From assembly GCA_963674945.2 (NCBI GenBank), contig CAXXWQ010000003.1:2464001-2528000 (forward strand): 64,000 bases of DNA. Reading direction: 5' to 3'. Source of the DNA: an uncultured Desulfosarcina sp. Its GTDB lineage: Bacteria > Desulfobacterota > Desulfobacteria > Desulfobacterales > Desulfosarcinaceae. Under the pieces are notes generated by a model. It saw only the letters and a list, made by a program, of their open reading frames with translations. It did no database searches and was not told where the DNA came from. The position numbers were made by a program, and so were the translations under genes. This document shows positions 1 to 64,000 of this stretch, one piece after another. How positions within the stretch are numbered: the first letter of the stretch is position 1; each line of letters begins with the position of its first letter.

Positions 1-1103
1 GTTCCTGGGTAGATCACCAATGGTTGACCGGGATGAATCACGCTGTCCACACCCAAACGGTTCCAGATTAACAAGGCGGCCAAAGGAACGTCAAATTTGG
101 CGGCAATCACGGATAGGCTGTCACCCGGATTGACCGTGTAGATGCTCTGTTTCCGTATCTTGGCATCGGCTTCGATACCCTCCTGTAGCCTGTATGAGAA
201 TCCCTTTTCTCCTTCAGCAGGGATATTGACCTTTCGGATGCCCGTTGCAAGGTAATATCCTCGTATCTCCGGGTTTAAATACTTGATGACCGTAAAATCG
301 GTTCTCGCAGCACCCGCAATGAGACGCAATGGGATCTGTTCGAATGCATTGATGGAAACAGTTGAAAATTGCACCGGCGCATAAAAATCGTCCTGAGAAA
401 GTGAAAAGCCATATTTTTCAGGAGCTTGAAATATCTTTTGAACGGAGAGGATACGAAGAACGAATCGTTGGGTCTCCAATGGGAGATAGAGACGGTAGTA
501 GTCGTCAGTCCCCTGTTCCAGAATCTGTGCGTGTAGCCCCTCCTCTCCCATGTTGTAGGCTGCCAAGGCCAGACTCCAAGATTCGAATTGACGTTTCAGA
601 TCCGTTAAATAGCGCAGCGCCGCAGTGGTACTCAGATACGGGTTGCGCCGTTCATCGAAATCATCGTTGACCAACAATCCATATTTTTTCGCCGTTTGGG
701 GCATCAGTTGCCACATGCCCATGGCGCCCTTGGGAGAACCGACATGGACCCGCAGTGCACTTTCCGCGACGGCCAGATACTTGATATCCTCGGGCAGCTT
801 GTTTTTCGAAAGCGCCTCTTCGATGAATGGAAAGTATCGCGTGCTGCGTTTCAGCCATAGAATCACCTGGGCGCGATTGTCCAGACAGATCAACATCTCC
901 TTTTCGAAGCGCTCCTTCACCTGATGGTCATGCATGGGAACAGGTTCACCACAAAAGCTGACCGGATCTTCCAATGCCAGGGCCGACAGCATTGGATCGG
1001 TTGTGATTTCGATCGCTGTGGCAGAAATAAAGTGACACGAAATGAAAAATAAAAGTGTCGTGTAGCAACAAATGACGATCTGATTTGATATCTTCGAAAA
1101 CAT
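1..1103 (-). CDS. Lytic murein transglycosylase (SLT domain) with C-terminal LysM, MltD-like; 3' end runs off the window
   Basis: Not in the ORF track. Manual translation from ATG at 1103: MFSKISNQIVICC..., SLT motif LPEDIKYLAVAESAL...SPKGAMGMWQLM, LysM motif YTVNPGDSLSVIAAKFDV...IHPGQPL near positions 1-150. Confidence 0.88.
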   Translation of the reverse strand, partial: MFSKISNQIVICCYTTLLFFISCHFISATAIEITTDPMLSALALEDPVSFCGEPVPMHDHQVKERFEKEMLICLDNRAQVILWLKRSTRYFPFIEEALSKNKLPEDIKYLAVAESALRVHVGSPKGAMGMWQLMPQTAKKYGLLVNDDFDERRNPYLSTTAALRYLTDLKRQFESWSLALAAYNMGEEGLHAQILEQGTDDYYRLYLPLETQRFVLRILSVQKIFQAPEKYGFSLSQDDFYAPVQFSTVSINAFEQIPLRLIAGAARTDFTVIKYLNPEIRGYYLATGIRKVNIPAEGEKGFSYRLQEGIEADAKIRKQSIYTVNPGDSLSVIAAKFDVPLAALLIWNRLGVDSVIHPGQPLVIYPG

Positions 1104-1374
1104 ATTTGTCCAAGTCGCCTTTTTATCAGACCAATTGAATGGAACCGACACCGACTATAAGGAGTTATTCAATGAAAACAATAAAGACTTTTTATAAAAA
1201 GCCGTTTCCATTTGGATCATTCGGTACAAACTATCTGCCAACAGCACGATTGTTCGGCCATACTTGTACCGGAAAAGCTTTCGCGAGTTTTTCAAGGAAG
1301 ATACAGATGTATTTTCCCATCATCGACAAGACGTATTGCCGTTGAGAGGAGAGGCAAGGGTTGTGGGCCAACCA

Positions 1375-1800
1375 CTATTTGATGTTCAACCAACTGCACA
1401 TCATTTGTTTGACGTCGGCATTTTGGAGTTTTTCGTCGGTGATGGAAATCAACCCAAGACGAATGGAAATACGCTCATCGTCTCCCCAGGGCCACCAGGC
1501 CGCAAATAGAACCACGCCCTGGACCGGATCATGGGTAAACAGCTTCTGTCCGGGGACGACACCGAATCCGGTCTGGAAATAATCCCTTACGGCCACATCC
1601 GCGTCCTCAATGGTGGAAAAGTCCCATCTGTGTGAAAATTCGAGACCCAGCGGAAGTTCAACCATAATTTCATCTTTACGGCTGATCACCGTATGCGCAA
1701 GATTGAATTCTTTATCCCATCGCCATGGACAATTTTCGGGGATGTTCAGGCTGATTCGTTGGCAGATACCTTCCAGGGGGTGCAACTGGTCGAATGGCAT
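1375..1800 (-). CDS. Hypothetical protein (141 aa)
   Basis: Co-oriented with, and 8 bp downstream of, the lipoprotein gene; no recognisable motif. Confidence 0.65.
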   Translation of the reverse strand: MPFDQLHPLEGICQRISLNIPENCPWRWDKEFNLAHTVISRKDEIMVELPLGLEFSHRWDFSTIEDADVAVRDYFQTGFGVVPGQKLFTHDPVQGVVLFAAWWPWGDDERISIRLGLISITDEKLQNADVKQMMCSWLNIK

Positions 1801-1808
1801 TGGTTTCC

Positions 1809-2765
1809 TTATTGAAAAGATTTACTGATGCGTCCAGCTTCCCGATTCTGGAAGATCAACTCCTTGGGAATGATCGAATCATCGTAAGTGATCTTTCCAT
1901 GGGAAAGGCTTCCGGGTTCCAGGACACTATCCAGACTGTCGCTGATCTCACAGGACATTGGTTCGTCGTCACCATCCAGCAGGGTGAAATAGTCAGGATG
2001 AGTAGTGATAATCTGGTTGCTGACATTTTTCACCCATACATATAACGATCCGTCACCCATATCGTGAACGGCCATTTTCGCGATACCGTTCCCCGTATAT
2101 TGGCGTAGCCGTTCATTGCGATCCGGCCTGCTTTCTTCCCAGGCTTTCCGTAATTTTTCCTTTTCCGCTTTGGCGGCCCGGGCCTCCCGTCGTTCATTCT
2201 GTTCAACGAGACGCGCCTCGTAATACGAAACCTTCTTCTGGTATTTTGGATTTTCTGGATCCAGTTGTAATAATTGGCGATACAGTTTCAGGTTGGAAGC
2301 GACATTATACGCCGGGATCGGGGCAACCGCTTTCTCCAACTCTTCGATTTTATTCCGGCGCTCGGCGGCTTGTCGTTCGCGGGCCAACGTCGCCTCTTTT
2401 TCCGCCTGCCGGCGCGCCTCTTCAATTTTCATCCGCCGAAGGCGTTCCTCTTCCTCCCTGACCCACCGGTCTCTGATATCACCACCGACGGCAGCCACCA
2501 GGCCGTTTTCGAACGCGACGGGGGTGCACAGCGCCTTGACCACGGGTGTCTCGGGGGATGGCTTTTTTTTCGTCTGGTAATATGCGACAAACCGTTGCTT
2601 TGATATTTCCTCCATAATGTCCGGAGAACCCATCTGGTCATCGACCATCTTTTTTGTGTCTCCGATCTGAACCAATTTGAGCGCTTTAACGTTTTTCTGC
2701 GCCTCTGTGTGGGAGCAACCGCAAAGTAACACGGCCGTGACGAATAGAATCGCCCATGATCGCAT
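1809..2765 (-). CDS. Lipoprotein with DUF3192-like N-terminal domain, charged coiled coil and C-terminal beta domain
   Basis: Likely start ATG 2765 behind an AAGGAG SD; signal peptide and lipobox VLLCGC; LCTPVAFENG motif; long E/R/K/A helical region. Confidence 0.7.
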   Translation of the reverse strand: MRSWAILFVTAVLLCGCSHTEAQKNVKALKLVQIGDTKKMVDDQMGSPDIMEEISKQRFVAYYQTKKKPSPETPVVKALCTPVAFENGLVAAVGGDIRDRWVREEEERLRRMKIEEARRQAEKEATLARERQAAERRNKIEELEKAVAPIPAYNVASNLKLYRQLLQLDPENPKYQKKVSYYEARLVEQNERREARAAKAEKEKLRKAWEESRPDRNERLRQYTGNGIAKMAVHDMGDGSLYVWVKNVSNQIITTHPDYFTLLDGDDEPMSCEISDSLDSVLEPGSLSHGKITYDDSIIPKELIFQNREAGRISKSFQ

Positions 2766-2803
2766 AGTGCCAATCTCCTTGTTCCATGGTGGGCCAGACA
2801 TGG

Positions 2804-3301
2804 TTACCGTTCATCTCTTTTTCGCCCGGCAATGGGCTCTGCGAATCGAATTTCCGAATCCCAGGGAAACAAAATCCATGTGTCTTGACTGACTTCGGTC
2901 ATAAACGTGTCGACCAGTGGACGGCCGGCGGGTTTTGCATAGATGGTGGCAAAATGGGCTTTGGGGACCAGTTCCCGCACCGATTTCGCAGTCTTGCCGG
3001 TATCGACCAGGTCATCCACAAGCAGCCAACCCTCTCCGTTTTCCAGTGTGGACTTGAGTATCTGGACAGCTCCCCGATGTTTTCCGTCGTAGCTGGCGAT
3101 GCAGATGGTATCGATCAACCGTATCGCCAATTCCCGGGCGATGATGGCCGTCGGAACGAGTCCGCCACGGGTGATGGCGATGATACCGGACCACGGGCCC
3201 TTTTCCATCAGTCTCCAAGAAAGGGCGCGTGCATCGCGATGCAGTTGTTCCCACGAAACCGGATAGGTGCGCTGATAGGGGGTTGCGTCACCGAAAGTCA
3301 T
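2804..3301 (-). CDS. gpt: Xanthine-guanine phosphoribosyltransferase
   Basis: [26 protein letters not shown] loop [22 protein letters not shown]; start refined to ATG 3301. Confidence 0.92.
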
Positions 3302-3450
3302 GATATACCAAGTCGCCTTCCATGCCAAATATGCGTAAATACCAATAAAGAGTATCGGCACTTTTACAGCCAAGGTTTAGCATTGTACCAAAACGAGTTG
3401 ACAGGAAAATGCCCACGGAAGGTTCAAACCTGCCGGATCTGCGGCCATGT

Positions 3451-4107
3451 TCATATCATTGAAAGCACCTTACTCACCAGCTTTTCGATGCCGACCGCCA
3501 CATCCTTGATGCCCGGACCCAGCATGTACGCCGGGGTCGTGACGATTCGATTGTTATCGTCCACACAGATGTCGGAAACCTTGCAATCCTTATGCGTTCC
3601 GCCCATTGTGCCGATGGCCGCAGCGGTGCCGACGTCGTTTCCGATGGTCACCCGAGGCTTTCGATCGGACAGGGCGCAAACGAGGGTTGCAGGAGCGATG
3701 CATATTGCGCCGACGGGCTTTTCTAACTGGACCATCTCTCCCAGCAGCCGTTTCACCTGCGGATGAACCGTAGCGGACGGGCCATTGACAGCAAAATCAC
3801 TGAGATTTTTGGCGGCTCCGAATCCTCCGGGAATGATCAATGCATCGATATCGCCCCCCTTTACCGACGCCACATCCTCGATTTCGCCCCTGGCGATCCT
3901 TGCCGATTCCACCAGCACGTTTCTTTTCTCCGCGACGGTCTGCTGGCTGAGGTGGTCGATCACGTGCAGTTGCTCCATATCCGGCGCCATACATCGTATC
4001 GTCGCGCCTGCCTGGTCCAAAAATAATAATGTCAAGACGGCTTCGTGAATTTCACTGCCGTCGAAAACACCGCAACCTGAAAGTAATACACCAATTTTTT
4101 TGCTCAT
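3451..4107 (-). CDS. elbB: ElbB/ES1-family glyoxalase (DJ-1/PfpI superfamily)
   Basis: LSGCGVFDGSEIHEAV, RNVLVESARIARG, PGGFGAAKNLS, ICIAP, TTPAYML. Confidence 0.93.
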   Translation of the reverse strand: MSKKIGVLLSGCGVFDGSEIHEAVLTLLFLDQAGATIRCMAPDMEQLHVIDHLSQQTVAEKRNVLVESARIARGEIEDVASVKGGDIDALIIPGGFGAAKNLSDFAVNGPSATVHPQVKRLLGEMVQLEKPVGAICIAPATLVCALSDRKPRVTIGNDVGTAAAIGTMGGTHKDCKVSDICVDDNNRIVTTPAYMLGPGIKDVAVGIEKLVSKVLSMI

Positions 4108-4129
4108 TTGATTACCTTTTCGTCTAAAT

Positions 4130-4513
4130 TTACATCAACACATGTTTGTCCAATACGAAACAGGTGAACATTCCTTGGAAGACCTCATCACCATTTTTCG
4201 TCACACTCACGGATACCCAATATTTCTTTCCCTTGATTTCCTGGACCTTGGCTGTCGCCAGGACTTTCTCTCCCACGCGCACCGGTTTGAGGAACTTCAC
4301 ATCCGAGGCGCCAAGAACGACATGGGGGTGGTTTACCGCGATCATGGCCGCATAGTCCGCAGCACCAAAGATAAAGCCGCCATGCACCAGGCCCATGCGG
4401 TCGGCCGCCATTCGCTTCGTCGTGGTGAGTTCCACCTTGCTATGCCCGCGTTCCAATAAGATCGGCGTACCACACAAATCCTGATCGATTTTACCGTGGG
4501 TTTCAATCTTCAT
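4130..4513 (-). CDS. PaaI-family hotdog-fold thioesterase
   Basis: GLVHGGFIFGAADYAA and VKFLKPVRVGE motifs; alternative start at 4534. Confidence 0.85.
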   Translation of the reverse strand: MKIETHGKIDQDLCGTPILLERGHSKVELTTTKRMAADRMGLVHGGFIFGAADYAAMIAVNHPHVVLGASDVKFLKPVRVGEKVLATAKVQEIKGKKYWVSVSVTKNGDEVFQGMFTCFVLDKHVLM

Positions 4514-4596
4514 CTTTCTCTCCACAGATTTCATTGGATGGGGTTTTTTCTTATCTCGTATAATTTTCTATTTGGTCAAAATCTTGTAGCGGTGGC

Positions 4597-4613
4597 TTGA
4601 AAAGAGTTTTCAA
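4597..4613. promoter_or_regulatory. Palindrome TTGAAAA-gag-TTTTCAA, possible operator
   Basis: Perfect 7-3-7 inverted repeat in the AT-rich spacer between divergent operons. Confidence 0.35.
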
Positions 4614-4677
4614 TCATAATAAAAAGTGCATGATACTGTCAATCCATCGTAAAGCATCATAAAAAAGAGAGGGAAAC

Positions 4678-5796
4678 GTGAACGATATCCACCAGGAACG
4701 AATCGCACGCGTCAGACAGAAATTGGCAGACGAGGGCCTGGATGCAATGATGGTCTCTGTACAGGAAAATCGCTACTATCTCAGCGGGTTTTCCGGAGAA
4801 GACACCCAATTCGATGAATCGGCCGGTTCACTTATTATCTCCTGTGATAAATTGGTACTGGCCACGGATGGCCGCTACGAAGAGCAGGCGCGAAACGAAG
4901 CCATTGGATTCGACATCGTCTGCTACAAAAAAGGCGTCGAGCAGGTTCTGCCGGAGATTGCAGGCTCGTTGGGTGTGAAGCGAATCGGTTTTGAAAGCGT
5001 TCGCATTTCCCACAAGAACCACGCCGCCATGAACTCGGCCATTGCCACCATGGATCCCCTTACAGCCTTGATTCCCACTGAAAATATCGTGGAATCGCTG
5101 CGTCAAATCAAAAGCGAGGAGGAAATTCAGCACACGATCGATGCCCTGCGCCTGGCCGAAGGGGCGTTCTCGCGCGTGCTTGCCATGGTTGAACCGGAGA
5201 TGACCGAAAAGGCGGTGGCCTGGGAAATGGAAAAGGCGATGCGGGAAGCCGGCGCGCAATCGCTCTCGTTTCCCGTCATCGTGGCTTCCGGGCCCAATAG
5301 CGCCCTGCCCCATGCCGTGCCCACCGACCGCAAACTAAAAAGAGGAGAGCCCATTCTCATCGACTGGGGCGCAAGACTGAACGCATATTGTTCGGATACC
5401 ACCCGGACCTTTGTTTTGGGAACACCCGACGATCGATTCAAGAAAGTCTACGACACTGTGGTAACGGCCAGAGAACTGGCCATCGGGGCGATAAAGGAGG
5501 GAGAAACCGGAAATCGGATCGACAGAATCGCCAGGGAACACATCAGGAAAAATGGCTTTGCCGGTAAATTCGGTCATGGTCTCGGGCACGGCACGGGACT
5601 GGCCGTCCATGAAAGCCCCCGATTGAGCCCCATGAGAGAGGATCGGCTGGAAGCGGGGATGATCGTCACGGTGGAACCGGGGGTTTACCTTCCGGGTTGG
5701 GGCGGAATTCGCATGGAAAACCAAGTTGTAGTGAAAACATCAGGCGCCCGGGTACTCAATGATCCAGCCCCCTTCGATCCTGTCGTAGGCGCATAG
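4678..5796 (+). CDS. Xaa-Pro aminopeptidase/dipeptidase (M24B)
   Basis: Creatinase-like N-domain; IDWGA...YCSDTTRT, HGLGHGTGLAVHE, VTVEPGVY, GGIRMEN. Confidence 0.93.
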   Translation: MNDIHQERIARVRQKLADEGLDAMMVSVQENRYYLSGFSGEDTQFDESAGSLIISCDKLVLATDGRYEEQARNEAIGFDIVCYKKGVEQVLPEIAGSLGVKRIGFESVRISHKNHAAMNSAIATMDPLTALIPTENIVESLRQIKSEEEIQHTIDALRLAEGAFSRVLAMVEPEMTEKAVAWEMEKAMREAGAQSLSFPVIVASGPNSALPHAVPTDRKLKRGEPILIDWGARLNAYCSDTTRTFVLGTPDDRFKKVYDTVVTARELAIGAIKEGETGNRIDRIAREHIRKNGFAGKFGHGLGHGTGLAVHESPRLSPMREDRLEAGMIVTVEPGVYLPGWGGIRMENQVVVKTSGARVLNDPAPFDPVVGA

Positions 5797-5799
5797 CTC

Positions 5800-6705
5800 A
5801 TGGAACCGGTAACGAAATTCGATGGTGATCTTGATCAATACCGCACGTTCCTGTTGATGGAAAAGGGCCTGAGTGAAAAGACCATCGAAGCATACGCCTC
5901 GGACCTGATACGATTCGGTAAATTTATATCATCTCACGGCATAACAAAGCCGGGTGATATCGACTCGGGATCGATCCTTTCCTATCTGATTCATCTTCGC
6001 GAGAAGGGATTGAATGCGAGGTCCAGGGCCCGTCATCTGGTAAGTTTGCGCGGATTTTTCAATTTCCTGTCCCACGAAAAGCGCATCGAAACGAATCCCG
6101 CCAAAGCCATCGATCTACCCAAAATCGGCATGCATCTTCCCGATGTGTTGAGTGTTGCGGACGTGGAGGCACTGATTGCGGCTCCCGATCGTAAAAAACC
6201 GGAGGGGATTCGGGATGCCGCCATGCTCGAATTGTTGTACGGTGCCGGCCTGCGGGTCTCGGAATTAATTCACCTGAGACAAAACGGCATCAACCTGGAG
6301 GCCGGATTCGTTCGGGTATTGGGAAAAGGCGACAAGGAACGTGTCATTCCCATCGGTAAAATGGCCTCGGACGCCGTCGGCGATTATCTTGCAAGATCCC
6401 GCGCTGCACTTTTAAAGAATCGGACCAGCAGCTTTCTGTTCGTCACGCGCAGGGGAAGTGCCATGACAAGGCAAAGTTTTTGGCATCTGATTCGTCGTTA
6501 CGGCAATCAGGCCCGGCTTGCCAAGAAAATCACCCCCCACAGCCTGCGCCACTCTTTCGCGACCCATTTGTTAGAGGGAGGTGCGGACCTTCGCGCCGTT
6601 CAGATCATGCTGGGGCATGCGGATATCTCCACCACCCAGATTTACACCCATGTGGCCCAAAATCAGTTGATTGTGGCCCACAGGAAATATCATCCACGTG
6701 GATAA
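5800..6705 (+). CDS. xerD: Site-specific tyrosine recombinase XerD
   Basis: RDAAMLELLYGAGLRVSEL, GKGDKER, TPHSLRHSFATHLLEGGADLRAVQ, LGHADISTTQIYTHV, HRKYHPRG. Confidence 0.93.
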   Translation: MEPVTKFDGDLDQYRTFLLMEKGLSEKTIEAYASDLIRFGKFISSHGITKPGDIDSGSILSYLIHLREKGLNARSRARHLVSLRGFFNFLSHEKRIETNPAKAIDLPKIGMHLPDVLSVADVEALIAAPDRKKPEGIRDAAMLELLYGAGLRVSELIHLRQNGINLEAGFVRVLGKGDKERVIPIGKMASDAVGDYLARSRAALLKNRTSSFLFVTRRGSAMTRQSFWHLIRRYGNQARLAKKITPHSLRHSFATHLLEGGADLRAVQIMLGHADISTTQIYTHVAQNQLIVAHRKYHPRG

Positions 6706-6776
6706 TGAATCGATCTTGAAAAACCGTACATCATTTCTCGTATCACCGTTTATCCGTCAAAAAAGGAGGCGCAGTA

Positions 6777-8417
6777 GTGAAAAGGGATATGCCGATTACG
6801 CCCATTGGTTTCTGGCGGCCGGAACAAAATCAACCCAAAAGCGGTGCGGATGCCGTTTGGAATGCCGTTGGCAACTTGTCCCGGCCCATTTACCTGCTGA
6901 ATATGGACGGCCACATCGGTGCGGTACAAGATGGCCGAATCACCATCGGCGCCAGGAAGACAAATGGCACACAAGGCCAAGATCTTTTGGCATGGGCGCC
7001 GGCGTTGCCACTTACTTCCCTTGGAGACCCTGAATTTCTTGCAGCCCACGGATTGCGGTATGCTTACGTATGTGGCGCCATGGCCAATGGCATCACCTCC
7101 ACCGCCATGGTGGAGGCGGCGGGAAAAGCCGGTATGATCGGTTTTTTCGGTGCTGGTGGGCTATCGATCCGGCAGATTGAGGCAGCCATCGATCGCCTGC
7201 AACAAAACCTTGGTAACGTTCCTTACGGTTTCAACCTGATTCACAGTCCCAATGACATGGCATTGGAGCAAAATACCGTCGATCTATACATCCAAAAAGG
7301 AATTACGCTGGTTTCGGCATCGGCCTATCTGGATTTGACGACCCCGTTGGTGCAGTATCGGATTCATGGTATTCATCGTGACGATGGGGGAGAAATCGTT
7401 TGTCCCAACCGCATCATCGCAAAGGTTTCCAGGGAAGAGGTGGCCCGTAAGTTTTTCTCTCCACCGGAAGAAAAGCATCTTCGTAAGCTGGTAAATCAGG
7501 GGAAAATCACCGATGTCCAAGCCGAAATGGCCAGTCGCATTCCCATGGCCCAGGACCTGACGGCAGAAGCCGACTCCGGCGGACACACGGACAACCGCCC
7601 GGCGCTATGCCTTTTTCCAACCATGGTCGCCCTGCGGAACGAGATGACCGCCCTGCATAACTATGATGTCCCTTTGCGGGTGGGACTGGCCGGGGGAATC
7701 GCGACACCCGAATCTGCCGCCGCCGCCTTTTCCATGGGCGCCGCCTACATTCTCACCGGTTCCATCAACCAGTCCTGCGTCGAAGCCGACACGTCGGACC
7801 TTGTCAAGAAGATGCTTTCCGAGGCGCGCCAGGCGGATATCATCATGGCACCTGCTGCGGACATGTTCGAGATGGGGGTGAAGGTTCAGGTGCTCAAGCG
7901 GGGAACAATGTTCTCCATGCGTGGTACCAAGTTGTACGATATCTACCGTACCTACGAGCGTTTCGAAGATGTGCCGGAAAGCATTCGCAGACAGGTGGAG
8001 GGAAGTTTTCTGAAATGTAGTTTTCATCAGGAATGGGAAAACACCCGAACCTTTTTCCTGAACCGGGACATAGCTCAGGTCGAACGAGCGGAAAGGGATC
8101 CCAAACATAAAATGGCCCTTGTATTTCGTTCCTATCTGGGACGGGCGTCGCTCTGGGCAAAAAAGGGGATCCCAGAGCGTGCCATCGATTATCAGATTTG
8201 GTGCGGTCCGGCCATGGGTGCCTTCAACGAATGGGTGAAAGGATCCTTTCTCGAACGTCCGGACAACCGGGATATCGTTACCATCGCCATGAACCTGTTG
8301 TATGGTGCCGCTGTTATTGCGCGTCGAAACAGCTTGCTGGCACAATGCGGCCAACTCCCCTTTTCCCGGCAGCCCATATCACCGGTCAGACTGGATTTGA
8401 TTCGATCACAAATTTGA
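6777..8417 (+). CDS. pfaD: PfaD-family FMN-dependent enoyl reductase of PUFA/polyketide synthase
   Basis: GAMANGI, AEADSGGHTDNRP, MAPAADMFEMGVKVQVLKRGT, KHKMALVFRSYLG, DYQIWCGPAMGAFN. Confidence 0.95.
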   Translation: MKRDMPITPIGFWRPEQNQPKSGADAVWNAVGNLSRPIYLLNMDGHIGAVQDGRITIGARKTNGTQGQDLLAWAPALPLTSLGDPEFLAAHGLRYAYVCGAMANGITSTAMVEAAGKAGMIGFFGAGGLSIRQIEAAIDRLQQNLGNVPYGFNLIHSPNDMALEQNTVDLYIQKGITLVSASAYLDLTTPLVQYRIHGIHRDDGGEIVCPNRIIAKVSREEVARKFFSPPEEKHLRKLVNQGKITDVQAEMASRIPMAQDLTAEADSGGHTDNRPALCLFPTMVALRNEMTALHNYDVPLRVGLAGGIATPESAAAAFSMGAAYILTGSINQSCVEADTSDLVKKMLSEARQADIIMAPAADMFEMGVKVQVLKRGTMFSMRGTKLYDIYRTYERFEDVPESIRRQVEGSFLKCSFHQEWENTRTFFLNRDIAQVERAERDPKHKMALVFRSYLGRASLWAKKGIPERAIDYQIWCGPAMGAFNEWVKGSFLERPDNRDIVTIAMNLLYGAAVIARRNSLLAQCGQLPFSRQPISPVRLDLIRSQI

Positions 8418-8527
8418 GACGATCCATTCAAACGAGACTATTATATTGTGCATTTATTTTGAATACGGCTGTATAAGTTATGTTGCTGTTATATCTGCAT
8501 AACAACCAATGGGACATCTCTTCTTCC

Positions 8528-8556
8528 TTGTATTTTGTAGAATGATGAATTATAGT
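8528..8556 (+). promoter_or_regulatory. Putative sigma70 promoter of the pfaA-like gene
   Basis: TTGTAT-17 nt-TATAGT in the AT-rich 294-bp gap upstream of 8712. Confidence 0.45.
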
Positions 8557-8711
8557 AATGCCTTGAGTTTTCCAAAAAGAAGACGATCTAAATGAATCGG
8601 ATATTGTCGTTACACTACCCAGTGAAGTAAAAAATGGATTCGTGAACGAAAATAGATATCTGAAATAATCGTTTATTCAAATACTACATAACGCAAGACA
8701 CCGATAACCAA

Positions 8712-11700
8712 ATGACCACACAATCACGCAGCAGCCAGCCACCGGTGGCGATCATCGGAATGGGTGCCCTGTTCGCCAACTCGAAAAATCTGAAATCATA
8801 CTGGCGGATTTTGCGCAACGGGATAGACTGCATTACCGATCCTCCTGAATCCCACAGCCAGTTGCAGGATATCCACGACGTCGATCCGAAAAAACCGGAT
8901 CACATTTATTGTAACAGAGGTGGCTTTTTGCCTCCCCTGCCCTTCGATCCCACCGAATTTGGGATTCCGCCGACAGCGCTGGAAGCCACGGACACGTCTC
9001 AACTGCTGGGTCTCGTGGCCGCAAAGATGGCGCTGTCCGATGCCGGATACGGAGATGGGCGGGAATTTGATCGGGATCGAACTTCCGTGATCCTCGGCGT
9101 CACCGGCACCCAGGAACTCGTCATCTCGTTGGGTTCCCGGTTGGGGCATCCTTTCTGGCGCAAGGCACTTGACGGCAAAGGACTCGACGATCGACAGATA
9201 AAGTCTATCATCGATGATATTTCAGACAGTTATGTCTCGTGGCAGGAAAACTCCTTCCCTGGCCTTTTGGGCAACGTCGTCGCCGGTCGGATTTGCAACC
9301 GCCTCAATTTGGGCGGAACCAACTGCGTGGTGGATGCCGCCTGTGCCAGCAGCCTCAGTGCAATCCACCTGGCGATTCTGGAGCTTACATCTGGAAAGAG
9401 CAACATGGTCGTCACCGGCGGGGTGGATACCATCAACGATCCCTTCATGCACATGTGCTTCGCCAAGACAGGTGTTCTTTCCCACACGGGGAATGCCCGT
9501 CCCTTTTCCGCCGATGCCGATGGTACCGTGCTCGGGGAAGGAATCGGCATCGTCGTGTTGCGGCGACTGGAAGATGCCGAAAGGGATAGAGATCGGATAT
9601 ATGCCGTGATCCGCGGCATCGGATCATCCAGCGACGGCAAATCACAGAGCATTTACGCGCCACGGGCAGATGGTCAGGCACGGGCCCTGCGAGAAGCGTA
9701 CCGAAATGCTGGTATTCCGATAGAAACGGTGAACGCCATCGAGGCCCACGGCACCGGAACCCGTGTGGGGGATGAGGTGGAATTTTCCGCCCTGAAAAGC
9801 GTTTTCGGCGAAGTGCGTCCCAACGGCAACCGTTGCGCCTTAGGTTCCGTCAAATCCATGATCGGCCATACGAAAGCGGCCGCTGGAGCGGCGGGTCTGA
9901 TAAAGTCGGCGTTGTCATTGTACAACAAGGTGCTGCTTCCCACCCTCAAGGCAACGGTGCCCGACCCGAAACTGGAAATTGAATCCAGCCCATTTTACCT
10001 GAATAACCGATCCCGCCCCTGGTTCAAACCGAAGGATCATCCCCGCAGAAGTGGTGTGAGCGCATTCGGCTTCGGTGGCAGCAATTTTCATGTGGTTCTC
10101 GAAGAGTATCGACAGGAAAATCATGAGATTGGCTGGGACGGCTCCGTGGAGATCCTCGCCTTTTCGGCAGAGGACCCACAATCCATTATCGACGAAATTG
10201 ACCGTCTCCGCGATGCCTTGCGGGAAGACACAAGACCGTTTTCCCTAGAACACGCTGCAAGCCGTCTTCGCGGTGTATTTTCGACGGATCATCCGTTTCG
10301 ACTGGTTCTTGTCGTGGAAACCGATCTTTTCCAGCGCAAGATCGAAGATCACCTTTTCACCGCACGCGAAATCGTCACGAACGGCAAGGATACGTTTTCG
10401 GCTACGCAGGGCATCTATTTCGGTTCACCGGATCGAAGCCCGGGTGAGATTGCATTCCTGTTCCCAGGCCAGGGAAGCCAATATATCGACATGGGCAGGG
10501 ACCTGGCCTGTTGTTTCCCAGAAGCCATGGCAGCCATCGAATCCTTTGACAGCCGATTCGAGCATGAAACGGCGCTGGGTGAACTGATTTTTCCCCGTCC
10601 GGCCCTCTCTGACGAACAGAAGCAACAGTACATCGCCGCCATTGGTAAAACCAACGTGGCCCAACCGGCCATCGGTGCCATCAGCCTGGCCATGTTTTCG
10701 GTGCTATCGTATTTCGGCATACGGCCTCATTGCACCTGCGGCCACAGCTACGGTGAAATTCCCGCCCTATATGCCGCAGGCTGGATTGACAAGGATACTT
10801 TGGTGAATCTGAGCGCCATACGCGGCCGTCTCATGGCAGCGGCGGGAAAAGACCGGGATGCGGGCACCATGATGGCGGTCATGGCACCCATACAAGAGAT
10901 CGGATCCATCGCAGCGGAACACAAAGGCTTGGTACTGGCCAACATCAATAGTCCGCAGCAAGGCGTACTGTCCGGTACAACCCAGAGCATTGAGGCCGCC
11001 AGGGACGCCTGTGCAGAGAAAGGATATTCCGCCGTCATGCTTCCCGTGGCGGCCGCCTTTCACAGCCCCTTGGTCCAGGAGGCGCAAATTCCCTTCTCAG
11101 AAGCGCTGGCAAAGGTCCGTATCACCCCTTCGGCCGTCCCGGTATATGCAAATGTCACCGCATCCTGCTACCCCGAAGATGCCGAAGCGGCAGTCGACCT
11201 TCTTGGTCGGCAGCTCACCGCACCGGTACGTTTTATGGAGATGGTGGAAAATTTATACAAACATGGCGTGCGTACCTTCGTCGAAGTGGGCCCGAAGCGG
11301 GTGCTATCCGGGCTGGTTCGATCGACCTTGCACAGAGACGACGTCACTGCCATCGCCGTGGACCGATCTGCCGGGAAAAACGCCGGTATTTTGGATTTGG
11401 CCCATGTCATCGGCCATTTGGCCGCGTTGGGCGTCCCAGTGGAACTCAACCGCTGGGAGGAGCAACCCACAAAGGGACGATTGCCCAAGATGGTCGTGCC
11501 ACTGTCGGGCGCCAACTACCGTGTTCCCCGTAAAAAGCGGGCGAACCCTCCGCCGCAAAAAGCGGCGGATGTTCACCAACCCCATCCGCAACGCACCGGG
11601 GTCGTTATAACGACGGGCGAGAACGCACCGAAACCAAAACTACAGCATAACGATGAAATGAAACCCAACGAATCCAAACACCAATCGCCAAATGGTATGA

Positions 11701-14700
11701 CGCGACAAAATTCAGACGAAAAGCCCTCGCGCACGGAGATGAATCAAGCGTTGGCCTTGATTCAAAAGGGCCTGGAATCGATTCAGGCGATCCAGCAGCA
11801 GACGGCCAAGGCCCACCAATTGTTTCTGGAAAGCCAATCCCAGGCAAGCCGAACCCTCCAGGCGATGATGGCAAGTTCCCGCGCATTGATGGGAAACGCC
11901 TTGGACATTGCCCAACCGGAGGTTTTTAACAGTCAGCTGTCACACGTTTCGAATCCATCGTTGGCGCCGTCCCAGGCTGCGGCCTTTTCCGATGAACGAC
12001 CCTCTTCTCCGCAGAAAACACCTGCGGGCCATCTCGCGACGGTTGCTGTGGCAAAGCCGTCCATTCCAATCAATACGAATAGGGTCTCTTTGCCATTACA
12101 GCCTCCTACCGACCAGCCACCCTCTGCGGTGTCACGCCCAACCGACGATGAAGACGTACGGGCCGCGTTGCTATCCGTGGTCTCCGAGCTGACCGGCTAT
12201 CCGGAGGAGATGCTGGGAATGGAGATGGACATCGAGGCGGATCTGGGCATCGACTCCATCAAGCGGGTGGAGATTCTTTCGGCCGTGGAGGCACAAATGC
12301 CCCATCTGCCCCAAGTGACCCCGGAAATGGTGGGCACCTTGAAAACCCTGGGACAGATCTGTGCGTTCCTATCGTCCGAGAACTTCGGAACGAAATCAGA
12401 CGGCGCTGTATCTTCCGGCGAACCTTCGGTCACAACCCAAGGACAAGACGTGCAATCCACCTTGCTATCCGTGGTCTCCGAGCTGACCGGCTATCCGGAG
12501 GAGATGCTGGGAATGGAGATGGACATCGAGGCGGATCTGGGCATCGACTCCATCAAGCGGGTGGAGATTCTTTCGGCCGTGGAGGCACAAATGCCCCATC
12601 TGCCCCAAGTGACCCCGGAAATGGTGGGCACCTTGAAAACCCTGGGACAGATCTGTGCGTTCCTATCGTCCGAGAACTTCGGAACGAAATCAGACGGCGC
12701 TGTATCTTCCGGCGAACCTTCGGTCACAACCCAAGGACAAGACGTGCAATCCACCTTGCTATCCGTGGTCTCCGAGCTGACCGGCTATCCGGAGGAGATG
12801 CTGGGAATGGAGATGGACATCGAGGCGGATCTGGGCATCGACTCCATCAAGCGGGTGGAGATTCTTTCGGCCGTGGAGGCACAAATGCCCCATCTGCCCC
12901 AGGTGACCCCGGAAATGGTGGGCACCTTGAAAACCCTGGGACAGATCTGTGCGTTCCTCTCATCGGGAAATGCACCCGATTCTGTTAATCCGAAGACCGA
13001 TATCGAGGAGGCCGACAAAGAGCTGGTCTCCCGCCGTATCGTCAATATGATCGAATCGGTGAAACCATCGGGCCGTCCCTTTGCGATGAATTCAGGCCGG
13101 TGGCTGGGTGTAATGGGAGAAGCGGAACCATTTGCCCGATCCCTGGTCGTCGAACTTCAAAAAAGAGGGCTTGAAACGAGGCTCATCCCTTTGGATCGCG
13201 TCGAAAATCCGGATTCTTTTATCGGTGCGGCAGGCCTTGTGATTCCTGGCACGGTTTCACCGGAGACTGCGTTTCTCGCAGCCAAACATTGTGGTCCGGA
13301 ACTGATTGTGGCGACCCAAAAAGGCGACGCCCTCTTCGCCACGCTAACGATGATGGATGGGGCCTTCGGTTTCGCGGGAAATCGTTTCGACAATCCAGAG
13401 CAGGGTGCATTGGCTGGCCTGGCCAAAACGGCTTCTCTGGAGTGGGAATCGGTAACCTGCCGTGCCGTTGACCTGTCGCCGGAAATTTCCGATCCCGAAA
13501 CCATGGCCAAGCAGGTGGCTGATGAATTGTTGGCTGTCACAGACCAAGGTCCCATTGAAGTCGGCTTGTTTCCGGATCGTCGCGTTACCCTGACATCGGT
13601 GCCCGCCCAAACCGTAGAAGGCCGCCTTGGCCTTGGGCCGGATGACGTCGTGGTCATTACCGGTGGTGCACGAGGGGTGACGGCGCATTGTGCTCTCGCA
13701 TTGGCTCGTGCCACGGGTTCACAAATCGCCTTGATCGGACGATCACCAGCGCCCTTTGACACGCCCGGCTGGCTCGTGGGCATGGAAACGGAAGCGGCCA
13801 TGAAAAAGGCGATTCTCGCCAATCATTTCACCGGCACCGCACCCTCGCCCAAACAGCTGGAGTTTGAATTTCATAAGCAAATGAGCAACATCGCCATTTG
13901 CAGAACCATCGATCGCATCCGGGAAACGGGTGTGAACGCTCGTTATTTCAGTGCCGACGTGACAAAGAAAGATGAATTGGACAAGGTTATCCATTGCATA
14001 CGCGAAGAGATGGGCGTCATTACCACCCTGATCCACGGCGCCGGAATACTCCGTGACAAACGAATCATGGACAAGACGCTCGACCAGTTCCGCCTGGTGT
14101 ATCGTACCAAGGTGCAGGGATTCGCGAACCTCATGTCGGCAACCCAAGCCGATCCGCTTCGTTACCTGGTCCTCTTCTCTTCGGTCAGCGCACGAACGGG
14201 AAACACCGGACAATGCGACTATGCAATGGCCAATGAAGCTCTCAACAAATTGGCCAGAATGGAATCGTTTACACGGAAGGGATGTCAAGTCTCGGCCATC
14301 AACTGGGGCCCCTGGGATGGTGGGATGGTTTCCCCTGCGCTGAAAAAGGTTTTTGTCGATAATCATGTCGCCCTGATTCCTCTGGAGGCCGGTGCCAGGA
14401 TGATGGTGGCGGAGATGCAAAATGCCGACACCAATCCCGTCGAGGTGATCATCGGCAGTATGCTGGACACCGAAGACCAAGAGAACGCACAATTGGCCGA
14501 ACAGATGAAAATATTGGAGCGACGCGAATTGGATCTGGAGCGTTATCCGGTTTTGCGTTCCCACGTCATCGGAGGAAAACCTGTAGTTCCGTTTGCCCTC
14601 ATGGGCGAATGGATGGGACATGGGGCACTCAAGGGAAACCCTGGATTTTCTCTGCACGGCATCGACGATTTCCGACTGCTCAGCGGTATTCGAATCGGAA

Positions 14701-15380
14701 AAGAGGGAAAACTGGTACGGCTCATGGCCGGCCAACCCAGAAAGAACGGTGATGATTGGCATGTGAATGTGGAGCTGAGAAATGGCGTCAAGAATGGAAA
14801 AGACGTGATTCATTCCCGTGCCCGTGCCCTCCTCGTGAATCGATTCCCCGCGGCCCCTCCCTATACGGGCAATGGAAAAAACGGTGGTCGGGCCTTTCCC
14901 TGGGGCCTGGACGACGTTTACGGCGAAATTCTGTTCCATGGTCAGCAACTTCGGGCAATTCAATCCATCGAAGAATACTCGGACCACGGCATGACGGCGA
15001 AACTGACCGCAGCACCCAAGCCGGAACTGTGGATGGATGATCCCATTCGCGAACGATGGACTGCCGATCCCATGGTGCTGGACGGCGCCTTTCAAATGGC
15101 CACGGTGTGGTGCTTCGAGGCGAAAAAAGCGGTCTGCTTGCCCAGTTACACCCGTTCCTATCGGCAGTACCGGAGAAATTTCCCGGAAATCGGCGTTACC
15201 GCAGTGATGTCGGTGGTCGATGCCAACCATCGGAAGATGGTTGCCGACTTTGTCTTTCTGGATGATGAGAAGCAGGTGGTGGCAACCTTGCATGGCTACG
15301 AAGCCATTGTGGACGAATCCCTAATCCATCACTTTAAGAACAATCGATTACAATCAGCTATTATTGAAAATATTCAATGA
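8712..15380 (+). CDS. pfaA: PfaA-like iterative type I PKS/FAS: KS-AT-ACPx3-KR-DH
   Basis: KS VDAACASS/EAHGTGT/IGHTKAAAG; AT GHSYGE/AAFHS; three ACPs DLGIDSIKRVEI; KR ITGGARGVT/DYAMANE; DH RSHVIGGKPVVP and LDGAFQ. Confidence 0.93.
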   Translation: MTTQSRSSQPPVAIIGMGALFANSKNLKSYWRILRNGIDCITDPPESHSQLQDIHDVDPKKPDHIYCNRGGFLPPLPFDPTEFGIPPTALEATDTSQLLGLVAAKMALSDAGYGDGREFDRDRTSVILGVTGTQELVISLGSRLGHPFWRKALDGKGLDDRQIKSIIDDISDSYVSWQENSFPGLLGNVVAGRICNRLNLGGTNCVVDAACASSLSAIHLAILELTSGKSNMVVTGGVDTINDPFMHMCFAKTGVLSHTGNARPFSADADGTVLGEGIGIVVLRRLEDAERDRDRIYAVIRGIGSSSDGKSQSIYAPRADGQARALREAYRNAGIPIETVNAIEAHGTGTRVGDEVEFSALKSVFGEVRPNGNRCALGSVKSMIGHTKAAAGAAGLIKSALSLYNKVLLPTLKATVPDPKLEIESSPFYLNNRSRPWFKPKDHPRRSGVSAFGFGGSNFHVVLEEYRQENHEIGWDGSVEILAFSAEDPQSIIDEIDRLRDALREDTRPFSLEHAASRLRGVFSTDHPFRLVLVVETDLFQRKIEDHLFTAREIVTNGKDTFSATQGIYFGSPDRSPGEIAFLFPGQGSQYIDMGRDLACCFPEAMAAIESFDSRFEHETALGELIFPRPALSDEQKQQYIAAIGKTNVAQPAIGAISLAMFSVLSYFGIRPHCTCGHSYGEIPALYAAGWIDKDTLVNLSAIRGRLMAAAGKDRDAGTMMAVMAPIQEIGSIAAEHKGLVLANINSPQQGVLSGTTQSIEAARDACAEKGYSAVMLPVAAAFHSPLVQEAQIPFSEALAKVRITPSAVPVYANVTASCYPEDAEAAVDLLGRQLTAPVRFMEMVENLYKHGVRTFVEVGPKRVLSGLVRSTLHRDDVTAIAVDRSAGKNAGILDLAHVIGHLAALGVPVELNRWEEQPTKGRLPKMVVPLSGANYRVPRKKRANPPPQKAADVHQPHPQRTGVVITTGENAPKPKLQHNDEMKPNESKHQSPNGMTRQNSDEKPSRTEMNQALALIQKGLESIQAIQQQTAKAHQLFLESQSQASRTLQAMMASSRALMGNALDIAQPEVFNSQLSHVSNPSLAPSQAAAFSDERPSSPQKTPAGHLATVAVAKPSIPINTNRVSLPLQPPTDQPPSAVSRPTDDEDVRAALLSVVSELTGYPEEMLGMEMDIEADLGIDSIKRVEILSAVEAQMPHLPQVTPEMVGTLKTLGQICAFLSSENFGTKSDGAVSSGEPSVTTQGQDVQSTLLSVVSELTGYPEEMLGMEMDIEADLGIDSIKRVEILSAVEAQMPHLPQVTPEMVGTLKTLGQICAFLSSENFGTKSDGAVSSGEPSVTTQGQDVQSTLLSVVSELTGYPEEMLGMEMDIEADLGIDSIKRVEILSAVEAQMPHLPQVTPEMVGTLKTLGQICAFLSSGNAPDSVNPKTDIEEADKELVSRRIVNMIESVKPSGRPFAMNSGRWLGVMGEAEPFARSLVVELQKRGLETRLIPLDRVENPDSFIGAAGLVIPGTVSPETAFLAAKHCGPELIVATQKGDALFATLTMMDGAFGFAGNRFDNPEQGALAGLAKTASLEWESVTCRAVDLSPEISDPETMAKQVADELLAVTDQGPIEVGLFPDRRVTLTSVPAQTVEGRLGLGPDDVVVITGGARGVTAHCALALARATGSQIALIGRSPAPFDTPGWLVGMETEAAMKKAILANHFTGTAPSPKQLEFEFHKQMSNIAICRTIDRIRETGVNARYFSADVTKKDELDKVIHCIREEMGVITTLIHGAGILRDKRIMDKTLDQFRLVYRTKVQGFANLMSATQADPLRYLVLFSSVSARTGNTGQCDYAMANEALNKLARMESFTRKGCQVSAINWGPWDGGMVSPALKKVFVDNHVALIPLEAGARMMVAEMQNADTNPVEVIIGSMLDTEDQENAQLAEQMKILERRELDLERYPVLRSHVIGGKPVVPFALMGEWMGHGALKGNPGFSLHGIDDFRLLSGIRIGKEGKLVRLMAGQPRKNGDDWHVNVELRNGVKNGKDVIHSRARALLVNRFPAAPPYTGNGKNGGRAFPWGLDDVYGEILFHGQQLRAIQSIEEYSDHGMTAKLTAAPKPELWMDDPIRERWTADPMVLDGAFQMATVWCFEAKKAVCLPSYTRSYRQYRRNFPEIGVTAVMSVVDANHRKMVADFVFLDDEKQVVATLHGYEAIVDESLIHHFKNNRLQSAIIENIQ
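12168..12958 (+). repeat. Tandem 294-bp repeat encoding ACP + linker (about 2.7 copies)
   Basis: Units start at 12168, 12462 and 12756; essentially identical at DNA level (one synonymous CAA/CAG change seen in copy 3). Confidence 0.95.
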
Positions 15381-16093
15381 TTGAACTTCCAATAAAAGGG
15401 CATCCAGAGACCGTAACTATCGCCCCCACAAAACTCATCGCACTGGGTCTGAACTACAGGGAACACATTGCGGAGAGTACATCGGTCAAGGTCAAGGGAT
15501 TCACCGACGAGATACCCGACGAACCCATCCTTTTTCCCAAGACACCCAATGTCCTGATCGGGCCGAATCAACCCATCGTCATCCCCAAATTCATCGGCCA
15601 ATACGGATTCGAAGAATTGCGCACAGACTATGAGGCCGAGTTGGCATTGATCATCGCAGACCGTTGCAAGGACGTTCCCATTGAAGACGCCATGGATCAT
15701 ATTTTCGGCTACACATGCATGAATGACATCAGTCAGCGGAACATTCAAAACAATGACCGATCCGGATGGTTCCGCGGCAAATCCCTGGATACCTTCGGGC
15801 CCATCGGTCCCCGGGTGGTCCTGGCCAACGACCTGCCCGATCCCCAGAATCTTTCCATTTGCTGCAGGCGAAACGGTCAAACGGTCCAGGACGGCAACAC
15901 ATCCCAGATGATCTTTACTATTGCTGAGATCGTCTCGTTTATTTCTAAAAATTTTACTTTGATGCCCGGAGACATCATCCTCACCGGAACCCCATCGGGT
16001 GTCGGTCCCCTTTGCCATGGCGACATCGTCGAGGTGGAGATCGAACAGATTGGCATCTTGGAAAACCCGGTGATCGACCAGACAATGGAATAG
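15377..16093 (+). CDS. Fumarylacetoacetate hydrolase (FAH) family protein
   Basis: ALGLNYREH, DYEAEL, GYTCMNDISQR, GKSLDTFGPIGP, PGDIILTGTPSGVG; ATGA overlap with the pfaA stop. Confidence 0.93.
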   Translation: MIELPIKGHPETVTIAPTKLIALGLNYREHIAESTSVKVKGFTDEIPDEPILFPKTPNVLIGPNQPIVIPKFIGQYGFEELRTDYEAELALIIADRCKDVPIEDAMDHIFGYTCMNDISQRNIQNNDRSGWFRGKSLDTFGPIGPRVVLANDLPDPQNLSICCRRNGQTVQDGNTSQMIFTIAEIVSFISKNFTLMPGDIILTGTPSGVGPLCHGDIVEVEIEQIGILENPVIDQTME

Positions 16094-16129
16094 GCGTTCG
16101 AAAAAAACACTTCGGATACCACAAACAAA

Positions 16130-16158
16130 AAAAGGATGGGATCATTTCCCATCCTTTT
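16130..16158. terminator. Bidirectional intrinsic terminator
   Basis: AAAAGGATGGGA-tcatt-TCCCATCCTTTT hairpin between the convergent FAH and serA genes. Confidence 0.75.
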
Positions 16159-16180
16159 CCTATTTCTGGAAGGGCACTAT

Positions 16181-17764
16181 TTACAATTCCAGCGGTGTTA
16201 CCGTGTCGACCATTTCCGATGCGAGCAGCTTTTCGATGACATCGGGTGGCACCTGTGTGTCGGTTTGCAGAAAAATAACGTTGCGATCACCATCTTTTTC
16301 CTGCCCTACGTGCATCCGACCGATATTGATGTCGTGTTTGCCCAAGGTTGTGCCGATCCCACCGATGGCGCCCGGGCGGTCCTTGTTGAATATCAACAGG
16401 ATGTGGCCTTCGGGGACCAGCTCCAGGCGAAAGTTGTTGATCTTGACCACCTTGATGGCACTTCGGCCAAAGCGTGTTCCGGCGACCACATTTTCTCCCG
16501 CAGCCGTTTTGACGCGAAGGGTGATCAGCTGGGTGTAATCTTCGGCAACCGATGTGGTGGACTCGGTCACCTGAATCCCCATCTCCTTTGCCACCGATGG
16601 CGCGTTGACGGAATTGACTGCATCTTTGACCATGGGAGTGAGCAGTCCCTTTAAGATTGCGGTGGAAACCGGAGCCAGATCCATTCCTTGAAAATCTCCG
16701 GCGTATTCGATGGTAACCGATTTTACCGGGCCGTCAGCCAGCTGTGCCTGGAGACACCCCATACGATCACCGATGGCCATGTACGGTCCGATCTTTTTAA
16801 TCTGTTCCCCTTCCACTGAGGGAACGTTGACGGCGTTAACGATGGTGCCGTTCAGCAGATAATCGATGATCTGTTGCGCCACGGCGACGGCTACGTTGGT
16901 TTGTGCCTCCTGTGTGGAGGCTCCGAGGTGGGGGGTGCAGACGAATCGATCGGATTCAAACAAACGGCACTCGCCCGGTGGTTCGGTGGTAAACACATCC
17001 AGTGCCGCGCCGGCGACTTTGTCTGACGCCATGGCATCCCGGAGGTCGTCTTCATCGACGATCCCTCCCCTTGCACAGTTGATAATCATCACGCCGTCCT
17101 TCATTTTGTCGAACGCCGATTTGTTCAGTAAACCAACGGTCTCTTCGATTTTCGGAACATGAACCGAAATATAGTCGGAACATGCATATAGCTCGTCCAG
17201 GGATACGCTGGTAAAACCGGATTTTTCGATCTGTTCCGGTGCGACAAACGGATCATAGATCACAACCTTCATCCGAAGCCCCTTGGCACGATCCGCCACA
17301 ATGGAACCGATCTTACCGAAGCCGATAACGCCAAGCGTCTTGTTGAACACCTCCCGTCCCTGTAACTTTTTCTTGTCCCATCGGCCGGACTTGAGAGAGA
17401 GGGTGCCCTGGGGGATATTTCGTGTTAACGCCATCATCATGGCAATGGCGTGTTCTGCCGTCGTTACCACGTTTCCCGTTGGGGTGTTCATGACCACCAC
17501 GCCACGACGGGTGGCGGCAGGAATGTCAACATTGTCCAGCCCGATACCCGCCCGCCCGACCACTTTCAACCGGGATCCTGCCGTAAGGATCTTTTCCGTT
17601 ACCTTTGTTGCACTCCGGATAACGAGACCGTCGTAATCTTTGATGATCCCCTCGAGTTCCTGGGGGGAGAGAGCGGTCTTTACATCGACTTCGATGCCTT
17701 CGGTTTCACGAAACAACTGAATGCCAGCTTCGCCGAGGACGTCACTGACCAGCACCTTGAACAT
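16181..17764 (-). CDS. serA: D-3-phosphoglycerate dehydrogenase (with ASB and ACT domains)
   Basis: GRAGIGLDNVD, GVIGFGKIG, INCARGGIVDE, TPHLGASTQEAQ, C-terminal ACT DRPGAIG. Confidence 0.96.
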   Translation of the reverse strand: MFKVLVSDVLGEAGIQLFRETEGIEVDVKTALSPQELEGIIKDYDGLVIRSATKVTEKILTAGSRLKVVGRAGIGLDNVDIPAATRRGVVVMNTPTGNVVTTAEHAIAMMMALTRNIPQGTLSLKSGRWDKKKLQGREVFNKTLGVIGFGKIGSIVADRAKGLRMKVVIYDPFVAPEQIEKSGFTSVSLDELYACSDYISVHVPKIEETVGLLNKSAFDKMKDGVMIINCARGGIVDEDDLRDAMASDKVAGAALDVFTTEPPGECRLFESDRFVCTPHLGASTQEAQTNVAVAVAQQIIDYLLNGTIVNAVNVPSVEGEQIKKIGPYMAIGDRMGCLQAQLADGPVKSVTIEYAGDFQGMDLAPVSTAILKGLLTPMVKDAVNSVNAPSVAKEMGIQVTESTTSVAEDYTQLITLRVKTAAGENVVAGTRFGRSAIKVVKINNFRLELVPEGHILLIFNKDRPGAIGGIGTTLGKHDINIGRMHVGQEKDGDRNVIFLQTDTQVPPDVIEKLLASEMVDTVTPLEL

Positions 17765-18264
17765 TTTGCGCCTCCTTCTTCTTCATTATTCTGCACGATT
17801 TCTTTTCGCGAACCATCAAGGCCCTCTCTTTCCCCCCTTTAGGCGCCTGTTTGCCCCATTGTGGTAAAGGTGTTGGGCGTTGGAGTCCGGACACAACCCA
17901 ATATTCATATAAGGATTTGTAAATATATTACTTTTTATTTTTCTATGGGTTGTCTCGACCTCTCTGGCACACCCCAATCGAGGTCGAAAGCGGAGCATAT
18001 ACTGCATCAAGATTTATTGGAAAGTCAAGGTGCAAGACGGGATCTGCGCTTTTCATAAGAATATTTTTTCTATTGTTTACAGTATTTTAACTATAATTCA
18101 GACGTTAAAAAAATAAAAATTTGAACTTTTCATCATATCTTTCCAACCTCGGATCGAAAACACGACGAATCGTACCATCCTTCCTTCCTTTTGGTTCTTA
18201 TTGACAGGCGCAGCCGTAGTTGTTTATTTTCCGTATTCTTCCAAAAGAAAAGGAGTCTTTTCAC

Positions 18265-19389
18265 TTGCAAACCGAACACTGCATTCATTTTGGCGATGCG
18301 AAGAAGATGAACGCCCTGTCTTCGGAAAGCGTTCATCTGGTAGTAACCTCCCCCCCCTACCCCATGATCGAAATGTGGGACACACTGTTTCGTAGGCATC
18401 GGGAAATCGACGACGCGTGTAAACGCCAACATGGACGAGAAGCCTTTGAAGCCATGCATCGCCGATTGGATCCGGTTTGGGACGAACTCTTCCGGATTCT
18501 GGTTCCAGGCGGCATCGTTTGTATCAATATCGGAGACGCCACAAGGACCGTGAACGGCGAGTTTGCCCTTTACTCCAACCACAGTCGCATCCTGTCCTAC
18601 ATGCTCGGTCTCGGATTTCACAACATGCCGAATATCTTGTGGCGCAAACAGACAAATGCCCCAAACAAATTCATGGGGTCCGGTATGATGCCCCCCGGTG
18701 CGTATGTGACCCTGGAACATGAATATATCCTCATCTTTCGAAAGGGGGACAAGCGGCTATTCAAGTCAGCGGAGGAAAAATCCCTTCGTCGGCAAAGCGC
18801 CTTTTTTTGGGAGGAGCGCAATCAATGGTTTTCAGACGTGTGGATGGACCTTAAAGGAACACGCCAGAAGACCGGTGACAGGAAATTGAGATTGCGCAGC
18901 GGTGCCTTTCCCTTCGAACTGGCCTATCGTTTGATTTGTATGTTTTCCGTGATGGGGGATATGGTGGTCGATCCCTTCCTGGGCACCGGCACGACCCTGG
19001 CCGCTGCGGTGGCAACCGGTCGAAATTCTGCGGGTTACGAGTTGGACAATGCCTTCGGTCCGCTTATTCAGGAGCGATGCCAGGAAGCCGTTCAGGAAGG
19101 GCGCCTTCGCATCGCCGACCGTCTGGACGAACACCTTGCCTTCGTCCGGGAGCGGGAAGCGACTGGGAAAATCATCAAGCATAAAAGCCGCGTGTATGGA
19201 TTTCCGGTGGTCACCCGTCAGGAGACGGAATTGACCCTCTGCCCTCCCCGAACCATCGAAACGGTTGCCGAAACCAGGTTCCGCGTCTCCTACGAACACC
19301 CCGGCAGCCCATCCTCCATCGGGGAGGCAAAACGTGAGTCGAAGAAAAGGTCTTCAGAAAAAAAAGGGCAGCTTCAATTGTTCAATTGA
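18265..19389 (+). CDS. Beta-class N4-cytosine/N6-adenine DNA methyltransferase, orphan
   Basis: Catalytic VVTSPPY precedes SAM-binding DPFLGTGTT; likely start TTG 18265 behind AGGAG (track start 18220). Confidence 0.9.
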   Translation: MQTEHCIHFGDAKKMNALSSESVHLVVTSPPYPMIEMWDTLFRRHREIDDACKRQHGREAFEAMHRRLDPVWDELFRILVPGGIVCINIGDATRTVNGEFALYSNHSRILSYMLGLGFHNMPNILWRKQTNAPNKFMGSGMMPPGAYVTLEHEYILIFRKGDKRLFKSAEEKSLRRQSAFFWEERNQWFSDVWMDLKGTRQKTGDRKLRLRSGAFPFELAYRLICMFSVMGDMVVDPFLGTGTTLAAAVATGRNSAGYELDNAFGPLIQERCQEAVQEGRLRIADRLDEHLAFVREREATGKIIKHKSRVYGFPVVTRQETELTLCPPRTIETVAETRFRVSYEHPGSPSSIGEAKRESKKRSSEKKGQLQLFN

Positions 19390-19463
19390 CCAATCGGCCG
19401 ACTTACGTTTCGGCTGGCATCCATCGTTGTTGGAGAAAAAGACCGCACGGCGTTTGCATTCCC

Positions 19464-20276
19464 TCATATTTCGGCATAAATTTTCTGGGCTCTTTCCAGG
19501 GCAACGGCGTCATCGACCCCCATGGTTTCGGATTCGTCTTCGACGACATGATATCCTACCCGTTTTCCGTCCCGAACCATGTATTCGATCAGGTCCGTAA
19601 AAAAATACTCCTCGATGTCCATCAACGTTCCATCGACCTCTTTTTGTACAATCTGCGGATTGGAAGCCAAAATGGGCAGGTAATGTTCCAATGCCGATCG
19701 GTGAACCGCATATAGCCCGGAGTTGCAGACCGTCAATTGCGCCTGTCGCGCAATCGGATAGGACTTCCAGTATTTCCATTCGGTTATCTTTTGTACGCGG
19801 CCATCTTCGATCTCGAGGACCCCATATTGTTTTTTGTCGGCCGGAGAAAAGCCCAAGATCATCAGGTCGTGGTTGTCCAAGCCGGCCACCAGGTTTTCAT
19901 ACGTCGATCTTTTCACGAAGGGCACGTCCCCCATGGTGATGATCACGCGTTGGGCGTCCTGGGCGAAGATAAACGCTTTGGCGGCAAGAATGGCACCGCC
20001 GGTGCCGTTTAGCATGGGTTGTTCGCAATACACAGCACCGGTTTCCTGGGTGACGGCCTTGACCTTCTCTTTGCAATGGTTGACGACCAATGCTTTCGGC
20101 CCAGGGGGAAGGTTGCCCATGAGGTGTAAGACAATGGGTTTGTGTCCCGTGAAAATGTTTTTTTCGGGCGCAAGTGGCAACAGGGTTTTGTTTCCATCAT
20201 ACCCCTTCATCCGGCTTCCCCTGCCTGCCGCCATGATAATCGAAGCAATCGTCGAAGTAACTTCCGAGGTATTCAT
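19464..20276 (-). CDS. Sugar-phosphate nucleotidyltransferase resembling the GlmU N-terminal domain only
   Basis: MAAGRGSRMKG, QPMLNGTGGA, GDVPFV, KITEWK, CNSGLY, EYFFTDLI, MGVDD; no hexapeptide-repeat domain. Confidence 0.82.
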   Translation of the reverse strand: MNTSEVTSTIASIIMAAGRGSRMKGYDGNKTLLPLAPEKNIFTGHKPIVLHLMGNLPPGPKALVVNHCKEKVKAVTQETGAVYCEQPMLNGTGGAILAAKAFIFAQDAQRVIITMGDVPFVKRSTYENLVAGLDNHDLMILGFSPADKKQYGVLEIEDGRVQKITEWKYWKSYPIARQAQLTVCNSGLYAVHRSALEHYLPILASNPQIVQKEVDGTLMDIEEYFFTDLIEYMVRDGKRVGYHVVEDESETMGVDDAVALERAQKIYAEI

Positions 20277-20323
20277 AATTTCTCGTTTCCTTTATTACCC
20301 GTAAACAGGTTGACATCCGTTCT

Positions 20324-23300
20324 TCATGAAAGCATTTCTTTTATTATCTGCCCCAACTGCTGGATTGTATAGGGTTTTTTCAGGTATTTTCCCGCGCCCA
20401 GTCCCTGGGCTTCACTGACGGCCGCCGTTTCGGAAAAACCGCTGACGATGATTGCCTTCTGGTCCGGATGAATCTTGCTGACCTGTCTGTAGGTTTCCAA
20501 TCCGTTCATGTTTGGGTCCATGATCATGTCCAGCAGTAACAAATCCACACGATGATCCGTCAGGTAGGCCACTGCCTCTTCTCCGCTTGCTGCCGAGTGG
20601 GGCGTATATCCCAATCGTCGCAGCATATCGGCGGCAATTTCCCGCTGTATCGCCACGTCGTCGACAACGAGAACCGTCTCCCCGTTTCCCTGGATGTCCG
20701 AGATATCTGATTGGGGTGGATTTTCGATGATATCATGACGTGTCGCCGGCAGATAGATTTCGATGGTCGTGCCCTTATCCACGGCGCTCTGAATTTCGAT
20801 GTAACCGTTATGATCTTTCACCGTTCCCCAAACGACTGCCATTCCCAATCCGGTTCCACTTCTTCCCATTTTTTTCTTTGTATAAAAGGGCTCGAAAATC
20901 CGTTCCAGGTCTTCCTCTTCGATCCCGGAACCGGTATCGGTAATTCGAAGAACCGTGTAATCTCCCTCTTGCACCTCTTCATATCCTTTTATGGGGAGAT
21001 CCACGTATCGGTTCGTAGTGGCCAGACGGACCTCTCCGCCACCGGGCATTGCCTCAACCGCATTGGCCAGCAGATTCATGATCATCTTGGAGAGGTGGAC
21101 GGGAGAACCGTTGCAATTCAGCAGCGTTTTGCAAAGGGAAATTTCGATCCGAACATCCGGGTGGGTTTGCATCATCTGTTGGTATTCGGGAGACCGGAGG
21201 AACTGATCGATCGCATCATTCAAGTTGACCGGTTCCATCACCGCCACGCCGCGCCGGGCCAGCGTCAGCAGGTCCTGAACGATGGCGGTTGCCCGCAGCC
21301 CGGAGTCTCGAATGGTTTCCACCGGTCTTCGAAGAGGATGATCGGCCGGCATGTCCAGCAGCAAGAGGTCGGGATATCCGACTATGCCACCGAGTACATT
21401 GTTGAGGTCGTGTGCCACACCACCGGCCAGGGTGCCCAGGGCTTCCATCTTTTCGGCACGTCTGATGCGGGCCATTAAGCGCTGTTTTTCTTGTGCGGCC
21501 TCCTTTTGCTCGGTTATGTCGATGGCCATCTCGTAGCGAACCATTTGTCCATCGGGCCATTGAATGGCCTTGTCGATGCAGCGTGCCCACATGCCGTTTA
21601 TCGGATTGTGGTACTCCCAGATATGTGCCCGGCCCATCTTTTCGCCAAAAATAATGGAATTCGTGCAAAAAGAACAGGGTTCTTCCAGATTTTGAATTAC
21701 CTCGTAGCATTTTTTCCCCAAAGCGTCGGGCCAATATTTTTTAAAGGCCTCGTTGACATACAGTAGTTCGTAATTGTCCGGGGAACTGATATAGATGATT
21801 TCATCGATACTGTCGAAGACGGAGAGAAGTTGCTGCCGCTCGAAATCAAGCGCCTGTTCCGCACGCTTTCTCCTGGCAATGTCTTCTTGCAGTCGCCGGT
21901 TGGCCCGGGCCAACGCCTGTGTTCTCTCTTCGACGGTTTTTTCCAGTAAATTTCTATGCTCGGCGAGTTGTTCCTTGGCCTTTCTTGTAGATGCTTCTGC
22001 GGCATTGGCATGCCGGACCTGTGCCTCGAGGTCGTCATGGAGCGTCTTCAGGTCTTGCGACATGGATTGAAAACCGTTTGAGAGTTCATCCAGTTCAATT
22101 ACGGTGCTGCCTTCCATCCGGGTTTGATATGTACCAGTGGCAAGGCCTTGGATGGCACGGGCCAACCCGCCGATAGGCCTGGCGATTTTTTCGGACATCT
22201 TTCGGGTATTGTTCGCCAGGTACAGGAAAAAAAGGATATAAAAAAGAAACATGAACCCGACTGCGGCGTATCCCGCCTGACGGACACGGTGCTCCAATCG
22301 GGAAATGGGCCGCAAAATGTTTGTCCGGTCCGCAATGACCATCAGCTTCCAACCGGTTTTCAGCACCGTATTCTGGCAAAGGACGTATCGGTGCCCATCG
22401 AGAGAAAACGTGATGGAACCGCTATTTTGCCCCATCAATTCGGACAGGGAGATATGGACGGATGATAGAACCGATGCCAGCAGGTTGAATGACGTTGGTT
22501 TATGGGTATCCTGCTGAACCTTGTCCAGGTATTTGAATTCGTCGAGTTCATCGATACCAAAAATATGCTCCACACTGGGCGGCATGGCCATGATCGTTCC
22601 CTCTTCATCCACCAGAAACGCATGGGATTGCCATGGAAGATCAAGGGATAGAAGGTTGCCGATAAAATTCTTAACGGTGATGTCGATTCCGGCGACACCT
22701 TCGAGAAAATCGTTCCTGTATATGGGGACCAGGCATGACATCATCCATCCCATGCCCATGGGGTCGAGATACGCCGCCGTCCAGACCGGGCCCGCCTCCG
22801 GGTTATGTTCCTTGTCTGCCATGTAGTAAAAATTATATTCGGGGATATTCATGTCCGGTGGAAGCTGTTCATGAACATCTTCGAAAAAGGGATAATAGCG
22901 TGACATGGAATCGAAGGTGTTGAGATAGACGGCAACGATATTCCTATTCGTCTCGTATAGCCCCTTATAGAATGGATCCAGCGCCTCGCTCCGTTGCGCC
23001 TTCTCCTTTTCCTTCGGACCGATGCTGTTTCGATTGGAATAAAAGAGGCTGCACCCCCCGTCGTTGTCACGTTTGTAATAGACACCCTCGGGTGAAAATT
23101 CGAATCGGGGAATGGTATGGACGGTGGGGAACGTATCCGGTTGCTGAAAAAAACGAGTCGTCGTCGACTGCAGGACCTTGGAAAGGTCAGCCACAGAACG
23201 AAGCTGTTCATCGATGATTCTCGCCTGACTTTCGGTGATGCCCATCAGGTGGGACAGCCGGTCATGGCCAAGGGTTTCGATGGACCGATCCAATAGATAG

Positions 23301-23485
23301 GCATTCATCAGGAAATAAAGGGCCAGTAGGGTGACCTCGATAATCAGTAAGGGGAGAAGCGCGGCCTTGAAAAATTCCCGGGAAATGAATTTTCGTAACG
23401 GAATTTTCCTTTTCGAACTCATACCATTCGTATGGACAGTGGCAACCTTCCCATTGGAAGCGGAGATTTCACGGCGATTTGGCAT
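20324..23485 (-). CDS. Hybrid sensor histidine kinase (TM-dCache-TM-HAMP-PAS-HisKA-HATPase-REC)
   Basis: WTAAYLDPMG Cache motif, GGVAHDLNNVL H-box, GTGLGMA G-box, LVVDD...LLDMIM...KKPY receiver; start may be 23422. Confidence 0.92.
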   Translation of the reverse strand: MPNRREISASNGKVATVHTNGMSSKRKIPLRKFISREFFKAALLPLLIIEVTLLALYFLMNAYLLDRSIETLGHDRLSHLMGITESQARIIDEQLRSVADLSKVLQSTTTRFFQQPDTFPTVHTIPRFEFSPEGVYYKRDNDGGCSLFYSNRNSIGPKEKEKAQRSEALDPFYKGLYETNRNIVAVYLNTFDSMSRYYPFFEDVHEQLPPDMNIPEYNFYYMADKEHNPEAGPVWTAAYLDPMGMGWMMSCLVPIYRNDFLEGVAGIDITVKNFIGNLLSLDLPWQSHAFLVDEEGTIMAMPPSVEHIFGIDELDEFKYLDKVQQDTHKPTSFNLLASVLSSVHISLSELMGQNSGSITFSLDGHRYVLCQNTVLKTGWKLMVIADRTNILRPISRLEHRVRQAGYAAVGFMFLFYILFFLYLANNTRKMSEKIARPIGGLARAIQGLATGTYQTRMEGSTVIELDELSNGFQSMSQDLKTLHDDLEAQVRHANAAEASTRKAKEQLAEHRNLLEKTVEERTQALARANRRLQEDIARRKRAEQALDFERQQLLSVFDSIDEIIYISSPDNYELLYVNEAFKKYWPDALGKKCYEVIQNLEEPCSFCTNSIIFGEKMGRAHIWEYHNPINGMWARCIDKAIQWPDGQMVRYEMAIDITEQKEAAQEKQRLMARIRRAEKMEALGTLAGGVAHDLNNVLGGIVGYPDLLLLDMPADHPLRRPVETIRDSGLRATAIVQDLLTLARRGVAVMEPVNLNDAIDQFLRSPEYQQMMQTHPDVRIEISLCKTLLNCNGSPVHLSKMIMNLLANAVEAMPGGGEVRLATTNRYVDLPIKGYEEVQEGDYTVLRITDTGSGIEEEDLERIFEPFYTKKKMGRSGTGLGMAVVWGTVKDHNGYIEIQSAVDKGTTIEIYLPATRHDIIENPPQSDISDIQGNGETVLVVDDVAIQREIAADMLRRLGYTPHSAASGEEAVAYLTDHRVDLLLLDMIMDPNMNGLETYRQVSKIHPDQKAIIVSGFSETAAVSEAQGLGAGKYLKKPYTIQQLGQIIKEMLS

Positions 23486-23741
23486 AAATTCGATTCGAGT
23501 CGTTTACAGGTGGTGATGGTGCGAGTTCACATAGGATATGATGTACCGTTCGACTTTATTTATCAAGTCTAACGTCTTTTGTAAACGAAGTTATATCCCT
23601 CGCAAAATTCAGGTGGTAATGAATCCTTGTTTACCCTTTCCGCTTCCTGTTGTAAATGTGTACATGTATCCATTACAAAGATGCACCAGTTCCAGCACGC
23701 AACGGCGTTCGATCCCCTTTCCCATCTGACAGGAGGTTGCC

Positions 23742-24551
23742 ATGGCACCGAAACACCCGGCTAACTACGACGCGCTTGACCGTCCGGAGGTCTTGCGGGT
23801 TCTGTTTCATCCACGAAAAGTATTCGGTATCCCGGTTCAACAAGATGGATGCGAAGACATTCGGATTCCCGTCGAGGACGATATTCATGTTGGGGCACGC
23901 TTTCATGTACCCCATACGGATGCGCCATTGATTCTCTTTTTTCATGGAAATGGTGAAATCGCGCACGACTATGATGATATTGGCCCCTTGTTCAATAAAA
24001 TGAATATCAATTTCATCGTAGCCGATTATCGCGGATACGGCATCTCCGATGGAAGCCCCTCTGTTTCGGCCATGATGACCGATTGCCACCGCATCCTGTC
24101 GTTTGTTGAAAAATGGAGGAAAGAGAGAGGTGGGACCGGCGCGCTCATCGTCATGGGACGATCCTTGGGAAGCGCACCGGCATTGACGTTGGCCGCCACC
24201 CATGAAGATCGGATTGACGGCCTGATCATTGAGAGTGGCTTTGCCTGGGCAAAACCCCTGCTGAAATTGTTGGGAGTGCCCACGAGAAGCATCGATTTTG
24301 AAGAGGAGAAAGGATTCTCAAACCTCGAAAAGATACGCAACGTTTCCAAACCGACACTCATCATACATGCGGAATATGACCATATCATTCCCTTTGACGA
24401 CGGCAAGGCGCTATTCGATGCCAGCAATGCCGAGAAAAAACGTATGCTGCCGATTTTCGGTGCCAACCACAACGATATCTTTGTTCGTGGTCTTGAAAGC
24501 TATATGGAAGCGATTGGGAACTTGGCCGATCTGTGCAGCGGTCTCACATAG
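23742..24551 (+). CDS. Alpha/beta hydrolase (ABHD13/BEM46-like)
   Basis: FFHGNGE, DYRGYG, GRSLGS nucleophile elbow, HAEYDHII, GANHND. Confidence 0.9.
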   Translation: MAPKHPANYDALDRPEVLRVLFHPRKVFGIPVQQDGCEDIRIPVEDDIHVGARFHVPHTDAPLILFFHGNGEIAHDYDDIGPLFNKMNINFIVADYRGYGISDGSPSVSAMMTDCHRILSFVEKWRKERGGTGALIVMGRSLGSAPALTLAATHEDRIDGLIIESGFAWAKPLLKLLGVPTRSIDFEEEKGFSNLEKIRNVSKPTLIIHAEYDHIIPFDDGKALFDASNAEKKRMLPIFGANHNDIFVRGLESYMEAIGNLADLCSGLT

Positions 24552-24620
24552 TTGGATCCGGTGTTTCGTTTCTGATTTGCTCAGGGCACCCACTCCCGTC
24601 TGACCTGGCATGAATGATCA

Positions 24621-24812
24621 TTACTCTGCGATTGTCTCTTTTACCTGAAGGCCTTCCAAACGAAGTTTTGCCGCTTCGCAAACGGTTGGTTCTTCATCTT
24701 TGTCGGCGATCTGTTGCAGCAATTTGATATCTTTAATTCTCTCCACCGCCCGCATGCGGACATTCGGATTGGAATTTTGCCAACGGGGAACGAAAATATC
24801 GGAAAATTTCAT
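24621..24812 (-). CDS. Small helical (HEAT-like) hypothetical protein, 63 aa
   Basis: ATG 24812 behind strong SD AAGGAGGGGT; PRWQNSNPNVRMRAVERI...VCEAAKLRL. Confidence 0.7.
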   Translation of the reverse strand: MKFSDIFVPRWQNSNPNVRMRAVERIKDIKLLQQIADKDEEPTVCEAAKLRLEGLQVKETIAE

Positions 24813-25323
24813 TTTACCCCTCCTTTGTAAAAAACATGAAGTCGCATCATGGAAAAACTTGACGAATGTATGGATAGGGGACATCTTTCGGTCGCTCCCG
24901 GAACGCCTTGCGGTCTCCGGGAGCCGGACGGGCACATTTTCATGGTATTCTTCATGATCGAAAACCTATTTTGCCTGAAAGAAAAGCATGATCGTTACGG
25001 CATCAGGCGAAATTCAATGAAGAAATGCGTATTGGCAGAAAAGGAACCAACAAAAGTCTGGTGAGCACAGTTTGTGTTATTAATACATTACCTTAAAAAT
25101 ATTTTCAACCTCTGTCAAGGCATGTTTTCATTCGTCGTTTTCAATCTTTGACCAACAAGGAAGGGAGGAGGAAATTTTCCTCCTGTCGGCTCTCCCGGTA
25201 CAGTATTCGAGTGTGTGTTTGAAGATCATGTGGGTTTTTTCGTAGATTAAAGTTCTTGCGCCCAAACCCGAAAAGTGGTTAATAGTCGAATAATACCAAG
25301 GATTCTTATAGTATAGCCAAGCG

Positions 25324-26973
25324 ATGACGCCTCCCAACTCATCCTCGTCCATGGTCACTGAAGACCGCCTTCCTGCCCTGGCAAGAGCAAGCTGTATCAT
25401 CTTGCTCTTGGACAAAGAGGGGCGTGTGGTGTTCGTGAATCCCTTTGCAATCAAATACTTCGGATACAACGCGGTGGAGTTGGTCGGCCGACATGCCGTT
25501 GAAACGATTTTCGAAGCAACCCAGGGAGGTGAAACCGATCCGGCATCGATGATCGACGAATTGTTGCAACAGTCCGATGACGTTTCCCATCGCATCGTCG
25601 AAAATCGATTGAAAAATGGAAAGCGTGTGTGCGTACTGTGGTTCAGCCAGGTCTTTCGCAACAATTCCGATCTGATCGATCATATCTTTTGTATCGGCAA
25701 TGATATCACCTTTTTCAAATCCACCGAAAAACTCCGGTTTGTGGCAAAGGAACAATTGGCGGAAAAGATACAGGAACAGAACACCTCGTTGAAAAAGGCC
25801 AGGCATTTACTTCAAAAAGAAGTCGAGAAGAGGCAAAAAGCACAGCAGGCGTTAGAAGAGACCGATGATCGATACCGACTTTACAGACAGGCATGCACAG
25901 AAGGAATCCTGTTCCACCATAACGGAACCATTATCGAAGCCAACAACGCTTTTGCCCAACTGGTGGAATGTCCCCTTCATGAGCTTATGGGGACGAACAT
26001 CTTCGACCGGTTTTTCGTGGAAGACGACTTCGGACAAGCCCGAAAAAACTTGCTTTCCGAAACCAAGACAATGGGTGAAATCACCATGCGCACAACTTCC
26101 GGTCGAACCTTTCTCGCGGAATTTCAAACCCACCCGGGACGAATGGGCAAGCGTTCCTACGTCATGGTAACCATACAGGACATCACGCATCGAAAAAAAT
26201 CGGAACAAAAGTTGATTCAATCGCAAAAGATGGAGGCGATTGGCACATTGGCCGGAGGCATCACCCATGATTTCAATAATATGCTTGCCGGGATTTTGGG
26301 AAACGTAGATATTCTTCGCCATCAGCTTTCTCCCGACAGCCAGCATAACAAATACCTGACCATCATCGAAGGGATCATTGAACGCGGTTCGAAGCTTTGC
26401 AACCAGATTTTGGGGTATGCACGGGGAGGAAAATCGGAGAGTACGGAAATCTACCTCGATGCGCTGATAAAAGAGTCTCTCGAGATGCTCTCCCATGCAC
26501 ACCGCAAGATTCACATCGAGACCTGTTTCCAACCCGACACCCCTTCGGTAAAGGGAGATCGAACCCAGATCGAACAAGTCTTGCTGAACCTGATCATCAA
26601 CGCCGTGCATGCCATGCCTTCCGGTGGTCGACTTCATATCGAAACCCGGGCCACAGAACTAACCGACAAAGTGATACGGCCGTATGAAATCATCCCCGGT
26701 CATTACGCCGCGCTGTCGATACAAGACACCGGACACGGAATGGACAAAGAGACCCAAAAAATGATCTTCGAGCCCTTTTTCACCACAAAGCCCCAGGGCC
26801 AAGGCACCGGCCTCGGCCTTGCGTCCACCTATGGCATCATAAAAAATCATAAGGGGTATATCGAAGTCGAAAGCAGACCCGGTAAGGGAACTCGGTTCGA
26901 CGTGCTATTGCCGGCATGGGCTGACGAGATGCATGACACGGATGCCGGCGTATCTTCTGTGATGGGGCGTTAA
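25324..26973 (+). CDS. Cytoplasmic PAS-PAS sensor histidine kinase
   Basis: Two PAS/PAC segments, QKMEAIGTLAGGITHDFNNML, EPFFTTK, GTGLGLA; no receiver domain. Confidence 0.9.
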   Translation: MTPPNSSSSMVTEDRLPALARASCIILLLDKEGRVVFVNPFAIKYFGYNAVELVGRHAVETIFEATQGGETDPASMIDELLQQSDDVSHRIVENRLKNGKRVCVLWFSQVFRNNSDLIDHIFCIGNDITFFKSTEKLRFVAKEQLAEKIQEQNTSLKKARHLLQKEVEKRQKAQQALEETDDRYRLYRQACTEGILFHHNGTIIEANNAFAQLVECPLHELMGTNIFDRFFVEDDFGQARKNLLSETKTMGEITMRTTSGRTFLAEFQTHPGRMGKRSYVMVTIQDITHRKKSEQKLIQSQKMEAIGTLAGGITHDFNNMLAGILGNVDILRHQLSPDSQHNKYLTIIEGIIERGSKLCNQILGYARGGKSESTEIYLDALIKESLEMLSHAHRKIHIETCFQPDTPSVKGDRTQIEQVLLNLIINAVHAMPSGGRLHIETRATELTDKVIRPYEIIPGHYAALSIQDTGHGMDKETQKMIFEPFFTTKPQGQGTGLGLASTYGIIKNHKGYIEVESRPGKGTRFDVLLPAWADEMHDTDAGVSSVMGR

Positions 26974-27032
26974 TGTGGGTTGCGATGTGCTACGAACCAT
27001 GAAGATTCGGATCCTTTTATGGATGATGCGCC

Positions 27033-28010
27033 ATGAAGATCCATGATATTGGTGGTGAGTTTGCGCTGATCCGCCATCTGTCGGAAAAGGCTCCCACTTC
27101 CCATTCGGATTTGACGATGGGAATCGGAGACGATGCCGCCGTCATCGCCGGCTGTTTTCCCAATGGTGATTCTCTTCTGGTTACGACGGACATGTTGATG
27201 GAAGGCAGCCATTTTCGCTGCGACTGGTCCTCTGCTTTTCAGATCGGCATCAAGTCTGCAATCTGTAACCTCAGCGACATCGCCGCCATGGGGGGGTGGC
27301 CCACATTCATCTTCGTATCCATTTCCTTGCCCCCCGATACCGAAGTCTCCTGGGTTCAGGACCTTTACGATGGAATATTTGATGCCTCTCGTCGCTACGA
27401 CGTTGTTCTCGCGGGAGGAGATACGACACATGGAGATCGGATCACTATCAGTATCACGCTCTTGGGAAGGGTATCACCGGGCCAATTGTGTCTGCGGAGC
27501 CAAGCAAGACCGGGCGACCTATTATGCGTCACCGGTCATCTGGGTGGTGCGGCGGCGGGATTGGCCATGTTGATGAAAGGGATGGATGTCCCGGCATACC
27601 TTTTAAAAAAGCATCGAACACCCCAGTGTCGCTTGGATGTCTCTCCCACGATTGCCACGGTGGCCCATGCCATGATCGACATCAGCGACGGACTGGCCGC
27701 CGAGGTGCTGCATATCTGCGAGCAAAGCCGGACCGGCGCAGAAGTCATTGCCGCCGACATCCCCATCCATCCCCACGTCGAAGAGGCGGCAAGACATACC
27801 GGAAGAGACCCCATGGATTTTGCATTGACAGGAGGAGAGGATTTCGAGCTCCTTTTTTCCCTCCCGCCCGAAAAACTGCCATTCCTGAAAGAAAAAGGGA
27901 TTCAGGTCGTTGTCGTCGGGTGCATCACCGAAGCCGATGCAGGACGAGACCTCGTTCTTTCCGATGGAAACCGCAGGGCCCTTTCCGGTGGGTACAACCA
28001 TTTTCAATAA
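27033..28010 (+). CDS. thiL: Thiamine-monophosphate kinase
   Basis: GEFALI, GIGDDAA, NLSDIAAMGG, GGDTT, MIDISDGL, TGGEDFELLF. Confidence 0.96.
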   Translation: MKIHDIGGEFALIRHLSEKAPTSHSDLTMGIGDDAAVIAGCFPNGDSLLVTTDMLMEGSHFRCDWSSAFQIGIKSAICNLSDIAAMGGWPTFIFVSISLPPDTEVSWVQDLYDGIFDASRRYDVVLAGGDTTHGDRITISITLLGRVSPGQLCLRSQARPGDLLCVTGHLGGAAAGLAMLMKGMDVPAYLLKKHRTPQCRLDVSPTIATVAHAMIDISDGLAAEVLHICEQSRTGAEVIAADIPIHPHVEEAARHTGRDPMDFALTGGEDFELLFSLPPEKLPFLKEKGIQVVVVGCITEADAGRDLVLSDGNRRALSGGYNHFQ

Positions 28011-28115
28011 AAAGCTTTCCCCACTTCAGACCAGCGACAAAATAATGGAAGAACGAGCTTCTTTCGTAATACTGGCTTGGCCATTTTTGGCCTGGAAAAC
28101 CTTTTTGCGAAGCCG

Positions 28116-30014
28116 TCAGGACTGGGCCCGGGCGTCCAGCTCCTCCCATCGGTCAAACGCATCTTCAAGCTCCCGTTCCACCTGTGCCAGTTCGTCCTTC
28201 ACCGTTGCGATGCGATCCTTGTCCTGCTTATAGAAATCCGGATCTGACATGAATGCAAAAAGTTCGTTTTGCCGGGTTTCCAGGCATTCGATTTTTTCGG
28301 GAAGCCCGGCAAGTTCCCGTTTTTCCATATACCCGAGCCGTTTTGGCCTGTCGTTTGCGGGTGCTTTTTTGGATCGTTTCGTGGTGCTTCGCTTGGTGAT
28401 CGCCTGCGGAGCGACTGTGCGCTGGGCAATCCAGTCATCGTATCCGCCGGCATATCCTTCAACCTGTCCCGGACCTTCGAAAACCAGTGTGCTGGTCACC
28501 ACATTGTTGATAAACGAACGATCGTGGCTGACCAGGATCACCGTGCCATGAAAGTCCAGCAGTCGTTCCTCGAGAAGTTCCAATGTTTCCACGTCCAAAT
28601 CGTTGGTGGGTTCGTCAAGGACCAGAACATTGGCCGGTCGGGTGAAAAGCCTGGCAAGAAGCAATCGATTCTTCTCTCCGCCGGAAAGGACCCAGGCAGG
28701 GTTCCTCGAGCGTTGGGGGGAAAAGAGAAAATCCTTGAGATATCCGATCACGTGACGTTGCCTTCCTCCGACATCGATCATATCACCGTTTACCGCAATG
28801 TTTTCCTGAACGGTCTTGGCTTCATCCAATTGGTCGCGCATTTGATCGAAATAGACGATCTTGAGGTTTGTTCCCCGCTTGATCTCTCCGTCCTGGGGCG
28901 ATAATTCCCCCAGCAAGAGTCGGATCAGTGTCGATTTGCCCGCTCCGTTGGGGCCGATGATACCGACTCTGTCTCCCCGCAGAATCGTGCAGGAAAAATC
29001 CTTTACGATGATTCGATCGTCGTATCCAAAGGTCAGTTTTTCTGCCTCAACAACCTTTTTACCGCTTCGATCGGCTTCATCCAATGCCATTTTGACCCGA
29101 CCGGTGCGATCCCTGCGATTTTTCCGTATCTCGCGCATCTTCTGCAACGCTCGCACCCGCCCTTCATTCCGGGTGCGACGGGCTTTGATTCCCTTCCGGA
29201 TCCACTCTTCCTCGGCCGATAGCTTTTTGTCGAAGCGCCGATGGTCCTTCTCTTCGGCATCCAGACGATTCTGGCTTCGAATCAGATAGGTGTCGTAATC
29301 ACATTGCCAGGAATGCAACTGACCCCGATCAATCTCGACGATCCGGGTGGCCAGACGGCGAATCATCGTTCGGTCGTGGGTAATCAGAATCAGGGTTTTG
29401 TTCCAGGAAAGCAAAAATGCTTCCAACCATTCGATGGCAGACAGATCGAGGTGGTTGGTGGGTTCATCCAACAGCAAGAGATCCGGTTCTCTTGCCAGGG
29501 CCATGGCCAGTAAAACGCGGCGCTTCATTCCGGCGGAAAATGTATCGACACAGGCATCTTTCGGCAAGTGCATCCGGGACAGAATACGTTCCACGCGTTG
29601 TTGATTCTGCCATCCATCCTCACTATCGATGGTCTGCTGAAGGGTCGTCAATGCTTTCGTCGTTTCGAAGCTTGATTTTCCATCGGAGGCGCTTTCTTCT
29701 GACCATCGACGGAACTCGGCAAGCCGCTGTCCTCCCGGTCCCAACGATCGGCAGACGGCATCGAATACCGTTCCGGAAAGATCGTCGGGAACTTCCTGGG
29801 GCAGGCCGCCGACCACGAGACCCTGGGGTCGAATGACCTCGCCTTCGTCGGGAAGCTTGGTGCCGCCAATGATGTTCATCAGCGTTGTCTTCCCTGCGCC
29901 GTTTCTTCCCAGCAGGCAAACCCGTTCTCCGGAAGCAACCGTCAGGCTGACTCGATCCAAAAGCGGTTGGCCACCAAAATGCAATCCGACGTCGCGAAGG
30001 GTGATCAAGGCCAT
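28116..30014 (-). CDS. uup: ABC-F family ATPase Uup
   Basis: Two ABC domains, EEEWIRKGIKARRTRNEGRVRAL linker, C-terminal coiled coil ending AFDRWEEL. Confidence 0.93.
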   Translation of the reverse strand: MALITLRDVGLHFGGQPLLDRVSLTVASGERVCLLGRNGAGKTTLMNIIGGTKLPDEGEVIRPQGLVVGGLPQEVPDDLSGTVFDAVCRSLGPGGQRLAEFRRWSEESASDGKSSFETTKALTTLQQTIDSEDGWQNQQRVERILSRMHLPKDACVDTFSAGMKRRVLLAMALAREPDLLLLDEPTNHLDLSAIEWLEAFLLSWNKTLILITHDRTMIRRLATRIVEIDRGQLHSWQCDYDTYLIRSQNRLDAEEKDHRRFDKKLSAEEEWIRKGIKARRTRNEGRVRALQKMREIRKNRRDRTGRVKMALDEADRSGKKVVEAEKLTFGYDDRIIVKDFSCTILRGDRVGIIGPNGAGKSTLIRLLLGELSPQDGEIKRGTNLKIVYFDQMRDQLDEAKTVQENIAVNGDMIDVGGRQRHVIGYLKDFLFSPQRSRNPAWVLSGGEKNRLLLARLFTRPANVLVLDEPTNDLDVETLELLEERLLDFHGTVILVSHDRSFINNVVTSTLVFEGPGQVEGYAGGYDDWIAQRTVAPQAITKRSTTKRSKKAPANDRPKRLGYMEKRELAGLPEKIECLETRQNELFAFMSDPDFYKQDKDRIATVKDELAQVERELEDAFDRWEELDARAQS

Positions 30015-30026
30015 GGAATCATCGTT

Positions 30027-31166
30027 TCAATAGAGTTCATATTTCACCAGCCGGCCGTCCAGTCCACCGTTTCGCAGCGGCTTTTTCCAGGATGGTTTCA
30101 GTCCGATGTGCTTGATCATCTCGCGATTGCCGAAATAGACATATGCCTGCGATCCTTTGCATCGCCTTTTAAAAAAATCGCCCAGTTGCCGATACATATC
30201 CGTTATGTCCCCTTTGGCTTTCATGCGCACGCCATATGGCGGGTTACATAGAATGACCCGGTTTTCCAGATGATCGATATCCCTGAAATCCAACCTCAAA
30301 ATGTTGGTCCGTTTACCATCGGGGATCATCTTGCAGTTGTTCCTGGCGGCCGAAACAGCATCCGGATCGATGTCACTTCCGTATATGCAGCCGTCAGGTA
30401 ACTTTCGAATCCGGCTGTCCGCCTGCTCCTTGACGATTTTCCATGTCTTTTCCGAATAGTCGGGAAGACGCTGAAAACCGAAACGAGGTCGAAGATACCC
30501 TGCAGGGATCCGGCAATGGAACATGGCCGCTTCGATGATGAGGGTACCGGCACCACACATGGGATCGACCAGCGGCACGCTGCCGTTCCACTCGGAAAAG
30601 CGCACCATTGCGGCGGCCAGGGTTTCTTGCATTGGCGCCTTTACGCCGGAGACCCGATACCCCCGGCGATGCAGACTCCCGCCGGACGTATCGACGGCAA
30701 TGGTCCCCTTGCCTTTTCCAATGTGCAGATTCAACCACAGATCGGGCTCACGTGTGTCGACGTCCGGTCGCCTGCCGTATCGATCACGAAACTGGTCTGC
30801 CACGGCATCCTTTAGTTTCAATGCGGCATACTTCGAATGGGACACGGTACTCGAAGCAGTATTTGCAAAGACGGCGAAGGTTTGATCCGTGCGGATGAAG
30901 CGGTCCCAGGGTACCGTGCGTGCGAACCGGTAGATATCCTCCGCATCCATGCAGGCAAATGATGTTACAGGGGCAAGAATCCGGCTGCACAGCCGACTGC
31001 AATAGTTGATTCGGTAGAGCGTTGCCGGATCGGACTGGAAATAGATACCACGTCTACTGATCTTTATGTTGACAGCACCCAATTCGCCGAGTTCCTCTGC
31101 ACCGAGCGATTCCAGGCCCTCCAGAATCTGTGCGAAATAGGTTCCGTCTTTCTGATATGCGAACAA
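30027..31166 (-). CDS. THUMP-domain SAM-dependent rRNA methyltransferase (RlmL-like)
   Basis: SLHRRGYR, APMQETLAAAM, DPMCGAGT, CNPPYG; single MTase domain. Confidence 0.9.
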   Translation of the reverse strand: MFAYQKDGTYFAQILEGLESLGAEELGELGAVNIKISRRGIYFQSDPATLYRINYCSRLCSRILAPVTSFACMDAEDIYRFARTVPWDRFIRTDQTFAVFANTASSTVSHSKYAALKLKDAVADQFRDRYGRRPDVDTREPDLWLNLHIGKGKGTIAVDTSGGSLHRRGYRVSGVKAPMQETLAAAMVRFSEWNGSVPLVDPMCGAGTLIIEAAMFHCRIPAGYLRPRFGFQRLPDYSEKTWKIVKEQADSRIRKLPDGCIYGSDIDPDAVSAARNNCKMIPDGKRTNILRLDFRDIDHLENRVILCNPPYGVRMKAKGDITDMYRQLGDFFKRRCKGSQAYVYFGNREMIKHIGLKPSWKKPLRNGGLDGRLVKYELY

Positions 31167-31226
31167 ACTATCTGGTTTCCGGACCGATGGGGTCGGTCAT
31201 CTGAGTTGAAACGGTGTTAATAGAAG

Positions 31227-32846
31227 TCATGGTGCAGGGTTTCGCCTGGGTTTTCCACTTTCCTGACGCTGGGGACGTTTGCCCTTTTGTCGATATCTGC
31301 GATGCTGATGGCCCGATGGCCGGTCGCCCCGTCGATTTTTTCTGCCTCTGGAAGCACCTTTGGATTGGGAGGGAGACGAAGGCGTCTTGGGTTTTCGTTT
31401 CGGGGGCGGTGGTGGCAGAATCAGGTAATCCTCTTCCGGCGGTATGCACCGCAATGGCCGGCCGATGAACTCCTCTATGGCCGGTAGATAGAAGGAGTCC
31501 TCCTCACAGGCAAAACTGATGGAAGTCCCTGCCGAACCGGCGCGACCCGTCCGCCCGATGCGATGGACATAGTCTTCGGGATCACGGGGCAAGGTGAAAT
31601 TGATGACATAATCCATGTCGTCGATATGAATGCCACGTCCCGCCACATCCGTTGCGACCAGAACGCGAATCTTTCCTTCCTTGAATTGTTCCAGGGTGCG
31701 AATCCGTTTTTTCTGGGGGATTTCACCGGAAAGAACGGAACAATCGATTCGATACCGGTCCAGCATGCCGGCCAGTCGCCGCGTCTCATCCCTTCGGTTG
31801 CAAAAGACCAATACTCTTTTCAGGTCCTTACGCGTAATGATGTTATAGGTCAGGGTGAACTTTTCATCCGTGGTGACGATGTACACCAGTTGCTCCACCG
31901 TATCTACGGCAACCTGCTCCGGTTCGATTTCGACGGAAACCGGGTTCCGTGTCCAGCTGGCACTCAAACGGTTTACGTCCGGTGTCAGTGTGGCGCTGAA
32001 AAACAGGGTCTGGCGTTTGTCTTTGTGCGGCGTGCTGTATACGATTTGGCGTACATCGGGAATGAACCCCATATCGAGCATACGATCCGCCTCATCGATG
32101 ACCAGAATCTCTACCCGTTTCAGATCCAAGTCCCGGCGACGCTTGAAGTCCAGCAAGCGACCCGGCGTGGCGACGACGATATCCACTTCTTTTCCGGTCA
32201 GTTGCCGGCGCTGTTTCTCATAGTCCATGCCGCCGAAAACACTTACGATGGAGAGCCGGCAATATTTGGATAGGAGCACGGCTTCGTCTGCAATTTGTAG
32301 GACCAGTTCCCGTGTGGGGGCGATGATCAGAACCCTCGGGGTTCCGACGGGTCTCTTTTTCGTTGGACGATGTTCGAGCAGCCGTGTGAGAATCGCAACC
32401 AGAAAGGCGGCCGTTTTCCCTGTTCCTGTCTGGGCTTGCCCGAAAGCGTCTCTCCCTTTTAATGTGGTAGGAAGGATCTCCGCCTGGATGGGCGTGCAGT
32501 ATTGAAATTGGGCATCTGCGATGGCGTGCAAGATGGGATCGGGAAGGTTCAAATCATGAAACCGGGTCGTTCCCTCTTTTTCGGGAACCACAAACAGTCC
32601 CGGATGCCAGGAGGGCTGTTGCGAAGCCTTCGTTGGCCTCCTATGGGGCGAATCCTTGCCGGTTTCGGCAAGGCGTCCCTCCCCTTCAGGAGTTCGGCCC
32701 GTCCTATTTTTCTCCCCGACACCATGGGATGAACCCGCCTTTAACTTTGATTCTTCTTTCTCGGTCTCTTTCGCGGGGCCGACACTCTTTGCTCGATCGC
32801 TCGGTAATAGCCTTTTGCGTATGGCGTTTAACAGTTTTTTTATCAA
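31227..32846 (-). CDS. rhlB: DEAD-box RNA helicase, RhlB-like
   Basis: [51 protein letters not shown]; basic tail. Confidence 0.85.
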
Positions 32847-33120
32847 AACCCGGTTAACCTGATATTCCTTTCCGTTGAATATTTCATAGTACTATCCCAA
32901 CATTATCGGGGCAGACACCAAAAGAGAGGGTCTTTGGATTGTCAAGGTGGTCAATATATGAAGATCCACCGTAAATTGCAAGGGTTATCCGACTGCTTCA
33001 CGGTGACCGCATTCGTCCTGTGCTGTTTTTTTCGTATGTATCGCCCAATTCCAGGTCTCTTGGCAGGTTTGAAAAGAATGGGCGGAACGTCACCACCTGC
33101 ATCATCAAGAGGCTCATATC

Positions 33121-33825
33121 TCAGATATTTTCAGATGTATCGAACAGATCGGATATGGTGTTGAGGCTGAATTCCATCTCCCCGGACAGGAATTGGGAGA
33201 TGGAGTGAAGTGTGATGATGGCATTTTTATCCGCATCCATGTTTCCCAGACTGTGAATCCGTTCCAGGAGTCCTTCGTTCACCTTTTGCACCTTTGCATA
33301 GCGTTTTTCGAGCCTGTCGAAGTCGAATTCCTTTACGAGGCCTTTTTTGAAGTCAAAATATTGACTCAGCAGGAAAAACGAAGTCGTCCGAACCGTTGTT
33401 TCTTCGACGGAAGCAAACGGAAGGTGAAAACGGGCCATGGGCTTGAGAAAGTTCATGACCGGACAGTTGCTTGTGGCCATCACGATACCGAATACGGAGG
33501 TGAGCGCCTCCATGGCAGATGTCTTTTTAAAATAGGTTCGGTCAATGGTTTCGCATTTTACCGTACAGTTTTTATGGGAGAGGATGTTTTTGAAGCCATT
33601 GACAAGATCTGTGATATTCACTGCGACGGGACAATATTTGGTGGTATCCGATGAGAGCGGACAGCACGCGCATTGTTTATATGAAAGTTCGGTCCACGCC
33701 GGATAGGGTGCCGTAGAGGCCGTTTCCATGGTCAACGTGACCGGATCCAAAGCAATATGAAAATGACTGCTTTGTCCATCTTCCAATTCGATGTGATAGT
33801 CGAACCAGTATGCTTTTTCGTCCAT
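33121..33825 (-). CDS. Conserved Cys-containing hypothetical protein (DUF6901-like, from recall)
   Basis: WTELSYKQCACCPL...CPVA, ATSNCP, PMARFHLPF; start ATG 33825 (track start 33855). Confidence 0.7.
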   Translation of the reverse strand: MDEKAYWFDYHIELEDGQSSHFHIALDPVTLTMETASTAPYPAWTELSYKQCACCPLSSDTTKYCPVAVNITDLVNGFKNILSHKNCTVKCETIDRTYFKKTSAMEALTSVFGIVMATSNCPVMNFLKPMARFHLPFASVEETTVRTTSFFLLSQYFDFKKGLVKEFDFDRLEKRYAKVQKVNEGLLERIHSLGNMDADKNAIITLHSISQFLSGEMEFSLNTISDLFDTSENI

Positions 33826-33944
33826 GTTCTTCTCTTTTCCATCACGCGCCGCCATTCTTTTGTGGCAACGAACGGCAGCAAATCACGCACGCAATTTAAG
33901 TACACATTGTATGGTTTCACCATTTCTTCAATGATCAAAAGTTA

Positions 33945-33960
33945 AGCAAAAATCATACCA
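33945..33960 (-). promoter_or_regulatory. sigma54 (-24/-12) promoter
   Basis: Minus strand TGGTATGATTTTTGCT = GG-N10-GC, about 120 nt upstream of 33825. Confidence 0.65.
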
Positions 33961-34029
33961 ACAAAATAGTACGAAACGGTTGTTCGCACTTTTGGAAAAA
34001 GAGAGAATCGATTTCATCGTTTGTTAAGA

Positions 34030-35265
34030 TCATCCATAGGCAATGCCATCCACCGGATCCAATGAGGATGCATTGGCTGCAGGGTACAAGGTGGCAATGA
34101 AACAGATCCCCAAGGTGGATAATCCGATGATCATCAAATCAGTGAAATGCAGACTCACAGGCAGTGTGGTTAAAAAATATACGTCACCGGGCAATTTTAT
34201 GAAGGGGTAATGTTGTAAAATTATGCACAGTAAGATTCCCAAAAAACCGCCGATGGCGGTCCCTATGAATCCGATTACCAGGCCTTTGAAAACAAAAATT
34301 CGCCGGATGAGGTGATTGTTGGCCCCCATGGCCTTCAAGATGGCAATATCGCGCGTTTTTTCCATAACCATCATGATAAGGGCGCTTGCAATGTTAAAGG
34401 TGGCAACCAAAACGATGAGGGCGAAAATGATGTAAAAGACTGTCTTTTGAAGCCGCAGCATGGAGAAAAGATTTCGGTTCATCTGCATCCAGTCCCGTGC
34501 CCAATAAGGAAACCCCATGTGGTGGACGATGGATTCGGCTATGTTTGCGGCCAGGTAAATATCCATCACCCGCACCTCGAAACCGGTTGCCTCACCCGGC
34601 ATCTCCAACAGTTTTTGGGCGACATCCAGCCGTGTAAAAGACATGGCGCCATCGTATTCGTTCATACCCGTCTCGAAAATTCCGGCAACGGTAAACCGCA
34701 TCACCGTGGGCATTCGGTTTGCGCCAGCCCCCTTGCCCAGGGGCGATATGAGAAAGATCGGGTCTCCTACACCGACTTCCAGTTTTTCTGCCGTAACCCG
34801 GCCGATGATGATTCCCGGAGCAAGACCCGATGATGGTTCGGCTTTTGTTTTGCCCAGCGCATCACACAAGGCAACCTTCCCATCAACGGTGACGGGTGGA
34901 CACGGTCGCAACGGGTCGATGGCTTTTAATACCGATCCACTCAATCCATTGGCACTTCTCAGCATTACCTGGGTATAAATAAAAGGTGACGCCGATTCGA
35001 TTCCGTCCAATTTCTCGAGGATCTTGACCGTTTCATCGATTTCGGACACCGTCTCTCCGTACCGCATCACCAGAATGTGGGATTCCATACCAAGGATTCG
35101 ATTTTGAAGTTCTGTTTCAAAACCGGTCATTACGGCAATTACAATGATTAGCACCATCACCCCCAGGGCGATCCCGATGGTGGCCAAGAGAGTGATCAAT
35201 GAAATAAACGTCTCTTTTTGCCGGGAACGAATGTAGCGAGAGGCAACGAACCATGTAAAGGACAT
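34030..35265 (-). CDS. Lipoprotein-releasing ABC transporter permease (LolC/LolE family)
   Basis: IALGVMVLIIVIAVMTGFE, WARDWMQMNRNLF, FNIASALIMMVMEKTRDIAILKAMGA, ATLYPA. Confidence 0.92.
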   Translation of the reverse strand: MSFTWFVASRYIRSRQKETFISLITLLATIGIALGVMVLIIVIAVMTGFETELQNRILGMESHILVMRYGETVSEIDETVKILEKLDGIESASPFIYTQVMLRSANGLSGSVLKAIDPLRPCPPVTVDGKVALCDALGKTKAEPSSGLAPGIIIGRVTAEKLEVGVGDPIFLISPLGKGAGANRMPTVMRFTVAGIFETGMNEYDGAMSFTRLDVAQKLLEMPGEATGFEVRVMDIYLAANIAESIVHHMGFPYWARDWMQMNRNLFSMLRLQKTVFYIIFALIVLVATFNIASALIMMVMEKTRDIAILKAMGANNHLIRRIFVFKGLVIGFIGTAIGGFLGILLCIILQHYPFIKLPGDVYFLTTLPVSLHFTDLMIIGLSTLGICFIATLYPAANASSLDPVDGIAYG

Positions 35266-35282
35266 CCGACACTCCTGGTATG

Positions 35283-36107
35283 TTATCGTACTTTTTGGGC
35301 AAGTATTCTGTTCATGCTACCGGAAACATACCCCTCCAGATCCACGCAGGTGTATAAGAATCCCAGGTATTTCATTTCATGAACAATGCGGCTCCGCATG
35401 GGTTCGGACAAAAGTTTCGGTAGCTGCGGTATCGGCACTTCGATTCGGGCAATATCTCCATGATGTCGCACCCGACATCCCATGAATCCACGATCGACAA
35501 GTATTTTTTCAGCCGTCTTCACCTGCTCTATTTTTTCATCGCTGATCGGCGAACCATACGGAAAACGTGTGGCAATACATGCCATTGCCGGCTTGTCCCA
35601 TACAAAAAGTCCCCTTTTTCTTGCCAATCGTCGGATATCGGTTTTGGTCAACCCCGCTTTTTCGAGTGGCGCAACGACTCCTAACTCCCGGGCGGCTTGC
35701 AGTCCGGGGCGATAATCAGTGATATCATCCGCATTGGATCCATGGGCCAGGACCGAAAATCCCTTTTCCTTTACCAACGACTGCATTTTTCCAAAGAGGC
35801 GCTTTTTGCATATGTAGCATCGCTGTGGTGTATTTTCAAGAAATTCAGGAATCTCCATTTCATCGGAATCGACGATCAGATGGGTCACACCCAAAATGGT
35901 CGCAACCTTTGCTGCATCGGCAACTTCTCCGTCCCAATGAATGGGGGATCGTGCCGTCACCGCAATCATCGTCTCACCGATCACGTCGCGTGCCGAGGCC
36001 AGTAGAAATGCACTGTCCACACCTCCGGAAAGTGCCACGGCAAGACGATCATAGGATGAAAGAAGCGCTTCGAGTCGTCTTTTTTTATCCCCCAAAATCG
36101 ATTCCAT
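35283..36107 (-). CDS. larE: LarE-family ATP-dependent sulfur transferase (PP-loop)
   Basis: [57 protein letters not shown]. Confidence 0.9.
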
Positions 36108-36254
36108 GTTCCATTCTTTCCGTCAATATGGGATGGGAAGAAGCTGGCCATTTGCCAAAAAAACATTTACAATCAATACGTAATCCATTATAAAAACTCG
36201 TCGTCACACCTTTTTACCATAGCCATTTTCAATACAAATTCAAAGGGGTTTTTC

Positions 36255-37964
36255 ATGGGGAAAAAGAGCCTGATCAAGTCCACTTCCAAAAAAAAGCCAG
36301 CTGCAAAAAAAGCCGCTGCAAAAACCACCAAAAAGAAAAAAACTCCGGCGAAAAAGGTAGCCCAGAAATCAACGTCGAAATCCAAAACAAAGAAAAAAGC
36401 CGTTGCGAAAAAGATCTCACCCAAGTTAAAAGCAATCTCGAAAAAAGATCTGCTTACGAAAAAATTTGACACCCAATCGGCCAAAATCCTCTACACCATT
36501 CCTGAAGAGTTGAAGGAAAAATCCACATTTACGGCACCGGAATTTCTCGCAGGCGTCAGCACCGATGATGCCAAACGCATCAAGGGACTATTGGCAAATA
36601 CATACAGCTCCGCGGAATTGAAAGCAGTCGCCAGAGCGCCTGTCCCAAAAGCCAAACCGGTGTCCGTAGAAGAGCTGTTGAGAAAGAAATTTGATATCGT
36701 AAAGCCCGAAGTCCTCTACACCGTTCCCGAAGAGTTTTCCGAGAAATCCACATTTACGGCGCCGGAATTTCTCACAAGCGTCAGCACCGATGATGTCAAA
36801 CGCATCAAAGGACTACTGGCAAATACTTACAGCGAAGGGGATCTAAAGGCTGCCGCGGAAAAGGCTGCCGCGGAAAAGGCTGCCGCGGAAAAGGCCGCCG
36901 CGGAAAAGGCCGCCGCGGAAAAGGCTGCCGCGGAAAAGGCTGCCGCGGAAAAGGCCGCCGCGGAAAAGGCTGCCGCGGAAAAGGCTGCCGCGGAAAAGGC
37001 TGCCGCGGAAAAGGCCGCCGCGGAAAAGGCTGCCGCGGAAAAGGCTGCCGCGGAAAAGGCTGCCGCGGAAAAGGCCGCCGTGGAAAAGGCTGCCGCGGAA
37101 AAGGCTGCCGCGGAAAAGGCTGCCGCGGAAAAGGCCGCCGTGGAAAAGGCTGCCGCGGAAAAGGCTGCCGCGGAAAAGGCTGCCGCGGAAAAGGCCGCCG
37201 CGGAAAAGGCCGCCGCGGAAAAGCCGCCTTCGGATCCCATTGACACCAGTATCAAACTCTTCGCCGCAGGCCTCGCCTTTCTTCTTTTGCTTGTGGTCTG
37301 GGCAAGTACGTCCAACTCACTTAAATATTATGCCATAGAAAAAGACGGCGCTCTTGAAATATGGAAGGGAAAGTTCGCCCCCCTCGGCAAAAAGATTGTC
37401 GTCGTGCTTCCCGGATACCAGCCCTCCGGGGAGATCAAAGAGACCTACCGCTCCCACGAAGTCTTATCGATGGCGTTCGAATACTATGTCGACAAGGCCG
37501 ATGTTCTTATGGATGTCCCCGGAATTCCGGACTTCGAGGAAATCAAGGCAAATCTCAAAATCGCCCTCTCCTATGCACCAAACCGGGAAAAGCGAAGTGC
37601 CGTATACGACCGCCTTGATAATATCGATCGTTTGATTCTCATGTACAAGGCGGAAACTGCCGCTATCCGGGGAACCACTTCAGGCCTCACCGCCGCCATC
37701 GGCTTTCTGAAAGAGGCCCGGAAACTGTCTGCGGACAAGGCACAGAAAGAGTCCATTGCCCTGACAATTGAAGGGTATGAGGCGGCACTGGCCGCCCTGG
37801 AAAAGGAAAAAGAGGCCGCTGGCCAAGAACAAGCCACTACGGACACTGCTGCACAGCAAGCAGAAAAAACCGAAGTAGAGGAAGAAACGGTCACGCACGA
37901 AGCGAATCCCGATAATGCGGTGCCCCCAGAAGAAGCCCCTGCCTCGAATGCAGAACATCAATGA
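36255..37964 (+). CDS. Bitopic membrane protein: histone-H1-like K/A-rich N-terminus, duplicated domain, (KAAAE)25 spacer, TM helix, helical C-terminal domain
   Basis: Read directly from the translation; [21 protein letters not shown] follows the repeat. Confidence 0.8.
36446..36845 (+). repeat. Diverged intragenic duplication (about 228-bp period)
   Basis: LLxKKFD...LYTx[14 protein letters not shown]..[18 protein letters not shown] occurs twice. Confidence 0.85.
36846..37220 (+). repeat. 15-bp minisatellite AAGGCYGCCGYGGAA x25
   Basis: 375 bp, 25 units encoding KAA(A/V)E; 60-bp higher-order periodicity visible. Confidence 0.97.
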
Positions 37965-37987
37965 TTGGATAATTCATGCATCATCAG

Positions 37988-38032
37988 AGGGGGAGTTGCA
38001 CGACCGATTCGTGAGGCTCCCCCTTTGTTTTT
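37988..38032 (+). terminator. Intrinsic terminator
   Basis: AGGGGGAG...CACGA-ccgat-TCGTG...CTCCCCCT followed by TTGTTTTT, just after the stop at 37964. Confidence 0.7.
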
Positions 38033-38093
38033 CCGAAATCCGACTTTTTATGAGTTCATTATTGATGGTTTGACAACCGGAAAGGAGTACCCC

Positions 38094-38510
38094 TTGAACG
38101 AAGAAGTCGCAGCTGAACTGGAAACATTTATCGAAGAATGGCAAGAAACAGAGGAAAATAACAAAGCCGTTTTTCTGGATTTGAAATCTTTTATTGAAAA
38201 AAAATCCGGCGTGGAATTGGATTTTATACCCAGGTCTGGCGTCACTTACTCTTTGCGGGTAGGCCATGAAAACCAAAAAGACAAGTCCCTGTTTGCCATG
38301 ATCGATGTGATTGAGGACGCCCCTCGCTGGCTTTCGGTCTGTTTTTATGGTGAGATGATCTCCGATCCGGATGAAAATGGGGACTTCGTACCCGAGGGTC
38401 TTCTTGGCGAGGACGCCATCTGTTTCGATCTGGAATCCAAGGACGAAGAACTGACGGAATATGTGAAAGCGCGCCTCGAAGAGGCGTATACGTCCGCAAA
38501 ACAGGGATAG
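38094..38510 (+). CDS. Acidic hypothetical protein
   Basis: TTG 38094 behind AAGGAG; RSGVTYSLR, RWLSVCFYGEMISDP, VPEGLLGEDAICFD. Confidence 0.75.
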   Translation: MNEEVAAELETFIEEWQETEENNKAVFLDLKSFIEKKSGVELDFIPRSGVTYSLRVGHENQKDKSLFAMIDVIEDAPRWLSVCFYGEMISDPDENGDFVPEGLLGEDAICFDLESKDEELTEYVKARLEEAYTSAKQG

Positions 38511-38543
38511 CCCCACCGACGATTGTCCGATTCCCGTTTCCTC

Positions 38544-39332
38544 CTAACATTTCAGGGACGCGGGAATCTCACAAACGGGTATGGGAAGCATTTTGTGGCG
38601 ATTGCTTTGATTGAATGTTCGATAAATCCCCAACACCTTTTTTTGCCTTTCAGTCAACGCTCCCTCATCGCCTGTATCGGCTTCAAAAGCCATGGCCCAT
38701 TCCAATTCGTTGTAGGTTGCACCGATCTGACTCTCGTCGGAACGATTATCTTGCCACAGGCCATCTGTTGGGGGGGCCTGTATGATCTCGTCAATGATGC
38801 CCATGTCCCCGGCCAGGGCATAGACCTCCGATTTCATCAGGTCTGCAATGGGGGAAAGATCCACACCGCCGTCTCCGTATTTGGTGTAAAAACCAACGCC
38901 AAAATCCTCCACCTTGTTTCCCGTGCCTGCCACAAGCAACCGATGATGGGTAGAAAATGCGTATAGCGTCAGCATGCGCAGACGGCTTCTGGTATTGGCC
39001 ATGGTCAAATCATCCTGGATCGATTCGGGCAAGGCGTTTTCGATGGATTGAAACGCAGAAGTGAGATCGATTTTTACACCTTGGACGTTCCCGTAGCCGG
39101 ACTCGAGCCAGCGGATGTGTTTGGCGGAACGGCTGATCTGGTCAGGTGCCTGATGAATCGGCATGTTCAATGCGTAAACCTGTGCCCCTGTGCGTGCGCA
39201 CAATGTGGAGGTGACCGCAGAATCGATACCGCCCGACACGCCAATCACGAATCCCTTCATCTTCGATTTCTCCAAATAATTGGAAAGCCAGCTGACGATA
39301 TAATCGATGATCCCTTCAACCTGCATAGTCAT
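38544..39332 (-). CDS. nadE: NH3-dependent NAD+ synthetase
   Basis: GVSGGIDSA, ANTRSRLRM, GTGNKVE, GFYTKYGDGGVD, APPTDGLW. Confidence 0.96.
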   Translation of the reverse strand: MTMQVEGIIDYIVSWLSNYLEKSKMKGFVIGVSGGIDSAVTSTLCARTGAQVYALNMPIHQAPDQISRSAKHIRWLESGYGNVQGVKIDLTSAFQSIENALPESIQDDLTMANTRSRLRMLTLYAFSTHHRLLVAGTGNKVEDFGVGFYTKYGDGGVDLSPIADLMKSEVYALAGDMGIIDEIIQAPPTDGLWQDNRSDESQIGATYNELEWAMAFEADTGDEGALTERQKKVLGIYRTFNQSNRHKMLPIPVCEIPASLKC

Positions 39333-39409
39333 TCCTTTCTACAATTTCATACGACGGATGAAAAAAAAGACACATTTTCCGCATTAAGGAGATTCCCGTC
39401 GATCCAGTT

Positions 39410-40720
39410 TCAATCCGGCAACAGATCGTAGAAATAGACCATGGCATCGGAGCGGGTCAGGATTCCGATGATCTGGCCATCGGACGAAACCACGGGAAGT
39501 CGTCCGATATCATGGCGAATCATGAGTCGCGCCGCCTGAAGCGGACTTCTCCCCGGCGCTATCGTATGTACGAGAGTGCTCATGAATGCCTTTACCGGTG
39601 CATCGAGCTGATCCTCCCTGCGGATCTTTTTGAAATCGCGCCGTGAAATGATCCCCACCAAAGTTCCATCGTCCACCACGGGAAGGCCGGTGCATTCCCT
39701 CTCGCGTAGCTCCCGTGCCGCCTCGGACATGGTGGTTTCCGAAGAGACGGAAAAAACGGGAAATGACATGATGTCACTAACCTGCACCGAAGATTGTTGG
39801 TTTCCGGCGATGAGATCGTAAATCATCTCCTGGGCCACATCGGGATTGACACCCTTTAACATTGCACTGCCGGCACCGGGATGTCCGCCGCCCCCCAGGC
39901 TCTTCATCAGCGTGCCAACATCCAGCGAATCATTGTCACTGCGACCGATGACGATACATTTTGTTTTCCCTTTTTTTTCTTGGCTTACGAACATGCCAAA
40001 GGCCACGTCGACGTTTACGATGTCCCGATACATTCGAACCACCAACGCCAGATTGGAAACGTGTCCTTCGACGGAAATCCGGCTGAGACTCACGGAGTAT
40101 CCGTTTATTTTCTGGCGTTTGCTGTTTTTCAGCATCTCGAACAAGATGTCCTTCTGCTTTTGTCCGTAGGCGGGCCGCAGGAATTTGTTGATCAGGGAAA
40201 GATCCGCCTTCTGATCCAGCAACCAACCTGCTGCATATGCATCCTCGGGCGTCACCGACGGGAAGGATAGATTGCCCGTGTCCTCGTATAGGCCGGTGAG
40301 AAAAAGGGTGGCCTGAATGGGAGAGATCGATTTTTCCATATCCTTGAGCCGATCGATCAGCAAGGTAATGGTAGCACCCTTACGCTCCTGGCATTTCCAT
40401 GTCCCGCGGATCGTCCCCGGCCTGTGGTGATCCCAGACGAACACCTTTAAATCCCTTCGATCCCGTAACCGGGACAAGGGGCCCAGGCGTTTCCAATCAT
40501 CCGTGTCAACGACCACCAGCTCACGGACTCGGTCGATGGGGACTTCGTGGCGGTCCATGTAATCGAATAGATCCTTGTGCATGGAGATGAACGCACGAAC
40601 ATTGGGATTTACATTTTTGGGGATGGCGGCGGTGGCATCGGGGTAAATAAGTGTTGCCGCCGCCATGGAGGCGAATGCATCAAAATCGACGTTCGTATGG
40701 GTGGTGATGATTTTCATCAA
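39410..40720 (-). CDS. DHH/DHHA1 phosphoesterase with C-terminal CBS pair
   Basis: THTNVDFDA, VVVDTD, WDHH, GLYEDTG, GGGGHPGAGSA, two CBS domains. Confidence 0.88.
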   Translation of the reverse strand: MMKIITTHTNVDFDAFASMAAATLIYPDATAAIPKNVNPNVRAFISMHKDLFDYMDRHEVPIDRVRELVVVDTDDWKRLGPLSRLRDRRDLKVFVWDHHRPGTIRGTWKCQERKGATITLLIDRLKDMEKSISPIQATLFLTGLYEDTGNLSFPSVTPEDAYAAGWLLDQKADLSLINKFLRPAYGQKQKDILFEMLKNSKRQKINGYSVSLSRISVEGHVSNLALVVRMYRDIVNVDVAFGMFVSQEKKGKTKCIVIGRSDNDSLDVGTLMKSLGGGGHPGAGSAMLKGVNPDVAQEMIYDLIAGNQQSSVQVSDIMSFPVFSVSSETTMSEAARELRERECTGLPVVDDGTLVGIISRRDFKKIRREDQLDAPVKAFMSTLVHTIAPGRSPLQAARLMIRHDIGRLPVVSSDGQIIGILTRSDAMVYFYDLLPD

Positions 40721-40761
40721 AAATTTTCAGTTAGATTTTTGCTTTCTTTGAAACGCAATTG

Positions 40762-41562
40762 TCATTTGGTCTGCTTCCATTCCAAAGCGCTGCGACCCCT
40801 TTCTTCCTCGGAAGGGTCCGATAATGATAAGAGGGGCTCGTTTTTCGATCTGTATGCCAGCTCGAGGCGATGCTTTTCGATTTCGGTGCGACTTTCGATG
40901 CTTTTTTTGGCCAGCAGATACCGCAGGTAGACAATCCACAGACCCGTTGCCACGACGACGATGCCAATTGAGACAAACACCCACTTGAATCGAATGACCG
41001 TTTCAATACTGGTGCGGCCGAAGCTGGCGATCATATTGGGAATGATCCAATACGAGACCACACCGATGAAGATCAGAAAACCGATAATAAAGATATTCAT
41101 CCGGCTGATACGGTGAAGAACGGACTCCAAACGGGTCTCATACGCCACGTTGCAGGTGTCCGGCGCATTTTCCACGGACAACGCGCCACCGTGGAAGACG
41201 GCCAGATAAGCCTTGACCACGAATCCAAAAAGCAGCATTGCCCCAACCGGAATGCCGATGGCCGCTACGAACCATGCCCGAAACGGGAAGGGAATGTCTC
41301 GTGTTTGCAAGCGAACGGTGTAGTTTTCAAAGGGGCCGAAGGTTTTTTCGAAGTAGTACTTGTTGAATTCGCTCAAATTCTTACCGCTTGTCTCGTGGAT
41401 GACATTTCCGTTGGTATCGATCACCTGAAGCCAGGATTTCCGTCCCGACTTCATGGCTGCCAGGGCGAAGATTTCCAGTTCCAACAAGAACAACCCCACG
41501 ATGATGATAATGAAGAGCGTCTTATGCTCGTTGATCAAATTGCTGATTTGCGTCGCATTCAC
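40762..41562 (-). CDS. Multi-pass membrane protein of unknown function
   Basis: About four hydrophobic segments; co-oriented with the DHH-CBS gene and nadE. Confidence 0.75.
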   Translation of the reverse strand: MNATQISNLINEHKTLFIIIIVGLFLLELEIFALAAMKSGRKSWLQVIDTNGNVIHETSGKNLSEFNKYYFEKTFGPFENYTVRLQTRDIPFPFRAWFVAAIGIPVGAMLLFGFVVKAYLAVFHGGALSVENAPDTCNVAYETRLESVLHRISRMNIFIIGFLIFIGVVSYWIIPNMIASFGRTSIETVIRFKWVFVSIGIVVVATGLWIVYLRYLLAKKSIESRTEIEKHRLELAYRSKNEPLLSLSDPSEEERGRSALEWKQTK

Positions 41563-41779
41563 GGCTGATCGTCCCGTCCGTATCTACGAAAAATCCGAAA
41601 TCTTGGTATGCTACATCGAATCACTACCTACCACAGTGCCCTTTTTCTATACAATATTTTTTCCCCTTACAAAAGGTCTTGCAATCTTCGGGCATTAGGA
41701 TAATGCAGGAAAAGATCACGCGAACAAAACACACGCTTCGTACCCGATGGCGAAGTTTGGTTCCTGAAAAGAGGGGGTT

Positions 41780-42334
41780 ATGAAGAAAACGATTATTTCG
41801 GTTCTGGGAAAGGATCGACCCGGCATCATCGCAGCCGTCACCGGCATCTTATTCCAACAGGACTGCAACATCGAAAACGTCAGCCAGACCATTTTGCAAG
41901 ATGAATTTTCGGGCATTTTTATCGTTGCGCTCCCTGAATTCCTTACTGATAAAGAGCTTGCGCACCATTTGGACGCAGGTCTCTCGGAAATGGCGTTGCA
42001 TGTCACTGTAAAACCGATCTTTCCACCGGATGCGGCAGTTGCCCCCATTGATGGCGAACCTTTCGTGGTGACCACGAGAGGACCGGATCGCAAGGGGCTC
42101 GTCGCGGCAATCACCGCCGTCATGGCTGTCCACGGTGTCAACGTAACCAATTTACAGGCCGTCTTCAAAGGCGGCGCAGATCCCGACGTCAATGTCATGA
42201 TCTACGAAGTGGATATTCCGGCCGAAACGGACCAAACGCTGCTACGGCGGGAACTGAAGGAAAAGGCACGACAATTGTCTTTGGACATATCCATTCAACA
42301 CAAAAGAATCTTCGAAGCGATCAATCGCTTATAA
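41780..42334 (+). CDS. Tandem ACT-domain protein (GcvR-like)
   Basis: ISVLGKDRPGIIA and TTRGPDRKGLVA ACT motifs; ends QHKRIFEAINRL. Confidence 0.88.
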   Translation: MKKTIISVLGKDRPGIIAAVTGILFQQDCNIENVSQTILQDEFSGIFIVALPEFLTDKELAHHLDAGLSEMALHVTVKPIFPPDAAVAPIDGEPFVVTTRGPDRKGLVAAITAVMAVHGVNVTNLQAVFKGGADPDVNVMIYEVDIPAETDQTLLRRELKEKARQLSLDISIQHKRIFEAINRL

Positions 42335-42356
42335 GGCGTATACAGGAGAGTCAATA

Positions 42357-43730
42357 ATGTTTACCGATATGGAAATTCTATCCGTCGTGGAGATGCTGAA
42401 AAATGAACACCTGGACGTTCGAACCGTAACCTTGGGTATCAACCTGCTGGAGTGCGCCAGCGACGATATCGAACGTTTCGTCGGCAACATCTATGGCCGC
42501 ATCTCGAAAACGGCCCAGAATCTGGTTCAGATCTGCGACGAAGTGGGAGACAAGTACGGGATACCGGTGGTGAACAAACGCATATCGGTCAGTCCCATCG
42601 CGGTGGTCGCAGCACCGTTTGATGCGGGTGGCATGCTGCGGGTCGCCCGGGCCATGAACGATGCGGCAATGGCTGCAAAAGTGGATTTTATCGGTGGCTT
42701 TTCGGCTCTCGTGGAAAAAGGCATCGCCAGGGGCGATCGGGCATTGATCGAGGCGCTCCCGCAGGCGCTGACCGATACCCAATGCGTCTGTGCATCCATC
42801 AATGTCGCATCCACCCGGGCCGGTATCAACATGGATGGGGTCCTGCTCATGGGAAAAACCCTAAAAGAGGCAGCCCGTCTCTCTGCGGATCGAGGGGGGC
42901 TTTCCTGTGCAAAGCTTTGCGTGTTTGCAAACATTCCCCAGGACATCCCCTTCATGGCCGGCGCTTATCTCGGGGTCGGCGAAGCCGACGCGGTAATCAA
43001 TGTGGGGGTCAGCGGCCCCGGGGTGGTGAAAAAGGCCATCGACCGTGCGTTGTCTGCAAAACCAGAGCTCAACCTGGGAGAACTCAGTGAAATTATCAAA
43101 CGCACCGCCTACAAGGTCACCCGCATCGGCGAACTGATCGGTCGTGAAGTAGCCCAGCAGTTGGGCATCGGTTTTGGAGTGGTGGATCTATCCCTGGCCC
43201 CGACCCCCAATGTGGGTGACAGTGTGGGAGAAATCTTTCAGAGTCTGGGCTTATCCGATATCGGAGTGCCGGGAAGTACTGCTGCCCTCGCCCTTTTGAA
43301 TGATGCCGTCAAAAAAGGAGGTGCATTTGCCAGTTCCAAGGTGGGCGGGCTGAGCGGTGCCTTTATCCCGGTCAGTGAAGATCTCAACATCTCCCAGGCA
43401 GTGGCCGATGGGCGGCTCTCCATAGAAAAACTGGAGGCCATGACAAGCGTCTGTTCGGTCGGTCTGGACATGGTGGCGATTCCAGGTGATACCAGTGCCG
43501 AGACGCTTTCCGCCATCATCGCCGACGAAATGGCCATTGGCGTCATCAATAAGAAAACCACCGCCGCCCGCCTGATCCCCGTTCCCGGAAAAAAAGCCGG
43601 CGAACGCGTCTATTTCGGAGGATTGTTGGGCGAATCTGTTATTATGCCGGTGAACAACGGCGAGGGCGAAAACCGGCTCATTCGTCGCGGCGGTATTGTT
43701 CCATCGCCCATTCACAGCCTTGTCAACTGA
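42357..43730 (+). CDS. UPF0210 / DUF711 (PFL-like fold) protein
   Basis: LDVRTVTLGI, GIPVVNKRISVSP, INVGVSGPGVV, VGGLSGAFIPVSED, KLEAMTSVCSVGLDM. Confidence 0.92.
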   Translation: MFTDMEILSVVEMLKNEHLDVRTVTLGINLLECASDDIERFVGNIYGRISKTAQNLVQICDEVGDKYGIPVVNKRISVSPIAVVAAPFDAGGMLRVARAMNDAAMAAKVDFIGGFSALVEKGIARGDRALIEALPQALTDTQCVCASINVASTRAGINMDGVLLMGKTLKEAARLSADRGGLSCAKLCVFANIPQDIPFMAGAYLGVGEADAVINVGVSGPGVVKKAIDRALSAKPELNLGELSEIIKRTAYKVTRIGELIGREVAQQLGIGFGVVDLSLAPTPNVGDSVGEIFQSLGLSDIGVPGSTAALALLNDAVKKGGAFASSKVGGLSGAFIPVSEDLNISQAVADGRLSIEKLEAMTSVCSVGLDMVAIPGDTSAETLSAIIADEMAIGVINKKTTAARLIPVPGKKAGERVYFGGLLGESVIMPVNNGEGENRLIRRGGIVPSPIHSLVN

Positions 43731-44037
43731 TCCTGCATGGACTCGTTCGTCGGAAATATGACAAGTTACCCACGTATTTCCACGACTTTCTTGTACCCCA
43801 TCTCCATGTCCAGGGTATCTTGAGTCCGATCTGCGATCCGTGGTATAAAATCCCTATCGGCATCTGAAACGATCATCAACGCGCCCTTCTCATCATCCGC
43901 AGAGAGGATGGATGCAGCGAATACAGACACGTACCAAACCCATCGCTGCACCAATTGCGAAAAACGCCTTTTGCCCTTCTTTACACCCGTGAATCGCCCA
44001 TCGCCGTCTCCTGTTCTCCAACTGCGAAGGAGCATCT

Positions 44038-45804
44038 ATGCATCAACAAAAAATCAGCTCGCCGACGGGCCATCGAAAAAATCCGGCGGTTCGGGTGGGA
44101 GAGATCCTCGTCGCCGAAGGGCTGGTCAGCCAGGAACAAGTGGACCAGGCAGTGGCGATCCAAAAAAAAGATCGCAGCAAGAAAATCGGCACGTTGTTGA
44201 TCGAACAAGGGCTGGTCACAGAGTCGCAGATTCTTTCGGCACTCTCCACAAAGTTTCGCATGATTTTTTTGGAGCGCAACGACCTCGTTCCTGAAAAACA
44301 GGCCCTCACCGCCTTGCCGACGGATCTGGTACATCGCCTTGAGATACTGCCGCTGCGCATTCGAAACGATCGTATCGTCGTCGTGACATCCAAGCCCACC
44401 GATCATTCGATCAACGACATCTTGCGGTTTTCCACGAATCGCCAAATTGAGCTTGCAGTCGCTACGTCCAGAGACATCTCGTGGGCCATTCAAAAATTCC
44501 TTCCGTCTGATTTTGATCACCTATCCAAAATTATCGATCAGATGGGGGAAGACGACGTCTCCGTCAAGGAAGAGCATGAAGTCGAAGAGACACGTTATGA
44601 TGAAACCGATTCCAACATTATTATGCTGGTCAATAAAATTCTCATCGAGGGATATCAAAAAGGCGCCTCGGACATCCACTTTGAACCCGGTATCCAACGG
44701 CGTCCACTCATCATCCGGTACCGGATCGACGGTATCTGCAGCGAGGTTCATCGGATTCCGGTAGGATACAAAAACGCCGTCGTGAGTCGGATTAAAATTC
44801 TTTCCAACCTGGATATTGCCGAACACCGACGTCCCCAAAGCGGAAAAATATTTTTAAAATACAAAAAACAGGACATCGAATATCGGGTGGAAATAACACC
44901 CACCGTTGGCGGCAATGAGGATGCCGTCCTTCGGGTACTCTCCTCGGCCCGACCGATTCCTTTGACGGAAATGGGATTTTCACCCGAGAATCTGTCTCAA
45001 TTTTCAAGCCTTTTGACCAAACCCCATGGTATTATCTTATGCGTGGGCCCAACCGGATCGGGAAAAACGACGACCTTGCACTCCGGACTTCGACGGATCA
45101 ATACCAAGGAGAGAAAGATCTGGACCGTTGAAGATCCGGTGGAGATTACCCAAGAAGGACTTCGTCAGGTACAGGTGCAGCCGAAAATCGGATTTACCTT
45201 TCAAGAGGCGCTGCGCTCGTTTTTGAGAGCCGATCCGGACGTGATCATGGTGGGGGAAATGCGAGATACGGAAACGGCCAAGATTGCCGTGAACGCAGCC
45301 CTCACCGGGCATCTGGTCCTTAGCACCCTACATACCAATTCCGCCCCCGAAACCGTCATTCGACTCATGGAAATGGAGGTCGATCCCCTGCATTTTTCCG
45401 ATGCCCTTCTGGGTGTACTGGCCCAACGGTTGACCTTGCGTCTTTGTGACGCGTGCAAAACCGCCTATACGCCCGATACGGATGAATATCTCAATTTTGT
45501 TCGAAGCTATGGGGAGTCCTACTTCAAACTGGATAAACTCCCTGAATTGACATCGAATCTGACGCTCATGAAAAGCGTGGGGTGCAAACGATGCAACTAC
45601 AGCGGATATAAGGGACGCATTGCCATCCATGAGTTGCTGCTCGGAACGAAGACCATCAAACTGGCCGTCAAAGAAAGGCGCAGTGTCGAAGAACTCACTG
45701 CCCTGGCTTTGGATGAGGGGATGCGAACCCTTAAAATGGACGGGATCAAGAAGATATTTCAGGGGATTACCGATTTCGATCAGATTCTGAAGGTTTGCCA
45801 ATGA
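44038..45804 (+). CDS. GspE/PilB-family secretion ATPase with N-terminal MshEN-like domain
   Basis: ASDIHFEP, GPTGSGKTTTL, TVEDPVE, LRADPDVIMVGEMRD, TGHLVLSTLHTN, CxxC...CxxC. Confidence 0.93.
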   Translation: MHQQKISSPTGHRKNPAVRVGEILVAEGLVSQEQVDQAVAIQKKDRSKKIGTLLIEQGLVTESQILSALSTKFRMIFLERNDLVPEKQALTALPTDLVHRLEILPLRIRNDRIVVVTSKPTDHSINDILRFSTNRQIELAVATSRDISWAIQKFLPSDFDHLSKIIDQMGEDDVSVKEEHEVEETRYDETDSNIIMLVNKILIEGYQKGASDIHFEPGIQRRPLIIRYRIDGICSEVHRIPVGYKNAVVSRIKILSNLDIAEHRRPQSGKIFLKYKKQDIEYRVEITPTVGGNEDAVLRVLSSARPIPLTEMGFSPENLSQFSSLLTKPHGIILCVGPTGSGKTTTLHSGLRRINTKERKIWTVEDPVEITQEGLRQVQVQPKIGFTFQEALRSFLRADPDVIMVGEMRDTETAKIAVNAALTGHLVLSTLHTNSAPETVIRLMEMEVDPLHFSDALLGVLAQRLTLRLCDACKTAYTPDTDEYLNFVRSYGESYFKLDKLPELTSNLTLMKSVGCKRCNYSGYKGRIAIHELLLGTKTIKLAVKERRSVEELTALALDEGMRTLKMDGIKKIFQGITDFDQILKVCQ

Positions 45805-45821
45805 TACGAAGACCCTGAATC

Positions 45822-46874
45822 TTATTTGCTCCAGGAAAAAAGTATCGCCCCAACCGTTAAAAAGACGATCGTCATCAGACAGACAATGGTCATTTCCGGC
45901 ATGACCGCGAGGATCCCCTGTCCTTCGTTCATCACTTTGCGTGCCGCGGAGAGAATGTGGGTAAGGGGAAGCGCCTGGGCCATGGCCCGTAGCCAAACCG
46001 GCGCACCTTCAATGGAAAACCAGACCTCGGACAGAAACATCATGGGCCAGCAGATGAAGTTGAGCACCCCGTTGGCAAACTCTTCGCTGGTTCCTCTGGA
46101 GGCAATCACCAGGCCAAGGGCCGTCATGCAGATGCTGCCAACGAAAAAAACGAAAAACAGACTGACGAGACTTCCATACACCGTAAAATCGATGATCAGA
46201 TCGCACCCCACCCAGACCAGAACCAGAGTGAACATGAGGAGGAAGATCCGGGAGAGCAGTTGGGCGGTGAGGTACTCGAATGCGGTCAAAGGTGTGGCCT
46301 TGAGCCGTTTCAAGACACCGTTTTTACGGTAACGGACCACGACCCAACCCACGCCGTAAAGGGCGCTGAACATCATGTTCATGCCCAAAATACCGGGGAA
46401 AAGCCAGTCGATGTACCGGATCGGCGCCCCCCTGATATTCATTTTCTCGAATTTGCTGCCGACGCCCTTTGTTGCCAGGGCTCCGGTCAACAGCCGTTCG
46501 ACGATGGCCCCCTGGGGTGAGGAATCGCTCACCCAATATCGTACCGGCCGGCTGCCCGCCTCGATGAGCAAGTCGATCTTGTGGTGTTTGAGTTTTATCA
46601 TTGCCGCGTCCTGATTTTCAAACCCCAAAAAAGTGATGGCGCCAAAGCCGGAAAACGTATCGGGCAAGTCCTCGATGGACTGGTTCACCGGTATGGGTGG
46701 CGATACGGGAAAGACTCCGACCTTGAACTTGGATTGAAAGTCGCCTTTGAAGATCACGGCGAATCCGAGAATCAGCAAAAAAGGAAAGAGAAAATTCCAA
46801 CCGAATGCCGCCCGATCCCGGAAGAACTCATGGTTTCTCGCCGTGAAAATCGCCCACATTCTCGTAACTCGCAT
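45822..46874 (-). CDS. ABC-2 type exporter permease
   Basis: YIDWLFPGILGM, GVLKRLKATP, six-TM pattern. Confidence 0.9.
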   Translation of the reverse strand: MRVTRMWAIFTARNHEFFRDRAAFGWNFLFPFLLILGFAVIFKGDFQSKFKVGVFPVSPPIPVNQSIEDLPDTFSGFGAITFLGFENQDAAMIKLKHHKIDLLIEAGSRPVRYWVSDSSPQGAIVERLLTGALATKGVGSKFEKMNIRGAPIRYIDWLFPGILGMNMMFSALYGVGWVVVRYRKNGVLKRLKATPLTAFEYLTAQLLSRIFLLMFTLVLVWVGCDLIIDFTVYGSLVSLFFVFFVGSICMTALGLVIASRGTSEEFANGVLNFICWPMMFLSEVWFSIEGAPVWLRAMAQALPLTHILSAARKVMNEGQGILAVMPEMTIVCLMTIVFLTVGAILFSWSK

Positions 46875-46887
46875 GAATGCCTCCCGA

Positions 46888-47790
46888 TCACTCCCGCAGG
46901 CTTCGCCCTGTCAGCTGTAAAAACACATCCTCCAGGGTGGGTGTCTTCACGTTCATACCGTGCATGTCCACACCATGGGACAAGAGTTTTTCGATAACCC
47001 CGTTTACATCCCGGGTTTGAAATTCCACTTGCCCGTCTCTTTCTTTAACGTTGCCGTGAAAGCCTTCGAGCCCATCGGGCAGATCTTTCCTCGGAACCGA
47101 CAATGTGGCCAGTTTGCAATGAGTGGATATCAGTTCTTTGGGAGAGCCGCGGGCGATGATCCTTCCTTTGTCCATGATGGCGATGTCGTCGCACAGTTTT
47201 TCCGCCTCTTCCATGTAATGGGTGGTGAGCACGATGGTGCGTCCCTGGGACTTGACGTCCTTGATGATCCCCCAAAGATTTTGCCTGGCCTGTGGGTCCA
47301 GACCGGTGGACGGTTCGTCGAGAAAAACAAGTTCCGGTCGGTTTAACAGCGCCAGTGCCAACAGAAGCCGTTGCTTCTGTCCCCCGGATATTTTATCGTT
47401 GGCCCGTTTTTTTACCTCACCCAAGTGGCATAATCGAATCAAATGCTGAACTTCATCGACATGTTCGTAAAGCCGGGAGAACGTTTTCAACGTCTCCTCT
47501 ACGGTTAAAAAGGAGAGAAGGGCCGTTTGCTGGAACATGATGCCCACTTCCTGGCGGAATCTGGACGCACGCGGTGCACCCTTGTATCGGATCGACCCTG
47601 CAGACGGTTGGATGATGTCCTCGATGATTTCGATCAATGTGGTTTTGCCTGCACCATTTGGCCCCAGCAAGCCGAAACAGGTCCCTTTGCCTATGGAAAG
47701 ACTGACGCCGTCCACCGCATGGACCTGTTTGTAGCGTTTATGGACGTCCATGACCTCGATGAGCGGATCGCAGTTACCCCCAGAATGCAT
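46888..47790 (-). CDS. ABC transporter ATP-binding protein
   Basis: GPNGAGKTT, ISGGQKQR, FLDEPSTGLDP, TTHYMEEAE. Confidence 0.94.
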   Translation of the reverse strand: MHSGGNCDPLIEVMDVHKRYKQVHAVDGVSLSIGKGTCFGLLGPNGAGKTTLIEIIEDIIQPSAGSIRYKGAPRASRFRQEVGIMFQQTALLSFLTVEETLKTFSRLYEHVDEVQHLIRLCHLGEVKKRANDKISGGQKQRLLLALALLNRPELVFLDEPSTGLDPQARQNLWGIIKDVKSQGRTIVLTTHYMEEAEKLCDDIAIMDKGRIIARGSPKELISTHCKLATLSVPRKDLPDGLEGFHGNVKERDGQVEFQTRDVNGVIEKLLSHGVDMHGMNVKTPTLEDVFLQLTGRSLRE

Positions 47791-47859
47791 GGTGTTCTTT
47801 CCGGTATTTTGTTTTATTCAGAATATCAATAATAAAAAGGAGTTGTCACTTCTTGACGG

Positions 47860-47888
47860 TTGACAGTACAAGAAGGGTCTTTTATAGT
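47860..47888 (+). promoter_or_regulatory. Near-consensus sigma70 promoter
   Basis: TTGACA-17 nt-TATAGT, about 300 nt upstream of the K+ channel gene. Confidence 0.65.
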
Positions 47889-48002
47889 CTCAAAGTCGAT
47901 CCAAGTCAACGACTGCCCGTAAAACCGGCTGGCAGCCGCATTTGGACTTGGCTGTGTCAGAATTGAGGTCTATTTTTATTACTCTGCAGGGTTGAAAATG
48001 AT

Positions 48003-48077
48003 GGACGAAGGATGCCGAAAAAGGGACGATGAGAAACCATTCCTCTTTTCATCCCCCTTCCATCGTCCTTCGTCCCT
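48003..48077. repeat. Imperfect inverted repeat built from GGACGA(A/T) units
   Basis: GGACGAAGGATG...AGGGACGATG versus CATCGTCCTTCGTCCCT. Confidence 0.5.
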
Positions 48078-48195
48078 CACTTGGCCCCTATGAATAGCAG
48101 ATCCGAAATGCGATTACCCTGGCAAGATGGGTGGCCCGGGCATCCAATGACGTGACAATATCCGATCAATTTTTCCTGCGGGCCGCGAAACGACC

Positions 48196-49194
48196 ATGGA
48201 ACGAAAAACCCAGTTGTTATTATCCATCCTTCTCTCCATCGTATTGGGATTGGTCGGCACGGTCGGTTACATGCTCATCGAGGGATGGGCGTTTGGCGAT
48301 GCATTGTACATGACCATTATCACTCTGGCCACCGTCGGATACGGTGAGGTTCACCAGGTCAGCGCCGGGGGCCGGATCTTCACCATCGCCCTCATCGTTT
48401 CGGGGGTCGGTTGTTTCATGTACGTGGCTGTTCTCATCGTACAATTTGTGGTGGAAGATCGAATACGAACGATTCTCGGGAGAAGAAAATTGGACAAACA
48501 GATCTCCAAGCTACGGTCCCATTACATCATCTGCGGATATGGACGAATCGGCCGTGTGTTGGCCCGTTATCTTACGGAACGGTACCTGGATGTCGTAATC
48601 ATCGAAAAAAATCCTGACCGTCGGGAAACCATGGATGAAGATGGCGTACTCTACCTCGTCGGGGAAGCAACAGATGAGAACCTTTTGATCAAGGCCGGTA
48701 TCGAGAGGGCAAAGGGACTGGTCACCGCAGTGGCCTCAGATGCGGACAATGTCTTTTTGACATTGATCGCCAAACAGCTCAATTCCGATCTGTTCATCGT
48801 TGCCCGGGCCATTCAGAACACCGCCAAACGAACCCTTCAGGCGGCAGGCGCCGGAAAAGTCATCTCTCCCTACGACCTGGGAGCCCGCCGCATGGCACAT
48901 GCCATATTGCGCCCCACCGTAATCAAGTTTCTCGAACTTGCCTTCACCGACGAGAGCACGGATATCGTGATGGAGGAACTGACGGCTCGTTCCACCTCCT
49001 CCTTGATCGGCGTTCCACTAAAGGAATCGGGTATCCGCCAGAATCTGGACCTGATCATCCTGACGATTCAAAAGGCGGATAATACCCTTCTCTTCAATCC
49101 CAAAGCCGACACCCGCATCGAACTCAACGACACCCTGGTGGTTGTCGGTCAGGCCAAAAGCGTCCTTCGACTGGAACGAATGTTACGCCAATAA
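48196..49194 (+). CDS. 2-TM potassium channel with RCK (TrkA-N/TrkA-C) domains
   Basis: Selectivity filter TLATVGYGE; ICGYGRIG Rossmann motif; TrkA-C tail. Confidence 0.94.
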   Translation: MERKTQLLLSILLSIVLGLVGTVGYMLIEGWAFGDALYMTIITLATVGYGEVHQVSAGGRIFTIALIVSGVGCFMYVAVLIVQFVVEDRIRTILGRRKLDKQISKLRSHYIICGYGRIGRVLARYLTERYLDVVIIEKNPDRRETMDEDGVLYLVGEATDENLLIKAGIERAKGLVTAVASDADNVFLTLIAKQLNSDLFIVARAIQNTAKRTLQAAGAGKVISPYDLGARRMAHAILRPTVIKFLELAFTDESTDIVMEELTARSTSSLIGVPLKESGIRQNLDLIILTIQKADNTLLFNPKADTRIELNDTLVVVGQAKSVLRLERMLRQ

Positions 49195-49209
49195 ATATCG
49201 GAGGTAGAA

Positions 49210-50148
49210 ATGACAAATCACCGTCCCGCATATATCGGTGCGTTGAAAGACGGGACACTGAAAAAGAGAGTGGCGCAGGCCCTGTCATCCCTGGATCATT
49301 GCACGTTATGCCCCAGAAAATGCGGTGTCGATCGAAATGCGGATGAGACCGGGGTGTGCAACACCGGTCGACTGGCCCTGGTAGCCTCCCATGGCCCTCA
49401 CTTCGGAGAGGAACAGCCCCTTGTGGGCAAAAGCGGTTCCGGGACCATCTTCTTCACCCATTGCAATCTGCGTTGTCTTTTCTGCCAGAACTATTCCATC
49501 AGCCACCAGGGTGAGGGTCTGGAAGTTGACGACGAGCAGTTGGCGTCGATCATGCTCGACCTTGCGAAGAAAGGTTGCCACAACATCAATTTTGTCACCC
49601 CCAGTCACGTGGTCCCGCAGATTCTCTCAGCCCTTTATCTGGCCGCACAAAAAGGGCTGTCCGTTCCCCTAGTGTATAACAGCGGCGGGTATGATGACGT
49701 GGACACCCTTTGTCTGCTGGACGGAATCGTGGACATTTACATGCCCGACTTCAAGTTTTGGGATGGCAACGTGGCCCAGGACACTTGCGATGCGCCCGAC
49801 TACCCGGAAGTGGCGAAAAAAGCCATCGCGGAAATGCATCGCCAGGTGGGCGACTTGATCATCGATGAGAAGAGTCAGTTAGCAATAAAAGGGCTTTTGG
49901 TCCGCCATCTCGTACTTCCCGGTGGACTTTCCGGAACCGCCGCCATCATGAGGTTCCTCGCCGAATCGATTTCCAAAGGCACCTATGTGAATGTGATGGC
50001 ACAATATCGTCCCTGCGGCAGGGCAAAGGAGATCTCGGCGCTCGCCAACGCACTGTCACCTGCAGAATACGACCTTGCCGTTGGGCAAGCCCGGGCGGCA
50101 GGTCTCACTCGTCTGGACAAACCGCGACGTGTATTTGCCTTGTGGTAA
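49210..50148 (+). CDS. Radical SAM protein, PflX-like
   Basis: CTLCPRKC, PHFGEE, CNLRCLFCQN, HNINFVTPSH, YMPDFK, LVRHLVLPG. Confidence 0.9.
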   Translation: MTNHRPAYIGALKDGTLKKRVAQALSSLDHCTLCPRKCGVDRNADETGVCNTGRLALVASHGPHFGEEQPLVGKSGSGTIFFTHCNLRCLFCQNYSISHQGEGLEVDDEQLASIMLDLAKKGCHNINFVTPSHVVPQILSALYLAAQKGLSVPLVYNSGGYDDVDTLCLLDGIVDIYMPDFKFWDGNVAQDTCDAPDYPEVAKKAIAEMHRQVGDLIIDEKSQLAIKGLLVRHLVLPGGLSGTAAIMRFLAESISKGTYVNVMAQYRPCGRAKEISALANALSPAEYDLAVGQARAAGLTRLDKPRRVFALW

Positions 50149-50224
50149 CGGTTTCCGACCAGGAAAAGGAATTTTTGCAAATGCATCGAAGAATTGGTCA
50201 ATTTTACTTATGAAAGCGAGGTTC

Positions 50225-50806
50225 ATGATGAAAAAATGGGTATCCGTGGTGGCTATCGTACTTCTGACATTACCGTGCGCAGTGTTGGCCGGCGAAAAAA
50301 TGCCCATGGTAAAGCTTATTACAACCAAAGGCGATATCGTATTGTCCTTAGACAGCGTAAATGCCCCGAAAACAGTGGAGAACTTTTTCCGTTATGTCAA
50401 AGACGGTCATTATGACGGTACCATTTTCCATCGGGTCATTGCAGGGTTCATGATTCAAGGGGGCGGATTCGACGAACAGATGAACCACAAACCCACCCGG
50501 CCGCCCATCGCCAACGAGGCGGACAATGGCCTTACCAATGAAGTGGGAACCATCGCCATGGCCCGCACCAACGACCCCCATTCCGCCAGTGCCCAATTCT
50601 TCATTAACGTGAAGAAAAACGAATTTCTGAATCACCGTGCCAAAAGCATGAAGGGATGGGGATACTGCGTGTTCGGCAAAGTGGTTTCCGGCATGAATGT
50701 GGTACGCGCCATTGAGAACGAACCCACTACGATTAAAAATGGCATGCGCGATGTTCCCGTAACCCCCGTCGTGATTAAAAAGGCGGAAGTGGTCGACGCA
50801 AAGTAA
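50225..50806 (+). CDS. ppiA: Periplasmic cyclophilin-type peptidyl-prolyl isomerase
   Basis: Signal peptide MKKWVSVVAIVLL..., FHRVIAGFMIQGGG, AMARTNDPHSASAQFFIN, GYCVFGKV. Confidence 0.9.
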   Translation: MMKKWVSVVAIVLLTLPCAVLAGEKMPMVKLITTKGDIVLSLDSVNAPKTVENFFRYVKDGHYDGTIFHRVIAGFMIQGGGFDEQMNHKPTRPPIANEADNGLTNEVGTIAMARTNDPHSASAQFFINVKKNEFLNHRAKSMKGWGYCVFGKVVSGMNVVRAIENEPTTIKNGMRDVPVTPVVIKKAEVVDAK

Positions 50807-50883
50807 GGTAGAATCGCGACCCAGAAAGCCAGGCTTTATGATCCGCTGGAAGTGGGTTCAAAGTGATCGTGGAAAACCATAAA

Positions 50884-51005
50884 AGTCAGAATCCAAAATT
50901 CAGGAGTCAGAATGAATCTGATGTCGCTTCGCTCCATCGATTAAATAAGATGAATCGAGCCAAAGGCGAAGACCTTATTATTCTGAATTCTGACTCCTGG
51001 ATTCT
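50884..51005. repeat. REP/MITE-like nested palindrome
   Basis: 13-bp perfect IR CAGGAGTCAGAAT (50901-50913) / ATTCTGACTCCTG (50987-50999), inner CTTCGC/GCGAAG and TCGATT/AATCGA pairs. Confidence 0.65.
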
Positions 51006-51080
51006 TATAATAATCTTACGGCAGAGCCAATTATCTGGTTCTGAAGACCATGTTTTCTAAGCAAATTCTGATGTGGCGCG

Positions 51081-52454
51081 CTACTTACCGTATACCCGCT
51101 GCCTGGCCTTGGCCGCCGCGACAAGCGGCGGCACCTGCTCGTCAACATAGTCATAGACCCGTGCCCGGTCCTTGCCCCTTGCCGGCCGCAGGATTCGTCC
51201 GAGATACTGCATGACCCGACCGCTGAACCGAATGGGAGTGGCAAGAAACAAGGTGGTGAGATCGGGACAGTCGAACCCTTCGCCGATCAACTGGCCGGTT
51301 GCGATCAGTACCTTTATCTTCCCTTTTTCGAGGCGTGCCAATACGGCTTTTCGTTCGTCGTTGCCAAGGTCTCCCGTGAGAAGCGCGGCTTCCACGTTGA
51401 ATTTGTATCGCAGTATGCCGCGAAGGGTTTCGCAGTGTTTTTTCCGGTCCGAAAGCACCAGACACACGCCATGATCCGACTGAACCGCATCGCGTATGTC
51501 CGAAGCGATGAGCCGATTGCGATCGTCATCGGCAGTGAGTTCAGACAACATTCGCGAATAGTCGTGAACCGGATCGAAAAAGGGGGCGAAGCGGGTTGTA
51601 CGAAAAATCACATCCGCCTTCACGATATGCCCATTTTCTTCCAGACGTCCTTTGTCCACCTCGTGGTGAACATCTCCGAGATACCAGAAGATGAGTTTGG
51701 AGAGATTGTCCCGCCGCCATGGTGTGGCCGATAGCCCCAGCATGTAATGACAGTCAAACGCCGTCACCGCCTCGGTGAAGGTGCGACTCGGTGTGCGGTG
51801 ACATTCATCAACGATGATATGCCCCACATGGGGGACGATCAAGTCCGTTGAACGGTAAAGGGATTGAACCAGGGCAACGGTGATGTGCTGACCGACTTTC
51901 TTCTTTCCTGCGCCGATCATTCCCACTTCGTCGGCGGCAATGCCGAGAAAACGTTCGATGCGTGAGACCCACTGAAAGGCCAGGTCCTTGGTATGCACCA
52001 CGACCACGGCCGGCTGTCGCCGCATTGCAATCAGATGCAGAGCCATGACCGTTTTGCCACTTCCCGTCGGGGCGCTGAGCGTTCCGAATTCTTTTTTGGC
52101 CATGTCCGTCACGGCATCGGTCTGAAAGGACTTGAGCGAACCGGAAAAAGAGAAATCGACCTGGGGCATCAACCGTCGCCGGTCGGTAATTTGATGAGAG
52201 ATATTCTCCCGTTTGAGATAGAGCAGCAATTGACGGGCATATCCCCTGGGAAGGGAGAGGCCGTCTTTCCCAAAACGCCGGTAAAATCGAAGGTTTTTTT
52301 TCGTCTTTCGGTTCCATCGTCCCATGCGTTCGTTTTCGATCCACTTGGGATTGATCATTTGAAACCGGTTTACCAGCATCTCCAGCAGGGCGGACGGCGT
52401 GTTCCGAAGCCGCAAATTTCGGTCGATGACAATGTTTAGTTCGCCGTTATCCAT
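51081..52454 (-). CDS. Superfamily 2 helicase (XPB/Rad25/ResIII-like DExH)
   Basis: APTGSGKT, VDECHR, GLSATP, IGEGFD, QYLGRILR, VYDYVD. Confidence 0.9.
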   Translation of the reverse strand: MDNGELNIVIDRNLRLRNTPSALLEMLVNRFQMINPKWIENERMGRWNRKTKKNLRFYRRFGKDGLSLPRGYARQLLLYLKRENISHQITDRRRLMPQVDFSFSGSLKSFQTDAVTDMAKKEFGTLSAPTGSGKTVMALHLIAMRRQPAVVVVHTKDLAFQWVSRIERFLGIAADEVGMIGAGKKKVGQHITVALVQSLYRSTDLIVPHVGHIIVDECHRTPSRTFTEAVTAFDCHYMLGLSATPWRRDNLSKLIFWYLGDVHHEVDKGRLEENGHIVKADVIFRTTRFAPFFDPVHDYSRMLSELTADDDRNRLIASDIRDAVQSDHGVCLVLSDRKKHCETLRGILRYKFNVEAALLTGDLGNDERKAVLARLEKGKIKVLIATGQLIGEGFDCPDLTTLFLATPIRFSGRVMQYLGRILRPARGKDRARVYDYVDEQVPPLVAAAKARQRVYGK

Positions 52455-52485
52455 ATTTCACCAAAAGATGCCAGCGATACGGAGA

Positions 52486-52668
52486 CTAATGGAAAAACCG
52501 AAGATAAACGGGGATCATGAGGGTGATGATGATCAAAATGCCGGGGACTGTCAGGTAGGGGGCGTACCAGGGTTTTTTCGATGCTTTTGCCTTCTTGACT
52601 TCGGAAAGAAACCAGTTTCCCAGAAAAAACGCTGCCAGGAGAATCGGAATGGCTTTGATGATGGTCAT
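52486..52668 (-). CDS. Small membrane protein (60 aa)
   Basis: AAAGGAG SD upstream; two hydrophobic segments. Confidence 0.65.
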   Translation of the reverse strand: MTIIKAIPILLAAFFLGNWFLSEVKKAKASKKPWYAPYLTVPGILIIITLMIPVYLRFFH

Positions 52669-52759
52669 GATCGATAAAAACTCCTTTCATCGCATTCGTC
52701 TTTGGGCGGTTACTATAGGTAATCATCTGCGGCGTGTCAAAAGATAAATGATGGGGATT

Positions 52760-52880
52760 GACGGCTTCGTAAAAAGCGTTTCCATGCCAACCATGGCCAA
52801 AAAATCGTATGCAAAAAAACTCGTTAGTATTTTCTTTGCAGATGGACGGAAACGAGGAAAAAGCTTTTTACGAAGCCGTC
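52760..52880. mobile_element. MITE/REP-like element with 18-bp perfect terminal inverted repeats
   Basis: GACGGCTTCGTAAAAAGC (52760-52777) ... GCTTTTTACGAAGCCGTC (52863-52880); 121 bp, non-coding. Confidence 0.6.
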
Positions 52881-52961
52881 CGAAATCCGACTCTTCATGG
52901 GTTTATCACGGATGGGGAAAGCAAAAAATATAAGTCCAGGGGGTTGATTTTCTCTACAGCG

Positions 52962-53420
52962 TCACGTTTCCGTTACAATGATTCGACTGGAAATCAGACC
53001 GTGAAAATAGCGGCCATCGGCGCTGGAAAAACGCCAGCCCATATGAACGTGGCAGTTGGCGCATACCGCGATTCGCCAGACATATCCCCTAAACCAGGTG
53101 AATTCGGGTGATGCCGGTCCGATGTAACCGCATCCCCATGCCTCCCGGTAGCAGACGATTTCGAAGACGATTCCATCCGGGTTGGCAAAGGTGTGTGCGT
53201 AGGAACCATCGATGAATTTTTGCTGCTCAGGAGAGGTAATCACATGGAGGCATTGGCGGCATAGTACGAGACCGTGATGCGCCGACGAAGTCTTTTCAGC
53301 GGGACCGGTTCGAGGCTTTCCCTGGTTCGATTTCGAATTGGGCCGAAAGAAAAACGTCGGTCCCTGTCGTGCTTGTAAGGGGGAACAAAAGGTCTTTGAC
53401 CCTATCAGGATAGCATCCAT
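52962..53420 (-). CDS. Cereblon-family (CULT, thalidomide-binding domain) protein
   Basis: LCRQC...FANPDG...FTWFRGYVWRIAVCANCHVHMGWRF...FHGL, matching cereblon HSWFPGYAW...CxxCxxHIGWKF. Confidence 0.9.
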   Translation of the reverse strand: MDAILIGSKTFCSPLQARQGPTFFFRPNSKSNQGKPRTGPAEKTSSAHHGLVLCRQCLHVITSPEQQKFIDGSYAHTFANPDGIVFEIVCYREAWGCGYIGPASPEFTWFRGYVWRIAVCANCHVHMGWRFSSADGRYFHGLISSRIIVTET

Positions 53421-53557
53421 GTTTTACAGGGGTGGTTTCGTCCGGTCGTCGGCACCATTTTCTTGGACCCGAAAGTGGAGTGGCTGTAGGATTCGTATGA
53501 TCATGGGCAGATGCGGCAACCGGTTTCCGGAAAGACACGATACGTAGGTTGTGCTTA

Positions 53558-53842
53558 TCAGCCGTTGAGTCGGTCCACCCGTTCCTTCAACTCTTTTCCG
53601 CACCTGAAGAAAGGCAGACGTTTTGCCTTGACCATTACCGATTCACCCGTTTTGGGATTTCTTCCCTTGTACGCACCGTATTCCTTGACGAAAATGCTGC
53701 CAAATCCGCGTATTTCGACCCGATCGCCGTTTGCCAGTGCGTTTGTCATTTCCCCGAAAAATAGATCGATCACCCGCTCGGCTTTTTCCCGAGAAAACCC
53801 GTTCTTTCGTTTCAATGCCTCGATCAAATCTCCCTTGTTCAT
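53558..53842 (-). CDS. ihfB: Integration host factor beta / HU family protein
   Basis: MNKGDLI, GDRVEIRGFGS, GRNPKTGE, PFFRCGKELKERV. Confidence 0.88.
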   Translation of the reverse strand: MNKGDLIEALKRKNGFSREKAERVIDLFFGEMTNALANGDRVEIRGFGSIFVKEYGAYKGRNPKTGESVMVKAKRLPFFRCGKELKERVDRLNG

Positions 53843-54000
53843 GCGCCCCCCATTGTATCGTGAATTATATCAGTATCGTAAAAGTAAAATTGTGGATTGT
53901 CAACGACCTGATCCCCATGGGAACCATTTTTTCCGATTACAAAACCGTCAGACCAAGGATCATCCTGACAGATACCCCATCGTCCATGAACCATGGGATG

Positions 54001-54465
54001 TCACTTGCCTGTGTAATATCCGTTGTTGAATTTGGCGATTTCCGTCGATGTCAGCAAAATGCATTGGTCGACGATATTCGTCAGCACATCCTGCGCTGCC
54101 ATATCTTTCGATGAGAAACGCAAAGATTCAGTCTGAGAACCCATCTTTTCCACCAATGGCCAGATATCTTTCAACGTATTGGATTCAGACGATAGTTTTT
54201 GCTGATACACGTCCAGGGTATCGATCAACTGCGACACCTCTTCCACGATAGAGGAAGATGCTGTCTTCGTATCGTTAAGAAATTGGACTGGACGGATCTG
54301 TGAAGCGACATTCACCGATTGTGATTGGTTGTCATTTTTTTTCGTCTCTTGAACGGTATCATGCAAGATCCTGTCAAACTGGCAATTTTTATCCGTTTTC
54401 GGCCCTGCCTTGTTCACAGTTGCCGGAATATTGAAAATCGGCTTGTCAGCGTCGATGGTTCCCAT
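54001..54465 (-). CDS. Hypothetical helical protein
   Basis: ATG 54465 behind AGGAG (track start 54489); no recognised motif. Confidence 0.65.
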   Translation of the reverse strand: MGTIDADKPIFNIPATVNKAGPKTDKNCQFDRILHDTVQETKKNDNQSQSVNVASQIRPVQFLNDTKTASSSIVEEVSQLIDTLDVYQQKLSSESNTLKDIWPLVEKMGSQTESLRFSSKDMAAQDVLTNIVDQCILLTSTEIAKFNNGYYTGK

Positions 54466-54801
54466 AGAGTTCTCCTGTTTCCTAATCATTCCTTTTTTGC
54501 CCGGCGCATCACATCGACGCGCATTTTCAACCTGTTAAAAAAATCTTAGCAATAATCATGCAAAAACGACATTTTTTTTCTATTTGATTTCTATACACAT
54601 TATCGCCCCTCCTCCTCAAAACGTAATGGTTTACGGTGAAAAATTTTCTTCTATCCCCGGTAAATTCTTCCCCGCGCAACATGTCTGCACGGCATATGAA
54701 AAACCGGTACACTGTACTCAATATTGTCATCAATTTTCCGAAAAATGAATCAAATATGCACAGATAAATTGTTTTTACCAATTAAAACTGCTGGTTATAT
54801 T

Positions 54802-54818
54802 TAGGTATAGTTCTTGCG
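54802..54818 (+). promoter_or_regulatory. Putative sigma54 promoter
   Basis: AGGTATAGTTCTTGCG = GG-N10-GC, about 40 nt upstream of 54858. Confidence 0.5.
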
Positions 54819-54857
54819 TAATGTCAAGTAGGCGGATAACCAGGGAAAGGACAAGTC

Positions 54858-55214
54858 ATGATCACACAACTGAGTGCAGGGGTTTCGGCGCTAACGGCAT
54901 TCTCAAAAAAAATGCGTGTCACGGCCAATAACGTTGCAAATGTCAATTCAGACGGTTTTAAAAAGAGCCGAACCACCCTCGAGGAGGGACCGTCAGGCGA
55001 TGGCGTCCGTGCAAGGGTGAATGTCGTAAATACACCCGGGTATATGAAACAAGTTGAAAAAGACGGTGTATTGCAGGAAGTGGAGACTTCCAATGTAGAC
55101 CTTGCCGAAGAAATTCCAGGCTTGATCGCAACACAAGCGGGATACAAAGCCAACCTTGCGACGATCCGAACCTTGGACGAGATGATCGGATCGTTGTTAG
55201 ATACGATTGGCTGA
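54858..55214 (+). CDS. Short flagellar basal-body rod protein-like (FlgC/FlgE terminal motifs)
   Basis: ANNVANVNSDGFK and SNVDLAEE...YKANLATIRTLDEM motifs. Confidence 0.85.
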   Translation: MITQLSAGVSALTAFSKKMRVTANNVANVNSDGFKKSRTTLEEGPSGDGVRARVNVVNTPGYMKQVEKDGVLQEVETSNVDLAEEIPGLIATQAGYKANLATIRTLDEMIGSLLDTIG

Positions 55215-55228
55215 TGGAGACATATGCA

Positions 55229-55984
55229 CTATTTAATGCCTCGGGCGTTCTTGATCTGTTCCCACGCTTCCTGGATTTCTCGGAATTTATCCTGGGCGAA
55301 ACGGGTGAATTCATCGGGAAGTCCCTTTGCGGCAATTTTATCGGGATGATACTCCTGAACACGTTGCCGGTAGCAGCGCTTGACCTGTTCATCGGAATCT
55401 TCCGGCCGGCAACCCAAAACCGCATAGGCACTGTCCGCCGTTTGAATGTATTTTGATTTAAGCTGCTGATACCGGGAGGCGCTAAAATTGAACATTTTAA
55501 CTGCCGATAGGATCATCGACTCTTCCGCATCGGTCATTTTGCCGTCGGATACCGCCACCCGCAATAGAATGTCGACCATCAATTCGATCAATTGGGGCTG
55601 GCCGTGAAAATTACCGTAAAACTGACCGGCAAAATCGGCAAATGTCCCCGGCGCATTCAGGGCCGTCCGAAAAATGTTTTCGGCTGCATGCCGCCCCTGA
55701 GGATCCAACCGCAGATCCTTTTCCATGAACGATTCGATACTATCGATCTCCGCTTGGGTGACCCGGCCATCCGCCTGGGTGAGCTTTGCCAGCATGGAAA
55801 AGGCCGCGACGAAAAATGTCAATTGATGTTTTTCGACGGAGCTCAGTTGTGGGCGTCCACTGGCCGTGTCCAGTTCCACACCCGTATCGAAGGCATGTCC
55901 GAAAGTCGCCCCAAGTATGGCGCCAAGCGGCCCACCGAGTGCGAATCCGATGGTTCCGCCTACCAATTTCCCAGTCCACCCCAT
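55229..55984 (-). CDS. djlA: DjlA co-chaperone (N-terminal anchor, TerB-like domain, J domain)
   Basis: GGPLGAILG anchor, AKLTQADGRVT, AYAVLG...YHPDK...EIQEAWEQI. Confidence 0.92.
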   Translation of the reverse strand: MGWTGKLVGGTIGFALGGPLGAILGATFGHAFDTGVELDTASGRPQLSSVEKHQLTFFVAAFSMLAKLTQADGRVTQAEIDSIESFMEKDLRLDPQGRHAAENIFRTALNAPGTFADFAGQFYGNFHGQPQLIELMVDILLRVAVSDGKMTDAEESMILSAVKMFNFSASRYQQLKSKYIQTADSAYAVLGCRPEDSDEQVKRCYRQRVQEYHPDKIAAKGLPDEFTRFAQDKFREIQEAWEQIKNARGIK

Positions 55985-56196
55985 GGGGCATTCCTCCTAT
56001 CTTCGTCCATAGTCATGGGTAAAGAGGTGAAAAATGAATATCTCGTACCATAATTCCGTTGGGTTGCCAACAAAAGGGTGGATCTGTAACAAAAGCATTG
56101 GATGATTAGAAATGTATTGAACTTTGGATATCTTATTCGTAATATTAAAAGTTAATAATTCGCCATGCACTTACTCCCATTTCATGCCACGAAAGG

Positions 56197-57030
56197 TTGT
56201 CACTTATGTTGTCATGGTGGACCAATATGGAATCCGTCGCTGCGGCTAACGATTGGCTCTTAACGGCTACGATTTTATCTGCACTCCTGACAGGCATCCT
56301 CATCTTTGTGAAGGCCGGAAAACAGAAACATGACGTCGAAAGCCTCTCCAGTGCCCTCCGATCTTCCCGCAGACAGGTTAAGGCATTGGAAAAAGCGGCC
56401 GAGGAGATCCGGAAAGAGTTGCTTGAGATCCAACAGCATCAGGACATCAATCAGATCAAACTGCAAAGCAACCAATCTTCCACGCAGGAGTTGCAAAACG
56501 CCCTTGCCGAAGCGCAACATCGGTTGAAGATCACCGAAGCGGCTTTGAATGAAAGGAAGATCGCAGAAGCCGCCCTGAAGAAAAAGAGAACGGCAACCAC
56601 GACAAAAGGCCGTTCGACCGGGTTATCCCAGGAATTGGAAACCGTTGAGGACCTTATGATTGATGTGCAACCTGCCATCGGCCTCAGCGATGACCAGCAA
56701 GAACAATTGATCGGCCTTCTCGATCCGGGACCAAAAGGAAACGTCGACATCTTTTGTATTGTGGATGATGAAAATTCTGAAACGACGGCCAGACAACTGG
56801 AATCGATTCTCAGCTCCGACGGATGGAAAACCAATGGTGTCGCAAAAAGTGCGTTCACCAAACCGCCCAAGGGGGTGGTTTTGGCGGTAAACAGCAAGGA
56901 TACGGCCCCTTCTTATGCCTCGTTTCTGCAGCGGGTCTTCTCGACGATCGGGATGATTGTTTCCCCGAAGATAGACAAGAAATACCGGGAATGGTCACTG
57001 ACCATTATTGTCGGTGATATTGAGAATTGA
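56197..57030 (+). CDS. Membrane-anchored coiled-coil protein with small C-terminal alpha/beta domain
   Basis: TM WLLTATILSALLTGILIFV, long heptad region, globular C-terminus; start uncertain (56197/56206/56227). Confidence 0.7.
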   Translation: MSLMLSWWTNMESVAAANDWLLTATILSALLTGILIFVKAGKQKHDVESLSSALRSSRRQVKALEKAAEEIRKELLEIQQHQDINQIKLQSNQSSTQELQNALAEAQHRLKITEAALNERKIAEAALKKKRTATTTKGRSTGLSQELETVEDLMIDVQPAIGLSDDQQEQLIGLLDPGPKGNVDIFCIVDDENSETTARQLESILSSDGWKTNGVAKSAFTKPPKGVVLAVNSKDTAPSYASFLQRVFSTIGMIVSPKIDKKYREWSLTIIVGDIEN

Positions 57031-57069
57031 TTGACCCAAAAATGAAACTTCAGCTATGGAAAAACACCC

Positions 57070-57741
57070 ATGACAGCAAATATTGCCTCTCAAGCAAGCG
57101 ATCCCCAGAACAACCCGATGCTTTCCCGATTGACCTTGACAGCCGCCGGTCTAACGATTTTTTTGGCTGTACTCTCTCTGATTTTTAGCAACCGACTGGA
57201 AACGCTGCGCGTTGAATACCAAGATACGATCCGCAAGGGGGTCGCAACAGAGGCAAATGCAGAGCTGAATTCCGTCACGGCAGAGTTAGATGCCATGAAA
57301 CAATCCATGGAAGCCGAAAAAACGACGAACGACAAGCTCAAGAAAAAGATTGCCGTCATCACGAAAGAGTCGGAGAAGATAAAATCGGAATTGGCGCTGG
57401 CACAAAAAACCATTAAAGAGCTCCGCTCGGCCGAAACGTCTGCCGAAACCATGGAATCGTTGCCTTTTTCCGATTCCCCCATATCCGATGGGTTGCCAAT
57501 GGAAACGCCCCCCAACCCGGATACGGAGTCGAAAGATCTTTTACCCGAATCACAAGTGCAACCTTCCGTTTCATCCCATTCTGCAAAAGAGCCGCAAAAC
57601 ACTTCTTTGACCGAAGAATCGGTGGCGCCCGCTGCTTTGCCAGTTGAACCGGCGGCCCCATCCATTTCCGAGTCAATCCGGCCGGAACCTTCCGCGCCGG
57701 AGGAAAATGAGATTGCGTCCGATTCGAACCAAACGCAGTAA
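57070..57741 (+). CDS. Membrane-anchored coiled-coil protein with acidic/Pro/Ser disordered tail
   Basis: TM LTAAGLTIFLAVLSLIF, coiled coil, low-complexity tail. Confidence 0.7.
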   Translation: MTANIASQASDPQNNPMLSRLTLTAAGLTIFLAVLSLIFSNRLETLRVEYQDTIRKGVATEANAELNSVTAELDAMKQSMEAEKTTNDKLKKKIAVITKESEKIKSELALAQKTIKELRSAETSAETMESLPFSDSPISDGLPMETPPNPDTESKDLLPESQVQPSVSSHSAKEPQNTSLTEESVAPAALPVEPAAPSISESIRPEPSAPEENEIASDSNQTQ

Positions 57742-57943
57742 ACGCTAAACCTTCTATATCATTCCACGCTGCACGAAGATACTTGTCCTCGTCACCGTTC
57801 GCGCCGCTTCAAAGGCCGGGCATCATCGTCGAATACAGTAGCTTATCGAATCCGTGCTTCGCCGTTTGAGAGTTCCTCATGATCTTTTCCTGTTTGCCGA
57901 TATTGGTTTATAGTAAACCTTAGCGGAAAGGGAGATCGTTTCG

Positions 57944-59086
57944 ATGAAAGGTGACAATCTGGTATTTCTTGAAAATTTAGAGTGGTTCGACGAAAGCGGT
58001 CAGGAACTGGTACACCGTCTGCCGGAAAAAGGATCCGGTGAGATCAAATGGGGAGCCCAGCTGACACTACGGGAAAGCCAGGCAGGTGTATTCTACTATA
58101 AAGGTAAGGCAGTGGAGGCCTTCGGTCCCGGCCGTCATACGCTTACGACAGGTAACATCCCCTTACTGACAAAGATCGCCAGCCTGCCCTGGGGAATGAG
58201 CAGTCCACTAAGAGCGGAAGTCTATTTCGTCAACATGAAGGTCTTTACCAACCTTAAATGGGGAACAAGGGATCCGGTGGCCTTTAAGGATACGGAATTG
58301 GGACTGATCCGTCTGCGGGCATTCGGTGTATTCAATCTGCGGGTACTTCAACCGATACTGTTCATCAACACCATGGTGGGCACCCAGGGCATGTTTACCA
58401 CCGAAAGCATTGAAGAGTACTTGAATCGCGTCATCGTCTCCCGCTTTAACGATTATATGGGAGAAACCATCGACTCCATCCTTTCCCTGCCCGCCCAATA
58501 CGATGAACTGTCCCAAGGGCTTTCCAAGCGTCTGGAATCGGATTTTAAAAATTTCGGGTTGGGGCTCACCCACCTTTACATGAATGCCATCACACCTCCG
58601 CAGGAGGTTCAGAAGGCCATCGACGATCGAAGTCGAATGGGCGTCTTCGACGATATGAACAAGCTGATGCAGGTGAAGGCGGCCATGGCCATGGAGAAAG
58701 CCGCCGAGAAAGAGGGCGAAGGCGGCATGGGCATGGGAACGAGCCTGGGTTTGATGATGCCGGCCATGTTTGCCAACTATTTCAACGCTTCGAAACAAGG
58801 CAACGGCCATGGGGATTCGATGCCGGCATCTTACGAATCCACCACTTGCCAAGAGTGCCGATGCACCATTCCGGCCAATGCTAGATTTTGTCCCATGTGC
58901 GGTCATCAGCAGATCGTTTTTGACCAGTGCAGTCACTGCGGTAAAAATTTAGTTCCCAATGCACGATTCTGCTCCCGTTGCGGCCACCCGACCGAAGAAA
59001 AACCCGTTCCCATTTTTTGTGCATCCTGCGGGGCCGAAAATGTAGCCGGATCCAAATTTTGCACCAATTGCGGAGAAAAGCATTAA
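57944..59086 (+). CDS. SPFH/band-7 protein (YdjI-like) with C-terminal zinc ribbons
   Basis: GAQLTLRESQ, FGPGRHTLTTGNIPLL, AEVYFVN, KWGT, LRAFG, ITPPQEVQKAID; six CxxC motifs (ARFCPMCG, ARFCSRCG, KFCTNCG). Confidence 0.9.
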   Translation: MKGDNLVFLENLEWFDESGQELVHRLPEKGSGEIKWGAQLTLRESQAGVFYYKGKAVEAFGPGRHTLTTGNIPLLTKIASLPWGMSSPLRAEVYFVNMKVFTNLKWGTRDPVAFKDTELGLIRLRAFGVFNLRVLQPILFINTMVGTQGMFTTESIEEYLNRVIVSRFNDYMGETIDSILSLPAQYDELSQGLSKRLESDFKNFGLGLTHLYMNAITPPQEVQKAIDDRSRMGVFDDMNKLMQVKAAMAMEKAAEKEGEGGMGMGTSLGLMMPAMFANYFNASKQGNGHGDSMPASYESTTCQECRCTIPANARFCPMCGHQQIVFDQCSHCGKNLVPNARFCSRCGHPTEEKPVPIFCASCGAENVAGSKFCTNCGEKH

Positions 59087-60314
59087 TTTTCTCATCGAAC
59101 ATCAATGCCCCCAATGCGGGGCACCGGCGACACTCGGCGAGACCGACCGATTGTTTCGCTGCGAATTTTGCAAGGTTACGTCATGCCTCGTGCCCCAAGG
59201 ATTCTTCCGGTATCTGCTACCTAACCGTGCACCCTACGATAAAGATCTGCTGTACGTTCCCTACTGGCGGTTCAAGGGCATGCTTTTTTCCTGTCTTTCC
59301 ACCGGGATCGAAAACCGATTCATGGATGTCAGCCATCTGGCGGTCCCGTCACCATTCTTTCCGGCCACCGTTGGACTTCGTAGTCAGGCCCTGAAATTGT
59401 CTTTTGTGGATCCAAAGGTGAAAGGTTGGTTTCTTCGCCCTACCCTTTTTTTTCATCAGGCAATGGAGATGTTCACACACCGTTTTAACCGTCATCATTC
59501 CGAAGATATTTTTCACCAGGCCCATATCGGTGAATCCGTAAGTATTTTGTATGCGCCATTTTATCTCGATGACGGTCTCGTCGATGGGGTGCTCAACCAG
59601 CCAATCCCGAAAGAGCCGGATACGATCTTCGATATCAACCAATTCACTGGGGGGCCGGCCGATTGGCGGGTCCGCTTCATTCCCACCTTATGTCCCGACT
59701 GCGGATGGGACATGAAGGGCGGTCACAAGGACGCCCTGGTCCTTTTTTGTAAAAACTGCGATACCCATTGGCAGGCGACCAAAAATGGCTTGGTCCGTGT
59801 CGAGGCAGCGCACATGCCGGGCAACGATGCCCAAGAGACCATCTACCTCCCCTTCTGGCGAGTCCGCGCAACCGTAACGGGGATTGATCTCTCCTCTTAT
59901 GCGGATCTCGTGAAAACCGCCAATCTGGCAAAAGCCGTCCAACCCGGTTGGGAAAAGCGACCCTTTTCCTTTTGGGGTCCTGCATTCAAAGTACGACCCA
60001 AAAGTTTTCTGCGTCTGACCCACCAGATCACCATGGTTCAACCGCGAGAAGAGTTGGTGGCCAGCGGCCCCAGAGGGAACGTCCACCCTGTAAATCTTCC
60101 CGTTTCCGAATCCATTGAGACCATGAAGGTGAACCTGGCCGGTATCATTCGGCAACAAAAGCACTTTGCAAAAATCATCGAAGCGATTCAGGTCACTCCG
60201 AAAAGCTACCTTCTGGTCTATTTCCCCTTTTCCGTACGTCACCACGATCTGGTTCAGCCGACCCTCAACATCGCCGTGAACCGTAATCAACTCGCCCTGG
60301 CCGGTAATCTATAG
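59082..60314 (+). CDS. Zinc-ribbon protein with duplicated (Y/F)xP(Y/F)W modules (YdjG-like); probable ATT start
   Basis: Frame open from 59046; CPQCGA...CEFC and CPDCG...CKNC knuckles; YVPYWR and YLPFWR; the track start 59151 cuts off the first CxxC. Confidence 0.75.
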   Translation: MNFLIEHQCPQCGAPATLGETDRLFRCEFCKVTSCLVPQGFFRYLLPNRAPYDKDLLYVPYWRFKGMLFSCLSTGIENRFMDVSHLAVPSPFFPATVGLRSQALKLSFVDPKVKGWFLRPTLFFHQAMEMFTHRFNRHHSEDIFHQAHIGESVSILYAPFYLDDGLVDGVLNQPIPKEPDTIFDINQFTGGPADWRVRFIPTLCPDCGWDMKGGHKDALVLFCKNCDTHWQATKNGLVRVEAAHMPGNDAQETIYLPFWRVRATVTGIDLSSYADLVKTANLAKAVQPGWEKRPFSFWGPAFKVRPKSFLRLTHQITMVQPREELVASGPRGNVHPVNLPVSESIETMKVNLAGIIRQQKHFAKIIEAIQVTPKSYLLVYFPFSVRHHDLVQPTLNIAVNRNQLALAGNL

Positions 60315-60528
60315 TGTTTCTGTATTCGAATATGCTACGGCCCGGCGTGGTTTTTCCTTGAAAGCACGAAATTTTCGTGGTTGAATTCGGTAAGTGGAAA
60401 CTGCCTGCCGAGCCCCTTGAAAAGTGTTGAATCGGGGCATATCCGTTGTCGCTTCCTTTTGGCGCAATGGACACCGACCCGTGCCGGATGGAACATCTCC
60501 AATTTATCCTGCAACCAAAGGAGCGAAT

Positions 60529-61491
60529 ATGGCCCAACCCCTTTCCAGTCAACTGCTTCGACGGTCCTTCGTTAAGACCGTCCTTCGTCGTATCATTGCA
60601 TTCCTTACGTTGGTGGGGCTCGCATATGGTTTGATCGCCATCATCTACGCCACAAAAACCATCTTCAAGGTCAAAATGAATTACGCCGTGGTGCTGGAAG
60701 GGTTCGGCGGCGTCAGACAAGCGGTGACCGAAGTGGGCTGGCATGCCCGCCTTCCCTATTTCACACGGATCGAACAGGAAGTGCCGTTGATGAATCAGAC
60801 CATGCAACTGGGTGGCACACCTGCCCCCATGCGCATCATCTCAAGGGGAAACGTGGCACTGTGGACATCAGGAGTGCTGACATACCGAATCCGTGACCTT
60901 CACACCTGGGCCATCGAAAATCTGAACCCGCTGGATTTACTGCAAGGCGACTACGACGGAATCGTCAAGGACAACCTGCAGGCCCAGGAAGTAGACCGAT
61001 TGATCAGCGACCGGGAGACTATCAAGGAGGCGATCTTCACCGCCTTAAAGTCAAGACCCATCAACATCGGAGGTCCCACCATAGAAGAAAAATACGGAGT
61101 GGAAGTGGTCAGTTTCGTTCTCAAGGAGACTCGGTTCGGAGATAAACTCGTAGAGGCGTCGGAAGAGAAAAAGCGTCGGGAATTGATTGCCGAAGCCGAA
61201 AACTATGCCGCCGACCAGGAGGCAAGCCGGATACGAAAGCTCTATTCCGCCTATCTCGACGGCATTCAAAATCTGCAAGAGGCCTTGGGACGAAAGGATG
61301 CGAGCACCGATACCGCGCTTCTTCAATTTTTGACACAACAAAAATGGGCTACGGCCTACGAGAAGCAACAATTGGGGCAAAACACAGTGGTCATTCAAAA
61401 TACACAGGGCACCGCACCGCCGATCGTCCTTCCCGCTTTCAGTACCACCGAGAAATTGGAGGGAGAAAAAGATGGCCAGACGGCTGACTAA
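60529..61491 (+). CDS. SPFH/band-7 (stomatin/prohibitin/HflC-like) membrane protein
   Basis: ATG 60529 behind AAGGAG; N-terminal TM, YAVVLEGFG...GWHARLPY, LISDRETIKEAI, KYGVEVVSFVLKE, AEAE coiled coil. Confidence 0.8.
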   Translation: MAQPLSSQLLRRSFVKTVLRRIIAFLTLVGLAYGLIAIIYATKTIFKVKMNYAVVLEGFGGVRQAVTEVGWHARLPYFTRIEQEVPLMNQTMQLGGTPAPMRIISRGNVALWTSGVLTYRIRDLHTWAIENLNPLDLLQGDYDGIVKDNLQAQEVDRLISDRETIKEAIFTALKSRPINIGGPTIEEKYGVEVVSFVLKETRFGDKLVEASEEKKRRELIAEAENYAADQEASRIRKLYSAYLDGIQNLQEALGRKDASTDTALLQFLTQQKWATAYEKQQLGQNTVVIQNTQGTAPPIVLPAFSTTEKLEGEKDGQTAD

Positions 61492-64000
61492 AGAGATCAC
61501 CTACGTCCAATTGCCGGAGGGCCGGATCCGGGAGATCAACGAATTGGTGTCCGCGTGGCCCCAGGAAACCAAAGCCTTCATGCGCGCCAGGCTCAATCAG
61601 TACCGTCCTCCAAGGGGTCTTTTCAACAGCGCTTTGGAAACGATCCTTTCTTTTTTCATGGATGCGCCGGAAAAACATTTCAACGTGTTAAAGGATCCCG
61701 ATATTCTGACGGACTGGCAAAAACGATTTGAAATTTCCGGACATACCAACCCGCAGGAGGCATGGAATAAAATCCTGGAGAAAGAGGTGTCTGCAAAAGA
61801 CTACCGCTATCTGCTCTACTTACTGGACAAGGAACTGCAGGACGTTCACGTTCCCGTCGAACTGAAAGATCTGTTCGAAAAAGTATATCGCGCCCACTTG
61901 CGAAAGGAGTACATCTCCGATTCGAATGTCCCCAAGTCTTCCCTTTTGCTTTTCATCGGACCGTCCGGCAGTGGAAAGACCTCCACCGTCACCCATGCCA
62001 TCGATCGTATCATTTTCGGAAACGAGGTGTTACCGGAAGTCGACCTGCACCAGAAGAAGGAAGCGGCGCTGGCCGGCGAGCATTTCTGGAAGACCATCGA
62101 AGAGATCGACCCGACACTGGCCGTGGAGATTTCCCAAAGAAAAAAACTGAATTTCTACAAGCGCATATCTACGATTCCCGTGCTACGCTTACTTCTGAAG
62201 AAGAGAATCGGAAAGAACCTGTCAAAACTCCAGGAACAGGGCGTCTGGGTGGATTATGCCATGGTCACCCCCAACGATTTTCAGACCGCGCTGGCGGGGG
62301 AACCCGGCAATTACTTCAAAAAGGCCCTGGGTGACCCCAGAAAGATGGCCATCCGGCATGTGGAAGAGGCCCACAGTGCCTTCGGAAGGGCCACAGGGCG
62401 TGATTCCGGGGTAGCACGACAACAAAGAACCCTGGTGGATACATCGAATATCGTCCTGGATGAGATCATCAACGGTAGTCGAGACTGCCTTCTCATCGCC
62501 ACAACGGATCAACCCGAGAGATTTGATTCCGCCATCTACCGCCGTTTCGTGGAAAAGGGACGTATCATCAATATTTCCGATTATTGGACGAATCCTGAGA
62601 ATCTACAGGAAGTGGTTCGACTGGAATTGATGCGAAACGATATTTCGGTCCTTTCCGAGGAAGACCATCCTTCTGCCGCCAGATCAAAATCAATCACGCG
62701 TCAGGACCTTTCCACGACGGTGGACAAGCTCTATTCCATTTTCAAGGAACGAACCTTGAAAGTGATCCCCTCTTATGTACGAAAACTGATCCACTCCATC
62801 ATTCAGATCAAAGGTGATTTTTCCGTCTCCTATCTCAACGATGCCATGCTGGTTCGCAAGGCCTTCGAGTTGGTGGCGCAAAACTCCTATGGCGATCTTT
62901 ATAAGAAGGTCGTCGGCCGCATGGACCGAGATGTCAAGTGGGAGGCCTATGTGGGAAGTATTAAGGATATCTTCTCGGAGATGACCAACAACTGTCTCTT
63001 TTACAATGTCAGCGAAGAAAAGGGCGTTGTGCTCAATGGACCACCGGGAAGCGGCAAGACGTTTTTGGCACGAACCTGGCTCAGTGAAAACACGGATGTC
63101 CACGATATCGCCACCAGTGCAAGCGCCCTGCAGGATCCGTCAAACCCCGTGGATGGTGCCGTGGACAACCTGGAAAAAATTTATGACATCGCCAAGATGA
63201 TTGCACCGACGGTGGTCTTTTTCGACGAGGGGGATGCCCTTGCCCCAAAACGAAGTGGCACCGGTGGAAATCCATCGGACAAACTGACCAACAAATTCTT
63301 AAACCTGATCGATGGCGAGACCCCCCTTCACAAGGTGTTTACCGTTCTCACCACCAATCGACTGGATATCCTCGACCCTGCCCTTATCCGCTCCAAGCGA
63401 CTTAAGGTTCTGGAGATCAAGGGGCTATTACAAAAAGACGACATCCTTCAGATTGTGGACAATGCACTGGAAGGTGTTCCCTTGTCGGCGGATCTTACTA
63501 CGGGTAAGATCGTCGATGCGGCAAAAGGCGTATGCAACACCCCTGCTGATTATGCCGCCTTCGTGGAAAAGGCACGGTCTTTGCGCAATACGGAGTACGA
63601 GGTGATCCTGCGCCTTCGGCAGATTCGCAATGACTCCGAAGAAAGTCGTAAGAATTTCATCAAGTTTAATTTCAAGACCCTGATCGGTATTTTGGATGCC
63701 TTTGATAAGGACAATCAGCTGAAGAAAACCGTCAAGGGGAATGCGGATCGTTTTTTGGAGCAGTACGAAGAGATCCTGAAATTGCTGGAACCGGTCCAAG
63801 ATCCAAATGACTATCCCATGGTATCCAGCCATCTCAAATCGGCCCGTCAGGAAATCTCGGAAAGTCCCACCAAGAAGGGAAAGGTGGTCCTGGACGAATT
63901 TTTAGAGGCGGAGTTGAGCCAGGAGCCCCAGGTTGGCTTTATCATCGGCGTGGGCGCGAACGAGGTAACCGGCGTTCTTTTGCCTATCGCCACGAGCCTT
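61472..64000 (+). CDS. Large tandem-AAA ATPase (Cdc48/p97-like D1+D2), possibly followed by a Lon-type protease domain; 3' end off window
   Basis: Not in the ORF track. Manual translation open for 843 codons from ATG 61472 (MARRLTKEITY...). Walker A GPSGSGKT (61958-61981) and GPPGSGKT (63038-63061); Walker B IRHVEE and VFFDE; SRH ATTDQPERFDSAIYRRF and TTNRLDILDPALIRSKR. Confidence 0.88.
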   Translation, partial: MARRLTKEITYVQLPEGRIREINELVSAWPQETKAFMRARLNQYRPPRGLFNSALETILSFFMDAPEKHFNVLKDPDILTDWQKRFEISGHTNPQEAWNKILEKEVSAKDYRYLLYLLDKELQDVHVPVELKDLFEKVYRAHLRKEYISDSNVPKSSLLLFIGPSGSGKTSTVTHAIDRIIFGNEVLPEVDLHQKKEAALAGEHFWKTIEEIDPTLAVEISQRKKLNFYKRISTIPVLRLLLKKRIGKNLSKLQEQGVWVDYAMVTPNDFQTALAGEPGNYFKKALGDPRKMAIRHVEEAHSAFGRATGRDSGVARQQRTLVDTSNIVLDEIINGSRDCLLIATTDQPERFDSAIYRRFVEKGRIINISDYWTNPENLQEVVRLELMRNDISVLSEEDHPSAARSKSITRQDLSTTVDKLYSIFKERTLKVIPSYVRKLIHSIIQIKGDFSVSYLNDAMLVRKAFELVAQNSYGDLYKKVVGRMDRDVKWEAYVGSIKDIFSEMTNNCLFYNVSEEKGVVLNGPPGSGKTFLARTWLSENTDVHDIATSASALQDPSNPVDGAVDNLEKIYDIAKMIAPTVVFFDEGDALAPKRSGTGGNPSDKLTNKFLNLIDGETPLHKVFTVLTTNRLDILDPALIRSKRLKVLEIKGLLQKDDILQIVDNALEGVPLSADLTTGKIVDAAKGVCNTPADYAAFVEKARSLRNTEYEVILRLRQIRNDSEESRKNFIKFNFKTLIGILDAFDKDNQLKKTVKGNADRFLEQYEEILKLLEPVQDPNDYPMVSSHLKSARQEISESPTKKGKVVLDEFLEAELSQEPQVGFIIGVGANEVTGVLLPIATSL

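Follow-up and report, generated by a model that had tools for sequence, protein, structure and literature searches.

Do four neighboring genes of an uncultured Desulfosarcina sp. form a single system for protein turnover at the membrane, and if they do not, which of them belong together and what might these do? The genes lie on a 64,000 nt stretch of DNA (contig CAXXWQ010000003.1, positions 2,464,001 to 2,528,000), the whole of which is called the window here. An earlier note, made from the sequence, had proposed that an SPFH ring recruits a Cdc48-like double ATPase/protease, distinct from FtsH, to the membrane, with zinc-ribbon proteins as adaptors or sensors. All four co-oriented ORFs on the + strand are real and were found again at 57944-59086, 59082-60314, 60529-61491 and from 61472 onward, as were the overlap of the first two genes, the 20 bp overlap of the last two, and the gap of 214 bp between the pairs. 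No pspA or ftsH gene is present in the window, as the note had stated; the genome has two PspA matches elsewhere. Four matches to FtsH, four strong ones to Lon_C and two adjacent SPFH pairs are present in it as well, so that the SPFH/Lon-fusion system described below is accessory and may be specialized.

Four genes, two modules

The first gene (57944..59086, + strand) encodes a soluble SPFH protein of 380 aa (PF13421 Band_7_1, E 1e-64) with three C-terminal zinc ribbons (Pfam PF12773/PF13240), in which no hydrophobic helix was detected by hydropathy. The suspected resemblance to YdjI/SamI of Bacillus subtilis is borne out, as YdjI, too, is an SPFH protein that is soluble and carries zinc fingers at its C-terminal end (PMC8581546). 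The second gene (59082..60314, + strand) has a non-canonical ATT start overlapping the TAA of the first and encodes a soluble 410-aa protein composed, according to HHalign and the structural model, of two repeats of a zinc ribbon and an alpha/beta domain. Its two CxxC..CxxC ribbons lie within this internal duplication (HHalign of the halves, 92.6%). The predicted structure has a pLDDT of 87.6, and the searches yielded no Pfam family above cut-off, no transmembrane helix and, at E<=0.001, no match in Foldseek (best Z 4.8), which does not by itself make the fold a new one. The 380-aa gene adjoins its 410-aa partner gene in all 19 loci of the phylum that were examined. The pair differs from the pspA-ydjGHI operon in that pspA and transmembrane YdjG/YdjH-type genes are not adjacent, the PspA matches lying elsewhere, and in that the 380-aa protein is paired with a zinc-ribbon protein that is soluble, internally duplicated and without a Pfam family above cut-off.

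Several observations could indicate that all four genes form one system in which the zinc-ribbon proteins act as adaptors or sensors. Of the 51 loci whose upstream sequence extends for 3 kb or more, 21 show the four-gene order and two more have the zinc-ribbon pair within 2.3-3.1 kb, and a zinc-ribbon gene is present in 31/34 genomes with the protease versus 62/117 without it, a comparison in which related genomes are not independent. However, 28 of the 51 loci have no zinc-ribbon pair nearby, and a gene for an unrelated amidohydrolase is found beside the locus about equally often (23 loci). The zinc-ribbon pair is also far more widespread than the Lon-fusion protease (in the order, 93 versus 34 of 151 genomes; in the phylum, 85 versus 6 of 301), and it adjoins the core pair in only 2 of the 31 genomes that hold both. 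The two modules are 0.5 Mb apart in the complete genome G018 and 0.1 Mb apart in G419. Together with the variable length of the gap and a promoter-like element within it, these observations make a four-gene system very improbable, and the proposed role of the zinc-ribbon proteins is not supported. Thus, the four genes are two modules, an SPFH/Lon-fusion core and a separate, more widespread, YdjI-like zinc-ribbon pair that shares its neighborhood in Desulfosarcina and some relatives.

The conserved promoter-like element (60358..60386, + strand), recognized by its match to the consensus, consists of a -35-like hexamer, a 17-bp spacer and an extended -10-like hexamer, and would separate the zinc-ribbon pair from the core pair. 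The strict pattern occurs in 16 of 58 regions upstream of the core pair, all of them Desulfosarcina-like; among the 16 are the loci L013, L015 and L017, in which the zinc-ribbon pair is absent. With a looser pattern, 2 of 228 coding control windows were matched. Scans of the region 57600-61600 gave one promoter-like site versus 3.0 expected and nine terminator-like sites versus 5.8 +/- 2.5 expected, and a hairpin at 60334-60351 was not above chance in the latter scan. Sigma-54 and CIRCE motifs, searched for by their consensus sequences, were found in 0 of the 58 upstream regions.

A strictly linked pair of SPFH and tandem-AAA/Lon genes

Conservation of the SPFH-ATPase adjacency in other genomes had been set beforehand as a test of the proposal, and the adjacency is conserved. 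Of the 151 genomes of the order, the same 34 hold the core SPFH gene and the Lon-fusion gene; the two genes lie side by side in 32 of these, the remaining two being broken at contig ends. Counted by locus, they are neighbors in all 60 informative loci (74 loci in total), as well as in 5/5 further genomes of the phylum and in both metagenome loci with upstream DNA. This adjacency is kept although the flanking genes change. The two genes are therefore a strictly linked two-gene unit. Cultured carriers are Desulfosarcina alkanivorans, D. widdelii, Desulfofustis glycolicus and Desulfopila aestuarii. A metagenome scan with an alignment of distant members was dominated by the Walker A pattern; family members made up 3 of its 48 loci, and none of these was shown to be archaeal. 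The family nevertheless has members in Woesearchaeota/Nanoarchaeota, and archaeal clusters of 910-aa AAA+Lon_C proteins were also seen.

The patchy distribution (34/151; 6/301) and a weak match of the second AAA domain to the PADLOC IetA models (E 3e-14) might suggest an anti-phage or conflict system of the Iet type, in which the ATPase activates the protease upon infection. Yet, the IetA match covers only a generic AAA domain and is weaker than the match to Cdc48, the search of viral contigs and plasmids gave no match, 13 of 14 recurrent neighbors are of a housekeeping type without a PADLOC match, and synteny is stable within genera. We regard this function as extremely unlikely. Membership in IetAS itself was rejected: the IteA model scores 39 bits versus a cut-off of 510, the protease is a fused S16 rather than a separate S8 enzyme, and the partner is an SPFH protein.

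Domain structure of the tandem-AAA/Lon enzyme

The enzyme, a tandem-AAA/Lon fusion of 1139 aa according to Pfam and an AF2 model (pLDDT 82.6, pTM 0.63), is encoded on the + strand at 61472..64000 and continues beyond the window to 64891. A helical N-domain (residues 1-150) is followed by D1 (about 155-480), D2 (about 515-700), a helical linker, the Lon domain and C-terminal helices. The guess that the enzyme is Lon-like was confirmed past the end of the window, where Lon_C (residues 809-998) scores above the Pfam cut-off. The GPSAG motif with Ser927 is present in 80 of 80 aligned relatives, including archaeal ones, Lys977 is also invariant, and both residues align with the dyad of the LonA of the same genome (HHalign 98%). 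The Ser-Lys spacing is 49 residues, whereas it is given as 42 for known Lons (PMC9569914).

The description as a Cdc48-like double ATPase also holds, as the two AAA domains have their best sequence and fold matches in Cdc48/p97. The best matches are Cdc48, PAN and FtsH, and the lon models are far below the cut-off. Of 11 Cdc48-like proteins, ten give the D1 profile its higher score on D1 and eight give the D2 profile its higher score on D2, with the D1 similarity being weak (4-19 bits). The Walker A motif, the Walker B Glu586, the sensor-1 Asn629 and Arg640/Arg643 of D2 are invariant in 80/80 relatives, while D1 has a divergent Walker B motif (HxEE) and lacks the sensor-1 Asn. The D1 pore loop is non-aromatic (TALAG, TALSG or TSLAG) in 70 of the 80 rows and aromatic in only eight, all of them distant relatives. 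No aromatic residue was found at positions 553-563 of D2 in the common variants, nor in the pore loop of either ring among the members from Desulfobacterota. Cdc48 pulls with aromatic pore loops (PMC13328587), and the non-aromatic loops of the Desulfobacterota lineage would thus speak against strong pulling.

This raises the alternative that the enzyme is a weakly pulling or non-pulling protease, in which ATP controls assembly or gating and which cuts already unfolded proteins, as LonC does, or its SPFH partner, in the way that the stomatin PH1511 is cleaved by the long NfeD PH1510. The loss of the aromatic loops and the degenerate D1 motifs fit this explanation, and there are precedents: LonC is reported to degrade only unfolded substrates, without ATP hydrolysis (PMC3391209), and a protease that cleaves the SPFH neighbor encoded in its operon has been described (PMC13086221). 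Nevertheless, the D2 motifs are invariant, unlike in LonC, the aromatic D1 loop is kept in distant members, and with a periplasmic SPFH domain, no more than some 20 residues of the partner would be within reach. On balance, we consider a weakly pulling or non-pulling protease unlikely.

Predicted topology of the SPFH protein

The core SPFH gene (60529..61491, + strand) encodes a protein of 320 aa (Pfam PF01145 Band_7, E 2e-15) with a basic N-terminal tail (residues 1-21), a single hydrophobic helix (22-40, hydropathy 2.4), SPFH domains, a coiled coil and a conserved C-terminal strand. It thus has the SPFH domain, membrane anchor and coiled coil of the SPFH/band 7 proteins, and it has no NCBIfam HflK/HflC match. 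Basic residues are more numerous before the helix than after it in most of the 58 orthologs (on average, 4.9 versus 3.0 K/R). A topology with the N-terminus inside and the C-terminus outside is therefore likely, in which case the cage would face the periplasm, as in HflK/C. The sole basis of this assignment is the charge bias, which is moderate. In HflK/C, erlins and prohibitins, the helix is N-terminal and the cage lies opposite the AAA motor (10.1101/2025.04.21.649849).

The opposite arrangement, in which the cage is cytoplasmic, shares its side of the membrane with the enzyme and directly binds, caps or surrounds it, would suit an enzyme that has no transmembrane helix (its peak hydropathy, 1.66, lies within the Lon domain). 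Stomatin, which forms a cytoplasmic cage, is the nearest solved sequence, with a weak match (E 0.003), and three basic residues also follow the helix. In view of the prevailing charge bias and of the hydrophobic stretch, which is one unbroken helix without a hairpin proline, a cytoplasmic cage appears improbable.

Possible docking and mode of action

With the ring probably on the opposite side of the membrane, the idea that it recruits the enzyme has to be qualified: recruitment would then proceed via the short N-terminal tail and a lipid patch, and not by enclosure. A candidate docking element of the enzyme, identified by charge and model, is a basic amphipathic helix-kink-helix at residues 221-249 (62132..62218, + strand), spanned in the model by helices 214-233 and 236-253. 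It is part of a 75-residue insertion between Walker A and Walker B of D1, the position at which LonB has its membrane anchor (PMC9569914), and it is the most basic stretch of the enzyme (mean net charge +10.7, 37% hydrophobic, 70 rows). It stands out by charge; in an 18-residue hydrophobic-moment scan, the D1 insertion was not among the top ten windows. The distant member P0254 lacks most of the insertion, which could also bind nucleic acid rather than lipid.

We lean modestly towards the reading that the two-gene unit is a membrane-associated, ATP-dependent protease, made of an SPFH cage and a docked Cdc48-Lon enzyme and acting on membrane substrates. On the inner membrane, the SPFH protein is predicted to assemble into a ring-shaped cage. 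The enzyme would dock on the cytoplasmic face, probably as a hexamer, the oligomeric states of both proteins being those expected from their families. We infer that docking involves the basic D1 insertion and the SPFH N-terminal tail, and that membrane or membrane-associated proteins are fed through the two Cdc48-type rings into the enzyme's own Lon chamber. A complex prediction for residues 1-680 of the enzyme and 1-305 of the SPFH protein gave a score of 0.02 (mark 0.32), which speaks neither for nor against an interaction. Points against this reading are the non-aromatic pore loops, the divergent D1 motifs, the Ser-Lys spacing of 49 residues and the moderate size of the charge bias. Cooperation of the enzyme and the SPFH cage in the manner of FtsH and HflK/C appears to be the best reading. 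The part of the original proposal that stands is accordingly the linked pair with its Cdc48-like motor and intact dyad, and not the zinc-ribbon part.

Discussion

The core pair shares with FtsH-HflK/HflC and m-AAA-prohibitins an SPFH protein with one N-terminal helix and a classical-clade AAA motor fused to a peptidase. It differs in having one SPFH gene instead of the two of HflK/C, two AAA domains instead of one, and a Ser-Lys peptidase of the Lon type where FtsH has the M41 zinc peptidase (no M41 match was found at the locus), in an enzyme without transmembrane helices. Like Cdc48/p97/VAT, alone or as Cdc48-20S, the enzyme is a soluble motor with two tandem classical AAA domains in register with D1 and D2. 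However, its N-domain is helical and not the beta-barrel N-domain of Cdc48, D1 carries the 75-residue insertion, the D2 pore loop is not aromatic, the peptidase is fused in cis, and the score for the full-length Cdc48 family (TIGR01243) is 86 bits versus a cut-off of 803.

With the Lon proteases (LonA, LonB, LonBA and LonC), the enzyme shares the C-terminal S16 domain with the GPSAG Ser and the downstream Lys. Among solved sequences, B. subtilis Lon 2 and archaeal LonB come closest. A Pro precedes the catalytic Ser, as in LonA, and not the Asp of LonB; the insertion between Walker A and B recalls LonB, but is basic and amphipathic rather than transmembrane. In contrast to all of these, the S16 dyad is combined with tandem classical AAA domains and not with a single HCLR-clade AAA+ module, has the longer spacing, and is encoded together with an SPFH gene. 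The stomatin/long NfeD pair PH1511/PH1510 also joins an SPFH gene and a serine protease in an operon, but here there is no NfeD domain, an ATP motor is present, and the peptidase is Lon rather than ClpP-like. Our literature search found no description of the fusion or of the SPFH pairing, nor did a passage search of PMC10936438, PMC5070193 and PMC7159879 find one; supplementary tables of comparative-genomics papers could list the architecture. The SPFH and Cdc48-Lon pair is thus likely to be an undescribed machine for protein degradation at the membrane.

The association of an SPFH cage with membrane-protein degradation also recalls erlin/p97 in ERAD (10.1101/2025.04.21.649849). We therefore entertain, tentatively and as a doubtful extension, a two-gene prokaryotic counterpart of ERAD. 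At the outer face of the cytoplasmic membrane, an SPFH cage would corral membrane proteins, and a Cdc48-type motor without a transmembrane helix, docked by a basic hairpin placed where LonB has its anchor, would extract them into the Lon chamber. If true, this would represent a further self-compartmentalizing architecture of ATP-dependent proteases, common to sulfate reducers and DPANN archaea.

ATP-dependent proteases have few architectures, and Lon peptidases have been described with a single HCLR-clade motor. If the proposed function is correct, this set would gain an architecture in which a Lon tied to an SPFH gene is driven by a tandem Cdc48-type motor, and the pairing of SPFH proteins with AAA proteases would have arisen more than once. 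With only two genes needed, the unit would offer a compact system in which to ask what role an SPFH cage plays for its protease, and by what means a soluble motor of the Cdc48 type can engage substrates in the membrane when there is no ubiquitin.

Gene content and linkage of the core pair

The genome around the window comprises 7.08 Mb, and the proteins encoded in the window are closest to those of Desulfosarcina. All four ORFs described in the earlier note were confirmed at their positions. Gene 1 (57944–59086, 380 aa; Band_7_1 and three zinc ribbons) and gene 2 (59082–60314, 410 aa; no Pfam family above the cut-off) form an upstream pair, and gene 3 (60529–61491, 320 aa; Band_7 and one hydrophobic helix) and gene 4, the enzyme, form a core pair. 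Gene 4 starts at 61472 and runs past the window end to 64891; its full 1139-aa product has AAA and Lon_C matches, as the guess of a Lon-like enzyme had anticipated.

The best 80 of 81 enzyme matches yielded 74 genome loci, 14 of which were uninformative and dropped. In all 60 loci that included the enzyme N-terminus and upstream DNA, an SPFH ortholog lies directly upstream of the enzyme. Both genes share the same 34 of the 151 genomes surveyed in the order and are adjacent in 32 of these, contig ends interrupting the other two. In the phylum, the enzyme occurs in six of 301 genomes, and the SPFH gene lies upstream in all five other than that of the window. The SPFH-ATPase adjacency noticed in the window is conserved in other genomes. 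The flanking genes differ between lineages and are mostly housekeeping genes; it is extremely doubtful that the core pair is a defense system.

The enzyme has further full-length relatives at 32–39% identity, two of them named from Woesearchaeota and Nanoarchaeota. Archaeal AAA + Lon_C clusters of 909–919 aa in the Atlas (Bathyarchaeota/Thermoproteota) score 0.97 to the enzyme and are possibly a shorter sister family. In four draft loci (L006, L010, L028, and L040), frameshifts or gaps split the protease match or leave the SPFH gene missing or truncated, through either assembly error or gene decay.

Relationship between the two gene pairs

Of the four-gene system proposed in the earlier note, the link between SPFH protein and enzyme held, whereas inclusion of the zinc-ribbon pair largely did not. 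Gene 2 is present in 31 of the 34 protease-bearing genomes vs. 62 of the 117 others, a difference that favors some link between the pairs, although kin among these genomes are not independent. However, the order genomes, which were sampled evenly, show gene 2 adjoining the core pair in only two of the 31 that hold both, and we consider a four-gene system very unlikely. Among 51 loci with 3 kb of upstream DNA, a set biased to close relatives, 21 have gene 2 no more than 700 bp from the core pair and two have it 2–3 kb away, whereas it was not seen in 28. A promoter-like element that matches the consensus (60358–60386) recurs in 16 of the 58 upstream regions compared, three of which belong to loci that lack the upstream pair. 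A separate promoter for the core pair is therefore likely.

The upstream pair is an uncharacterized module in its own right. Gene 2 relatives occur in 93 of the 151 order genomes and 85 of the 301 genomes of the phylum (Desulfobacterota), almost always behind a soluble SPFH-zinc-ribbon gene; in the 19 best of 84 other genomes, gene 1 was beside gene 2 in all 19 loci. A Desulfobacteraceae locus (L012:4558–5787) retains gene 2 together with the core pair, but no match to gene 1 was seen upstream. The gene 2 protein, confidently modeled, is an internal duplication of two zinc-ribbon plus alpha/beta repeats, with no clear fold match. Its gene starts with ATT (59082–59084), overlapping the upstream stop codon. 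Across 25 loci with both genes, the start is ATT in 15, ATA in one, and ATC in one, with ATG, GTG, or TTG at the equivalent position in seven and one unclear. At the ATA and ATC loci, gene 2 is separated from the upstream gene and has its own Shine-Dalgarno-like sequence. No canonical in-frame start was found near the ATT in the window or in loci L002, L011, and L049. A conserved non-AUG start is known from infC; by analogy, such a start may keep gene 2 expression low or couple it to initiation fidelity.

The gene 1 product resembles YdjI/SamI of B. subtilis, a soluble SPFH protein that ends in a zinc finger, is anchored by YdjG/H, and recruits PspA (PMC8581546; PMC13713150). In contrast to that system, pspA lies elsewhere in the genome, and no membrane anchor gene adjoins the upstream pair. 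Two co-oriented genes at 56197–57741, which follow a divergent TerB+DnaJ (DjlA-like) gene, encode N-terminally anchored coiled-coil proteins without a confident Pfam match. Their position upstream of gene 1 is conserved in about 13 Desulfosarcina loci, and their products could anchor the soluble SPFH module in the membrane.

Architecture and proposed mechanism of the core pair

The AlphaFold model of the enzyme (pLDDT 82.6, pTM 0.63; 80-row alignment) consists of a helical N-domain, two AAA domains (D1 and D2), a helical linker, a Lon domain, and C-terminal helices. By sequence and by fold, the top match of the motor is Cdc48/p97, which bears out the suggested Cdc48-like double AAA. Eleven Cdc48-like proteins were hand-picked from 150 hits for comparison, with CDC48 as their best NCBIfam model (above cut-off in six); a D1 profile scores higher on the first domain in 10, though weakly, and a D2 profile on the second in eight. 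The whole enzyme scores far under the CDC48, FtsH, and Lon cut-offs and belongs to neither FtsH, nor Cdc48, nor any of the Lon subfamilies. The Lon domain aligns with LonA proteins of its own genome (HHalign 98%), the nearest solved sequences being B. subtilis Lon 2 and archaeal LonB. GPSAG is found in each of the 80 rows, and Lys977 is invariant; a 7-residue insertion widens the Ser927-Lys977 spacing relative to LonA.

D1 retains Walker A, Glu299, and a near-invariant arginine; its Walker B is HxEE, and the sensor-1 Asn is absent. Its pore loop is non-aromatic in 70 of the 80 rows (W or Y in eight distant ones), and D2 also lacks an aromatic pore loop, a loss that the alignment indicates to be lineage-specific. 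This counts against a strong unfoldase and is consistent with a non-pulling, LonC-like protease or one clipping its SPFH partner (PMC3391209; PMC13086221). The catalytic motifs of D2 are invariant, however, which argues against this unlikely, though not negligible, alternative.

No transmembrane helix was found in the enzyme. A 75-residue insertion between Walker A and Walker B of D1 contains its most basic stretch (residues 221–249; mean net charge +10.7 over 70 rows), at the position matching the LonB membrane-insertion sequence, likewise located between Walker A and Walker B (PMC9569914). The basic hairpin of this insertion may dock the enzyme at the membrane. The gene 3 protein has a basic N-terminal tail followed by a single helix, flanked per 15 residues by a mean of 4.9 K/R before and 3.0 after (58 orthologs). 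Because basic residues mark the cytoplasmic side (the positive-inside rule), this moderate bias favors a periplasmic SPFH domain, likely opposite the enzyme; we consider a cage on the same side improbable. Such a topology would resemble that of HflK/C, whose cage is periplasmic and FtsH motor cytosolic, an arrangement shared by erlins and prohibitins (10.1101/2025.04.21.649849).

Architecture, catalytic residues, and co-inheritance of the core pair were observed. We somewhat favor an ATP-dependent protease that docks at the membrane and works together with an SPFH cage: a hexameric enzyme would sit on one membrane side and the cage on the other, with membrane proteins as probable substrates. 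The pair would work like FtsH-HflK/C, although the enzyme falls outside FtsH. The same genome encodes four FtsH proteins along with several Lon and additional SPFH proteins, so that the core pair adds to these rather than replacing them. Two pairs of adjacent Band_7 genes lie on contig C4 of this genome (852933–857140 and 383797–385352); one directly precedes an FtsH gene, and the second gene of the other was matched in two pieces. The accessible literature that was searched contained no published account of the core pair or the fusion. The likely opposite-side topology and the apparently lineage-specific loss of aromatic pore loops frame what to test in the core pair.
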